From: Blastocystis sp. ATCC 50177/Nand II | Lineage: Eukaryota | DNA: 64,000 bases | Assembly (NCBI GenBank): GCA_039096935.1 | Contig: JBBPEE010000035.1 | Coordinates: forward strand, 186,001 to 250,000 | Reading direction: 5' to 3' | Shown: piece after piece, positions 1 to 64,000 of the stretch | How positions within the stretch are numbered: position 1 is the stretch's first letter | Layout of the letters: every line of letters starts with the position of its first letter | Position numbers and translations under genes: made by a program | Notes under the pieces: model-generated | Told to the model about the DNA's origin: nothing | The model's database searches: none | What the model saw: the letters and a program-made list of their open reading frames with translations, nothing else

Positions 1-78
1 GAGTGGGAGAGATGAAGTCAAGAAGACTCACTTTGCAGCGGTATTGAATAGAAAACGAAGAGTAGGTGAAAAACACAT
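1..78 (-). CDS. possible first exon of a gene continuing off the window edge (MCFSPTLRFLFNTAAK, then GTGAGT donor)
   Basis: ATG at 78, short open frame, canonical donor GTGAGT; divergent from the next gene. Too short to identify. Confidence 0.3.
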
Positions 79-153
79 AGCGTAAAGAACAAAGCACCAC
101 TCCATTCAATTCAAGAAGAGCGGCGATTATTGCTGATACCCGCAGTTCTTAGT

Positions 154-2550
154 ATGGAGGATCCCTTCTCTAGTTCCGAAAAGAAGCTGGAGCTGGAAAA
201 CCTGGTTTCACCCATCAAGCCCCGTAGGGAGGAAAACAGCATACTAAGTGATGAAGAAGAGAGCGAAGACTCCATTCTAAATCGAGTCGCTCGAAAGCCG
301 TAAGTGGGCTGTTGTTTCCGTTCACCAATAGACATCGTGTTATTGATTCCGAATCTACACTCCTGGCAGACTCAGAAAAGTCTCTATTGCCAAAGAAGGA
401 GATTCGATTCAAAGATGAAATCCCAGCAGTATCCAAGGAGGACGAATATGTTTCTGTGCTCGGTGACGAACCGGCAAAATCAGAGCAGTGCTATTTCTGT
501 CATGGGAGAGAGGACTTGGTTTCCTGCACGGGCGGATGCAACCGCGCATACCATTTGCGTTGTATTGGAATGAAGGCTACAACCAACTATGCGAACTGGA
601 AGTGCAAGCAGTGTCGTGGAATGGCGCTGAAGTCCTCCGATTATCACAAGAAGCACTGTCTGAAGCAATGGTATTTGAAATATGTTGTTTCCCTGCAAAG
701 TGGAGAGAAGTCGATTGTTTTCGAGGGCATTCGCTGTTTTGACAACACTGTGTGGAAGTGCTCTCCAGTGTCATCCGTTATCGACCCTACTCACTTTCAA
801 ACGGTCAACAACGCCATCTACATTCTGATCGGAGAGGAAGATGCGAAGAAGAGTGCCGCCAACGGCTTCCAGCAGGACGTGTGTGATGCCTTCCAGAAGG
901 GCATTCCCCAGGACTGGAAGGCGCGCATCGGGGGATGTGGCGCAGAGAGCGAGTTGGCGCAGCAGCCATCGGATGTGTCGATTGACAAGGAGAGGGAGAA
1001 GGGTGTGATGGTGGACAATAAGAAAGAGAAGGGTGTGGTGGTGGAGGAGGAAGTGAGAGAGAAGGAGGAACAGGAAAAGGTGAATGAAGAAAAGACGAAA
1101 GTGGAAGGTGACAAGGAAGCTCCATCAGCGCCACAGCCCGCGAAGGCTCCAGTAAAGAGAAGACGCCGCAACGTCACGGTCCCCTCCGTGCGCGTGATCC
1201 CACTGGACCCCGAGGACAGCGACTCGTCCGCCGCGGAGCCGCAAGAGCCGTCGGAGCCGTCGGAGCCGCCGGAGTTCCCGCCGCCCGTGCGCCGCAGCTC
1301 GCGCATCCGCATGCCGCCGCTGGCCTTCTGGAAGAACGAGTACCTGCGGGAGAACGTGAAGACGGGCCGGACGGAGCTCATCGTGGGCAGCTCGAACGCG
1401 GACCTGCCGAGCGTGATGGCGCACGCGTTCCCGCTGGAGCCGTCGCCCTCCGTGTATGAGATGGTGACCGCCGCCGCGCCTAGCGTGAGGAGGAGCAAGG
1501 AGAAGAAGAGTGGAGAGAAGAAAGAGAAGAGGGTGGACAAGGCAGTGAAGAAAAAGCCGGAAAGAACGGAAAAGCCGGAAAAGGAGAAGAAGGAAAAGGT
1601 AGAGAAGAAGAAGCCAGAAAAGAAGGTGGAAAAGGAAACAAAGAACCCCGTCAAGAAGCCAAAGACCAAAACACCTCCTGTTGAGAAGCTTAAAGCCCCC
1701 GAGCCCGTCTTCGTGGAGGTTCGATTCCGAAGCGACGCTGACCAGTAGTGGAAAGAGAAGGAAGTGAACGACCTGCGCCAGGCGGTGGAGGCGGTGCGGC
1801 TGGCACCGAGCAGCCCGCTCTTCTGGATCCAGGTCAGCCTGCGCGTGCCGGGAAAGACGGCGAAGGAGTGCGAGAGAGCGGCGGGCGTGTACCACATCGA
1901 GCTGAAGAGTGAGCGCGATGGCATCCAGTCACGGGTAGAGAAGCCGGAGAAGAAGGCTGTAGAGAAGAAGAAGCCGTCGATCGTTCGAGCAGACGGGCGG
2001 GTTGAGGCATAGAAGCTGTCGCGAAAGGGCACGCTGAAGCGGAAGCAGCAGCTGCGCGAGATCCTGACGACGATCGAGGAGAAGGACGCGAAGGAGCAGA
2101 AGCCCGTCGCGTTCGAGGGCAGGCGGCTGAACAGCGACTGGACGGCCGCGTTCAACCTCAAGACGCCGTCGATCTCGCGGAGGAAGGAGGGCGAGCTGAA
2201 CACGTCGGTACTGGTGCTGGCGGTGGAGGAGGCTGAGGAGTAGGGAGAGAACCTGTTTGAAGAGCTGGACGAGAAGGAGAAGGACCGGATCATCCTCTCT
2301 GCAGAGCGGGTTCGGCATAAGAAGGCAGTGCCGAGGAAGGAAAAGGCGGAGGCGAAGAAGCCGGAGCAAGATGTCGAGGAGAATGCAAAAGGCTCGGTTG
2401 TTGGTTATATCGGTGCAAGTGGGTTGTTGGCAGTTGGGGTGAGTGATAGACGGATTGCCTGTTGTTCAAGTGCATCGCAAGCAAACTATTCCCGATCTGG
2501 AGGAGGACGAAATGGGTTCGTTCTCGGACAGTCTCCTAGATGACGAATAG
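154..2550 (+). CDS. KNL2: KNL2/Mis18BP1 centromere licensing factor with N-terminal PHD finger (spliced)
   Basis: PHD finger (CYFC..C.GGCNRAYHLRC..WKCKQC); SANTA domain (LKQWYLK..FEG..W..S..V....YILIG..NGF...F.KGIPQDW); CENP-C-like motif RRSSRIRMPPLAFWKNE; SANT/Myb (WKEKEVNDL..FWIQVS.RVPGKTAKEC); KGTLKRKQQLREIL motif. Short GT-AG introns join the ORFs; TAG at 2548-2550, TGTTTGTT at 2571. Confidence 0.85.
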
Positions 2551-2582
2551 CTTTTTCTCTTTTTGGATGATGTTTGTTCCAC

Positions 2583-5500
2583 ATGGAGGGAAAAGCGGCA
2601 GGCGTGGATCCCACACTATTCGTATGCAAGTGCGATTCCGAGGCGTCAACTTCTTGGAGGAAGCGTGTGAGAAAGAAAGGAAGGAAGATGAGCGATTGGC
2701 CAAGTGCTACATTTCCCTTCCTCCTCGAGAGCCAAATCGGAGTCAGCACTGTTCATTCGTCGTTTGTGGATATAAGGGAATGATGATTACCTTCGGAAAA
2801 CCAAAAGAGCTCAGTTCAAAGCAAAGCAAGCGTATTCCTATCGTCTGACGTTATAGGCATTCTTCACAGTCTTTGCACTCAAAAGGAGCAAGAGATGGCC
2901 CTCTCTCCCCCACGATGGGAATTACAGTCCAAGCTCCCCTCCTCTTCTCTATTCCAACGCGAGCTTGTTCCTCGTTCTATCGAAATGGACTTTCCGTTAC
3001 GAGTTCAAAACCAATCTATCGTCTCGCTCGCCTTTTCCCTCCTTCCTTCTCCCCAATTCATGCCTCTCTCTCCCTACCATGGTCTGATCGCACCCCCGCA
3101 TCCATCCATGACAGAGTACCGCCTCCTCCCACCTCTTCCTCCTCCCCCTGTTACCCCACGCCACATCGAAGTGGACGACGACCTGATCCTCTTCCTCCCT
3201 CCTCCTCCCCTCCTCGAACACACCTTTTCTCTTCAGTCCATTCTCTCCTCCCTTCTCTCCACCGTGCAGCCCCTCCCCCTCTCCATCTCCTTCTTGCTCC
3301 CCACCGCCTCCTTCAACTACGCAGTGCACACCACTCCCCCTCCAACCCCAAGCCACGAATCCTATCTCCTCTCCGAGCCTTTCGCTTCTCTCGATTTCCT
3401 CTATCCCCTCCCGCCCCTCCACTCCTCTCCCTTCTTCCTCCAGCTCGTGCAGACCCTCTTCCTCCCGCAGCACACACCTCTTCCTCCAGACCTCCCATCC
3501 CTCCACAGCGCCACCTCGGCCCAGCGTGCCCTCCTCACTCACTACACCTCCTTCCTCCACTGCCAGGCCTATCTCCCCCTCCCCATCGTACTCGTCGCCA
3601 CTCTCCTCACCCACAGACGCGCTTCATGCGCCAGTCCCACGTCTCCTTCCACACCCAACTCCAGGCCCTGCTGCAGACCGTTGCACCCACTCCTCTTCTT
3701 TCCCTCACGGTAGTACACTTTGCTTGAACTTAATTGTAGATTCAACTGCCTGCCCTTCTCGACGGTCACATTGCGCAACAGCAGAATGTCGGAATGTCAT
3801 CCTTTCATGCGTTGCCACCACCTCCACGCAGAAACAGTTTGTTCGTGCCAGAGAGCGTGGAGAAAAGCGAAGCAGGACTATCCCCAGATGGAGGAGAGGA
3901 GAAGGACTTCCGATCAAAGCAACCGACTGACAGAGAAGAGAGAGGCGATTCGTTGGTTAATAGAGAGGATTCATTGGTTGATGAAGATGAGAGATACTCA
4001 CCACCGATTGACAAAGACGAAGCAAGCTCACCACCGAAGAAACCAACAAGCCCTGCAGAGAAGCGTCCAGCGCAGGAGGCGACGGTTAACGAGGAATCAC
4101 AGCACATCCGTGAAACCACAGCCAACGACAAGAAACGACAAAAGATGCAGGAGCCGCAGAGCATAGTCTTGCAGGGCATCTGCTCCCACCTGCGGCAGCA
4201 CGGCCAGGAGCTGCTGCACCGGCTCCAGCAGGAACAGCTCCTGCTGCCCACGGCTACCGTGGACACGGTGACGCCCGAGGTGCTGGCGTGAGCCTGTCGT
4301 CCCTCCTTCCCCGTAGAGACCTCGTGGACTTCATCCAGAACCAGCTGGCACTCATCTCCTCCTCCACCGCCATCACGTGCGCCACTGCCAAGCTGGCGCC
4401 TCTGCGCGGGGCGCTCCAGGCCGCCGTTGCCCTGCACGCGGTCGTGATCGTCTGCGCGGGACTGCGCACGGAGCAGCCGGAGGAGGTGTCGCGCATGGAG
4501 CAGTACCTGCGCGAGATCTCGGCCAACGACTCGTACCTCCGCATCCTGCCCGAGCCCGTGCTGGCGCTCTTCGCCTCCATCGAGGAGGCTCTGGAGGGAA
4601 TGGTCGACGGCTCTCTCCCTCAACCTGCAGAGGCCTCTCCCACGGAGGAGCATCCTGTGGATCCTGTGGATACTGCGACCATTCCTGAAGATCACCCGCG
4701 GGAGACGCCGTGTGATTGCTCGTTCCCTGTTTCGCCCACCTCAAACACTCGACCCCCCACCGTTGAAGACGATCACCCACCCACCACAATCATCATCGAT
4801 GAGTCCCTCCTGCAGCAGCGCGAACTCTTGCGGTGTGACCATCACTTCGGGATGACGCATAGAACGCTGGAAGTGCAGTACGGCGTCTCGTACGTCTGCC
4901 GATCCGTCCGTCCCCTATCGATGGTTGTGGACGTCGACACGGGCGTGCTGCTCACCTCGCTGTTGGAACTGCTGGATGCGACGCGCCTCAGAGCCGTGGT
5001 GAACTCCCTGGCGGGAGAAACCGTCCGGTATGACCGCTTGATTGTTGTCATCGAAACACACGACACGGACACAAAGGAAATAACCACACCGCTGCAATGC
5101 CTCCTGGCTGGCATCATGTTCTTCCCCGTAGAAACGATGATCCATTTCTCGTCGCATCGCATCCCTTCTTCTTACATAGGACCAGCTCTGCAGACACGGC
5201 AAGCCGCGTCAGGGAGTGCATCGACGCTCTGCACAGCCGTCAGACCACGTGGAGAGTGGACGTTATCTCCCTTTTCAACTGTAGGACTGCTTCTACCAGC
5301 GGGACTTCTTGACGGAAGAAGAAACGGAACAGCAGCGGTGGTACTCCACCATTCCCTTCGTGAACCCGTTTGTGGCCTGCTTCATCAACTCAGCCGTTGG
5401 AAGTGTTGGAAAGGGTGAGACGCAGATGGATCCCGATGATCTATGCGAGCTGCAGACACCGAACCCGTGGCTGTCAAATCGCATCGTGTCATCCATCCTA

Positions 5501-5832
5501 CAGTGCAGAGCGAGTGAACGAAATGAGTAGTAGACTGACTGCCTTGCAATGCAACCCGCAGAGCGATAATCCGCAACCCTCAGAGAAGCGCGACACTACT
5601 GACTCCATGATCCACATAAACAGAGAGCCGAAACGAGTGAAACTGGGAATCGACAAGAGCAATCCGCAAAACGGACAAACAAAGAGTAGGCGGATAGAGA
5701 GTGACGTAACGCACAGTATGTTGGAGAGATTACACGAGCAAGGGACAATCCGTCACATCGCATTACTTTACTCCGAAGAAAACAGCGTCCATACTGGACA
5801 GTATTGGAGAGTACGACAGTTCCGTCTACTGA
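2583..5832 (+). CDS. SHOC1: SHOC1/Zip2-like XPF(ERCC4)-domain meiotic crossover protein (spliced)
   Basis: C-terminal XPF-like domain (TIIIDESLLQ..SMVVDVDTGVLL..RYDRLIVVIE), HhH-like segment LTEEETEQQRWYSTIPFVNPFVACFINS, terminal KRVKLG..NGQTKICW motif resembling the SHOC1 C-terminus. 5' exon structure uncertain. Confidence 0.7.
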
Positions 5833-5995
5833 AGATGAACCATGGAGCCCGCTTTGTTCCACATAACCATCAGAAACCATACTGCAGATGAAACCACGCA
5901 TCATCCCTCCCTCAAATGGAAGAATGCAGTGCGCATGGAAGACGCCCGAAATCGGAGCAATTTCCGTTTCTTCATGTCAGAAATTCTTTTGGAAA

Positions 5996-7098
5996 ATGAT
6001 ACACCGATTGGTTGTGCTGACGATCACCCTGTTCTGTCTGTGTACAGCTGGACGTGACTTTTACAAGATTTTGGGCATTGATAAGTAACAGAGTGGAGGA
6101 GGGAGTAATGGGCTAGAAAGGCTTCCGAGTCGCAAATCAAGAGAGCGTACCGAAAGCTGAGTCTGAAGTACCACCCCGATAAGTGCAAGACCGACGAGTG
6201 CAAAGCCAAGTTCATTGATATCCAGGCGGCGTACGACTGCCTGTCGGACGAAAACAAAAGAAGAGTATATGATATGAAGGGCGAAGAGGGCGTGGAGGAG
6301 AGAGAAAAGCAGGGAAGCCAGCAGGGCTTCAACCCCTTCGCCGATATCTTCGGCTTTGGCGGCTTTGGCGGAAAGCAGAGAAACCAGGACATGCAGGCCA
6401 CCGTGCCCGTATCTTTGGAGGACCTGTACAACGGCCGCGAAATGAACTTCAGCATCAACCGCCAGGAGCTCTGCGAGCACTGCCATGGCACGGGTGCCGA
6501 TGATCCCGAGCATGTCCACACGTGCCCTGTGTGCAAGGGCAGCGGCGTCATTCTCCAACGTGTGCAGCTTGCCCCCGGATTCGTGCAGCAGGTGCAGCAG
6601 CCGTGCAGGAAATGCGGCGGCAAGGGAAAGACCTACGACAAGCCGTGCCACGTGTGCCACGGCAACAAGCTGGTCACGAAGCCGCACATGATTTCGGTGG
6701 AGATCGAGCGCGGCATGAAGGATGGAGAGCAGATCACCTTCGAGCACGAGGGCAACCAGCATCCCGATCTGGACCCCGGCCACGTGATCATCGTGCTTCA
6801 GCAGAAGAAGCACCCTCTGTTCACGCGCGATGGAAACGATCTGCGGATGAACTTCAGCATCAGCCTGAAGGACGCGCTGATCGGCTGGAAGAGCCACCTG
6901 ACCCACCTGGACGGTCACCGTGTGGAGTTCGGGAAGGAGGGAATCACGAAGCCCGGAGAGGTGCTGAAGATTGAGGGCGAGGGTATGCCTGTGCACAAGT
7001 TCCCGTCGCAGAAGGGCGATCTTTACATCACGATTACAGTGGTTATGCCGAAGTCGCTGAACGACAAGCAGAAGGAGGCGATCACCACTTTGTTTTAA
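5996..7098 (+). CDS. ER-luminal type I DnaJ co-chaperone (ERdj3/Scj1-like)
   Basis: Signal peptide MIHRLVVLTITLFCLCTAG, J domain (RDFYKILG..YHPDK), CxxCxGxG zinc-finger repeats, DnaJ C-terminal domain; one short intron. Confidence 0.9.
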
Positions 7099-7147
7099 TA
7101 GGGTCTGCTGTTTGTTGCAACAAGGGCAGGCGAATAGTACATGCTAC

Positions 7148-8400
7148 TTAAAGGTCAAAATCAAAATCGTCGATGGAATTCGAGCGAGAGGAGACGGAGA
7201 TCTCGTCCATCATCTCATTCAGCACTACGCCTTACCACCGCCAGCCTCTCCCACAGTGGTTATTTGACGTGAACAAGCGCGATCGCGAGTCATCGTCGTA
7301 GCTACTGCAGGTCACGGTGAAATCCTCCGTGTCAGAGTCCTTGGCCTCCAACTCGTCGTAGAACTCTGAATATGAACCTCACTCTCATCTGGTACGCTTC
7401 AGCTCCAGCTTGGTGGCGAATTGGGCGGCATTGTCCATCTTTCCGTTTCCACTCATGGCCTCGCGGATCTGCTCTCCCAACTCCTTCATCGTGAAGAAGT
7501 CCGCCGGAATGGGAAGGTCGATCACATGCATCGCGCTAATCATTACCGCTGCCCGTTCGGACGAACGATTGGTTCTCGTACTTCTCGTACGAGTGGCACT
7601 TGCTCAGCCAGTTCAGCACGCCGTGGTTCTCCGGGTTCACCACTGCGGTCAGATGCTTGATGCTATTCACCTCAGCAAGCTAGTTGTGAATCCTTTGTAT
7701 CCTCCCTGTACCACGCAGATGGTGTAGAACAGTAACACGCCGATGCCCTGGCCGTGGAACTTGTCGACCACGATTACCGACCACTCGGCAGTCGTTGGGT
7801 CGTTGGGGTCCACAAAGTAGCGAGCCGTTCCCACGCCAGGGTAGCCGGGCTTGTCGAGGATGATGCCCACGCCATTGTGCTGTTTGTAGTCCATGCGGCT
7901 GAAATAGTCCAGCTCCTTTTCCGTAAACGTCTTCTTCGCCGTCGTGAATCGCATGAACAGGGAATTGGAGGAAACATCACCCTTGTTCAGCACTACAGAG
8001 TGAATCACGAAATGGACACGATACCGGAGTGCATCTTGCTGCGGTCTGACGGAATAATCGGCCGCATGATGAAGGTGTCTGTGGGATTCTTCGGAACGGA
8101 GAACCTGCACGTTATCGCTACCCGTTTGCGTTACGATATTGTATGCGCGCTGACAAAATCAATGAGCGTATCGATGGGCGGTAAGTCGGGGAGATTGCTC
8201 TTCACTTTCTCCTTCTTTTCCGATTTCGCCACGATCGTCGTAGACTCCGGCTGCCCCTTCTCCTTTATCTCGGTATCTAGGGATAGTACGTCCACGAACA
8301 CAAATGTACTCTTCTTTTCTACGGGGGGCTCTACATGGGTTTCTTCTCCTCCCTGACCTCCGAATGCCCTGCCAAAGAAAGAAAACAGTCCTTTGAACAT
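7148..8400 (-). CDS. GNAT-family N-acetyltransferase (bacterial-like), spliced
   Basis: SLFMRFTTAKK..ELDYFSRMDY..GVGTARYF..AEWSVIVVDKFHGQGIG motif A; acidic tail ending DFDFDL-TAA after a 30-nt intron. Confidence 0.8.
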
Positions 8401-8528
8401 TCGAAAAGAATAACTACGTAAGAGATGATCCGGAAAAGACCTCCGCACAGTTCGGGAAATCCCCGCGGCGAAGGGCAAATGACAAGAAAACCGATCGCTC
8501 ATGTCGTGTAACAAACACCGCACGCATA

Positions 8529-11500
8529 TCACTCTGCTCTGTGCTCTGCCGATCCCTGGTCATCGCGCTTCACGTCCGTGGGAACTGTGGGCGAGTAGGC
8601 GGGAGATGTTGGGGAATAAGCAGGAGAAGTAGGAGAATAAGCAGGGGACGTGGGCGAGTAGGCAGGGGACGTGGGGGAGTATGCCGGCGAGGTGGGGGAG
8701 TAAGCTGGGCTCGTGGGGGAGTAGGCGGGAGATGTGGGAGAATATGCTGGAGAAGTAGGGGAATATGCCGGTGAAGTAGGGGAGTATGCCGGCGAGGTAG
8801 GAGAGTAGGCAGGGCTCGTTGGCGAATATGCCGGACTGGTAGGGGAATAGGCGGGAGAAGTAGGGGAATAGGCGGGACTGGTAGGGGAATAAGCAGGGGA
8901 AGTGGGCGAATAAGCAGGCGAGGTGGGCGAGTACGCCGGGCTCGTTGGCGAGTAGGCCGGACTCGTTGGCGAATACGCAGGGGAAGTGGGCGAATACGCC
9001 GGACTGGTGGGCGAATACGCAGGTGACGTCGGAGAGTACGCCGGACTGGTGGGCGAATACGCCGGACTGGTGGGAGAGTAAGCAGGACTGCTGGGCGAGT
9101 AGCCGGGCGAGGCGGCGCGGTAGCCGTTGTAGCCGCGGTCGCCCGCGTCGGCAGCTCCAGAAGAGTAGCTGGGCGAGGTGAGCCCGCGGCCGAAGTCCTG
9201 CTCGAAGACGCCGGGCGAGGCGGGGCCGTACTCGGGCGAGAACTGGGGCGACTGGCCGGAGGAGGCATCGAAGAGGTTGTTCATCGACGGCGAGCTGAAG
9301 GGCAGCACGCGGTCGTTGTCGTCCAGCGTGAAGCGATCCGCCAGCTCGTCGCCGTCCGGCGCCACGTCCACCGCCTCGCTGAGCTTCTTGGTGTCGAGAT
9401 AGACGTCGAAGACGCCAGTGCCGGTGTGCAGCAGCTGACCCGTCATCACATTCTCCGACACGCCCAGCAGCTTGTCCTTCTCGCTGAACAGCGCCGCCTC
9501 CATAAACACCTCCTGCGTCTCCTCGAAGGAGGCTTTCTGCAGCGGGGAGGCGTCGATGCGGTTGATGCCGTTGCGCGTAATGGGCATGAGGAAGCCCTTG
9601 TAGGTCATCACGTCGCACAGCATGGACAGGTGCCGGTGGTTCACGTACGAGCCGTCGAAGCTGATGACCATGCGCACTTCCTTCATGATCGCGCGCCGCG
9701 CCGCCTCGATGCCCAGCACCTCGAAGATCTCGCGCACGTCGTTCGTGTAGATCTTCGTGAAGTCCAGCGACTCCTCCGCCATCGCGCCGCGCAGATTGGA
9801 GCCATCCGTCTGCAGCACGAACTCCTTGCGGTCGCTCATCTTGACCTCGTCGGTGTCCTCGATCTCGTTGATGTTGTCCTCGCTGATGTACACCGTGTCG
9901 ATGCCCTTGGTGCCGAACAGCACGAACTGCGACAGCAGCACGTTCAGCAGACTCTTCAGCATCTCGTTCCCGCTCACCTGCGCGTCGCCGCTGTTCTCCT
10001 CCTCCTTCAGCAGCCGGATCTGAATCACCGGGTTGTAGTCATTCTCCGTGGAGGCGATCGTGTTCAGCTTCAGCGGGATGAACTCCTTGATGCGCTCCGC
10101 GATGATCTGAGGCGACACCTTCTTCGCCACGATCATTTGCTGGTTCAGCGCCAGTCGCAGCATCCACGACGACAGCGTCGCCGGGTCGATGTCCTCCGTG
10201 TCGAAATAGCCCTTCACCAGCTCCGCGTCCTGCCGACACACCGTGTTGCGCGGGTCGGGGTCATAATAAATCTCCGCAGACGCCAGCAGCTTGTCCAGCG
10301 TGGTCAGCCCCAGCGTGTTCTGGATGCGCTGCGCCGCCTCCTTGCTCTCACGCAGGTCCTTGCGCAGACGCAGCGTCATGGTGGGCGTGCTGATGTTCGC
10401 CACCACGTTGATGATCTCCTCCAGACGCGGCACGCCCAGCGTCACGTTCTTGGCGGACACGCCAGCGAAGTGGAAGGTGTTCAGCGTCATCTGCGTGGCG
10501 GGCTCGCCGATGGACTGCGCCGCCACGATGCCGCACACCTCGCCGGGGTTGACCTGCGCCTTGAGGAAGCGGTTCTCGATCTCGGCGATCAGCCAGTCGA
10601 AGGCCTTCACGGTGAGACGGTGCTCCTTCATCAGCGGCTTCGTGGCGAGCATGGACCGCGCAAAGATCGAGAAGAGCAGCTTGGCGTTGTCCTGCGATTC
10701 GGGCATGCCCACGCTCTTGCTCACGACGCACAGCCGGTCCAGCAGCGCCTTCACCTCGCGCAGGATGTACCCGGGGTCCAGGTCCGAGCAGCCGTTCGGG
10801 TCCACGCGGAAGCGCGACTCGGCGCTCCAGAGCAGGCGGCCGATGTTGACGGGCAGGTGGAAGTTGGAGATGTCCTGGATCTTCTGGTCGGTCACCGACA
10901 CGATGTTGCGCAGGTTGGTGCGATCCTCCTGCAGCTGCGCGAACTCCGCCTCCAGCTCGTGCTGCAGGCTCAGCGACTTGCGGATCTGTTCCACGGTCGC
11001 TATACATCACACCCCACGCCCTCGCCCACAAGGCGCCACCCACGTGCGCTCGCTGCTGCCGACGAACTCCAGACGGTAGTCACTCAGGTCCCAGCGGTAC
11101 TTCTCCGTCATCTTCTTCAGGTCCATGTGCAGCGTGGGAATGCTCTGATCTTCGATCCACCGCGAGTCCATGCCGTCCTCGCCGTACAGGAACTGCACGA
11201 TCTGCCCGCGGCTGTTGCGCACCGTGCCGTCGTAGTACACCATCAGGTCCTCCATCGACTTGATCAGGCGCCGCTGGATGTAGCCCGTGCGCGACGTCTT
11301 CACGGCCGTGTCGATCACGCCCTCGCGGCCGCCCTGCGCGTGGAAGTAGAACTCTTGCGGCGTCAGCCCCTTCAGGTAGCTGTTCACCACGAACCCGCGC
11401 GACTCCGCGCCGAGGTCATCCTTGCAGAAGTGCGGCAGCGTGCGGTAGCGGAAGCCGTACGCGATTCGCTTGCCGTCGACGTTCTGCTGGCCCACGCAGC

Positions 11501-14017
11501 CGCTGATCTGCTGGATGTTCAGCGGGCCGCCCTTGGAGCCGGCCACGGTCATGGCCTGCAGGCTGTTGTCGCTGCGCAGGTGCTTCATCAGCTCCTTCTG
11601 TGTCTGCTTGGCCATGCTGTTCAGCTCGTTGTTCACGCTGAACTCGAAGAACTGCTCGATCGTCTTGCCCGGCTGCTTCTCCAGCTGCTTGTGCTGGCCC
11701 TGCTGGATCAGCTGCGTCACCTTCACCTTCGCCTTCGCGATCAGCTCCATGATGTTCTGCACCGTCGACGGCGCCGGCACCATGTCCCCCAGACCCACCG
11801 AGAACCCGCGGTTCATCAACCAGTAGTTCACCATGCGCTGGTTCAGTCCGAGGAAGTCGCGCGCCGCCTCCGGCCCCTTGTCGTTCATCAGCACGTGCGT
11901 GATGCCGCCGCTCTTGGTGTTGCCGATGGAGTTCTTGTCAATGATGCCCATCAGCAGCTCGCCCTCCAGGATCATCACCTCTGTGTCCATCGCGTTCAGC
12001 CGCAGCTTGCTGTCCTTGCTGTACGACGTCGAGAACCGCTTCAGGTTGATGTCCTTCTACGCCTCATTTTGACTCACCACACCCACCGGCAACAGCATCG
12101 AGTACAGCTGCTTGCCCGTCCACAGCGGCGTGACCTTGCCGCGCTCATCGCGCACCATCACGGCCGGCACGGGAATGTTGCCGTCGAAGTTGTCCACCCA
12201 CATCAGCATGTTCATCGTCATGTCCTTCGGGATGAAGGTGTCGCGCTGCGTCAGCTTCTGCGAGCCCAGCAGCGTATCCTGCACGATGCCCATCACCGGG
12301 CCGTTGCTCTTCGGCGATATGATGTTCTTGTGCACCATCATCAGCTGCGTCACCTCCGCGCGCGCCTCCACCGTCTATGCATCAAATCCGCCAGCCTGCC
12401 GGACTTGAGGCACGTGGATGTTCATCTCGTCGCCGTCGAAATCGGCGTTGTACGGCGTGGTGCAGGACAGGTTGAGGCGGAAGGTGGAGTAGTCCAGCAC
12501 GCGCACGCGGTGGCCCATGATGGACATCTTGTGGAGCGACGGCTGCCGGTTGAACAGCACGATGTCGCCGTCGTTGATGTGTCGCTCCACGATCATGCCC
12601 TCCTTCAGCGCCGGCACCTACGCCTCACACGCTCCACGCACACCCACGCCCGGCGTGTACCGCAGGTCGTGCCGCACGCCGTCCGTGTCGATCAGGTACT
12701 TGGCGCCGGGCCACTCGTCCTTGCGCGCCACCAGCTCCGACAGCTTCTTGATGTTGTACCGCGTCACGCGCTCGGGGAACGTCAGGATCGTCGCCAGCGA
12801 CCGCGGCACGCCCACCTCGTCGATGTCGATCGTCGGGTCTGCCGTGATCACCGACCGCCCGCTGAAGTTCACACGCTTGCCCATCAGGTTGCCGCGCACG
12901 CGGCCCGTCTTGCCCTACGCCTTAGCGCCGCGCGCTGCACCCACCTTGATGCGCTGCCGGAAGGTCTTGAGCGGACGTTTGTTCTTCTGCGTGGCGCGCA
13001 CCACGCCCGCGCGCTCGTTGTCGATGTAGTTGCTGTAGTAGATTTGCAGCATGTCCTGGTCCGCGCTCATCTCGTTCGTCGCCTTGCCGCGATACTTCTA
13101 CGCCTCACGCGCTGCGGTGGGATGCACGTCGCCCATGATCGTAATGTTGACTTTCAGAATGTTCGACAGCGCGAACGTGATATCGTCCTCGCTGAGCGTC
13201 GTGCTGCCGGGGAGCATCACGGAGGGGCGCACGGCGATCGGAGGCACCTGATGATCATGCGCATGTCACGCGCTCACGGGGATGTCGCTGAGGATCATGT
13301 ACTCCGGCTTCACCGTCGGGTAGTCGAATCCCATGAAGCGCGCGTCCTCCGGGGAAATGTGGCGGAAGATGTCCTTCACCTTCGAGGGGGAGATGAACTC
13401 GCTCTCCTCCTGGCCGTCCTCGGCCATCAGCGTCATTTTGATCTTCAGACTACGCCTCAGACAGCCCGGGCGGGATTACCCCTCGCGGCGGTACTTGACG
13501 CGGCGCTGACCGCATCCTCCCCTCTTCTTGTCGCACACCTTCACGTTCTTCGCGCGCTCGAACACTTCGTGCAGGCGCTGCGCATTATCCATGCTCTCGA
13601 AGTCTGGAATCTCTCCGTAGTGCACCAGACAGCGGCTGCAGTGGAAGCACACGCTAGACAGCACGCGGTATCTACGCCGTCACGAATTCGCCGCAGAGGA
13701 AACATGGCTTCCAGAAATCCCACGTGGAAGATTTCTGCATTGAGGTGAATGTGGCCGAAGTGGCCCGGACAGTCTTCATATTTGCGATGGCAAGTTTCGC
13801 AGACATCGGACCTGCCCACCGTTCCGAGGCGCGGATCGTTCAGGCCTCCCCGGACGGGCTTTCCGTTCACTGCGATCTCCACACGATACACGCCATCCTG
13901 CTCACCGTCCTTCCCCTCCGTTACCGAGTTCTTAATCACTTCTTCCGGAGAGAGAATGCTGAAGTCAATCTCGCGGATCGGGCGAAGAGGCGCTACAGTT
14001 CCGTATAGTGGTGGCAT
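8529..14017 (-). CDS. RPB1: RNA polymerase II largest subunit (multi-intron)
   Basis: [20 protein letters not shown], catalytic [24 protein letters not shown]-terminal heptad repeats. Confidence 0.99.
8586..9101 (-). repeat. Pol II CTD 21-bp coding repeat: 1x YSPSSPA + 23x YSPTSPA + partial YSPT
   Basis: 516-nt tandem array translated directly; synonymous sites vary between units. Confidence 0.95.
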
Positions 14018-14183
14018 GGCAATTCCCTTGACTCTACACACGCGAGTTAGCACACACTACGTCCTTCGCATCAACACCCAAATACATGAATTGAAATGAT
14101 CTGAAAAACGATCAAAATCAATTTCTGAAGAGCACCTCCTCCGCATTTTGCATATGCGAAACGGCTTGCTGTTTTGGATCCGC

Positions 14184-14191
14184 AACAAACA
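14184..14191 (-). terminator. TGTTTGTT 3'-processing motif (example; similar motifs at 2571+, 7109+, 8510-, 20796+, 20849-, 24911+, 28046+, 30292+, 59870+)
   Basis: Recurs within about 2-30 nt of nearly every gene end; known Blastocystis polyadenylation-associated motif. Confidence 0.85.
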
Positions 14192-14195
14192 AAGG

Positions 14196-15797
14196 TACAT
14201 GTTCAGCAATTGTTCAAAATACGCATACAGCGCCTCATACCCACTGTTCAGCGCGTTCACATACTCCGGGTTGTTCACATCCATCTTGTGCCCCTTCAGA
14301 ATCCCCTCCACCTGGTTCTTCAGTATACAGGTGCAGCACATCTTCCACGTGTTCTGATATTCCTGCTGAAGCTGCCTCGACGCCTCGTCCTGCACATTAC
14401 ACAGTTTTCCATCCTGCCGAAGATTTCGCGAGTAGATGGAGCAGAACTTCCTTCTACTGTTCGTGTCGACACTGCTGCTCGCCTCCTGGATCATCATGTT
14501 GCCGTACTCGTTAATCCAGAAATGCACCTGCACACGCAGAGTCTGCGACGACGAACTCCACTCCAGCGCCGTCAAGAAGAACGCCTTCTCCAAATCGATG
14601 AACTCCTCTTCCATTCCCTCCATCCTGTACACATTCTCCCGCTTTCCCGCGTACACTCTGAACTTCCCGCCATTCGTGTCCACCACGATCGGGTTCGGGT
14701 CGAACTCCAGCGGCATCGGGCTGTTGTCGTCCAGGAGCAGCTTGCCCCGTGTGGCCTGCACCTGTTTGAACAGGCACAACGGCAGCGCCACCGACGGGCT
14801 GCCCATGCGCACTTCGCATAGGCAGTCACGGGACAACTGCATGTCGTTCGCCTGTGCCACGGCACCGATCGGGGTCGCCAGTGCGGGGTAGTTGCTGTAG
14901 CGTGGGTTCAGTTCCTTCAGCTCCTCCTTCACCTTAGCGCTAATCTCGGGTCTGGAGGGAAGACTGCCCACCACATAGAGGAACAGCTTGCTCTTCACCA
15001 CACGGTTTTCCTGATCCACGAACCCGTTGCAGTTCAGGTAGGACACGTTCCGATTGAGCATTTGGTTGATCCTGATGTGCGACTCTCTGATTGCCTCCCA
15101 AATACTGTCCAGACTAGTAGGATCTATCCTGTTAGTTCGCACGATAGAATGAACCCGCAATAGGCCCAGAGCACGAATCATAGATCGTACACTGCCGATT
15201 GTTCACTTGAACGAGTGTACACTCGTAGCCGTCCTCGTTCATGTAGTACGTCAGCATATAGTACAGTTCACCCAGAACATTGACGGAATCCTGAGCTCCG
15301 GTATAGTGGATGTATTCATTCACAATAGCAGCTGGTTCAGAAAGAATAGAGATCACGTTGAAGCCCTGAGACATGGCTGCCTTGATTAGATCCTCCCGAT
15401 ATCTCGGTTTGGAGTGAAGCGGAACGGTCAGCACAACATCGCGAATTCCCTCCTTTATGTTCGCAATGGAATCCTTTATGTGGGAGAAGATCGCCTCTGC
15501 TCCAAATCGCGCCGGAATCATCAGAGTCGAAGAACCAATAGGATTATTGAAGTCGTTCTTGCCAAGACGATCTCGAATCCCTTTGATGAGCGACAATCCC
15601 CTTCTCTTCATATCATTGTCATTCGTAAAGTAACGAATTCCATCGCTTCGAATGCCGATAGTCGAGCAAAGGAAATCGCAGCCGTTGAACACGTCCCCTC
15701 TCAGTTCACCATAACGTATGAGAGCCACTCGGATTCGGCGGCTTCCGAAGGAAACACCCACGGCATTTAGCACATCAACGTGAATCTGAAGATTCAT
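14196..15797 (-). CDS. divergent Hsp70-like (actin-fold) protein; stop codon probably completed by poly(A)
   Basis: AVGVSFGSRRIRVA and VVLTVP...AAMSQGFNVISILSEPAA resemble Hsp70 NBD motifs; 31-nt intron near 15125-15155; ends ATG-TA|CCTT|TGTTTGTT. Confidence 0.6.
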
Positions 15798-17192
15798 TGC
15801 GTTATTCTGACAAAGCAGTAGATGCCAAATGTTCCCCCTATTTCCGTGATCGGGTTTGTTCAGTTCTTTGAACAGCCAGTTCGGTTTCGCTCCCTCTTCT
15901 TTCTTCATGAACCCCTTTCTGCGGCGTGTAGGAGTCGTATGGAATGGTTTATCCCCCAGAAAACCGAGAATGCCCCAGCAGCTCCCTCCTTTGCTCATCA
16001 GGAGGTGCAGCCTTTATCGTCAACCCTTCCTCCGCCTCCTCTTCATTCTTCTCAACAATCCATCCCTCCTGCTCCAATTGCCCCTTCCCTTTCCTCGTAC
16101 CCTGCTGCTTCCATGGTAATCCTAATGGAATAGTCCGTCCTCTCTTCCCCCTCCTCCCTCTGGAATGTACTCTTCTACCCCGATTCCAGTCCAGCCACAA
16201 CGGGCAAAGCAAGGAAGAACTGCCGCCGATCTGTACGCGCAGCGTGCCCCTGCTGTCCGCGATACAGCAGGGATTCAGCAACCCAACTCGCATCCTGTGC
16301 AGGAGCCGGATTACACACCCGCTCCCATCTACCAAGAACCCGTTCCCATTGTGGTTTGGTTTCACTCCCAGCCAGCAGAGGTGATTCCTCCCGAGCAGCG
16401 TGTCAGCGGTGCCGCCATTCCCCATCCAGAAGTCCGTTATGCTGCTCCTGTGAAGTGTGCCACAGATGATCCGCAAGTGTCTCTCCCGCTGGCCGGAGAT
16501 CCCATCGAAGTGATCGAGGGAATGAACAGCTCCCCTCTCTTCATGCGTGCCTCCGCCAACACTCTCGCCGAGGAGCGATCCATGATGAACGCCATTCTCT
16601 CCGGCAACGACACCTCCTTCAGCACGGGACTCGGAATCGTTCTGACTCCCTTCACCAAGAATGCATCTCTTCTTTCACCTCGTGATGATTAGCAATCCAT
16701 CACCCGCATCGATCGTACTCATGGCATTCCCCGTTGCTCCCACTGCCGCGGCTACATCAACTGCTTCTGCACCTTCCTCGCCAACGCCACTCGCTTCTGC
16801 TGCAACCTCTGTGGCGAAGAATCCGACCTGCCCGACTGGTTCCGCGGTTATGTTCCCTCTTTGGCGGGCTCCGCGCCCACCACGCCAGAACTGCAGGGAG
16901 GGAGTTTCGAGGCCGTGGTGGACGCCGCACAATTCAACATGCACCCGTTACCGGTGCGTGTGCGGAGAGCGTTTGATGCATAGTCCGACACCTTCGTGTT
17001 CGTGATCGATTGTTCCGTCGTGGCGGTGAACTCGGGACTGTTGCGCGCCGCCTGCGACGCCGTGCGTGCGGCGGCGGCGCTGCTGGCGGAGAAGCACAAC
17101 GGCAGTCGTGTGGGGTTCGTGATGTGCGACGTGCGATGTCGGTACATCGGGTGCGTGAAGGGTCGGTTGACAGAGAAGATCGACGCCGATTA

Positions 17193-17238
17193 AAGTAGTG
17201 GCACAAACCCCTGAAATGGCACAAACCCCGGAACGACC
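17193..17238 (+). repeat. left TIR (contains TGGCACAAACCCC twice)
   Basis: AAGTAGTGGCACAAACCCCTGAAATGGCACAAACCCCGGAACGACC is the exact reverse complement of 18869-18914. Confidence 0.97.
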
Positions 17239-17470
17239 ACCGGCGAAACGCCCACTACCCTGCCCAATGGATAGTACATGAAGAGTTATTAGGGTTAAGC
17301 CATAGATAGTCAAGAGCTCCTATGGAAGAATCTGGAGAAAAACGGTCCTCAAATCTCATTGGTCGACCGTATCTTTCGTCATTTCTCCCCCACAAGGCCT
17401 ATTTCTTCAAACCCTTTTGCATTTTCTTTGTGTTTACAACAAAACACTATCACACCGAATTTGGCCAGGC

Positions 17471-18718
17471 TCAGAACAGCTTCACTCCCGTCAATCGCGA
17501 TTTCCGGCAATTGCGGCGTTCTTCGTTCTTCTCCGGCAGCTGAGCTAGGATGGAGGAGTGGTCATCAGAAAGCAGTGTCGTTCGCTTCCAGGCCTGCAGG
17601 ATGTTGCTTCTTGTGAAGGCATCCGAAAAGGCGTTTCTAGAAGCATCGAGCACGGCTTCTATCCCGTTGCTCTTGCAGTACTCCTTGAGGTGGGTCTTAT
17701 AGGGACTATAGATCCCCACGTCCAGGGGTTGGAGGAGAGCAGTGGTCTTCGCAGGCAGGATGACCATATGGATGTTTTCACTTCTTAAAGCTCGCTCCAC
17801 AGCCTTGTCATACCGACTTGCGTGCGCATCTGCTATTATCAGGGCATGTCTATCCTTGTTGTTGCCTCTGATCTGATTTACCGCGGGAATCAGCAGATCG
17901 CGCATCCACCGAGCTAAGCTCTCATTGCTCATCCAACCCTTCGCGGACTGGGCAATGTAGTTATTATCCAAATGAATCTTCTCCAGAATCGGCGCGAGGC
18001 GCTTTCTGGGAGGGATAATGTAATACTCGGGTAATGCCAGACCCGCCCCCGAGATACAGCCTACCAGAGTATAGTGCTCTCTCGGATTGCCCTGCTTCTT
18101 GGTAGGGATATCCCCACGGGCATGAGCTACTTTACAGCGCGGCGCCTTGTCCTGGGGCGAGATCCACGATTCGTCAAAATTGAAAACAAGATCAGGTGTA
18201 ATTCCGTACTCTTTCAGAACCTTACCCACGAGAGCGAAGAACTCGCTCGCCTCATCAATGGATAGTAGTTTCTTAGTAGTATAGGAATTGCAACACTTAT
18301 CCAGCAAAAGCCCCCCCTCCCCCAAGATTTTGCGAATGTACCCTCTGGACACCAATCTCCGGTTATGCAAAACGGCGGGGCGTTTGGCCCGGACAATGTC
18401 CGTAACATACTCGCGCATCTCCTTCATAGTTGCACAATTACCCTCATGGGACTTGCACTCCACCCAGTCCCAAAATTCGACCTTTTCCACATCTCGAAGA
18501 TAGGGTGGTCTCCCGTTGCGCCCAACCTCCCTCCCCTCTTTCATCGCATTCACTGCACTATAGTAGGATGATTTGGAGAGTTTCAGTTTCTTCTGAAGAA
18601 GTTGATTGGAATCGACATCATCGCAATTCACATCGCCGCTCAGCCGTTTGATGGCGCTGAACTTCTTTCTGGGTGAGGTTTGATTCCTCACTTCACTCCT
18701 TGCAAACACGCGGTTCAT
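17471..18718 (-). CDS. pogo-like DDE_1/CENP-B-type transposase
   Basis: HTH region with GRPPYL; catalytic triad VFNFDESW / IIADAHASR / LQPLDVG with 35 residues between D2 and D3; intronless; first ATG at 18718 (the ORF track starts at a TTG at 18745). Confidence 0.93.
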   Translation of the reverse strand: MNRVFARSEVRNQTSPRKKFSAIKRLSGDVNCDDVDSNQLLQKKLKLSKSSYYSAVNAMKEGREVGRNGRPPYLRDVEKVEFWDWVECKSHEGNCATMKEMREYVTDIVRAKRPAVLHNRRLVSRGYIRKILGEGGLLLDKCCNSYTTKKLLSIDEASEFFALVGKVLKEYGITPDLVFNFDESWISPQDKAPRCKVAHARGDIPTKKQGNPREHYTLVGCISGAGLALPEYYIIPPRKRLAPILEKIHLDNNYIAQSAKGWMSNESLARWMRDLLIPAVNQIRGNNKDRHALIIADAHASRYDKAVERALRSENIHMVILPAKTTALLQPLDVGIYSPYKTHLKEYCKSNGIEAVLDASRNAFSDAFTRSNILQAWKRTTLLSDDHSSILAQLPEKNEERRNCRKSRLTGVKLF

Positions 18719-18773
18719 CTCAAAGAAATAATGAAGATTGGCCAAAAAGGTAATGATTTCTGTTATTCGTTTT

Positions 18774-18803
18774 GGAAGATTCTGGAAGATTCTAGAACAT
18801 TTG
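18774..18803. promoter_or_regulatory. heat-shock element (five perfect alternating nGAAn units) upstream of the transposase
   Basis: gGAAgaTTCtgGAAgaTTCtaGAAcaTTT, about 56 bp 5' of the transposase ATG. Confidence 0.65.
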
Positions 18804-18868
18804 ATTGAATAAACATGTTTCTTACACTAATACCTATCCACATGAAAATTGGTGAAAAAGAACTAAGA

Positions 18869-18914
18869 GGTCGTTCCGGGGTTTGTGCCATTTCAGGGGT
18901 TTGTGCCACTACTT
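18869..18914 (-). repeat. right TIR
   Basis: Exact inverted copy of 17193-17238. Confidence 0.97.
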
Positions 18915-20860
18915 TATGAGAGTGCCTTTGCCTGCGTGCAGCCCGACGCCTGGCTCCTCTCCGTGAATGAGACCACCCTTCCGGATGTAACACAGTGATG
19001 GGAGTGTCAGTCGCAGATCAATCGCATCGTCGCTTACATCTTGGCGCACGCCTCCTCCTCCACCACCTCCACGCACGCCATTCTGCCTGCTGCGCTCAAG
19101 GCGGTGGCTTCCATCTTGCAACCCTGTGGCGGACACGTGATCGCGGTGCAGGGCAGCTATGCCATCGGCGAGGGCAGTTCGCAGGTGTGCGAGGGCGTAC
19201 GGACCTACGGCACCACCGAGGAGTCTTCTCTGTGGGGTTGGAGAAGTGAAATCACGATTAGGTATTCGCTCAATGTCACCACCGGCTTCTACGAGACGCT
19301 GGCGGTCATGTGTCTGCGCTCCAACACGACCATCCACCTCATTGCGGGCGGCAGCACCGACGCCTTCTTCAGTATCTGCAATCTCCAGGAGGTGTTGCTT
19401 CAATCGGGAGGCTCGCTGCGTTATACCACCGCGCTCAGCTCCGTTTTCAAGGAGCACGCGTTGGCAGACCTGCATGCCGCAATTCAGCTGCTCGTGCTCA
19501 GACCCATCGCTCGTTACGTCTCGGGGAAGCTCCGTCTCAGCCCGGGTATTCCTATTCCCATTGCTTCATCGTAGGCCTCTCTGTCGCTGCCTACCACGGC
19601 GGAATCACCTACGACGAATCGAGGGCGTTCTGCACTGCGGGTATGACCTCCGAGGATTCCGTCGTAGCGGAGGTGGAGATGGACCGCTACATCACCGGAC
19701 CGTACGCCTACGCGCAGTTTGCCGTATTATATCCTGTTTGGGAGCATTTGCGCGTAAGCGTCCTTTATTCACGTTCTACAATGAAACGAACGAGTGCTGT
19801 CTCCGTGTGTTCAACCACCGCTTCCCCGTCTCCACGGACTACCGAACCGTTCTGTTGTTGATTTGGCGTTATTAGTAGATCTACCACAATCTGGACTTCT
19901 CCGCCTATTTCCTGACGCTGGTGCGCGCGACAGTGAGTCACATGAGCGAGGACACGGTCTACAACATCCGGAACAAACTGAGCGAGGTGGTTGCCAATGT
20001 GCTTGCCGCATATCGCAACAACGTGTGCTACTCGTCCCCGAAGTGTCCTGATGATCGAATCGCGTTAGACGTAGCGCAATTGAATCTGCCAGAATCACTC
20101 TCTCTCCTTCCTCTGTTCCTGAACAGTCTTCTCAAAACCCCGTTGCTGGCGATGTCTCCGATGAACACCTCCGCGAATCTGCAATCCATCTATCCCCGCG
20201 GGGATCTTCGTGCCTACTGGAAATGGGTGCATCATGGGCTCGAAATTGAGGGGTAGTTGTGCTACACGCAGTCCGCGGAGCGAGTGCTGAATGCCGTGTA
20301 CCCGCGGTTATACCGGCTGGACGAGGCGAAGTCCGACTGGGGCGAGGAGAATGAGGGTCATCTCGTCATGCCGGACCGGCTGCCCTGCTCCGGCGCGGCG
20401 CTGACCCACGACGGCGTGTTCCTGCTGGCGTGTGACGAAGCGTGTGGATTGAGGCGTGGCGTGAGGTGTAGACTGTTCGTGGTGGTGGGCAAGACGGTGA
20501 CGGCGGAGCTGTGCGGGCGGCTGTTCGGCGTGGCGACGGTCGTGAACAGCGTGCACGGCGCGTCGCTGAGTCTGCTGCAGTCGGAGGACTTGCTTGTGCA
20601 GAGGGTGTGGCGTGTGGTGGAGCGAGTGAAGGAGGAGCTGGGCGAGGAGCTTCAGGTGCGGATTGTGGTACGTGGGGAGAAGGAGATGAACGAGGTGAGT
20701 CTGCTGCTGCGCGACGACCGCATCCGGCTGGACGGCAGTCTGTCGGAGTTCGTGTGTGAGTTCTTCAAGCGTGTTTTAGCCAAGTACAAGTGATGTGTTT
20801 GTTGGACACGAATCATCTCCTATGCATTTCAAATCATAAGGTGACTTCAACAAACACGCC

Positions 20861-22520
20861 ACAGTCCCAGCTTCACCACCGCTCTGTTGCCGCAGCCCGC
20901 CAGCAGGTACTCCGCCTTCGCGCCGAACACCGCCGCGTGATAGCCCTTCACCGCCTCCGCATGCTCGAACGTCTCCTCCCACGTCTTCGTGCTCCACACC
21001 TTCAGCGCCTCTCCCGCTCCGCACAGGTAGGTTCCCGAGTAGTCGAAGCACACCGCATTCACCGCGGAGCCCATCGCCAGGTTCTGAAGACAGCTGCCGT
21101 TGCGCAGGTCCCACACCTTCACCACCTCGTCCTTCGCGCCGCTCGCCATGTAGTACCCGTTCTCGCTGAACGCCAGCCCGCGCACGGCGCCCGCGTGCTC
21201 CGCCAGCGTCACCGCCACCTTCTGGCTTCGCATGTCCCATACCTGCACCGCGCCGCTCGACGCGCCCACGCCCAACAGCAGTCCGTCGGGGTGGAACTGG
21301 ATCGTCTCGGGCGTGGCGTCTACGACTCACACACCCTCGCAGCACACACCCTCCAGACCGCACGCCACCGTCTGCACGGCGCGCGCCGCGGCGATGTCGT
21401 AGAAGCACCACGCGCCGTCGCGGCCGCAGCTGCAGAAGAACTCGCCCACGGGCTGCAACGCCACGCCCGTGACCTCCGCGCTGTGCTGCCTGAACACCGT
21501 GGGCCGCTCCTCTGCCGTCAGCCCTCACGCCCACACTCACGGTCCACCCACAGACGCACCGTCTTGTCGTCCGAGCCGGAAATCACCACCTCGCGCGTCG
21601 GGTGCAGCACGACCGAATTCACCGCCTTTTTGTGCCCCGTGAAGTTGCGACGCACCTTGCGCTCCGCCACGTTGTACAGAAGCACCTGACCGTCCTCGCC
21701 GCCGCTCAGCACCAGGTCCGGCTGCTCCGCACGCTGCGCCACGCACTTCACCGCGGGACTCGCCGTCTTGTGGGCGGTGTAGGAAGCCACCACCTTCCAT
21801 TCCTTCATGGCCTCGGGAGTGCACAGGTCGTCGGGGATCTTGCGCTTGGGGCGGGTCTTGAAGCTCTCCTTCGCCTTCTTCTCCATCTTCGTCATCATCT
21901 CGTCGGAAATCTTGTCCTCCACCTCCATTTCCGCCTCCGGCACGGCCACCGGAGCTGCCTGCACGCTATATGTGAAAAAGAAATCCAACTTTTACTTGGC
22001 GAGCGCCTCGCGGGCAGCATCACGCTCCTTGATGAGTCTGGCGATTACGCGGCATGCAGCTTCGTGCTGGTAGAGGGCCTGACTCAATTCCTGGCGGACG
22101 GCCTGCAGATGCTTCTTGAGCGTGAACGACTCGAGCATCATGCTGTCCCACTCGTTCTGAAGGGAGACAAGTAGACCGGGAATGCTAGTGGCGGGAACAG
22201 GCTTCGGCTTCACGATGGGCTGCGCTAGGAAGAATGAGGAGACTAGGAGGAAAGCAAACTCTTCACGTCGATCAGGTCGTCCACGTCCAGCTCCACGCCC
22301 GTAATCGGACACTTGCCCTCCGTTTTGATGTACCTATCGCGTGATCAAGAGGGCGCTCCCGTCTACTTTGTAATCAGACTCTTCTCATATATATAGCCCG
22401 TCTTCTTGGAGATCACGGGCTCTCTAGGCACTTCTCCCGAAACTACACAGGGGTGAGCGGCAGCCCTTCCCGAGAGAGGAAACACACAAAGAGGCAAAGA
22501 GACGCACTTGCACAGAACAT
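20861..22520 (-). CDS. PRP19: pre-mRNA processing factor 19 (U-box + WD40); stop probably poly(A)-generated
   Basis: [29 protein letters not shown]-box, [34 protein letters not shown] coiled coil, WD40 repeats; ends KLGL-T|GGCG|TGTTTGTT. Confidence 0.95.
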
Positions 22521-22821
22521 GGGGAAGAGAAAGAACGGTTGTGGCAATTCAAAAGTGGAGTTGACAAAGGGCCGGCTTGATTCAACTGCAGCAATGTATT
22601 GGCTGTATGGACACTCCCCAATACCGAAAGGAATGGCTGGAGTCCGCTGTGATCATTGGAAAGGAACGGTCTTTTGTGAGGGCAAGTGCTTTCGCTTTAG
22701 GAGTGGATGACCATGCAATAGGGGATGTCAGGAAGAAAACGAGAACCATCACTCAGTCGATTCGATTTCTTGGGCTATCCCACATCACTCGTCAAGCTCA
22801 AAAGTGTTTCCGGAGTGATCA

Positions 22822-24908
22822 ATGTCGGGTATTCACCACCCAGTGCTGCTTTAGCATCTAGACTCGGATAATCTATACGACGTTAGCGTTCTGATCGAAG
22901 ATCTGCGTAATGATCAAACGGCTGTTCGTGTAGCTGCCATGAGAAGACTTACGGAGATCGGTATTACCCTTTCTTCAATAGTCAAGCCTAGCCAGTATTT
23001 TGGGAGCGGAGAGGACTCGTGACGAACTCATTCCCTATCTTTTCGGTGCGAATCCAGCAGCTGCGATTTTACTCTATAGAACTGATCGACAGTGATGATG
23101 AAGTGCTGGTGGTGATGGCAGAGCAGTTGGGTATGTGTATTGTCTTTTAATCACGACACAGGCAGTTTCCTGCCGTTGGTGGGCGGATCGGAGTATACAG
23201 AGTGCGTGTTAGATGTCCTTGAGAAGCTGTGCACAATGCAGGAAGTTACCGTCCGTGAGGCGGTAATGACGGATGAGATGCTTTAGCGTAGGCGACGAAG
23301 TCGATTCTCAAGCTTTGCGATGTCCTCACCCCCGAAGAAATCAACGAATATATCACAGCCGCGGCGATCCGCATGCACAACGGAGAGTGGTTTACGTCAC
23401 GGTCTGGGCGGTCTTGTGTGATGATGTGCAGCATCTGTGTGTGCTCTCTTCTGCCGATCCTTTACAAAGTCAAACTCGCTACCGGAGATTACGACACCGT
23501 GATTGAGATGTATGACGAACTCTGCAAGGACAGCATGCCGATGATTCGAAAGGCCGCCATTTCTGTCATTCCCGATTTCATCAAGGTGATGGACGTATTT
23601 CTTCCTTGCGAGAGTGATGGATAGAAGGAGAGCTGCAAGGTCATTCTCGTGCGCGATCTGTACTTACTGGTGCGCGATGATCAGGACTCCGTGCGGATCT
23701 GTGCAAACGGCAGCTGCGTGGCGCTGGCGTCCGTTCTTTCCGAGCAGGATCGTGTGACGCTGATTTTGCCCCTATTTCTGGAACTGGCCAGCGACAACAG
23801 CTGGCGTGTGCGTTTCACAACTGTGACGGAAATCGGGGTGATTTGCGACTTATTCTCCAAAGAGATCGTGGAAACGAAACTCCTTCCCGAATTCTTGCAT
23901 CTGCTCCAGGACCCGGAAGTGGAGGTGCGTACGGCAGCGGCGAGCTCTCTCAGCACGATCTGCAAGTATTTGAGCGTGAGAGCCATCGTGGAGAAGGTGC
24001 TGACTCTTCTTACGGATTTGAGCAACGACCCGTGCGAACACGTGCGCATCGGTTTGGCGGGAGATTTCTTGAGTGAGGAAACGTCGATTGACTGATTGAC
24101 AGAATTATGCCCGATTTTGGGAACGGAGGCAACCGAGAAATACCTGCTTCCCACCTACACGCACCTGCTGGTGGACAGCAACACGAAGGTGCGTCTGAAC
24201 ATCGTATCGGACTTCGAGCTGATCAAGAACGTAACGCCCCCCGCGGGACCTGAGGGCTAGGTGATGTCTCCAGAGCAGCTGAACGGGAACCTCCTGCCGG
24301 CGCTGATCGCACTGAAGAGCGATACGGAGTGGCGTGTGCGTCAGACGCTGCTGCTGTACATCCCGCGGTTATGCCATCAGCTGGGGCGGGAGGCGCTGTA
24401 CAAGGAGCTACGGCGCATCTTGCTGGAGTGGGCGTGGGTAGTATGCATTACAAATAGCTACATGACGGACGAGGTGGCGGCGATCCGCGAGAGCGCTGTG
24501 GATGTGCTGGTAAAGGTGCTCACGCTGTATGGCGAGGACTTCGCGGAGGATACGGTGCTGCCCACGGCGGAAGACTTGCTGCATCACGAGAAGTATGTGC
24601 TGCGCGTGACGGGAGTGCACATCCTGGCGGTGAGGGAGGAGCGGGAGAGTGAGGCGTAGAAGGCGGGGGTGCAGATGGGGGAGGAGATGGTGGATTCCAG
24701 GGTGATTCCGCTCTTCCAGGTGGTGGAGGACGACAGTGTGGCAAACATCCGTCTGAATGTGGCGAAGGCGATGAAGGAGCTGAAGGACAAGTTCTCCGCG
24801 GAGAAGAAGGAATCCTTCATGATGCCGCTTCTGATGAAGTATGTGAAGGACCCCGACCGCGACGTGCGCTATTTTGCACAGGTCGCGCTGGACAGTGTGC
24901 ATTCCTAG
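22822..24908 (+). CDS. PPP2R1: protein phosphatase 2A scaffold A subunit (HEAT repeats), spliced
   Basis: LIEDLRND, ERTRDELIPYL, DSMPMIRKAA, DDQDSVR, DNSWRVR, DSVANIRLNVAK, DPDRDVRYFA. Confidence 0.93.
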
Positions 24909-24961
24909 CGTGTTTGTTGATCGAATCAGTTGTTTGTTCACTTGAAAAGAACAACCTCCCA

Positions 24962-25427
24962 ATGGCCTATTTCCTCCCTCATCTGCACTCCGCCTACGCC
25001 GTGGACTGCGCCATCCAGGATGAAACCGAAAAGCTCGTTGTGATCCGCTTTGGACACGACTATGATCGGGAATGCATGCTTGTAGGCAATTCTTCCCATC
25101 AACGGTGCTAACACCTAGCAAGACGAAACCCTTATGAAAATCGCCGACCTGGTGAAGAACTTCGTCGTCATTTATCTGGTGGATATCACGGAAGTGCCGG
25201 AGTTCAACGCCATGTACGAGCTCTACGATGCCTGCACCACCATGTTCTTTTTCCGGAACAAGCACATGATGATTGATCTCGGAACGGGCAACAACAACAA
25301 GATCAACTGGCCGCTGACCAACAAGGACGAGATGATCGCCATCATGGAGACCATCTATCGTGGCGCCATCAAGGGACGTGGTATCGTGGTGTCTCCGTTC
25401 GACTACTCCACTCGGAACAAGTTTTAA
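24962..25427 (+). CDS. TXNL4A: U5 snRNP thioredoxin-like protein Dim1
   Basis: MAYFLPHLHSAYAVD..VVIRFGHD, MYELYD..MFFFRNKHMMIDLGTGNNNKINW, SPFDYST; one intron. Confidence 0.97.
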
Positions 25428-25673
25428 GTCTCCTTTCCTCTATGGCTTCTTTGTTGCGCGGAAACAGTTTATTCTCATTGATTATAAGTGTTGTACCATT
25501 CCTGATCATCCATCAATGATCTGCACGTGAAGAGCCGGAAACACGAATACACCACAGGATCCCAGCAAAACCATGCATAGGGACTACTCTCCCTCCAGTG
25601 ACCGTATCCATGGGGACACAACTCCGTTTGTGCTCCGCAGAAAAAGAAAACACGACAGGCGTTCTATAAGAAA

Positions 25674-28043
25674 ATGCAATCCGATTCTTCAACTCAGGTG
25701 GGAATTACGTCCTCTAGGGATAATACACAGGCAGACATCGAAATGAAGAATATCGCCCCAGCTGAGTTCTTTCTGTGCGGAAATTGGCTCATCGCGTAGT
25801 GAAGAACTTCCTACGATCCCCGAGGAGAGCACCAGCTCGGATATGCGCTCCGACATTCCTGCGATTGCGTTCCCCCAGAATACGAAGGCCGGAAGTGCTG
25901 TTATTGCATGAAAGCGGAATCACATGCTAGTCATCGACTTCGATTGGGAAGAATCTCAGCCGTTCTCAGAGGTGACAGTTGTCGCTCATACTTGAGGAGT
26001 AGCAGCTTCTACGGCTTGGGAGCGCGTCAGTCCTCTGTGCTGGGCGAAGACCCTCTGTTCAGCGATCATGATCCCGTGGCGCTGATCGGCATTGCTAGAC
26101 AGGGAACGATGGGTCACACCCTCTCCTCTTCCCGCCTGGCCAAAACCCTCACCACCATCACGGAACGTGCATTCCCTTTGTGTTCCTCATCCCTAGCGCA
26201 GGTTCCCGTTGGCATTCCCTTCATCAAGCGACTGACGTCTCCCGCCGCAATCGGTGCCCTCATCGGCACTCTCCTTGCCATCATCGTCATGTTCATTCCC
26301 CTCGATCCGGAGAACAAGCTCATTCAGCGCTGCGCCGGTGTTCTGATTATCATGGGTACACTCTCTCCCCCTCTTCATGACGGTAGCCACATTCTGGATT
26401 AGCGAAGTGGTTCCTCTCTCCGTGACGGCTCTGTTCCCTCTGGTGCTGTTCCCGCTGCTCAATATTGCCAAGGCAAAGGACGTTGCTACACAGTACTTTA
26501 ACGATGGTTGGAATTCGTGGGATCCCTCACCGCTAGTCATCTTCCTGTTCTTTGCCGGCTTCTTGATGTCTCTGGCCATGGAGAAGTGGCACCTCGACAT
26601 GCGCATCGCATTGTCCATCATGAAGTTCTTCTCCAAGCCCAGCTCCATGCTGTTTGGAATCATGCTGGTTTCTGCTTTCCTCTCCATTTTCGTCAGTAAC
26701 ACGGGTAGGACCGGAATCGTGCCGATTACGCGTAGCCGCCGCTGTGATGATGGTGAACACCTGCAAGGCCCTCGTCGAATCGTTGGAAACGCGTTTCGGC
26801 AAGAAGAAGGTGGCTGGGTTTGCCAAATCCATCTTCCTCGGAATCGCGTCGGTTTTTGTCCCCTTCTTCATTCTAGCTTCGCCACGGCCATCGGCGGCAT
26901 TCCCACGCTGATCAGCTCGCCTCCCAACATGATCTTCCTGAAGGACTTCAAGGAGCGGTTCACCGCCGAGGGCACGCCGATGCTCTCCTTCAGCAACTGG
27001 CTGATCGCTACCCTGCCTAGTGGGTGCCGCCCACGGGCCTGAGGCGTAGTGAGTCTGGTGCTGCTGGTGTGCGCCTGGGGCATCCTGTGCTTCATGTACT
27101 GTCCGTCCTCGCGTCAGCTGAAGATCGACCGCACCTACTGCATCGAGGAGTGAGAGTGACCCGTGCGGCTCAGGCGCAGGCACAAGAAGCTCGGCAAGAT
27201 GAGCTACGAGGAGATCGTCGTCGCGCTCGGCTTCGTGGCGCTGTCGCTGCTCTGGCTGTTCCGCGCCGATCTCGCCTTCGGCAGCAGCTTCAGAATCCCG
27301 GGTATTTCTGGCACCGCGAGTCGAGCGTAGGCTGGGCGAATCTGTTCGAGGGCGGCTCCAGCGCCATCTCGGATTCCACCGTGGGCATGTTCGTCGTTTT
27401 AGTGCTGTTCTTCGTGCCCACCAAGAAAGCAATCAAGGGCGAGCCCATCGACAACCCTGACGACTGTGCGGATTTTCCGCCAACCTGACCCGTAGCCTTC
27501 ATTCTCACCTGGGGCACCGCCAAGCGCCTGCCGTGGGACCTGATCCTGCTGTTCGGCGGCGGCTTCGCGCTGGCGCTGGGCTCGGAGACGAGCGGACTCA
27601 CCACGTGGATCGGCAACAAGATGAAACTGCTTCAGGGCATGAACATCGTGAGAGTGAGCCGTGTGCGTGAGGCGTAGTATGTGGTGGTGCTGATCATGTC
27701 GGTGGCTATGGTCATCATCGGCGTGTTCACCTCCAACACCGCCTGCGCCACCATCATGATCCCCGTCGTCACGGGCGTGGCGCTGCAGTCCGGCTTCAAC
27801 CCGCTGACGCTCCTGTTCCCCGTGACCTGCTGTTGCAGTGTGGCCTTCCTTCTGCCCTCCTCCACGCCGCCCAACCTCATCGCCTACACCTCCAACACAT
27901 TCACCACCAGCAACCTCCTTGTCTCGGGAGCCATCCTCAGCATCATCTGCATTATCCTCTTCGAGATCAACACCTTCACCATCTTCCCGTGGGTGATTGG
28001 GTACGATCCTATGGAGTTCCCGGAGTGGGCCAAGGCTGCGTAG
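25674..28043 (+). CDS. SLC13/DASS sodium:dicarboxylate(sulfate) symporter, many introns
   Basis: FWISEVVPLSVTALFP, MEKWHLDMRIAL, SNT motifs, ISSPPN, LPWDLILLFGGGFALA, AFLLPSSTPPN; start exon tentative. Confidence 0.9.
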
Positions 28044-28081
28044 TCTGTTTGTTTCACACGCTGCTTTCATTCTTTCTTCCA

Positions 28082-30286
28082 ATGGCCCCCTTTCTCGTGT
28101 TGCTACAACCGGATTGCATTCTTATCCGCGAAAAGAAGAGTAGGAAAGTGTCTACTTCGCTCATTCTGTAGTTGGCCAGCACTACATCTCCCTTTCAAAT
28201 GACCATGAAAAGCTGCACATCGAGAAGGTTGAGAGTGCATCGGTTCACACAACTCACTCTTTCGAGAGTGCCGGCATTCTGGGAGTGTACGAGCTCTCGC
28301 ACGGTGACGGTATGGAGAGTGTGTGATACACAGCCCTGTTCGTCGCATTCATCACGCAGAGTGAAGTCATTGGCTTTGGCGTGACGGATAATCCCATCTA
28401 CAAGGTGCTCCCACTCTCTCCTTTTGAGTGTAGATATCGGACGTCCGATTTGTGATGGTTCCTCCATCACGCGATTCAGTCGTGAATACGAAGTACATTT
28501 CCATGATTCAAGAGGCCTACCGCTCCATGAGCATGTACTACTCCTATACGGATGATCTGACATGCCGTCTCCAGGGTTCTCCCCATTCGCATCCTTTCAC
28601 GTAGATTCCAAGTGCAAGCCCCTAACGGAGGAGCAGCATCAGTTTCCAACTCCGACGAAGCCTCACTTTATGGTTCCTCTCCCTCATCCGCCTCATTCGC
28701 AGTTCAATCAGCCTCTGATTCAGGCGTTCGTTCCTTTCAAATCCATGCTGTTCCCTGACCTCATTCCCATCGTCATCTTCGGGTTCATCAAGATCATTCC
28801 CTCCATCACCATTCGCAAGCTCTCCTTCTCTCTCACCCTCATCTCCCGTCGCAGCATCTACCGCAACGGCCGCCGCTTCAACACGCGCGGCGCCGACGCG
28901 AAGGGCCACGTCGCCAACTTCGTCGAGTCGGAGCAGATTATCCGCCAGGACACGGGCCTGGTGGCTTCCTTCGTGCAGGTCGTGCTGTCATCACTCGCTC
29001 ATGGTCAGATCCGTGGCAGCATCCCGCTGGAGTGGCGCCAGACCCCCACGCTGAAGTACACGCCGAAGATCGCCGTGGCGAAGGTGGCTATGATGTGGAG
29101 GTGTGATGGACAGAACCCAGAGACCTTGTCACGTCACTTCGACGCGCTGGTGCGAGAGTACGGGCGTGTGACGGTGGTGAACCTGATCGACAAGAAGAAG
29201 GACCAACTGATGATCGGCGAGGCGTTCGAGCGCGGGTGCATGGAATAGTGCGCGTGCGGATGATGCGTCAGGCGTAGCAACAAAGCGCAGAACAACGTGG
29301 ATTTCTTCTGGTTCGACTTCCACGCGGAGTGTAAGAAGATGCACTATGAGAACCTGGAGAAGCTGATGAGTTTGACGGAGCAGTGCTTCCAAAACGGCGG
29401 GTTGGCTTCGTTCGGGGTTTTCACCTGCAGGTCCTTCGCCATGAACCTGAAGACGCGTCAGCTGCTCGGGCTCCAAACCGCGGTACTCCGCACGAACTGC
29501 ATCGACTGTCTGGATCGTAGGGGTGTGATGGTCACCTCACCCGCAGGCACCAACGTAGTTCAGAGTTTATACGCGAAGCACATGCTCTTCTCGCAGCTGT
29601 TCGGCGACGACGGCGAGGCGGTGCTGGCGGAGTGCTTGTGAGTGCCAAGCAGAGAACTCACACGCAGCGACGGACCGGTGAAGCACGAGATCTTCACGGT
29701 GTTCAACGGCCTCTGGAGCGACAATGCAGACCAGATGTCACTGCTGTACAGCAGCTCGCGCAGTCTGAAGACGGACTTCACGCGGTGCCGGTTGGCGGGA
29801 AATATAACTCGTAGCACGGGCAAGCGAACCACGCGCGGCGCGATCGACGACGGTGTGAACAGCGTGATTCGCTACTTCAACAACAACTTCTGCGACGGGT
29901 ACTTCGAGGACTGCCTAAACCTGGCGTTCGCGCGCGTGGAGATGGGCGAGGCAGCGGACCGTCGCGTGGTCAAGGAGAAGAAATGCACTTTCGTGCGCAC
30001 CAATTTGGGGTGTGAGGAATAGGGGTCGTTTTTGTGCGTGGTGGTGCTGCCGGTGATTCTTCTCTTCTTTGGCATCAGCTACGTTCTGTTTCCTCGTGGT
30101 TGGAGGAAGGAAGGGTGAAGAGTAGATCATCGGCGATTCGCATTCTCAACGCTGTCCTCTTTGTATTTGGGAATCATCGGCTATCTGTTCGTCGAGAAGG
30201 GAACGAGCTTCGGAAGGACGTTTGTCAGCCGGGTGGGTGTTGTGCGGAAGAGTGACGATTAGGCGATGTTGCCGCTGAAGGAGTGA
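28082..30286 (+). CDS. SAC1: Sac1 phosphoinositide phosphatase
   Basis: LISRRS..RNGRRFNTRGAD.KGHVANFVESEQ, IRGSIPL.W.Q, catalytic RTNCIDCLDR(TN), two C-terminal TM segments. Confidence 0.93.
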
Positions 30287-30311
30287 GCGTGTGTTTGTTG
30301 CGAAACAGAGG

Positions 30312-32197
30312 TACCACCAACCACTAAACCACCCCTTCTTCTCCTCCACCTTCACACGCGAGTCCATCTTCGGGTAATTCACCCAATCGGCGTAGAGGTC
30401 GAAGAAGAGCGGCTTGCACGTCGACGCGTGCATCGGCACAGGGATGCTGATCACATCGTACTGTCCCTTCGCGTTCGGCACCACTCTCTCGTCCAAATGC
30501 TCATTCAGGCTTCCTCTCATCGCTCCTCCCTCCTTCTGAGAAGAGGCCGCCAGCACCGCCTCCGCCTTGATTCTGCAGCTCAGCATCTCCACCTCCTTCT
30601 TCATTCCCAGATCGATCGCCAATTGCACCACCTCCTCCTCCTTCTCGTCAAAGAGCGACACGGCAGGATCGGCTCCCTCAAGCTCCTCCAGAATCTGGTT
30701 CGCAAACAGGCACAGCGTCGCCGCATAATCAAATCGCTGATTCTGCAAATAGCTGTGTATAACCGCGGAAACTCACAACTCACCTCTCGGCGGCATAATA
30801 GGCGCGGATGGCACGGTAGAACAGATGGAGGGAATCCACGGCATTCTCCAAAACGCCCGCCGATTCCTTCTGCTCCTCCGTCACGCCCTCCGGCAGGTTC
30901 AGATTCAGCTCATTCAGCGTCTCGAGGTCCTCGATCACGTTGGACACCCTATTCCTCACACCTCTATTCGATCACCACAATGCGATCACATTGTTCACAT
31001 TCACCTGCTTTCCCTCCTTCAGCTCCGCGATCACATTCTGCACCAGGAACACGTTCCTCTCCACGCTGCGGCGCTGCTTGAAGAACTTCTCCAGCGTGAA
31101 CAGAAACTGCGCGTCGCGAAGAAGCGAAGAATTGTTCGACTTTGACAGCTTGTCCTTCTCGATGCTCAGCAGGCGCAGGCAGCGGTCGTACGCCTCGAAC
31201 ACCGACGCGAAGCAGGACAGCATGCCCTCGGAGTCCGTTTGAGAGTGCTGATGCAGCGATGATTCCGCATCGCGGCAGGCAAGCAGCGCCAGACGCAGAT
31301 CGTCATTGTCAATCGTCACGAACACGCCGCGATAGCTCACCACGCGCATGGTTTCCTTGTTCTGGAGTTGCTCCTGATGAAGCAGATTCGCCAGCTTCGA
31401 GTTCAGCAACTCGGCGGAAGCGTCTATGGTGAATGAGAGGATGCATAAAAACCCGAAGACGCAATCATGGAGAGGAGATTGTCCGCATTCTTGCCCTCGC
31501 TCCGCTTCAGATTGTATTCGCAGTAGCGCAGCATCGGCTGCAATTCCGTCAGGCGGATGGTGAACAGCTCGCGGTTGGAGGACGATCCGATTTGCGTCAG
31601 CGACTCGAAGATCTTCTTCGCGCGTAAGAAGTGCTCCAGCGCCAGCGCCTATGCGTCACCATTGAATGAATTGAATTACGTAGTTGCCACATTCCATTCC
31701 CTCATTTCCCTTCATGAAGTAGAAATAGGCGTCGCTTTCCAGCGCGGTGCGCTCGTCGCACAGCTGGTGGCACAGATCCATCAGCATCTTCGACCACGCG
31801 CTCGCCTTCTTGATACGACCCAGCAGATGGAAGTGAATGCGGTTGTTCCGCGTGTCGTTCATGATCTCCTTCAGCTCGCTAGCATACGCCCACGCGCGTT
31901 CTGCATTGAGAAGGGGATAAAATAGAGCGTTGGCGTCTTTCACGTTGGCCACGCCAAACTCCATCTTCTCGTACAATTTGCCCTTTTTGTTCAAGAATCC
32001 GATTCGTTTGCGAATTCGCTGCAGCTTCACGCAGCAGAATCGACGATATCGCTCATAGTCGTTTTGACGCATTCCATTTTGCAGCTGCCACGACCGAATC
32101 TCCTGGAAGACTAAATGAAATGACGGGCGGGCGAATGGCACTCACTCGGGAGGGAATAGTTGCGATTCTCGATGCCTTGCGACGGTACTTCCTCCAT
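30312..32197 (-). CDS. SRP68: signal recognition particle subunit SRP68; stop probably poly(A)-generated
   Basis: QNGMRQNDYERYRRFC, LNAERAWAYA, RIKKASAW, CKPLFFDL..V.YP, C-terminal KKGWFSGWW followed by TA|CCTC|TGTTTCGC. Confidence 0.9.
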
Positions 32198-32376
32198 CGT
32201 CTAGAGAAGTAAGAGAGTCCGAAGAGAATGGAAGAAATGACACTCTGAAAGAAGGCGCAGAAACGGTTATTCCTCGCTTCGGGCGGGCATCCCAGAATGC
32301 CACGCTTCTCAGAAATCGCTTGATTGTCTGGGGCGTATGCATTCTTGTTTCACTGTCTGACATTCTAGCGTCTCAC

Positions 32377-32493
32377 ATGCAAGATTTGGATAAGCAACTT
32401 GTCTTCTACTGCAACATCCTCGGATACGTGCTTTTCTTGTTAATCATTTGCTACTTCTACCTGACGTCGAAGCCGAAGGACGGCGTTGAGTAA
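32377..32493 (+). CDS. OST4: oligosaccharyltransferase subunit 4 (38-aa microprotein, below the ORF-track cutoff)
   Basis: MQDLDKQLVFYCNILGYVLFLLIICYFYLTSKPKDGVE matches the OST4 pattern D.QL...N.LG..LF.L...Y.Y. Confidence 0.85.
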   Translation: MQDLDKQLVFYCNILGYVLFLLIICYFYLTSKPKDGVE

Positions 32494-32564
32494 TTCTGTG
32501 TACCATGTTCTGTGATCTGTTTCCAACAAACCCAAGAGCAAATCCTTCGAACTCCCATTCTCCC

Positions 32565-33536
32565 TTACATCGACTTCACCTCCCACACACGAATCACGTT
32601 ATCGGTGTAGCCAGTGAACAGAGAAGCGCCATCCATCGACCAGCACAGGCACGTGCACGAGGGCATCGTTCCCTTCTTGCCCATCTTCGGGAACTCGGGA
32701 GCCACGCTCGCCACCTTCTCCTTCTTCTCCAGGTCGTAGATCACGATCTCCTTCGTCGTCGCCACGGCGATCCAGTAGTTCGCGGGAGAGAACGCCACGT
32801 CCGTCACCTCCTCCTCGAAGTTCTCGCGGAACTGCTCCATGCCCGTCGCCAGGTCCCAGATCATCACGAAACCGTCCTTGCCCGCCGACGCGCACAGCGA
32901 ACCGTCCGGAGACACCACCACCTTGTTCACCACCTGCGTGTGCGCCACCAGGTTGTACTCCACCTTCATATTCTCCAGGTTCCACACCTTCACCACCTTG
33001 TCGAAGCCGCACGACACGATGCGGGGCTTCTCCATGTTCGGCACGAAGCGCACGCAGCTCACCCAGTCGTTGTGGCCCTGCTTGTCCAGCGTGAACTGGC
33101 ACTCGCCCAGCGTGTTCCACAGCTTGATCGTACGGTCACGGCCGCAGGACATGATCAGACGGTTGTCGGGGCTGAAGCACACCGACAGCACGTCCTTCGA
33201 GTGGCCGGACAGCGTCTTCTCGCACATGCCCGTCGCCACGTTCCACAGACGCACGCTGTGGTCCCAGGAGGCGGTCAGAGCGTACTGACCATCGTAGGAC
33301 AGACTCACGTCCTGAACGATGTGAGAGTGACCCTCGAAGGACTTGACGGGCGTGCCGCAAGACATAACGAGCGTGGGATCGTCGATGGGATCACCCGCGT
33401 GCAGCTTCCACACGAGGCAAGTGTGATCGCGAGAAGAAGAGACGAGCGTATCCGCATCGACGGGGGAAGCGGCGAGCGAAGTGACCCATCCATTGTGGCC
33501 CTTGAGGCATCCACGAAGAGTTACTTGAGCAGACAT
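32565..33536 (-). CDS. RACK1: RACK1 (WD40 ribosome-associated scaffold)
   Basis: LRGCLKGHNGWVTSLA, GHSHIVQDV, SPDNRLIMS, VSPDGSLCASAGKDG, LFTGYTDNVIRVW; probable 5'UTR intron ending TGTAG just before the ATG. Confidence 0.97.
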   Translation of the reverse strand: MSAQVTLRGCLKGHNGWVTSLAASPVDADTLVSSSRDHTCLVWKLHAGDPIDDPTLVMSCGTPVKSFEGHSHIVQDVSLSYDGQYALTASWDHSVRLWNVATGMCEKTLSGHSKDVLSVCFSPDNRLIMSCGRDRTIKLWNTLGECQFTLDKQGHNDWVSCVRFVPNMEKPRIVSCGFDKVVKVWNLENMKVEYNLVAHTQVVNKVVVSPDGSLCASAGKDGFVMIWDLATGMEQFRENFEEEVTDVAFSPANYWIAVATTKEIVIYDLEKKEKVASVAPEFPKMGKKGTMPSCTCLCWSMDGASLFTGYTDNVIRVWEVKSM

Positions 33537-34162
33537 TTCCTACAAAACAGGGGTGAGCGAATTGCATGGTGCAAAAGGATGGGGTTGCATGGAAGTATGT
33601 AACCTACAAAAGGAGTGTCGAAGGTTCAAACCGATTAAGAGAACCAAGCAGGAAGAATGAAACCGTGTGTTTTTGGTGAAGGGGTGGATTATGCTTGAAG
33701 AGAATAATGGGGAACCGTAGTGTTGAGGAAAGGGGAGTGGAATGGGGAATGGATGGTGGGGCAAGGGGGATGGAGGAGTTTGGAAGAGAATGGGGATGGG
33801 GTTGGAGAAGAAGGGTGGGGTGGGATTGAGGTGTGGGTAGTTGTTCAGAGAGCATTGATTTGGAGTGAGAGAATGGGAAGGGATGGAGAACAGGAGGGGA
33901 GTACCAATAGTGGATATGGGCCCTAATGGGTAGTGAAGGTTGGGGTGAAGAATGCATGTTTAGGGGCGTGATGGAGAAGAAGTTGTATTTCAGTGGGATG
34001 GAGTTGGTTTGGGGAGGGGAGTGGTGGGATGTTATGGGTAGGGGAGGGTGTAGGTGATAGTGAGTTTGGTGGGAATGAAGGGAGATGGGAAAGGAATGCT
34101 TGATGAAAGAAACAGGGGTGACAAGAGAGCAAGGAAAAGACCAAAAGAATTATGACAAAAGA

Positions 34163-37100
34163 CTAAAACTTGATTGTTGCTCTCTTGTTCCTGAAAGTCA
34201 TACCCTCACGTTTGTAGGCTGTCTCGTACACACTTGGATTACCAACACGACGCAATATATGACCGTCTTTGTCTTCTCTATATCCATGTCTCAAGTACCC
34301 CTTCTCAAATAGCCCCTCTTCAACATAATCATTAATATAACGGAACCCAGCATAATACTGCAAGTTGCGAACAATTCCCAAAAACACCTTCTTGCCGTTT
34401 TCCTCTACAATACAATCAGTAATCTCATTAATCGTATGGAAGTCACCGCCATACATGCGTCCATGTATTCCTAAGGCACCATTGTTTAAAGACACACAGA
34501 AATCACGCTGCAAAGAAACACTACCGATGTAATACGCGACTTTGACATCTCCAATTGGAACAATACTCTCCTTAAGAGAATCCGTCGATACAGAATACTT
34601 GTTTCCATCAAGAAGAACATAAAACTCACCCTTCTCTGGAAGAAAGTTCTTCAAGCTCCCCTTATACAATAGTGTCTTCTGATCATACACTCTCCATTCA
34701 TTCCCATTCTCATCATTCACAAATGTCGATTCAAACACAAACCCATTCTTGTTTGTCATCCGAAAAACGCCACTCTTCTTTCCATTCTTCCACGTTCCCT
34801 TGAGTTGGTATTTTCCACAAAACTCCGTTCCATTGCCATGACGACAATCATTGTCGAATTCCCCCTCATACACCTTCGTTCCTTTCTCAAACTCTTCACC
34901 ACGGCCATACCGATAACCGCGGAAATACCCTCCACGATACACAAGAATACGACTCTCATCATACTCTTCACCATTCCCATTAGGAACATATAGCCAATTC
35001 TTGTAAGTGTTTCGCGTGTTCTCCGTCCACCACGATTTTTCATTCCGTTGTACACCTCCTTTGTACAACACGTTACCCCGCGTTGAACGAATAACCATGT
35101 TCCCATCCTTAGCAAACTGGTACGTCCTCTTCCCATCACTCTCGTCTATCTGTGTCACGCGATTGCTATTGCGCGTCTTTTCTCCGTTCCTCACTCCATT
35201 CTTCCATTCACCATCATACAACAATCTTTCATAAGTATCATACTCCTTTCCATGTCCACTCCTCACTCCATTCTTCCATTCACCATCATACACCTTCTTA
35301 CCATTCGCATACTCCACGCCTTTTCCACTCCTCTTTCCTTTCTTCCATTCACCGTCATACAACAGTCCATCATTACCATCATATTCCTTTCCCCTTCCAT
35401 TCCTCACGGGAACGGTCAAGGCGCCTTCAACACACATTGCCAAATCACCCTGATAAACCACTCCAGAAGCAGCATCATAAACCAGTCCATTCAGGTAATC
35501 AATAGTCTGATGATTCCTGTAATAATAGTGCGAAGTGACATTCCTCTCCCCTCTCTCCGTCTTTCTCTCAACCAATCGCACGTCTCGAAATCGTTTGTCC
35601 ACAGTGATGCTCTCCTCAGAGAACACTTGCTTCAGCTGCTTCTGAGTGCACTTGTATATCATTGTCACCTTCTCTCCCTCATTATCAAAAGAAAGCTCCA
35701 CAATTCCATTTCCCTTACTCACGATGCTGCAGGAGTCATATACCAGACTGTCATACACCTTCTCATCATTGTCCAGAACGCTATAACGCAGCGTCGCCTT
35801 CTCTCCATTCACCACAAATACATACCTCACATCCCATTTCATGCCCTGTTTTGTAGACTCAATGTACTCATGTCCCATCACCATTTCCCCATTCTCGAAG
35901 GTTCCACTGGTTGTTCTCGTTCCCACCGTCATGTTACCCTTACCACTGATCGGCTGAGCAAAACCGCCCAGATACTGGAAGGGTGCAGTCATACTGTCCA
36001 TCGTATACGTTCTCCACTGCCCATTGCGATACACCCGAATGGTCCCCTTCACCAACTCCCCATTCCGCCATTCCCCCTTCGCGTTCTCTCCATCCCTTCC
36101 AGTCATCGTTCCTTGACCATTCGGAACACCATCCACACAGCAGCCTTTGAACACTAGCACTCCATTCACCCGAAAGGAGACTTCTCCCTCCTGCCTTCCG
36201 TTGTTCATACGGAATCTCTTCTCCACAGTCACCTCCTCACCGTTCTCTCTCTTCACACTCTTCACACTCACGTTACCATTCCACACAACCTTCATGAAGC
36301 CCAAATCAAGCACATTATCTCCATTCTCATCCGTCGCCTCCACTCCATAACCGGAAATAGCCTCACCCTTCTCATTCACATAGTTCTCGATCTCCACCAC
36401 ACCGTTCTCAACCACCACCGAACACGGCTCTCCATTCGTCAGGAACTTGTAGCCCTTCTTCGGCTTGCCATCCACCCATTCTCCCACCGACGGAATCCGA
36501 TCGAACTCCTCGCGAGAACACTCAACCAACCCAGCCAGCGTCACACGCGGATTCCAGCACATCACCAGCTTGTCCTTCGCCACCATGATTCCCTTGCCGT
36601 CGAACATACCATCCTTGAAGTACCCGCAGTACTCCAGCTCGCCCCTCTCCGTCACACCCTTCGCGAACAGCTTGCCAAAGCCACAGAATACTCCACTCTT
36701 AAAGGCGCCCTCGTACTTCACGTACTTGGCGCCCGAATTGTTCCGCACGGGGTAGTACAACACTCCATTTCCCTCCATTTGGTACTCCTCGTCCACCTCG
36801 CCAGCGTAGACCAGCGTACTGTTCGTGAACAGCTGACCGCTCTTGGGGACGCCGTGCGAGAAGGAACCCGTGAAGGAGTGGAGGTGGTCAAAATAGGTGC
36901 CGTACCCGTCATACTTCCCCTCGGCGTCGAAGAAGCCCTCGTATAACGGGCTGTTCTCGTCATCGTCGGTGTACACCATGCCCAGCACGCACTTCCACTG
37001 CTGCGTCACATAGCCCGTGAACACGTGAATGGGCCTGGAGTCCTCGTTCTGGTGGTACAGCTCAACGAATGACGTTCCCGTCATATCACGAGCCTGTGAG

Positions 37101-38443
37101 TCGGGCTTGGATGCAATCAGCTTGTCAATTCTCTTCTTCGTGCTTTCATCCCAACCCGAGGCAAACGGTCTTTCATCACGATACTCACAGGTGTAGAACA
37201 GCCCATTATTAAGGAACTTATTCCCTTTCACTTTCTTCCCATCCTTGAAGGTGCCCTGAAAGAGCACCACACGCTTGCCATTTACATCTCTATACTCCTT
37301 TCCCTGACCATCTGGAACACCATTCTTGCGATCTCCTTCATACCAAGGAAAGGCATCCTCATGACTCCACTCTCGTTGACTCGACTGCTCCGAACTGTAC
37401 ACTGGGCTGATGACAGTGTCGGTGAGGATATTCAAATTGGAGCAGGAATCGTCTTCTTGTTTTAAGGAATGGACTCGATTCACAAGAGCCAGGATCACTT
37501 TTGATTCTTCCTCGTCGATTAGCCTCTCCAGAGAATCCGTCACAAATGGATACTAGTCATCACTCACATTTATCGCCACTCACACGCATCAGCTCTCGCA
37601 CAGAAGCCCGCTCATTCACATCCTTCACCAAGCATCTCTTCACAAACCCAACAAAGGCACCAGACCAGATCGAGGAGGTGAGAGACGGAGGATCATGGAA
37701 GCAAACCGCCTTCGTGATTTGGGCATTTGACTCGCATGATTGATAAGGATTCTTCCCTTCCGCCATTTCAATCAGTGAAATGCCCAACGACCACACATCA
37801 CTCTTCATCACTGTTTTCCCATCAAAGACCTCTGGAGCCATGTAACACAGTGTACCAATTTCTCCACTCCGTACTGAATTCGAGTGATTCAACTGTTCCG
37901 CTAAACCGAAATCTCCGACCTTGATTAGTCCATTCTGGGAAATGAGCAGATTTGCCGGTTTGATATCCTAGAGAGAAATGAAAGAGCAAATTAGAATACC
38001 CTGTGGATGATCTTTCTTCTATGAAGATAATCCAACGCAAGCAAGCAGCAACTGGTGATATCGCGGAGTTCCGGCTCTGTCAGGTGGTTTTCGCTTGTTA
38101 TGTAGTCCTGTAGCGATCCGTGTTTACAATACTCCATTACAATCTACTCAGGTTAATTGGCAATAGCAATCCAACCCAAAGTGATCCTTTGTCTTTAACA
38201 AGGTCGTTATATTTCACAATATAGTTGGAAGTACACCATTTCAAGTTGTCAGAATCAGTTTCTACACACCCTGAACTTGCACCACCGTTGAGTTTCTTTA
38301 GCGCCACCATGGTGTGTGTATCCTTATCCAGTGCTTTATATACGCTACCAAAACCCCTATTCCATTATCGGCATCCACTGTATTAACCCCGTTCCAAGTT
38401 GTGTCCTAATAGTGTACCTTCCTGCAATAACCTCCCCTTCCAT
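34163..38443 (-). CDS. STE20-like Ser/Thr kinase fused to a long MORN-repeat region
   Basis: Spliced kinase: GTG/GFGSVYKA, HRDIKPANLL, DFG, GTLCYMAPE, DVWSLGI; joined by a ~30-nt intron near 37554-37583 to a 3.4-kb exon with YDGEWKNG.R.G.GKEY repeats. Confidence 0.8.
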
Positions 38444-38690
38444 GTATCGCCTTGAATTCAAGCAGACTAATGAACGGAGAATAGACTGGATGGTGCAAAA
38501 CTGGGACTAAGTGAGACATATCACCATATTCTGATTAGGGCATAGGGCGTGAAGCGACTCCTACTCATTACTCTTTCACTGCACTTCTCCTCCAATCACT
38601 TCAGACGCCATATATCGCAGCGCATCACACATTCCCTCTAACATCCCATTTCCTCCAACAAACACCCCCAACTGCAATAGAAGGCATAAA

Positions 38691-39204
38691 TCACGACCGC
38701 AATATGTTAACAAACTCCTCAAACTCCACAAACCCGCTCTTGTTATGATCGGCTACAATGATCATATTCTCGACTTCCTTATCCGTCAACGGAATTCCGA
38801 TCTTCTGGAAGTAGTCCTTCAGTTCCTGCTTGTCAATTCTCCCATCGGACTTTGTGTCGCACAGGTCAAAGGCCTGCTTCGCTTCCATCATCTTCTCTGT
38901 ACGTAACACTTTCTAGCCTCACTTACCGATGCTCGAAGCATCTCTGCTGAGAATACGATAAAACTCGTCAAAGCTAATCCTGCCGTCCTGGTCAATGTCC
39001 TTTTCCTGAATCATTTCGTCAATGTCCTTCAGGGAGTGCTCGAAGCCAAATCGGGCCAGCAAGTTCTTGATTTCGGTGCAAGAAATATCGCCGTCCCGTC
39101 CCTTGTCGAATACATAGAAAATTTCCTTCAAAAAGTGGAGCTACGCGATGACTCGAGAGAACAGGTAGTACTTCCGCGTCGGACAGCTTTTCCTTTTTCT
39201 CCAT
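38691..39204 (-). CDS. calmodulin-like EF-hand protein
   Basis: Four EF-hand loops (DKGRDGDIS, DIDQDGRIS, DTKSDGRID, DHNKSGFVE); two introns. Confidence 0.88.
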
Positions 39205-39289
39205 CGCGTAGGACACAAATAGGACGAGAGAAGGAGCAGAAACACCAGAACAATGACGCCGGTCTGTCAACAAACACTCCCTTATAGCA

Positions 39290-41492
39290 CTAAATGTACT
39301 GATACGCTCCCTTCGACTGGTACTGGGGCATGTTCTCGTCCCTCGCCTCGGCCTTCTTCACCTTGTGGCTCTTCTTCCCGCTCCTCTCCTTCACCTTCCT
39401 CTCACGCGGCTTGTGCCTTCCGCCATTCTCCTTCTTCTCTTCGATTTCCTTCAGCTGCTCCTTGGTCAGCTCCGAAGGGTCGATCGTCTCCGCCTGCTCC
39501 GGAATGGTCGCAATGGGGTTCGTAGGCTCCACACCGAGCGAAGGAGGCGGAATCCACCACGTCAGCACGCCGTTCAGCACATCCTTCAGAATCGCAATTG
39601 CGCCTCGCGGTTCGTTCACGCCGCTGTGGTTGCTCGCCATGTACCCGCGCACCGTGCAGAATGCCTACCTGTGACAACTCGTGCGCACCAAAACCTGGAG
39701 CAGTTGGCGGGGATGGGGTACGGCATTTGGCGGGTCGAGCGGATTGCGCGGCAGTTTGACGTGATAGACGCGCTCAAGCTCCTCCCGCGGCATGCGCTGG
39801 CAGACGAGCCGAATGGGGTCTGCGAATGAGCGTCACCACCCAGGCCCACCGATGTACTCGCGCATGTTGCTGGCAGGCAGCACGCCGTTGAAGAGGAGGT
39901 CCGCCTTGGTGTTCATGACCACGGGGAACACCAGGCCGGGACAGTCGCACAGCATCAGCGTATCTGACAGGATACACGTCTGCAAGTGCTTCGTCTTGCC
40001 GGGCGTCGCGCCCACCGCCACGCGCACCGCGCCGTGCGAGGTCGCCGTCACGCCCAGCAGCACGTTGATCAGCGAGGACTTGCCCACGTTGGGGAAGCCC
40101 AGCATACCCACCGTCGCGCGGCGCTCCGCCCACTCACCGCTCTCCACGCCGTGCTCCTTATCATACCGCTGCACGTCCGCGAAGGCCGCCGCCGTCTCGC
40201 GCTCCAGCGTCGCCAGGATCTCCTCGCGGTTGTGAATGCGGTAGCGTTGGCGCTCCTCCTCCGTGCAGTGCAGCGCCTCCAGCGCCGCCTGCTCCGCCTC
40301 CGCCGCCTTCTTCGCCCGCTCCGCCTGCTTGGTCCGCTCCTCCTCCTCCAGCTTGTGCGCCTCCTCGTCGATCGTCGTGTGAGGCTGCTCAGAAGAGGAA
40401 CCCTCCTCCAAGTCGTAGTTGGCGAGATCGTTCGTCAAATCTTTCTTCTCCTTCTCCCCTTCCTCCTTCTCACTGTCACTGTCACTGTCATCATCATCAT
40501 CATCATCATCATCACTCATGAGAGAGGCAAAAGCATTCTCCGGTCTCTTCCTCTCCTCCTCACTCTCACTCTCACTCTCCTCCTCCTCCGCCTCCTCCGG
40601 CTCCTCCGGCTCCGCCGGCTCCTCCTTCGCCTTCTCCTCCATCTCCTTCTCAATCACCGAGGAGGAGGACTTGGCGCTGAAGAACACGAACGCCAGGTTC
40701 ACCGAGTCGAAGTAGCGACCCCACTCGATGCGCACGTGCTCGGGGATCAGATCCGCCTTGTTCACGATCAGCATGGAGCGCTTCATGGGGTGCACCTCCT
40801 TCACGTACTTGTCCACGTCGGGACACCTGCATGTCAGCATCATCGCATTGCACGCACCGGAAGAGAAGAGGGTTTCGGCTATCCACAATCTGCACGAGCA
40901 TGTCGCTCTTTTCCACAACACGCCACAACTGACGCCAGACCTCCAGATTCTTCTCGAACGGAGCCACACTTCCCTTCTCGTGCTCGATGCTCCTGCGCGT
41001 GACAACAACCCACTGCAATCACTTGGCCACAAAGCGTCTCCACTCCAGGAAGGTGGTACGCTCCAGATGGTCCTGCTCCTCGGGCGTTCGTTTGGAGTCC
41101 CAAAGGGGGCGACGAGGGATCTGGATGGTCTTGTACTTGGACACCATCTCGAGATCGACGTCCTCCTTCACCTCCTTCACCTCCCTGTCAATCATAACGG
41201 CCGATCCCCATTCGGTCTGGAAATTTCGCTGCGACAGATTGACCGTGTCGAGGAAATCATCCTAGCCCTCACCAATCGCTCCGCTCTCAAACCAGATTGT
41301 TGACATCCAGGACAGACTTCAGTCCCGTCTCGGGGATTAGACCGATTTGTTCCTTTTCCATCCTCTTTCTACACCATCACTCCCTCTTCCCTCCTTGTAC
41401 TTTTCACGCATTTCCTGCTTCTTTGACCGTATTACCGCAGCCTTGTCTTTCAGGATTGCCCTTCCGAGTGAACTATCCTTTCCCTTTGGCAT
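39290..41492 (-). CDS. LSG1: large subunit GTPase 1 (60S maturation)
   Basis: PFEKNLEVWRQLWRVVEKSD..QIVDSRNPL, NKADL, GFPNVGKSSLIN, TPGKTKHLQT, DCPGLVFP; acidic insert. Confidence 0.93.
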
Positions 41493-41676
41493 ATTCTATC
41501 GAATTAGCACTCTCCGTCGCGCATAACGAACAATACTAGCAAAAGAACAATAAAAGAATGAGAATGTGAAGAAGGAAAACTAACACCAGTCGAAACGTCC
41601 TTCCTTCTCCAAAAGTGTGAACAAGAAACAATCCAAAGGCACAACATTGGAAGCAGCGAACCCAAGACACATCTCC

Positions 41677-42285
41677 TTACTTGGCCTTGTCGAGGATGAT
41701 GCCATCGTACTGCTTCTTGAACCACTCCATCGCCTCCTCGCGGGTCACCTTGTGCTGGTAGCCGAGTCTGCTTCTCTGGGCCTTTCTCTTCGTCACACGG
41801 CCGCCGGGACGAGCCAGCTGCACGTAGAAATCCATACCGAAGATACCGGTGTTAGGGTCGTACTTGATGCCCAGATCAATGTGCTCCTGAATACCGAAGC
41901 CGAAGTTGCCGGAGTCGGAGAAGTTCTTCTTCACGAGCTCGTACTCCTTCACCTTCAGACCGCGCTCCAGAATCTCCAGGGCCTTCTCGCCACGAATGGT
42001 GGCATGGACGGAGATCTTCTCGTTACGGCGGATGGAGAAAGAACGGATGGTGAAACGGGCTATAGAATTAGAGGACTTGGCTAGCAAATGAACGAACCCT
42101 TTCCATACACGGGCTCCTGGCCGGAGATCTGCTGCAGCACACGAGCCGCCTTGGAAATAGCATCACCGGACTCACCAACGCAGATGTTGATGACCAGCTT
42201 CTCAACGCGGATGTTACGCATGGGATTAGCCTTCTCGCTCTACAGCAGATGAGCCATTGCACGGTGATCACGGTCCGCCTACCAT
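41677..42285 (-). CDS. RPL11: 60S ribosomal protein L11 (uL5)
   Basis: [41 protein letters not shown]; two introns. Confidence 0.98.
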
Positions 42286-42435
42286 TTTCAGTGCAAGTGT
42301 TGTTGCCTTTCTCTAATTGGAAAGAAGGAGTCCACGGCCAAATCGGGCCTTATGCAAATCGGTGCTCCACGCCGCACACCAGATTCCGACGTGATTGCAA
42401 AACAACAGCCCAATATAAAGGAATAAAACAACAGA

Positions 42436-43034
42436 CTACTTGGAAGACCCCTTGGGAAGTGCGAAAGCGCTCTTAAGCTCGGGATGGTCCTCGATCATCA
42501 TCTTCACCAAAACGTCGGTATGGCCCAGCAGCACGCCCACGCCCTCGTAGGTGGAAGAACGACTCTCGATAAGCTTGTGAAGCTTGAAGAAGCACTGCTT
42601 CAGATCCGTCGACTTCTCCAGCTTATCTCCGTGATAGCACAGAATCGCGCGCACCCACGCAAACAACGCGATTTCGATCTAGTCCTCACAAACAGAAGAT
42701 AACCCCTACACGCGGATTATCGACTAGCTTGTCCTGCAAAACAGAAACGAGCGGTGAGATGTAGCGAAATTCGAGCTTTTCGGTGACAACATTTGCGGAC
42801 TACTCCATCACAGGAAATCGCTGCGTTTACCCTGCTGAACACCTTCAAATAGTCCACCAGCTTTTCTGTATCGCCCTCATCGAGCATCTTGGTAATCTTG
42901 TTAACGGCTTCCTCAATTCGCTGAACATTCTCCTTTACATCTTTAGCGATCGTCATCTTGTGCACGTACTTCCTCATCGCCACGACGGCACTGTTTCCCT
43001 TGGCTCCCTGTGTCATGATGGCCTCTTGCCTCAT
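42436..43034 (-). CDS. hypothetical helical protein (spliced)
   Basis: Open exons with GT-AG introns, TAG followed by a TGTTGTTT 3' motif; no recognisable family; start uncertain (43034 or 43016). Confidence 0.5.
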
Positions 43035-43283
43035 TTGTTTCATTCTCACTAAGCAAATGACTCCCACAACAAAGCCGTACTTCTCTTTCCCATTTTGCTC
43101 AAGAATCGGTTCCCACAACAAGAGAGTGAGAGAGGAAGGACTAGGCGGGACGAAAGGGAGAAATAACCGCGGGGCCCGCCCTGATTCGATGCGTTCAATC
43201 TTGTTTATTCTGTAAGTTTGGGATCCTATTCTTTGTTGCCTCTCTTCTCCTCGACGAATGGAATCTGATTTGTACTGTAGATA

Positions 43284-44100
43284 ATGCAGGGTGACGATAT
43301 TTTCGAGCAGAACCTCTGCCACATTCGCAGATGCTACGTGTATAAGATTCCCCCCAGAAACACCGGTATGGGTTACCGTGCTGCCGGTTGGACGAACCAG
43401 ATCTGGTTCGGTAGCCTGAACGTGGTTCTCCGCGGAAAGACCTGCTACATCGAGCTGGTGGACGACAACAGAAAGCTGTTCGCCTCCACGGCCATCCGCG
43501 AGGACGGTCCTGCGGTTTGGGCGAGGAGAGGGAGTGAGGCGTAGATCATCGAGCCCGTGCTGGATTCCTCTCGTTATTTCGTCATGAGAATCGAGAAGGA
43601 CCGCAAGAAGGCGTACATCGGCATTGGTTTCCAGGAGAGATCGGAGGCTCTGGACTTCAAGATCGCTCTTCAGGAGTACAAGAAGTACCTGGACGAGCCC
43701 GAGGAGCTCTCCGACGAGGAGGAGCAGGATTACGCTCTTCAGGATGGTGAGTCCCTCCACGTCGAGGTGGCCATCAAGAACAAGAAGGTGCGCTTTGTTT
43801 AGGGAAGTGAGATTTAGAGACACAACAAGAAGAAGGTGGACGATGTGATCGAGGTGGACGAGAACGGTTCTCTGGCTCCTCCTCCCGAGGCTGGCCGTGC
43901 GTCTTATTATCGGCGTTTGAGAAGTAGATCGTCGCCGCGCGCGTGGCTCTCGCAGAAAGGCCGAGGCTGCTGACGAGGACATGATGGGTGCTGCTGCGCC
44001 TGCCGCTGCTCCCGCTGCTGCTCCCGCTCCGCAGAGGGGATACACGTGGATGTCGATTGGGAGGGTAATGAGTAGAGACGATATTTTCAACATGTTCTAA
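43284..44100 (+). CDS. NECAP: NECAP (adaptin ear-binding coat-associated protein, PHear domain)
   Basis: CYVYKIPPR..GYRAAGW, VLDSSRYFVMRI..KAYIGIGFQERSEALDFKIALQ. Confidence 0.93.
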
Positions 44101-44288
44101 GAGTAGGAGAGAAGGGAGTGTTTTGGACTGTGTTTGTTCCACACCACAGGATTTGGAGGGAAAGTGGAGGTAACCGCAAGGAGGAGAAATGGGGTATTAT
44201 GCAGGGAACAAATAATCACCGAACCGCAATACGGGCTTTATGACGTTTGAATTGCGGTATTCATTTTCAGCGTTCTTCAGTATCTCAA

Positions 44289-45707
44289 ATGAGAGAAATC
44301 ATCCACCTTCAAGTTGGTCAGTGCGGTAATCAGGTAGGGAGACGGGAAGGAAAACTAACGCGCAGATCGGAACAAAGTTCTGGGAAGTGATTAACAAGGA
44401 GCACCACATTGATATCAACGGTCAGACCCAAGTGGAGCCCAACGAGGACCTCAACGTCTTCTACAGCCAAGCCATGAACGGACGCTTCGTGCCCCGTGCG
44501 ATCCTGGTCGATTTGTGTGCCATTCATCTTATCTCTCATTCCTAGGGAGCCCGGGACCATGGACACCATCCGCGCGATGGAGGTTGGCAAGATGTTCAAG
44601 CCGGACAACTTCGTGTACGGCGCGAACGGTGCTGGCAACAACTGGGCGAAGGGACACTACACGGAGGGCGCGGAGCTGGTGGACCAGGCGATGGACGTTC
44701 TTCGTCGCGAGGCGGAGTCGTGCGACTGCCTGCAGGGCTTCCAGCTGACGCACTCGCTGGGAGGCGGTACGGGCTCCGGCATGGGCACGCTGCTGCTGTC
44801 GAAGATCAAGGAGGAATTCCCCGACCGGATGATCATGACGTACTCGGTGTTCCCGTCGGCGAACGTGTCGGACACGGTGACGGAGCCGTACAACACGACG
44901 CTGTCGGTGAACCAGCTGCTGGAGAACGTGGACGAGGTGGTGGTGCTGGACAACGAGGCGCTGTACAACATCTGCACGCAGTCGCTGAACCTGAAGACGC
45001 CGTCGTTCTCGGACATGAACGAGCTGGTGTCGAAGGCGATGTCGGGCATCACGGCGTGCCTGCGCTACCCGGGCCAGCTGAACAGCGACCTGCGCAAGCT
45101 GGCGGTGAACCTGATTCCGTTCCCGCGCCTGCACTTCTTCATGACGGGCTACGCGCCGCTGACGAACAGCGCGAACAGCGCGTTCCGCCAGTACTCGGTG
45201 GCGGAGCTGACCTCGCAGCAGTTCGACGCGAAGAACATGATGTGCGCGTGCGACCCGCGCCGCGGCCGCTACCTGACGGCGGCGGCGATCTTCCGCGGAA
45301 AGGTGGCGACGCGCGACGTGGACGAGTGCATGCGCGAGATCCACCAGCGGTACGCGCCGTACTTCGTGGAGTGGATCCCGAACAACATCACGACGAGCGT
45401 GAGCAGCGTGGCACCCGCGGGCTCGCCAATGGCGACGACGTTCCTGGGCAACAGCACGGCGATCCAGGACGTGTTCTCGCGCGTGTCGGAGCAGTTCGAG
45501 GTGATGTTCCGCCGCCGCGCGTACCTGTACTGGTTCACGAGCGAGGGCATGGACGAGATGGAGTTCACGGAGGCGTCGAGCAACCTGGCGGACCTGATCA
45601 CGGAGTACCAGCAGTACCAGGAGGCGACGGTGGATGACGAGATTGTGCAGGAGGAGGCGCCCGCGGAGGAGCAGCCGCAGCAGGGCGAGATGGAGGTGCA
45701 GAACTGA
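44289..45707 (+). CDS. TUBB: beta-tubulin (divergent)
   Basis: [69 protein letters not shown]; two short 5' introns. Confidence 0.98.
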
Positions 45708-45778
45708 GCTTCCGCTTCGTAGTACATTTTTCCTCAGTGGCGTGTTGGTTCAAACAGGCGAGGACACAATAAATTACG

Positions 45779-47441
45779 TTACAACTTCTTTCCGCTCCAC
45801 GCTCTCTGGAAGTAGTCTTCGGGGTGGTAGTTCTCGGGGTGCTTGCTCCGCTCCACGATCTCCTTCTTCCACGACCGCATCAGTCCCTCGATCGGCCAGA
45901 TGGCAGCGTCGGCCAGACCGCAGATGGTGTGCATCTCGATCTGCGTGCCCACCTCCATCATCATGTCAATCTCGCGCTCCGACAGCTGGCCCTTCTCCAG
46001 ACGGCACATCATGTCGTACACCCACGGCAGACCCTCGCGGCACGGCGTGCACTGGCCGCACGACTCGTGCATGTAGAAGTGCGACAGGTTGCGGATCGCC
46101 GCCATCTACGCCTCACACACCCCCGCCACCACCACCATGTCCGTGCTCTTGTCCATCACGATCACGGCCGCGGAGCCCAGACCGCTCTTGAAGCTGCCCA
46201 GCGAGTCGTAGTCCATCAGCGCCTGGTCGCACATCTCCTACGCCTCACCGCCGCGCCGCTCGCCCACGTGGTTCAGCGCGCGTGTGGACGCGCCGCCCGG
46301 AATGACGGCCTGCAGGTTGTCCCAGCCGCCACGCACGCCGCCCGCGTGCTTCTCGATGAGGTCGCGCAGCGGGATGCTCATCTCCTCCTCCACCACGCAC
46401 GGGTTGTTCACGTGGCCACTGATCGCGAACAGCTTCACGCCCGCGTTGTTCTTGCGGCCCAGGCCCGCGAACCACGCGGGGCCGCGGCGCAGAATGGTCG
46501 GCGACACGGACACCGTCTCGCAGTTCGTCACGGTCGTGGGACACCCGTACAGACCCGCGTTGGCGGGGAATGGCGGCTTCAGGCGCGGCTTGCCCTGCTT
46601 GCCCTCCAGCGACTCCAGCTGCGCCGACTCCTCACCGCACACGTACGCGCCCGCGCCGCGGTGCACGAACACGTCGAAGTTGTAGCCGGTGCCACAGGCA
46701 TTGCGACCCAGGAATCTACGCATCAGCAGCGACGCCTTCTTCGTACCCCTTCTCGTACGCCTCGTGGATGGCCTCCTCCAGGTGGATGCTCTCGTTGTAG
46801 AACTCGCCGCGGATGTAGATGTACGCCGCGCGAGCGTGCATCGCGTAGCCAGCGATCAGGCAGCCCTCCACCAGCGCGTGGGGCTCCTTGCGGATGATTT
46901 CGCGATCCTACGCCTCACATCCCCTCGCCTCCCCCACCTTGCAGGTGCCGGGCTCGGACTCATCGCAGTTCACACAGAGGAAGTTGGGACGACCATCCTT
47001 GGACACCTTGGGCATGAAGCTCCACTTCAGACCGGAGGGGAAGGCGGCGCCTCCACGGCCGCGGAGACCGGACGCCTTGATATCCGCAATGATCTGGTCG
47101 GGACCCATCTCCAGCAGCTCCTTCGTCTTATACCAGAAGCCACGCTTCATGGCGCTCTCGATGTGCCAGTCGTAGTTGCCATAGAGGTTTGTGAAAATAC
47201 GATCTTGGTCCTAGGCGATGACGCCGCGTCCGGAGGAATTACAGAAAGGCCTCCGTGGACTCTCTCAGGAATGGGCTGCTGGGGAGCGGCGGGCTTCGCG
47301 GCAGCGGGTGGAGGGGGAGCCGCAGCGAACGAGCGCACGATCACTCTGGACAGCTCGGACTTGTTCACTACGCGAATTAGATGTTCCAATCCACAGCGCC
47401 CCACAACACTTTCCGATTCCTCTTGTTACAAATGCCTGCAT
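45779..47441 (-). CDS. NDUFV1: NADH:ubiquinone oxidoreductase 51-kDa flavoprotein subunit, organelle-targeted
   Basis: [60 protein letters not shown]-terminal targeting-like peptide. Confidence 0.97.
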
Positions 47442-47645
47442 GAAGAGAACTCTGCAGAAAACGGCGAAAAGACGATTGCATGTCGTTGTGTGCGGCGGAC
47501 ACAGTAGTTGAAAACAAGAAGGAACCCCTATTAGCGGCCTTGCTTGCTTGCTATTTCTTGCCAACACAGAGTTCACTCGACTTCGAAGGACATCAGGGAC
47601 TGAACAGGTAATCGCGATTCGGTTTCTTTAGCGCTAGAACACAAT

Positions 47646-51010
<3,365 letters not shown>

Positions 51011-51107
51011 TCTGCCTGTTCCACGTCCGAATCGGTGAAGAATAGGGAGTGCACTCCGAATTGGGGGATCCCCCGTTTCAGAAGAGCAGTCGGTTTCTTG
51101 CGGGAGA

Positions 51108-54100
51108 ATGGCGATTAAGGAGAACGAGCTGAGGGAAGTCGTGGTGCACTCCATAGGAGACAGCTTGGGTCTCTTGAAATCAACAAAGCTGTGGGTGTCT
51201 GCATGCATTTCTGAGCATCTAGAAACGACAGCGATTATTCCTTCGTCACGGCGGTGCGAAATGGAGAGCGAGTTTCCTTCCATGTACAAAAGGGGTCTTT
51301 GGAAGCAGGACTGCAGGGTGTGCGCATGTGGTATACTAGGGAGATTGGGAAACGGAAGGAGGAGGAAGTGTTGCGCGATTTGCTCCTTCCGTTATTGAAA
51401 CCGCTGCTGGCACCCACCACAGTCCTTCCATCTCGTGTGTATTACGAGTAGAAGGTAGTTGGACAACTGGTTCATGTGTACCGACGCATTGCTCTTTGGA
51501 TGCTGGTGTGCTTGAATCGCCTGGATCTCAGCGAGCTGTACACGCGGTGGATGGCGCTGTACGGGGACGATAAGTACTGCTCCTTGCCATTCGATTCTCG
51601 TTAGGGTGTGGATGCACGGATGCTTCACCCTTCTCTGCATGCTCTACGAGAATGCACAGTTCGTGGACGACCTTCTGCGCACTCCCTCTCCCGCCTCTTC
51701 TCTCATCGAAGAGATCGGCGACACTGCGGAACAGAAGCCAGCATTCCCTCCCAGCTTCTTCGTCCACCCGCTCGCCGGGTTGTGCAGCCTGCCCCCGCGC
51801 CTCGTCTCCACCTTCCTCCAGCCTCACCTGTCCAGTACTCTCTGCCCACGCCTCTGAAGCGTAGAAATGAACGTCCGATGGCTGGTTCCCGTGTACCATG
51901 CGACGCTGTACACCGTCCAGCACGCCTACCACGAAGAGGCGGGGTGTGAGAAGGTGAGCAGCGAGGACTGTATGACGTGCCTTCAGGCCTTCGCTTCGTT
52001 GTGCGCGTTGGACGGAGGTGTGAAGTCTAGAGTGCGCTCGCAACACAATCCCTTCGTGAGCGTGGTCTTGAAATTGGGGGACCACACCCGCGCCTTCTGG
52101 ACGCGGCTGCTCGACCTCGCGCGAGACCAGCTGGAGGCGTGCGAGCGCCAGCTGCGACGGTGCGAGCGCGACGGACTGGACGGGCGACAGTGGCAGCTGC
52201 AGTGGACACAGTGGTGGTGTGTGAGTGTAGGCGGCGCGAGGTCCAGAGCCACATGCAGGCGGTGCAACGCAGTCGGCTGCAGGAGTACGCGGTGCTTCTG
52301 GACAGCGTGGGGCTGCGCGTGCCCTCCGAGGAGAACCTGGCCACGGCGGCGGAGGTGGCAGGTGCGTTGGCGGGAACGGTGGGTGAGTCATGAGGATGTG
52401 AGAAATAGACGCAGTGTCGAGAAGAGAAGGAGAAGGGCATGTTCTATTCCTTGTTGCGCGTGCTGGTCTGTCGGCTCGCGCGAATGAGCGCCGCGGACTT
52501 GGAACGGGTGGCCACTCGTTTTCGAGTTCACGGGTAGTTCGCAACGGCGCAGCACCAGGCGCTTCTGGCGATCAGCATGAACGCGTCGCGGACGTTCAAG
52601 GAGGTGCCCCAGCTTCCCTCCAAACAGGCGGCGGAGGTGTTTGGCGACGTGCACGCGGTGGTGGAGGCGTTGTCGCGCGAGGTCCTTTTGTGTTCCACAT
52701 CGAAGGGAGAGGTGGCGGACGTGTGCGAGGAGATGATCGGCGCCCTTCGCGACCCGGACGCGCTGTTGGCGCATCGCACGGCGGTGGGTGCATGGCGGTG
52801 GGGTGAGGGCTAGACGGTAGTACTGGCACTGTGCGTGAAGAAGCACCCTGCGACGGTGTATGCGGCGCTGATGGCGGAGCTGTCGAAGGACACGGCCTCC
52901 AACATATTGAGTGTGCTATTGCAGTACGCGGAGGAGGAGAAGGGAGTATGGAACGAGGAGCTGGCGGCGCTGGTAGCACATGACCTGGGGCGTTTCGTTG
53001 GCTTGACGGATCACTGTACGTGCAATATGGAGGACTCGATCGAGGCGTTGGTGCGAAGCTTGCGTGGGGAAGGAACGAGCGAGTGAGTTATAGCCGTTGA
53101 GAAGGCGTACCACGCGGTGGGGGAGTGCGCTGGGTGGAAGAGGGAGAAGGGCGAGGCGCGGACGAGGCGACAGGGCGAGCTGCTGCGGCGATGCATGCAG
53201 GCTGTTGTGGGGCGTGTGGTGGTTGGGCAGCAGCCGGATCTGTTGGAGCGGCTCTTCAAAGGGGAGTTGTAGGAGTGGTGAGGACGTTTCAGGGTAGTTT
53301 CTTCGAGCGTGAAGCCTGCGCCGCCTGGGCCGCTGCCCACCCCGAGCAGTCACCATCACAGTCATCGTCTGAGCAGTCATCGTCTGAGCAGTCACAGTCA
53401 CAGTCTGAACAGTCACAGTCACAGTCTGAACAGTTGCAGCCACTCCACACGGAGGAACTGGCAGAGGTACTGTGGCGGTACGCGCAGACCCACGACGCGG
53501 CCTGCGTCGATCCTTGTATCCACTCCCTCTCCCACTCACTCGCAGGGCTGCCGTGCGTGGCGACGGCGCTGCGCGAGCGCGCGGAGGTGGCGGCGATGGC
53601 GGCGGAGGGCGAGCTGAACGAGATGAACCCCGCCTTCGCGGCGTTCACGGTGCTGGGCCGTCTGGGCGTGCTGAGCTGCGAGGTGGAGGTGCCGTACGGC
53701 CTGAGCCACCTGGCGGGCGTCGTGAAGGAGGACGAGGCGTCCGTGCGAGCAGCCGTCGCCGCGTACTGGCGTGACTTCCCCGCGGTGATTCGCTTCCTCG
53801 TCCAGTATCTCACGGAGCAGACGGAGGAGGCGGCGAAGAAGCGAATCATGCGATGTCTGCTGTGCTACGCGTGGCCGCTGCAACAACATGTCTTCTCCTT
53901 CTTCTACTGGGTGTACTTCCTTCTTCTGGAGGAGTGCGCGCCGCCGCCGCTGTTCCCGCCTGCTCTGCCGCTCGCCCAACTGCACTCCATAATTCTGCAC
54001 TATTTCCAATGCGTCTTTTTCACCAACCAGCCCTCTCTGCCCACCTCGCTCTTCTCCTCCTCCTTCTCCTCTCTTCTCCGCGCCCTTGCCTTCTACTGCA

Positions 54101-54826
54101 AGCGCTCTTCAGCCTACGAGGACTCGGCGCCCACCGACTTCTCCTCCATCTCCGCAGCCAGCCCGTACCTGCGGACGGGTACGACGATGGTGCTGGGAGA
54201 GTGCATGATAAGGGAACTGGAGAGAAAGCGGCCGCAGCTGCCGAAGAAGATCGAGGTGGTGTCCGAGGCGGAGGCGTGCCGTTGTGTGGAGGCGTACGTG
54301 GAGGTGCTGCGGGAGGTGAGCGAGTATGAGAGAGTGCGCGATCATCCCGATCAACTGTTCCTTCTGTATTCGGTGCTGGAGGTGATTGCATTCACTGCAG
54401 AGAGGGAAAAGGAATCACGGGCGTATTTGATGTACCGCTTCTACAACTGGATGGTGCTCATTCTGCGCACCGTTCCGCAGACCACGCCCATACGCTGTGT
54501 TGGAGGTGTAGTGATTGTTGCGTGTGTATCATGTGTAGTTCCTTGATTCCTACTACGAAGGAACGGATGGACTGAAACTGACAGAAGATCAGGCAAGGGA
54601 AGTAGCCACTATTTGCTGCAGAATCTACGACAGCGATAAGAGCCAAGTGGGACAGACTGAATGGGGTGAGGAGTAGAAGAACGCGTTTGTGCTGCATATT
54701 CTGAAGCTCCTCCTCGCCCATCATCCTCACGTCCTCTCTTCGTTGGAATCCGGTGACTTGCTCCGATTGCGCAAGGAACTGGGTGGGGGAAACCGGACCC
54801 TCGTGCAGGAAATGAATGGCCTATAA
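51108..54826 (+). CDS. large hypothetical alpha-helical protein (many introns) with SEQSQSQ repeat
   Basis: Chain of open exons separated by ~30-nt GT-AG introns; TAA at 54824 then TGTTTGTT; family not recognised. Confidence 0.6.
53344..53433 (+). repeat. coding low-complexity repeat (EQSPSQSSSEQSSSEQSQSQSEQSQSQSEQ)
   Basis: Repeated CAGTCA/TCTGARCAG units. Confidence 0.8.
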
Positions 54827-55011
54827 ATCAAGTGTGGAGGAAGGCTGTTTGTTGTGAAAATACAGTAGAAGAAAACCGAGGGGATCACGGACAACGAGTT
54901 TATACAGGAATCCAACACAGGCGAATGGCGTGAAACCGCCTCCTCACCATTCATTCTAAGACGGGCTGATTCTCACAGTTCCTGTTGATATACCAATTCT
55001 TTTATCTCAGA

Positions 55012-55606
55012 ATGAAGTTTAAGTATGTTTCTGTCTTTGTAGCTCATCTGCAACCCCCAGGAGAGTGCGCTCTATGTAGTGGACGAATAGCGTCTCTCCC
55101 TTTCATCCATTCAATTCATTTCGACTCATGAATGCAATTGGAACGCATTTAACCGTTGTGTAGTCCTAGCGTCTCATCTTCCCGCCGCACGACTCGCAAG
55201 GCCCACTTCTCTGCTCCCTCGAGCGTCCGCCGTGTGATGATGTCTTCTCCTCTCTGCGAGGCTCTGAAGAACAAGTACAACGTGAATCTCGCCTAATGAT
55301 CATAACGCGCAGGTTGGTGCCATGCCCATCGTGAAGGGCGATAAGGTGAAGGTGCTGCGCGGCAGCAACAAGGGCAAGGAGGGCAAGGTCGTGGAAGTCT
55401 ACAGAAAGAAGTGGGTCATCCACATCGAGGGCCTCACTCGCGAGAAGGTCAACGGCTCTTCTGCCAAGGTCGGTATTGACGCCTCCAAGGTGGAGATCAC
55501 CGAGCTGAAGCTGAACAAGGACAGAAAGAACATCCTTGAGCGTAAGGGTCGCAAGGCCACTGGCAAGTACACGGAGAAGGACGTCAACATGGCTAATCTG
55601 GATTAA
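55012..55606 (+). CDS. RPL26: 60S ribosomal protein L26 (uL24)
   Basis: [54 protein letters not shown]; first intron 55023-55163 (141 nt). Confidence 0.97.
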
Positions 55607-55731
55607 GTGTACTGAGCTCATGAAGTGGTATATTACTCGACGGCTGTTTGTTAAATCCGCGTGAACGAGTTCTGTGTTGCTACCTTCATCTGGCTACGGC
55701 TTTCAGTTAACTAGTTTTCTCTTATCCCAAC

Positions 55732-57159
55732 ATGGCTACTTGCATTTTCCCAACATCGGAAGTGGTCTACGCCGCTGCCATCAAGGACGGGGTCGTTCAG
55801 CTCTTAGGAAGGGGGAATCAGCCCATTTCTTCCTCCACGTGCTATCTCCCCCGAAATGCAACGAAGGACTCGATCAAGACGATCTCTCCCTTCAAATCCA
55901 TGGAACAAGACCTGCCCTTTTCATTCGCGTTGTTTGGGCCGGGACTCGATGGGAGGTTGGTCCGTGTACTGAAGTCAGCATGCAGCGTGACTGCCCAGCA
56001 GAAGGCAAATGGCGACATTCAGTATGTCCATAACGGACGTACTATTGATGTGGAAACCGTCGTGAATACTGTATTCTCAAATATCGTGTCAAAAGTGAGG
56101 GATGCTCAGGGATCGATTCGAACCCTTGGCTTTGTGGTTCCCGATCATTTCTCCGTGCTTAGGCGCGCTGCACTGTTCCGAATGGTGAAGGGGAATCTGC
56201 TGAACGAAGACGTGAAGGTGAAACTGGTGAATCAGTCTGCGACGATTGCTGCATCCTGTATGAAGCATGTCCCGGAAAAGTGCAACATGCTCATTGTCCG
56301 CATTGACACCGAAGGCCTGACAGTGAGCATCTACAGCATCGATCGAAAGCAAGCGACTCCAGTTATCAGCGTGTCGGATGCATCCGTTACAGAGGTCGAT
56401 GTGCTGAAGGCCACGCTGGATGCCTTCGTCCGCCGCGTTGAATCGGCGGGTCTTGCTCCCGAGTTCAAGAAGATGGACGAGAACATGAGAATCCGAAAGG
56501 AGTGTCGCTACCTGGAGATCATCCGCAGTCTTTACGCGATGACGAATGAAGATGCGACGATCGAGCTGAGCGACGGAAAGGAAGAAGAGATCGGAGAGGA
56601 CGACTGCGGAGAGGCCGTCCGGTCGCTCGTCGCGCCTGTCTTCAATATGATTGAAAACTGCCTTCTCCTGAGCAACATGTCCTTGGCGATGATCAACGGC
56701 ATCGTTGTGTCTGGATGCACGACACGCTTTCCCGCATGGACTGAGGCTCTGAAGCAGAAGTATCGCAAGGAAGTGACCTATGTGAGCGATTCGGACATGT
56801 GCTGCGAAGGAGTGGAAATGGTGTCTGGCATGGTGTCCTCCGTGAAGCAGTGCTCCCAGGCCGCATACAGCGTGGGACTGGACAGCGATCAGGTGCTGTG
56901 CATTCCCAGCGGAACGTGTTTCCCTTCGCCGCGATTCGAGAAGAAGTGCGCGCTTACGTACACGAGCGGCGTGAGCTCGAAGGATTTATTGGTGCTGGAG
57001 CAGCAATTCGGTGACAAGAGCCCGAGGGTGGTGGATCGGAAGAATCTGAATGAGCTCCGCGAGGGTGATGTATACCAGCTGCAGGTGACAATGAACTTGG
57101 ACGAGAATGGCTTTGTCATCACGGATGTGAAACGGAATAAAACGAGTACTGAATTGTAA
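55732..57159 (+). CDS. intronless divergent Hsp70-like protein
   Basis: LGFVVPDHFSVLRRAAL, KLVNQSATIAA, IVVSGCTTRFP resemble Hsp70 NBD motifs; beta-rich C-terminus ending MNLDENGFV. Confidence 0.6.
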   Translation: MATCIFPTSEVVYAAAIKDGVVQLLGRGNQPISSSTCYLPRNATKDSIKTISPFKSMEQDLPFSFALFGPGLDGRLVRVLKSACSVTAQQKANGDIQYVHNGRTIDVETVVNTVFSNIVSKVRDAQGSIRTLGFVVPDHFSVLRRAALFRMVKGNLLNEDVKVKLVNQSATIAASCMKHVPEKCNMLIVRIDTEGLTVSIYSIDRKQATPVISVSDASVTEVDVLKATLDAFVRRVESAGLAPEFKKMDENMRIRKECRYLEIIRSLYAMTNEDATIELSDGKEEEIGEDDCGEAVRSLVAPVFNMIENCLLLSNMSLAMINGIVVSGCTTRFPAWTEALKQKYRKEVTYVSDSDMCCEGVEMVSGMVSSVKQCSQAAYSVGLDSDQVLCIPSGTCFPSPRFEKKCALTYTSGVSSKDLLVLEQQFGDKSPRVVDRKNLNELREGDVYQLQVTMNLDENGFVITDVKRNKTSTEL

Positions 57160-57288
57160 TTGCTGTATCGTGTTTGTTGGACTCACTGCACCTGCACACC
57201 ATGCTCCAAATAGGTTGCTGCCACTTCCGTTGCATAATACTGCTTAATCACACTCTTCCTTTTCTTCGTGACACGGATCGCGGAAGCA

Positions 57289-59862
57289 ATGAACATCATC
57301 GCAGATAGGTAGATGCGCATAGAACCATCCATGATAGGCCCGTTGACACGGTAATCGACGGCGATCAGCTGATCATCCGTCCTTTGGGTGCTGGAAGAGA
57401 AGTCGGAAGGTCCTGCATCTATCTGAGCTACAAGGGCAAGGTCGTTCTGTTTGATTGTGGTATTCTTCCAAAGTACCGACTTTCTCCCTCCCCTTACCGT
57501 TAGTGGCGTGGGCAAGGGATCCTTACCCCTGCTAGATGCTATCGAAGATGATTATGTGGATCTGGTTCTGATTTCGCACTTCCACTTGGATCATTGTGGC
57601 GCTCTCCCCGTGCTGCCTCGTACGTTTGAAATTGCATCCATTACGCACAGAGCGCAGTTTCTTCCACAATGGTGAAGATGGGAAGAAGCGCACTCGCATC
57701 TTCATGACGTACCCCACGCGCGACATCATGAAGAGTCTTCTGACCGACTACCTGTCCATTTCTTCCAGCGAGAGCGAAGCGGAGACCATCTACACGGCGC
57801 AGCAACTCGAAGCGTGCGTGAACTCGATCGAGACCATCAACTACCACGAGGAGCGATGGCACAACGGAATCAAGATCACCTGCTTCCAAGCCGGACATGT
57901 CCTCGGAGCGGCCATGTTCTGCGTGGAAATCGACTCTGTTCGTGTCCTGTACTCCATTTTTTATCTCGTTCACTCTAGATACACCGGCGACTTTTCCCGC
58001 GAAGAGGATCGCCATTTGCCTGCCGCAGAGATTCCTCCGTTCCACCCCAACGTGGTCATTGCGGAGAGCACCTACGGAAAGACGACCCACGACAATCGCA
58101 AGGATCGCGAGAACGAATTGGTGAGTAATGCTGCATTGGCATAGTCACTCGCAGCAAAGGTGGTGGCGACGCTGAAGAAGCGCGGCAAGATCCTTCTGCC
58201 GGTGTTTGCGCTGGGACGCACGCAGGAGCTGCTGCTGCTGCTGGACGAGTATTGGGAAAAGCACCCCGACATGAAACGCCTGGGTAGTATTATCTACCTG
58301 AACCAGTTGGCAAAAAAGAGCATGAATTTGTTCAAGGTGGGAACAGGGCGGGCGTTTCATCGTAGCGATCGATTGACATGATGAACAACACCATTCGATC
58401 GCGCGTGAGTGACCACAACCCTTTCGATCTTCGTAACGTCACCATCCCCAACAGTGTGGACGAGGTGGAGATGGCGGGAATTGTTGAGGCGTAGTGGCTG
58501 GCCACGGAGTTCAGCGCGATTCCGCCGTGCGTGATTCTGTGTTCTCCGGCGATGATGGACAATGGAACGTCTCGCATCGTGCTGGAGAAGATGGCGGGAA
58601 ACGAGAACAACCTGATCATCCTGACGGGCTACTGCATGGCGGTGGATTCCCGCGGGAGGCGTGAGGCGTAGAACACGGTGGCGCGTCGGCTGAAGGACGG
58701 CGAGAAGATGATTCAGATCATGAACGGCAAGATCTCGGAGCAGATCGAGGTGCGCTGCCCTGCCACTACCATCTCCTTCTCCGCGCACTCCGACTTCCCC
58801 GGCACGCTCTCCTTCATTCGCGACACGGAGCCCGAGCGTGTGGTGCTGGGTGAGAGAGAAGTGAGCGAGTGAGTTGTAGTGCATGGTGAGGTGTCGAAGA
58901 TGGACGCGCTGAAACAGGGACTGGAGGAGGAGCTGGCGGAGCGCATCAACGAGGGGTCGCTGACGGTACGCGCAGGCCTTGATGATCATGGGTAGGTGTA
59001 CACGCCCGAGAACCAGAAGGCGCTGAAGTTCCGGTTCAACTCGCCCATGTTTGTGCGGATTGTGGGGCGCGCGGCGGAGCAATCACTGAACGTGCATGAC
59101 GAGATTCGGGGCGTTTTGGTGAAGAAGGACTTCCAGTATCAGTTGATGAATCCGGAGTGGGAGAAGGAAGGTGTTTTGAATGGTAGGGATTTGTGCACCT
59201 TCACGCAGCTGAAAGTGCGCCGCATTCTGTACCGCGAGCACTTCAAATCGCGGCTCGACTTGGCGGGAATGGCGTCGCTGTGCGCGTTCGTGTCATCCAA
59301 GGTGGAGCTGGTGGAGGAGGCGTGAAGGAGTGATGAATAGAACGAGGCGAAGACGACGGTGGTGTGCGACGGCAAGATCACGGTCACCCTCCTGCACCAG
59401 CAGAACTGTGTGGCGGAGTACGTGATCGAGTGGATGAGCGACTACGAGACGGACGTGCGCGTGGACTCGCTGCTGATGCTGGTTCTCCAGCAGGACGCCA
59501 ACATCCTGTCGCCGCTGGTGCGCGTTGGAGGGAAATGTGAGTGGTAGAGAGCGCAGACGCTGTGTGACTTGCCACAGGAGGGAGAGACGCCGATGCCGAA
59601 TGCGTGCGCACCGGGTCTCCGTGCAGAGGGAAAGGAGGCCGTGGTGAAGGAGGTGTTGGAGGAGCAGGTGAGGAAGAGAAGAGGGAGTGAAATGTAGTTT
59701 GGTGCGGTGGAGGAGGAGGAGGGCTCGCCCTTCTGGAAGATCGTCATGCCGGAGGGAATGGAGGTGTTCGTCCACCGCCAGAATTGGAGCGTGGAATGCG
59801 AGGATGACACGATTGCGGAGTCTGTTCGCGAAGTTGTTCGTATGGTTTTAGATATCATGTAA
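57289..59862 (+). CDS. CPSF3: cleavage and polyadenylation specificity factor 73 (MBL/beta-CASP endonuclease)
   Basis: [79 protein letters not shown]. Confidence 0.95.
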
Positions 59863-59969
59863 TCCCGTCTGTTTGTTTGAAAGCGCTTCTTTTCTGCAGT
59901 GTAGAAAAAGGGTTCGTTTTCTGTCATCGTTGGATCGCATCATTTGAGCTTCCGTTGTCCCATCTGCAG

Positions 59970-62139
59970 ATGAATGGTGCGAGTGTAGAACAGGAGGCTG
60001 CGGCTGCAGACGCTGAAACGAAGAAGGAGAAGGGAGTGAGTAAAGCCACTGCACAGAAGCTGCTGGCCAAGTACAAACAACTCCAGGTCGCTATTTCAGT
60101 CGTATTGTGATGGATAGGCCGCACATGACGCACTTCAAAAGACATACGATGCGACTGCCGAAGAACTGAAGCAATTGAAAGCCGAACTGGGCGAGAAAGG
60201 AAGGGGGGTGGAGGAAATGAAAAACGATCATCAGGAATCATTGGCGTTGATAGAAGACCTCAAAAAGGTGGCAGCGAATGCCACTGCGGAGAAGGAGCAA
60301 TTGCAGCAGCAGTACGACTCTCTAGTGAAGGCGAATGCCGGTTTACAGGCGAGAGCTCAAGAGAGCGAATCTAAATGGAATGCATTGGCGGAGGAAAACA
60401 AGAGACTGAAGGTGGGAGTGCCGAAGACGCCGGAGAGCAAGCAGCTGGCGAAGTGCCAGCAGCGCATTGCCGAGCTGGAGGCGGAGGTGGAGGCGGCGAA
60501 CAAGCGATCAAGCGACGTGTTCGAGGAGGGAAAGGCGCTGGCGAAGAAGCAGCTGGAGATCGAGACGAAGGATCGAGCGCTCAAGGCGAAGCTGCGCGAG
60601 CGGAACGAGGAGCTGGCGGCCGTGAAGAAGCAGCTGAGCGAGACGTCGTTCAAACTGGAGAAGACGACGGAGACGGTGATGAAGCTGCAGGACCGTCTGG
60701 AGAACACGTCGTCGAGTCATTCAACAAACAGCAAGAAGCTGGAGGAGGTACAGCGCGATTACGACAACCTGAGGCAATTGCATGATGAGCGCGAGAAGCT
60801 GTACACATCGCTGAAGGAGGAGTCGGCGGGCACGGCCGCGGCGCTGGCGCACGCCACGTCGGAACTGGAGTCGGCGAAGAGCGAGCTGAGCGCGCTGGAG
60901 TTGGAGTTGTCCCTAGCGCAAAACCACGAGAAACAGCTGGAGGAGGCGGCGACCCAAAGCTCCGAGGCGTACGCGCAGCTGCAGAAGGAGGCGGCGGCGC
61001 GGGAGCACGCGCTGGAGGGCGCGGTGGAGCGCGTGGAGGAGGAGAAGCGAGGGCTGTTGGAGCGGCTGGCGCAGGCGGAGCAGGCGGCGAGCGAGAAGGC
61101 CGTGGAGGGCGCGAAGGAGGCGGAGGAGGAGAGACGAAAGCAGGCGGAGCTGGTAGCGCGGCTGGGCGAGCTGGCGACGGAGCTGCGCGCCGTGAAGGCG
61201 AAGAACACGGCGCTGGTGGCGGAGGCGGCGGAGGCGGCGGTGGGCGCGGCGAAGGAGAAGGAGGCGGTGGTGGAGGCGAAGGAAGCAAAGGAGAAGGAGA
61301 ACGAGGAGCTGAGAGCGGCGGGCGCGGCACTGCGTGCGAAGATGGAGGCGCTGGAGGGGGAGTTGGCGGCGGCGAAGCAGCGCGAGGCGGAGAAGGCGGG
61401 GGAGTTTGCGCGGGAAGTGGCGGCACTGCAGGCGGAGGTGGAGAGACAGAAGAAGGTGGCGCGGCAGTCGGAGAGCAGCCAGAACGACGAGATGCGGCAG
61501 ATGCGCGAGCAGTTCGAGCTGGTGAACGGACGGTACGACGAGATGAAGAAGCTGGTCAGCGTGCTGAAGAAGCAGCTGCAGGAGCGACCCGCCAACCCTC
61601 TGGTGAGCACGCAGGGAAACTCTCTTGTGAGCACGCAGGGAAACTCTCTTGTGAGCGCACAGGGGAATGCACAAGCCAGTGCACAAGCAAATACGCAGGA
61701 AAACCCTCTTGTGAGCCCGTCGCTGACGCTGGAGGTGGCGAAGGAGGGAAGCGGAACGGAGGCGGCGCGGGAGATTTCGGCGCGGGTGCGAGAGTTGGAG
61801 CAGAGCGAAAAGTCAAAAGACGGGCGGATTTCGTCACTGGAGCTGCTGGTGGAGCGACTGAAGAAGAACGAGGAGAGCAACACGAACGAGCTGATGGAGC
61901 TGAAGGTGCAGAACGACGAGCTGGAGAAGAAGGCGGGAAAAGTGGCGGAGTTGGAGGGAGAGTTGTACAGCCTGCAGGTGAAGTACAACGCGATGGTGGA
62001 CGAATACACGGAGATGCGGGAAACGGTCACGGACCTGCGGGAGGAAAAAGTGGGGGCTTGTGGGAGATGTGAGGATTAGGAGTTGTACAAGCAGCAGCTG
62101 CAGCAAGCGTTGAGTTTAGTGCATGCGAATGGTGAATAG
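59970..62139 (+). CDS. TMF1: TMF1/Sgm1-like golgin coiled-coil protein
   Basis: EEGKALAKKQLEIETKDRALKAK and C-terminal KYNAMVDEYTEMRETVTDLREEK-ELYKQQL resemble the two conserved TMF domains. Confidence 0.75.
61594..61665 (+). repeat. 3x 24-bp coding tandem repeat (N[PS]LVS[TA]QG)
   Basis: Units at 61594, 61618 and 61642. Confidence 0.85.
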
Positions 62140-62175
62140 TGTATTATGGGAGTGTTTGGGTCCACAAACACAAGA

Positions 62176-64000
62176 CTAAAAGAAGTAGCGATTGACAACG
62201 TACATGCACACAATAGCAACGAAAACAATGCAGAGAATGACCTCCACCGAGATATCGGAGGAGTATTTGATCTAGGCGTCAATGCCGCGCAGAATGCCCA
62301 CAGAGTACTTAATCTCGCTGCACTGGGCGATCGACACGTACTTGCTCATCAGCTCCTTCGAAAACTGCTGAAAGTCGTTCAGTCCCTTCAGCAGATTCAC
62401 CAACTGCAGCTGGTCGGACTGACTGTCCGCCCTCAGCATCTGGAAGTCGATGTCCATAAACGACCCAATGTAGTAGCTGAACTGGTTGCACAGATTGACG
62501 ATGTCCAGGAACAACTGCTGGTACTGATGCTGCTGACTGGGGTACTCCTTCCGGTAGTACTGGGACAAAAACTCCCTCGTAATCACCACGGAAGAGTTCT
62601 GGATGGGATTACCTCTACATATGACGCTAGCCAACCGATGCAACAGAATAGTATAGAAGTTTTTGTTAATTTGGTGGAAGGTGACCTCGATCCGGTCCAT
62701 AATCGTGTTCAGGAGCAAGAGCAGCTGATTGCGCTGGTACACGTCCGAAAACAGTTTGCTCACGGACACGGGATCATTGTACTGGAAGGGGGAGTGGCCC
62801 AGCGGCAGCACAAACCGCGTTTCCTGGTTGGCAGAAATCTTCCCGAAATTCTCCATCCCGACGAATCCCTCAAACAGCGCGCTGACAACGAAGTTCGCCA
62901 CCCGGTCCCCGCGGTTGTCATCGTTCTGCCTGTCTGGTTCCGTCGAATAGCCTCGTGGGAAGGAAGACTCCGAGCGGATGACGATTATGGCATCGTCGGA
63001 GAAGAAATAGGGTAAGTTGCCCTCGAAGACGACCTTCATGTCCTTCACGTCGAGAACGAATATGGAGAACATGGAGGAGGCATCTACGATTCAAAGCGTG
63101 AAAACGAGGAAACCGGATGCGGTGGGAAAATGGTGCTGGTTGAACAGGTTGTCGCGCGTGGCAAGAGCGAGCTTCAGCACACTCTCCAGCTGATGTCCAT
63201 CCTACTGGGAATTGTCCGCGCCGAACACTACGATGTGCTTCTGCGCCTCGTACTCGATCGAGCTCTTTCCGTTGTACAGCGAAATGGACTCGATGTAGGT
63301 GGAGCGAATGGAATTCAGTAATGTCACGTTCGTTCTCAAGTTTACCATATCCGTCACCAGATGTGCACGACGCGTGCGCATGTGCGTCTTGAACAGTCCT
63401 CGCAGCTTGATCTTCACCTCCTCCAACTCCTGCTGATACTGGATTAACCGCGGGGAATACTCGTCCGCGTCGGTGAAGAACACGATCGAAGTCAGGAGCT
63501 GCTGCTGCGGCGCGAAGGTCGTGGCGTTCACGATGTTGGTGAAGAGCACGTTTTGGAGGAGAAACTTGGTTGTGGACACGATGGAGGCCGACTTCAGACT
63601 TCGATCTGTGCGTGATTCGGCGAGTGTGTCGATACCGAAGAGATAGCTGTATGGAATGGTGTTGTGGATGTTGTTGTCGTCAACATCGCTAGACACGACG
63701 ATCGGACCCGCAGAGATGTCGATGAAGATGAAACGCTCCGAAGCGATGAAGTACTATGCATAAAGCGATTATGAGAGGCCCACAGTGCTGAGCGTATTCT
63801 CGTTGTTGTTGAAAAAGTAGTAGTTGTAGTAGTAGGCATCCGCATTCTTGTCGTTCGACGGAAGCATCGTCGTTTTGGAGGGATTGATGAAGATGAGCTA
63901 CAAATGAAAAGTCAAGTGAGATAGACACCGCGGGAGTGGTTTTCACGTCAGTAACGTACAGTGCATTCGTCTTCTCCAGCACTACACTGAACTAGAGTGG
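62176..64000 (-). CDS. hypothetical protein with C-terminal transmembrane helix (5' part outside the window)
   Basis: Open exons; last exon IKYSSDISVEVILCIVFVAIVCMYVVNRYFF-TAG followed by TGTTTGTG. Confidence 0.6.

What the first reader, a model, noticed from the sequence alone, without database searches (positions are those of the whole stretch)
18774..18803. Heat-shock element wired into a pogo transposon: a candidate stress-inducible DNA transposon
Seen: between the TIR and the transposase ATG lies GAA-ga-TTC-tg-GAA-ga-TTC-ta-GAA (five perfect alternating nGAAn units, with in-register TTT on both sides), about 56 bp upstream of the start. Fifteen fixed bases make a chance hit in 64 kb unlikely. 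Established: such arrays are high-affinity HSF binding sites, and HSE capture drives heat activation of the plant retrotransposon ONSEN. Inference: this DD35D element may couple cut-and-paste transposition to host stress (fever, oxygen, excretion) in a gut protist. I do not know of this being described.
Basis: partly seen in the sequence, partly recalled or inferred. Interest (0 to 1): 0.85.

Follow-up and report, generated by a model that had tools for sequence, protein, structure and literature searches.

The report
Heat-shock motif upstream of Blastocystis transposase
A young, still-jumping cut-and-paste transposon of the gut protist Blastocystis carries a perfect five-unit heat-shock-element sequence just upstream of its transposase gene, which likely lets a host heat-shock factor switch the transposase on under stress, but binding and induction are untested.

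Summary
Five perfect alternating nGAAn units lie at 18774-18798, 57-79 nt upstream of the ATG of an intact DD35D pogo (Fot-like) transposase. It is the only run of four or more units in 64 kb (about 0.001 expected). The 10-bp duplication does not explain it away: three perfect units remain without it.

The element is young and mobile: copies are 99% identical at other TA sites, and two runs show the empty Sec24 site. Blastocystis assemblies encode two HSF-domain genes each. One live-looking sister copy keeps the array; one dead copy has a broken unit. A family at 52% identity has a leader peptide compatible with three units at -69 to -57, but this is inferred from protein only, and a closer family lacks it.

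No stress data, binding data or start-site data were obtainable. Best reading (0.45): an HSF-bound, stress-raised transposase promoter. Rivals: inert by-product (0.28), constitutive or non-heat HSF use (0.2). HSE capture is known for LTR elements and Helitrons. My searches found no validated case for a TIR element's own transposase. Verdict: new variant of a known kind.

The parts
17193..18914 (-). pogo (Fot-like) DNA transposon, 1722 bp, between TA duplications at 17191-17192 and 18915-18916
   Evidence: TIRs; empty-site joint skipping 1724 nt in runs X15 and X19; 99% identical copies at other TA sites
18869..18916 (-). 5' terminal inverted repeat (48 nt counting the TA), with two 18-bp direct repeats, the likely transposase binding sites (inferred)
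17191..17238 (+). 3' terminal inverted repeat, 100% complementary to the 5' one
18774..18798 (.). five perfect alternating nGAAn units (heat-shock-element consensus), flanked by one-mismatch units; contains an exact 10-bp tandem duplication
17471..18718 (-). intact transposase ORF, 415 aa from ATG; N-terminal HTH_psq/HTH_Tnp_Tc5-like region, DDE_1 domain, D182/D297/D333 (DD35D)
18763..18816 (-). short out-of-frame upstream ORF (ATG 98 nt upstream of the transposase ATG) running over the array; the same frame is open from an ATG inside the TIR
   Evidence: sequence
17438..17446 (-). one-base-insertion variant of the Blastocystis polyadenylation motif, about 25 nt after the transposase stop (function inferred)
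   Evidence: motif from PMC5608401 passages
17274..17305 (+). 32-nt GT..AG intron on the strand opposite the transposase; splicing would join an ATG in the 3' TIR (17216) to a frame open to 17616 (122 aa)
   Evidence: joint in 4 contigs of run X15 only, 25 letters on its short side; translation
16996..20793 (+). host Sec24-like gene (part); the element sits in a coding exon and puts a stop in frame
   Evidence: Sec23_trunk and Sec23_BS hits on both sides; frame continuous across the empty site

Best explanation
The five-unit array in the leader of this mobile pogo element is likely a binding site for a Blastocystis heat-shock factor and would act as the transposase's own stress-raised promoter element. 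Steps: (1) shown: the array, its place 57-79 nt upstream of the ATG, an intact transposase and recent mobility. (2) From a published table: the host genus has two HSF-domain genes per genome. (3) Inferred from established HSF biology: HSF trimers bind the array cooperatively when activated by proteotoxic stress (heat, oxygen exposure, excretion). (4) Inferred: transcription starts in the AT-rich stretch between array and ATG, and more transposase is made. (5) Inferred and weakest: excision and insertion rise. A 3-unit element likely came first and a 10-bp slippage enlarged it to 5 units.
For: Chance is excluded. After removing the duplication 3 perfect units remain; 108 of 20,000 shuffles of that leader reach 3 or more, and shuffle plus a random 10-bp duplication gives 5 units in 14 of 40,000. 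IPR000232 (HSF DNA-binding domain) is listed in 2 genes in each of 5 mammalian-strain assemblies (PMC10690189 supplement file 7). The array is intact in L002, which differs at 3 nearby leader positions, and in contigs of X1 and X15; X1 may be the window's own source. The one broken unit is in L001, a copy with an internal stop and a damaged TIR. In the 52%-identical family (P0004 cluster) the called leader peptide is compatible with GAA-TTC-GAA at -69 to -57 from the aligned Met. Random leaders are compatible in that band in 1.3% of 4,000 trials, and this site scores highest of 106 compatible sites in 59,979 residues of 149 related proteins. Base rate: 4 of 6 HSE-bearing LTR families in a flatworm were strongly heat-induced (PMC12801592 passages). 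Weak hints for a start downstream of the array: in X15 one contig of depth 1,477 spans leader and array while listed ORF contigs have 5,535-11,864, and an X19 contig stops at 18751.
Against: There is no binding, induction or start-site result. Contig depth cannot rank parts of a gene, and contigs in X15 and X18 do cross the array. Sister copies are 99% identical everywhere, so retention says little, and 1 of 2 sister loci has a broken core unit. The distant-family signal is back-inferred from protein (probability of the motif given the peptide alone is 0.18). That peptide aligns with the extension of the P0054 family (p=0.004), so it may be coding. The P0054 family is the closer relative on the tree and has no 3-unit-compatible site in its visible leader. 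No host HSF-target promoter was available as a positive control: no genome is held, and the window's DnaJ looks ER-type and has no HSE. In Drosophila, TIR insertions including one pogo copy with a predicted HSF motif showed no heat response (PMC6649756 table).
Confidence: 0.45

Rival explanations
1. The array is an inert by-product. Codons of an old N-terminal extension, or an AT-rich leader, happened to hold three units; one 10-bp slippage made five; the young family carries it along without function.
For: The array contains the window's only exact 10-bp tandem duplication. A duplication at 10 of 130 sites of the de-duplicated leader gives 5 units. The transposase frame is open for 36 codons upstream of the ATG, through the array, and two other families have called extensions that align with each other. 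L001 has a broken unit. The closer P0054 family lacks the motif.
Against: It needs a chance 3-unit site (about 0.5% of shuffles) plus a duplication on it (14 of 40,000 jointly). It does not explain the best-scoring compatible site at the same distance from the start in a distant family. With HSF in the cell, a perfect 5-unit array in an AT-rich leader would be hard not to bind (established knowledge, inference).
Confidence: 0.28
2. An HSF-domain protein binds the array but drives constitutive or stage-specific expression, or modulates a promoter lying in the TIR, rather than coupling transposition to stress.
For: Element RNA is abundant in X15, with listed contigs in the thousands against 43-457 for spliced host mRNA contigs, under unknown conditions. 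Both TIRs are identical and hold an ATG; contigs cross the array; a spliced opposite-strand RNA at the other end suggests inward-facing transcription from a TIR. Yeast HSF binds constitutively, and stramenopile HSFs serve many non-heat roles (recalled; PMC7017206 passage says diatom HSFs are of unknown function).
Against: Blastocystis has only two HSF-domain genes, so at least one is likely the stress regulator (inference). Element contigs in X19 are far shallower (8-59 for listed ones), though that is another strain with diverged copies.
Confidence: 0.2
3. The array is a subterminal binding site for the transposase itself (autoregulation or synapsis).
For: It lies 116-140 nt from the end. A degenerate look-alike (12 of 15) lies at 17324-17338 near the other end (family D7).
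Against: It does not resemble the 18-bp repeats in the TIRs. The look-alike family also has a member outside the element at 22228, so it is likely chance.
Confidence: 0.05

Closest known systems
ONSEN/ATCOPIA78 (Arabidopsis) and HSE-bearing Ty3 LTR families of Macrostomum lignano
   Same: A canonical HSE in the element's own promoter; there HSF binding or HSE dependence was shown (PMC5056178 and PMC12801592 passages).
   Different: They are retrotransposons, where the transcript is the transposition intermediate. Here only the enzyme supply would rise, and nothing is validated.
Caenorhabditis Helitrons with HSEs (Helitron1_CE)
   Same: DNA transposons carrying HSF-1-bound HSEs (PMC6927752 abstract).
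   Different: They are rolling-circle elements, and the emphasis is on rewiring nearby host genes. Here it is one compact array before a DDD transposase in a TIR element.
Cryptococcus TCN3/TCN12
   Same: Putative HSEs in elements that move at 37 C in a host-associated microbial eukaryote (PMC12810828 passages).
   Different: LTR retrotransposons of a fungus.
OPHIO1/OPHIO2 of Ophiostoma
   Same: Stress-induced mobility of DNA transposons (title only, in reference lists). That they are Fot1/pogo-type with a putative heat-shock motif is recalled, not checked.
   Different: The paper is not held, so its mechanism was not seen. It may be the nearest precedent and could lower novelty.
pogo superfamily, Fot/Fot-like family
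   Same: DD35D, DDE_1, HTH_psq/HTH_Tnp_Tc5-like N-terminus, 40-60 bp TIR and TA target; Fot-like elements occur in stramenopiles (PMC7386202 passages).
   Different: It belongs to a distinct clade with few close relatives. No tree against reference Fot or Passer transposases was possible.

Membership tests
pogo superfamily (Fot/Fot-like) | DDE_1 catalytic domain with DD35D triad | tested here: met
   PF03184 E=4.6e-16; D182/D297/D333, spacing 35; Foldseek top hits Mos1, low-confidence model
pogo superfamily (Fot/Fot-like) | N-terminal HTH_psq and/or HTH_Tnp_Tc5 DNA-binding domain | tested here: inconclusive
   Pfam finds none in 6 of 6 members; Atlas feature search of residues 10-150 gives HTH_Tnp_Tc5/HTH_psq clusters at 0.95
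pogo superfamily (Fot/Fot-like) | TIR of 40-60 bp and TA, TAA or TAAA target duplication | tested here: met
   46-bp TIR plus TA; empty site restores a single TA
pogo superfamily (Fot/Fot-like) | phylogenetic placement in Fot/Fot-like rather than Passer (also DD35D) | not tested
   no named reference transposases were on hand; the tree holds only this clade
heat shock element | three or more contiguous alternating nGAAn units | tested here: met
   5 perfect units
heat shock element | host encodes an HSF | tested here: met
   genus level only: IPR000232 in 2 genes in each of 5 mammalian-strain assemblies; this genome itself could not be searched
heat shock element | lies upstream of the transcription start | tested here: inconclusive
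   depth step in X15 and contig end in X19 point that way; X15 and X18 contigs cross the array; all runs are contigs
heat shock element | bound by HSF | not testable with these tools
   needs EMSA, ChIP or CUT&RUN
stress-activated transposon (ONSEN type) | HSE-dependent induction of transcription and of transposition | not testable with these tools
   run conditions are coded and unknown
stress-activated transposon (ONSEN type) | motif conserved beyond its neighbours | tested here: inconclusive
   intact in L002, broken in dead L001; protein-inferred in 1 of 2 informative distant families

The most novel reading that the evidence does not exclude
A clade of Blastocystis pogo elements has kept or repeatedly gained an HSF array at a fixed distance from the transposase start. 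That would make it a cut-and-paste TIR transposon whose own transposase is driven directly by the host heat-shock factor, so that fever, oxygen or excretion trigger strain-specific bursts that knock out genes such as a Sec24 paralogue, checked by a convergent spliced antisense transcript from the other end.
Probability: 0.3. Interest if true: 0.7.

Novelty: new variant of a known kind. Interest (0 to 1): 0.45.

Why it matters
Direct HSF control is validated for LTR elements and Helitrons. The most recent paper I read on it (PMC12801592 passages) lists no TIR element and notes failed validation in Drosophila. A confirmed case would extend the convergence to cut-and-paste elements and to stramenopiles. 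It would tie genome change in the commonest gut protist to its stress cycle, and could help explain strain differences such as 44 DDE_1 genes in one assembly against 0 in four others. It would also offer a native inducible promoter and an intact transposase for an organism short of genetic tools. If false, it is an ordinary young pogo copy with a lucky repeat.

Tried and rejected
Whole-genome survey of copies and of host hsp promoters: no genome is held.

Window DnaJ as positive control: rejected. It appears to carry a signal peptide (ER type, my reading) and has no HSE upstream.

A 44-nt intron that would join the TIR/leader frame to the transposase over part of the array: no such joint in the 7 runs laid; X15 and X18 contigs are unspliced there.

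The element being spliced out of Sec24 mRNA: rejected, the joint ends are not GT..AG and match the empty DNA site.

Hairpin or structured RNA: z-score +1.14; no Rfam match.

X15 against X19 as a stress contrast: rejected. X19 holds diverged copies, conditions are unknown, and contig depth is a poor measure of expression. X21 and X22 gave no cover, which proves nothing.

PDB sequence search with the family profile: 0 hits. Earlier findings: 4 look-ups, all empty.

Literature: searches found no paper on a Blastocystis pogo element or on a validated HSE-driven TIR transposase; searches found none on Blastocystis HSF. The library holds only open-licence papers, and most supplements of PMC5608401 were not searched.

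Full report
Observation. The array is as described. On the + strand, 18775-18797 holds five perfect alternating GAA/TTC units with 5-bp spacing, and a one-mismatch unit on each side. It is the only run of four or more perfect units in the window. About 0.001 five-unit runs are expected in 64 kb; none arose in 100 Markov simulations or in 20,000 shuffles of the 150-nt leader. It spans 57-79 nt upstream of the transposase ATG at 18718 on the - strand.

The element. Perfect 48-nt inverted repeats (17191-17238 and 18869-18916, counting the TA) bound a 1722-bp element, each with two 18-bp direct repeats. It is the only copy in the window. The ORF is intact, 415 aa from ATG, with DDE_1 and DD35D spacing. 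A low-confidence model (pLDDT 54) matches Mos1 best. The N-terminal part resembles HTH_Tnp_Tc5/HTH_psq clusters in the Atlas at 0.95, although Pfam finds no such domain. By the criteria in PMC7386202 (passages) this fits pogo, Fot-like; placement against Passer was not tested.

The host. It is Blastocystis: 18 TGTTTGTT motifs against about 1 expected (motif from PMC5608401 passages), introns of 30-37 nt in RNA contigs, and a named Blastocystis Prp19 hit for the neighbouring gene.

Mobility. The copy interrupts a coding exon of a Sec24-like gene; Sec24 is reported as expanded in the genus. A joint skipping 1724 nt, the empty site, stands in 2 of the 4 runs (X15, X19; 29 letters on the short side). 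Two metagenome copies are 99.1% and 98.8% identical at other TA sites. Of 24 runs listed, 20 hold part of the element and 15 hold half or more of its words, mostly pig gut metagenomes. The protein cluster has 193 members.

Is it just a duplication? The array contains the window's only exact 10-bp tandem duplication. Removing one copy leaves three perfect units, which 108 of 20,000 shuffles reach. Shuffling plus a random 10-bp duplication gives five units in 14 of 40,000 trials; given the real three-unit leader, 10 of 130 duplication sites do. So slippage likely enlarged a pre-existing canonical element.

Conservation. L002 keeps all five units and differs at three nearby leader positions. L001 has one core unit broken and is dead: internal stop, shortened TIR. 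At 1% divergence neither says much. Contigs over the array carry 0 differences in X1 (possibly the window's own source) and X15, and 3 differences at unlisted places over 151 nt in X18; 3 of the 7 runs laid cover it.

Distant families. These could be read only through called N-terminal extensions. In the P0004 family (52% identity) the extension is compatible with GAA-TTC-GAA at -69 to -57 from the aligned Met, and two spacers must differ from the window's. Random leaders are compatible in that band in 1.3% of 4,000 trials. The site is the best of 106 compatible sites in 59,979 residues of 149 representatives; the 150th row, P0003, was left out because it had been scanned. Against this: the peptide alone gives the motif only probability 0.18; the extension aligns with that of the P0054 family (p=0.004), so it may be coding; and P0054, the closer family, has no compatible site in its visible leader. 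P0003, P0005 and P0055 show too little leader to test.

Host factor. Supplement file 7 of PMC10690189 lists two HSF-domain genes in each of five mammalian-strain assemblies, and DDE_1 genes as 44 in one and 0 in four. It lists one Piwi and one PAZ gene in each, and no Dicer row was found. This genome could not be searched, and no host HSF-target promoter was available as a control.

RNA. All runs are contigs, which cannot show strand, start or level, so these are hints. X15 behaves as RNA, since host introns are spliced. Its listed contigs over the ORF have depth 5,535-11,864, against 43-457 for host mRNA contigs. One contig of 1,477 spans leader and array, and one of 2,294 spans the stop region. 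An X19 contig ends at 18751, 23 nt downstream of the array, but X18 crosses the array. A 32-nt GT..AG joint on the opposite strand at 17274-17305 (4 contigs, X15 only, 25 letters on the short side) points to a spliced convergent transcript from the 3' end. No stress contrast was available.

Mechanism. Most likely (0.45), an HSF binds the array and raises transposase transcription under proteotoxic stress. The motif, its position, the intact enzyme and mobility are shown. HSF presence comes from a published table at genus level. Binding, start site, induction and increased jumping are inferred. Rivals: an inert by-product of old coding sequence plus slippage (0.28), constitutive or non-heat HSF use (0.2), a transposase binding site (0.05).

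Comparison with what is known. HSE capture is established for ONSEN (PMC5056178 passages), for flatworm LTR families, 4 of 6 induced (PMC12801592 abstract and passages), and for Caenorhabditis Helitrons (PMC6927752 abstract); it is proposed for Cryptococcus TCN3/TCN12 (PMC12810828 passages; review passages of PMC7329337). A Drosophila pogo copy with a predicted HSF motif gave no heat response (PMC6649756 table). Stress-induced mobility of the OPHIO DNA transposons was seen as a title only; their pogo type and a putative heat-shock motif are recalled. Searches found no validated HSE-driven TIR transposase and no account of this element, within an open-licence library.

Verdict. The feature is real and well placed, and its function is plausible but unproven. 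It is a new variant of a known kind. Interest 0.45.

Noticed in passing
window 17216-17616 (+), intron 17274-17305: Spliced RNA on the strand opposite the transposase; splicing would link an ATG in the 3' TIR to a 122-codon frame overlapping the transposase end. Possibly a convergent regulatory transcript or second gene, or read-through from a host promoter. Seen in X15 only.
   Followed up: partly
window 17191-18916 within the Sec24-like gene: The insertion disrupts a coding exon of a Sec24 paralogue; the empty allele stands in two runs, so the insertion is recent or polymorphic.
   Followed up: yes
L001 and L002 flanks: Copies 99% identical to the window's sit in DNA of 36-40% GC against 56% here. 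Subtype genomes range from 39.6 to 54.6% GC, so transfer between subtypes is possible; AT-rich regions of one subtype are the alternative.
   Followed up: partly
protein P0006 (cluster of 6): The first 76 residues of this transposase are fused in frame to a PF13359 (DDE_Tnp_4, Harbinger type as recalled) domain: a nested insertion or a chimeric element behind the same leader.
   Followed up: no
run X19, window 18100-18672: Diverged copies (up to 13 differences in 172 nt) and an internally deleted derivative skipping 571 nt.
   Followed up: no
protein P0055 family: The third catalytic Asp is replaced by Tyr while the frame is full length, on contigs up to 32 kb: possibly a domesticated or regulatory derivative.
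   Followed up: no
protein P0054 family: Most members have Thr where relatives P0145 and P0273 have Met, at the position of the window's start; they use either a long N-terminal extension or a near-cognate start.
   Followed up: partly
window 20185 to 16693, run X1: One contig of depth 3 goes back 3493 nt within the Sec24-like gene; a back-splice, rearrangement or artefact.
   Followed up: no
window 5975-7098 (+): Type-I DnaJ with an apparent signal peptide and no HSE upstream.
   Followed up: yes
window 34166-37552 (-): Intron-free 1129-codon frame with MORN repeats in lower-GC DNA; holds the only other 3-unit nGAAn run, inside coding sequence.
   Followed up: no
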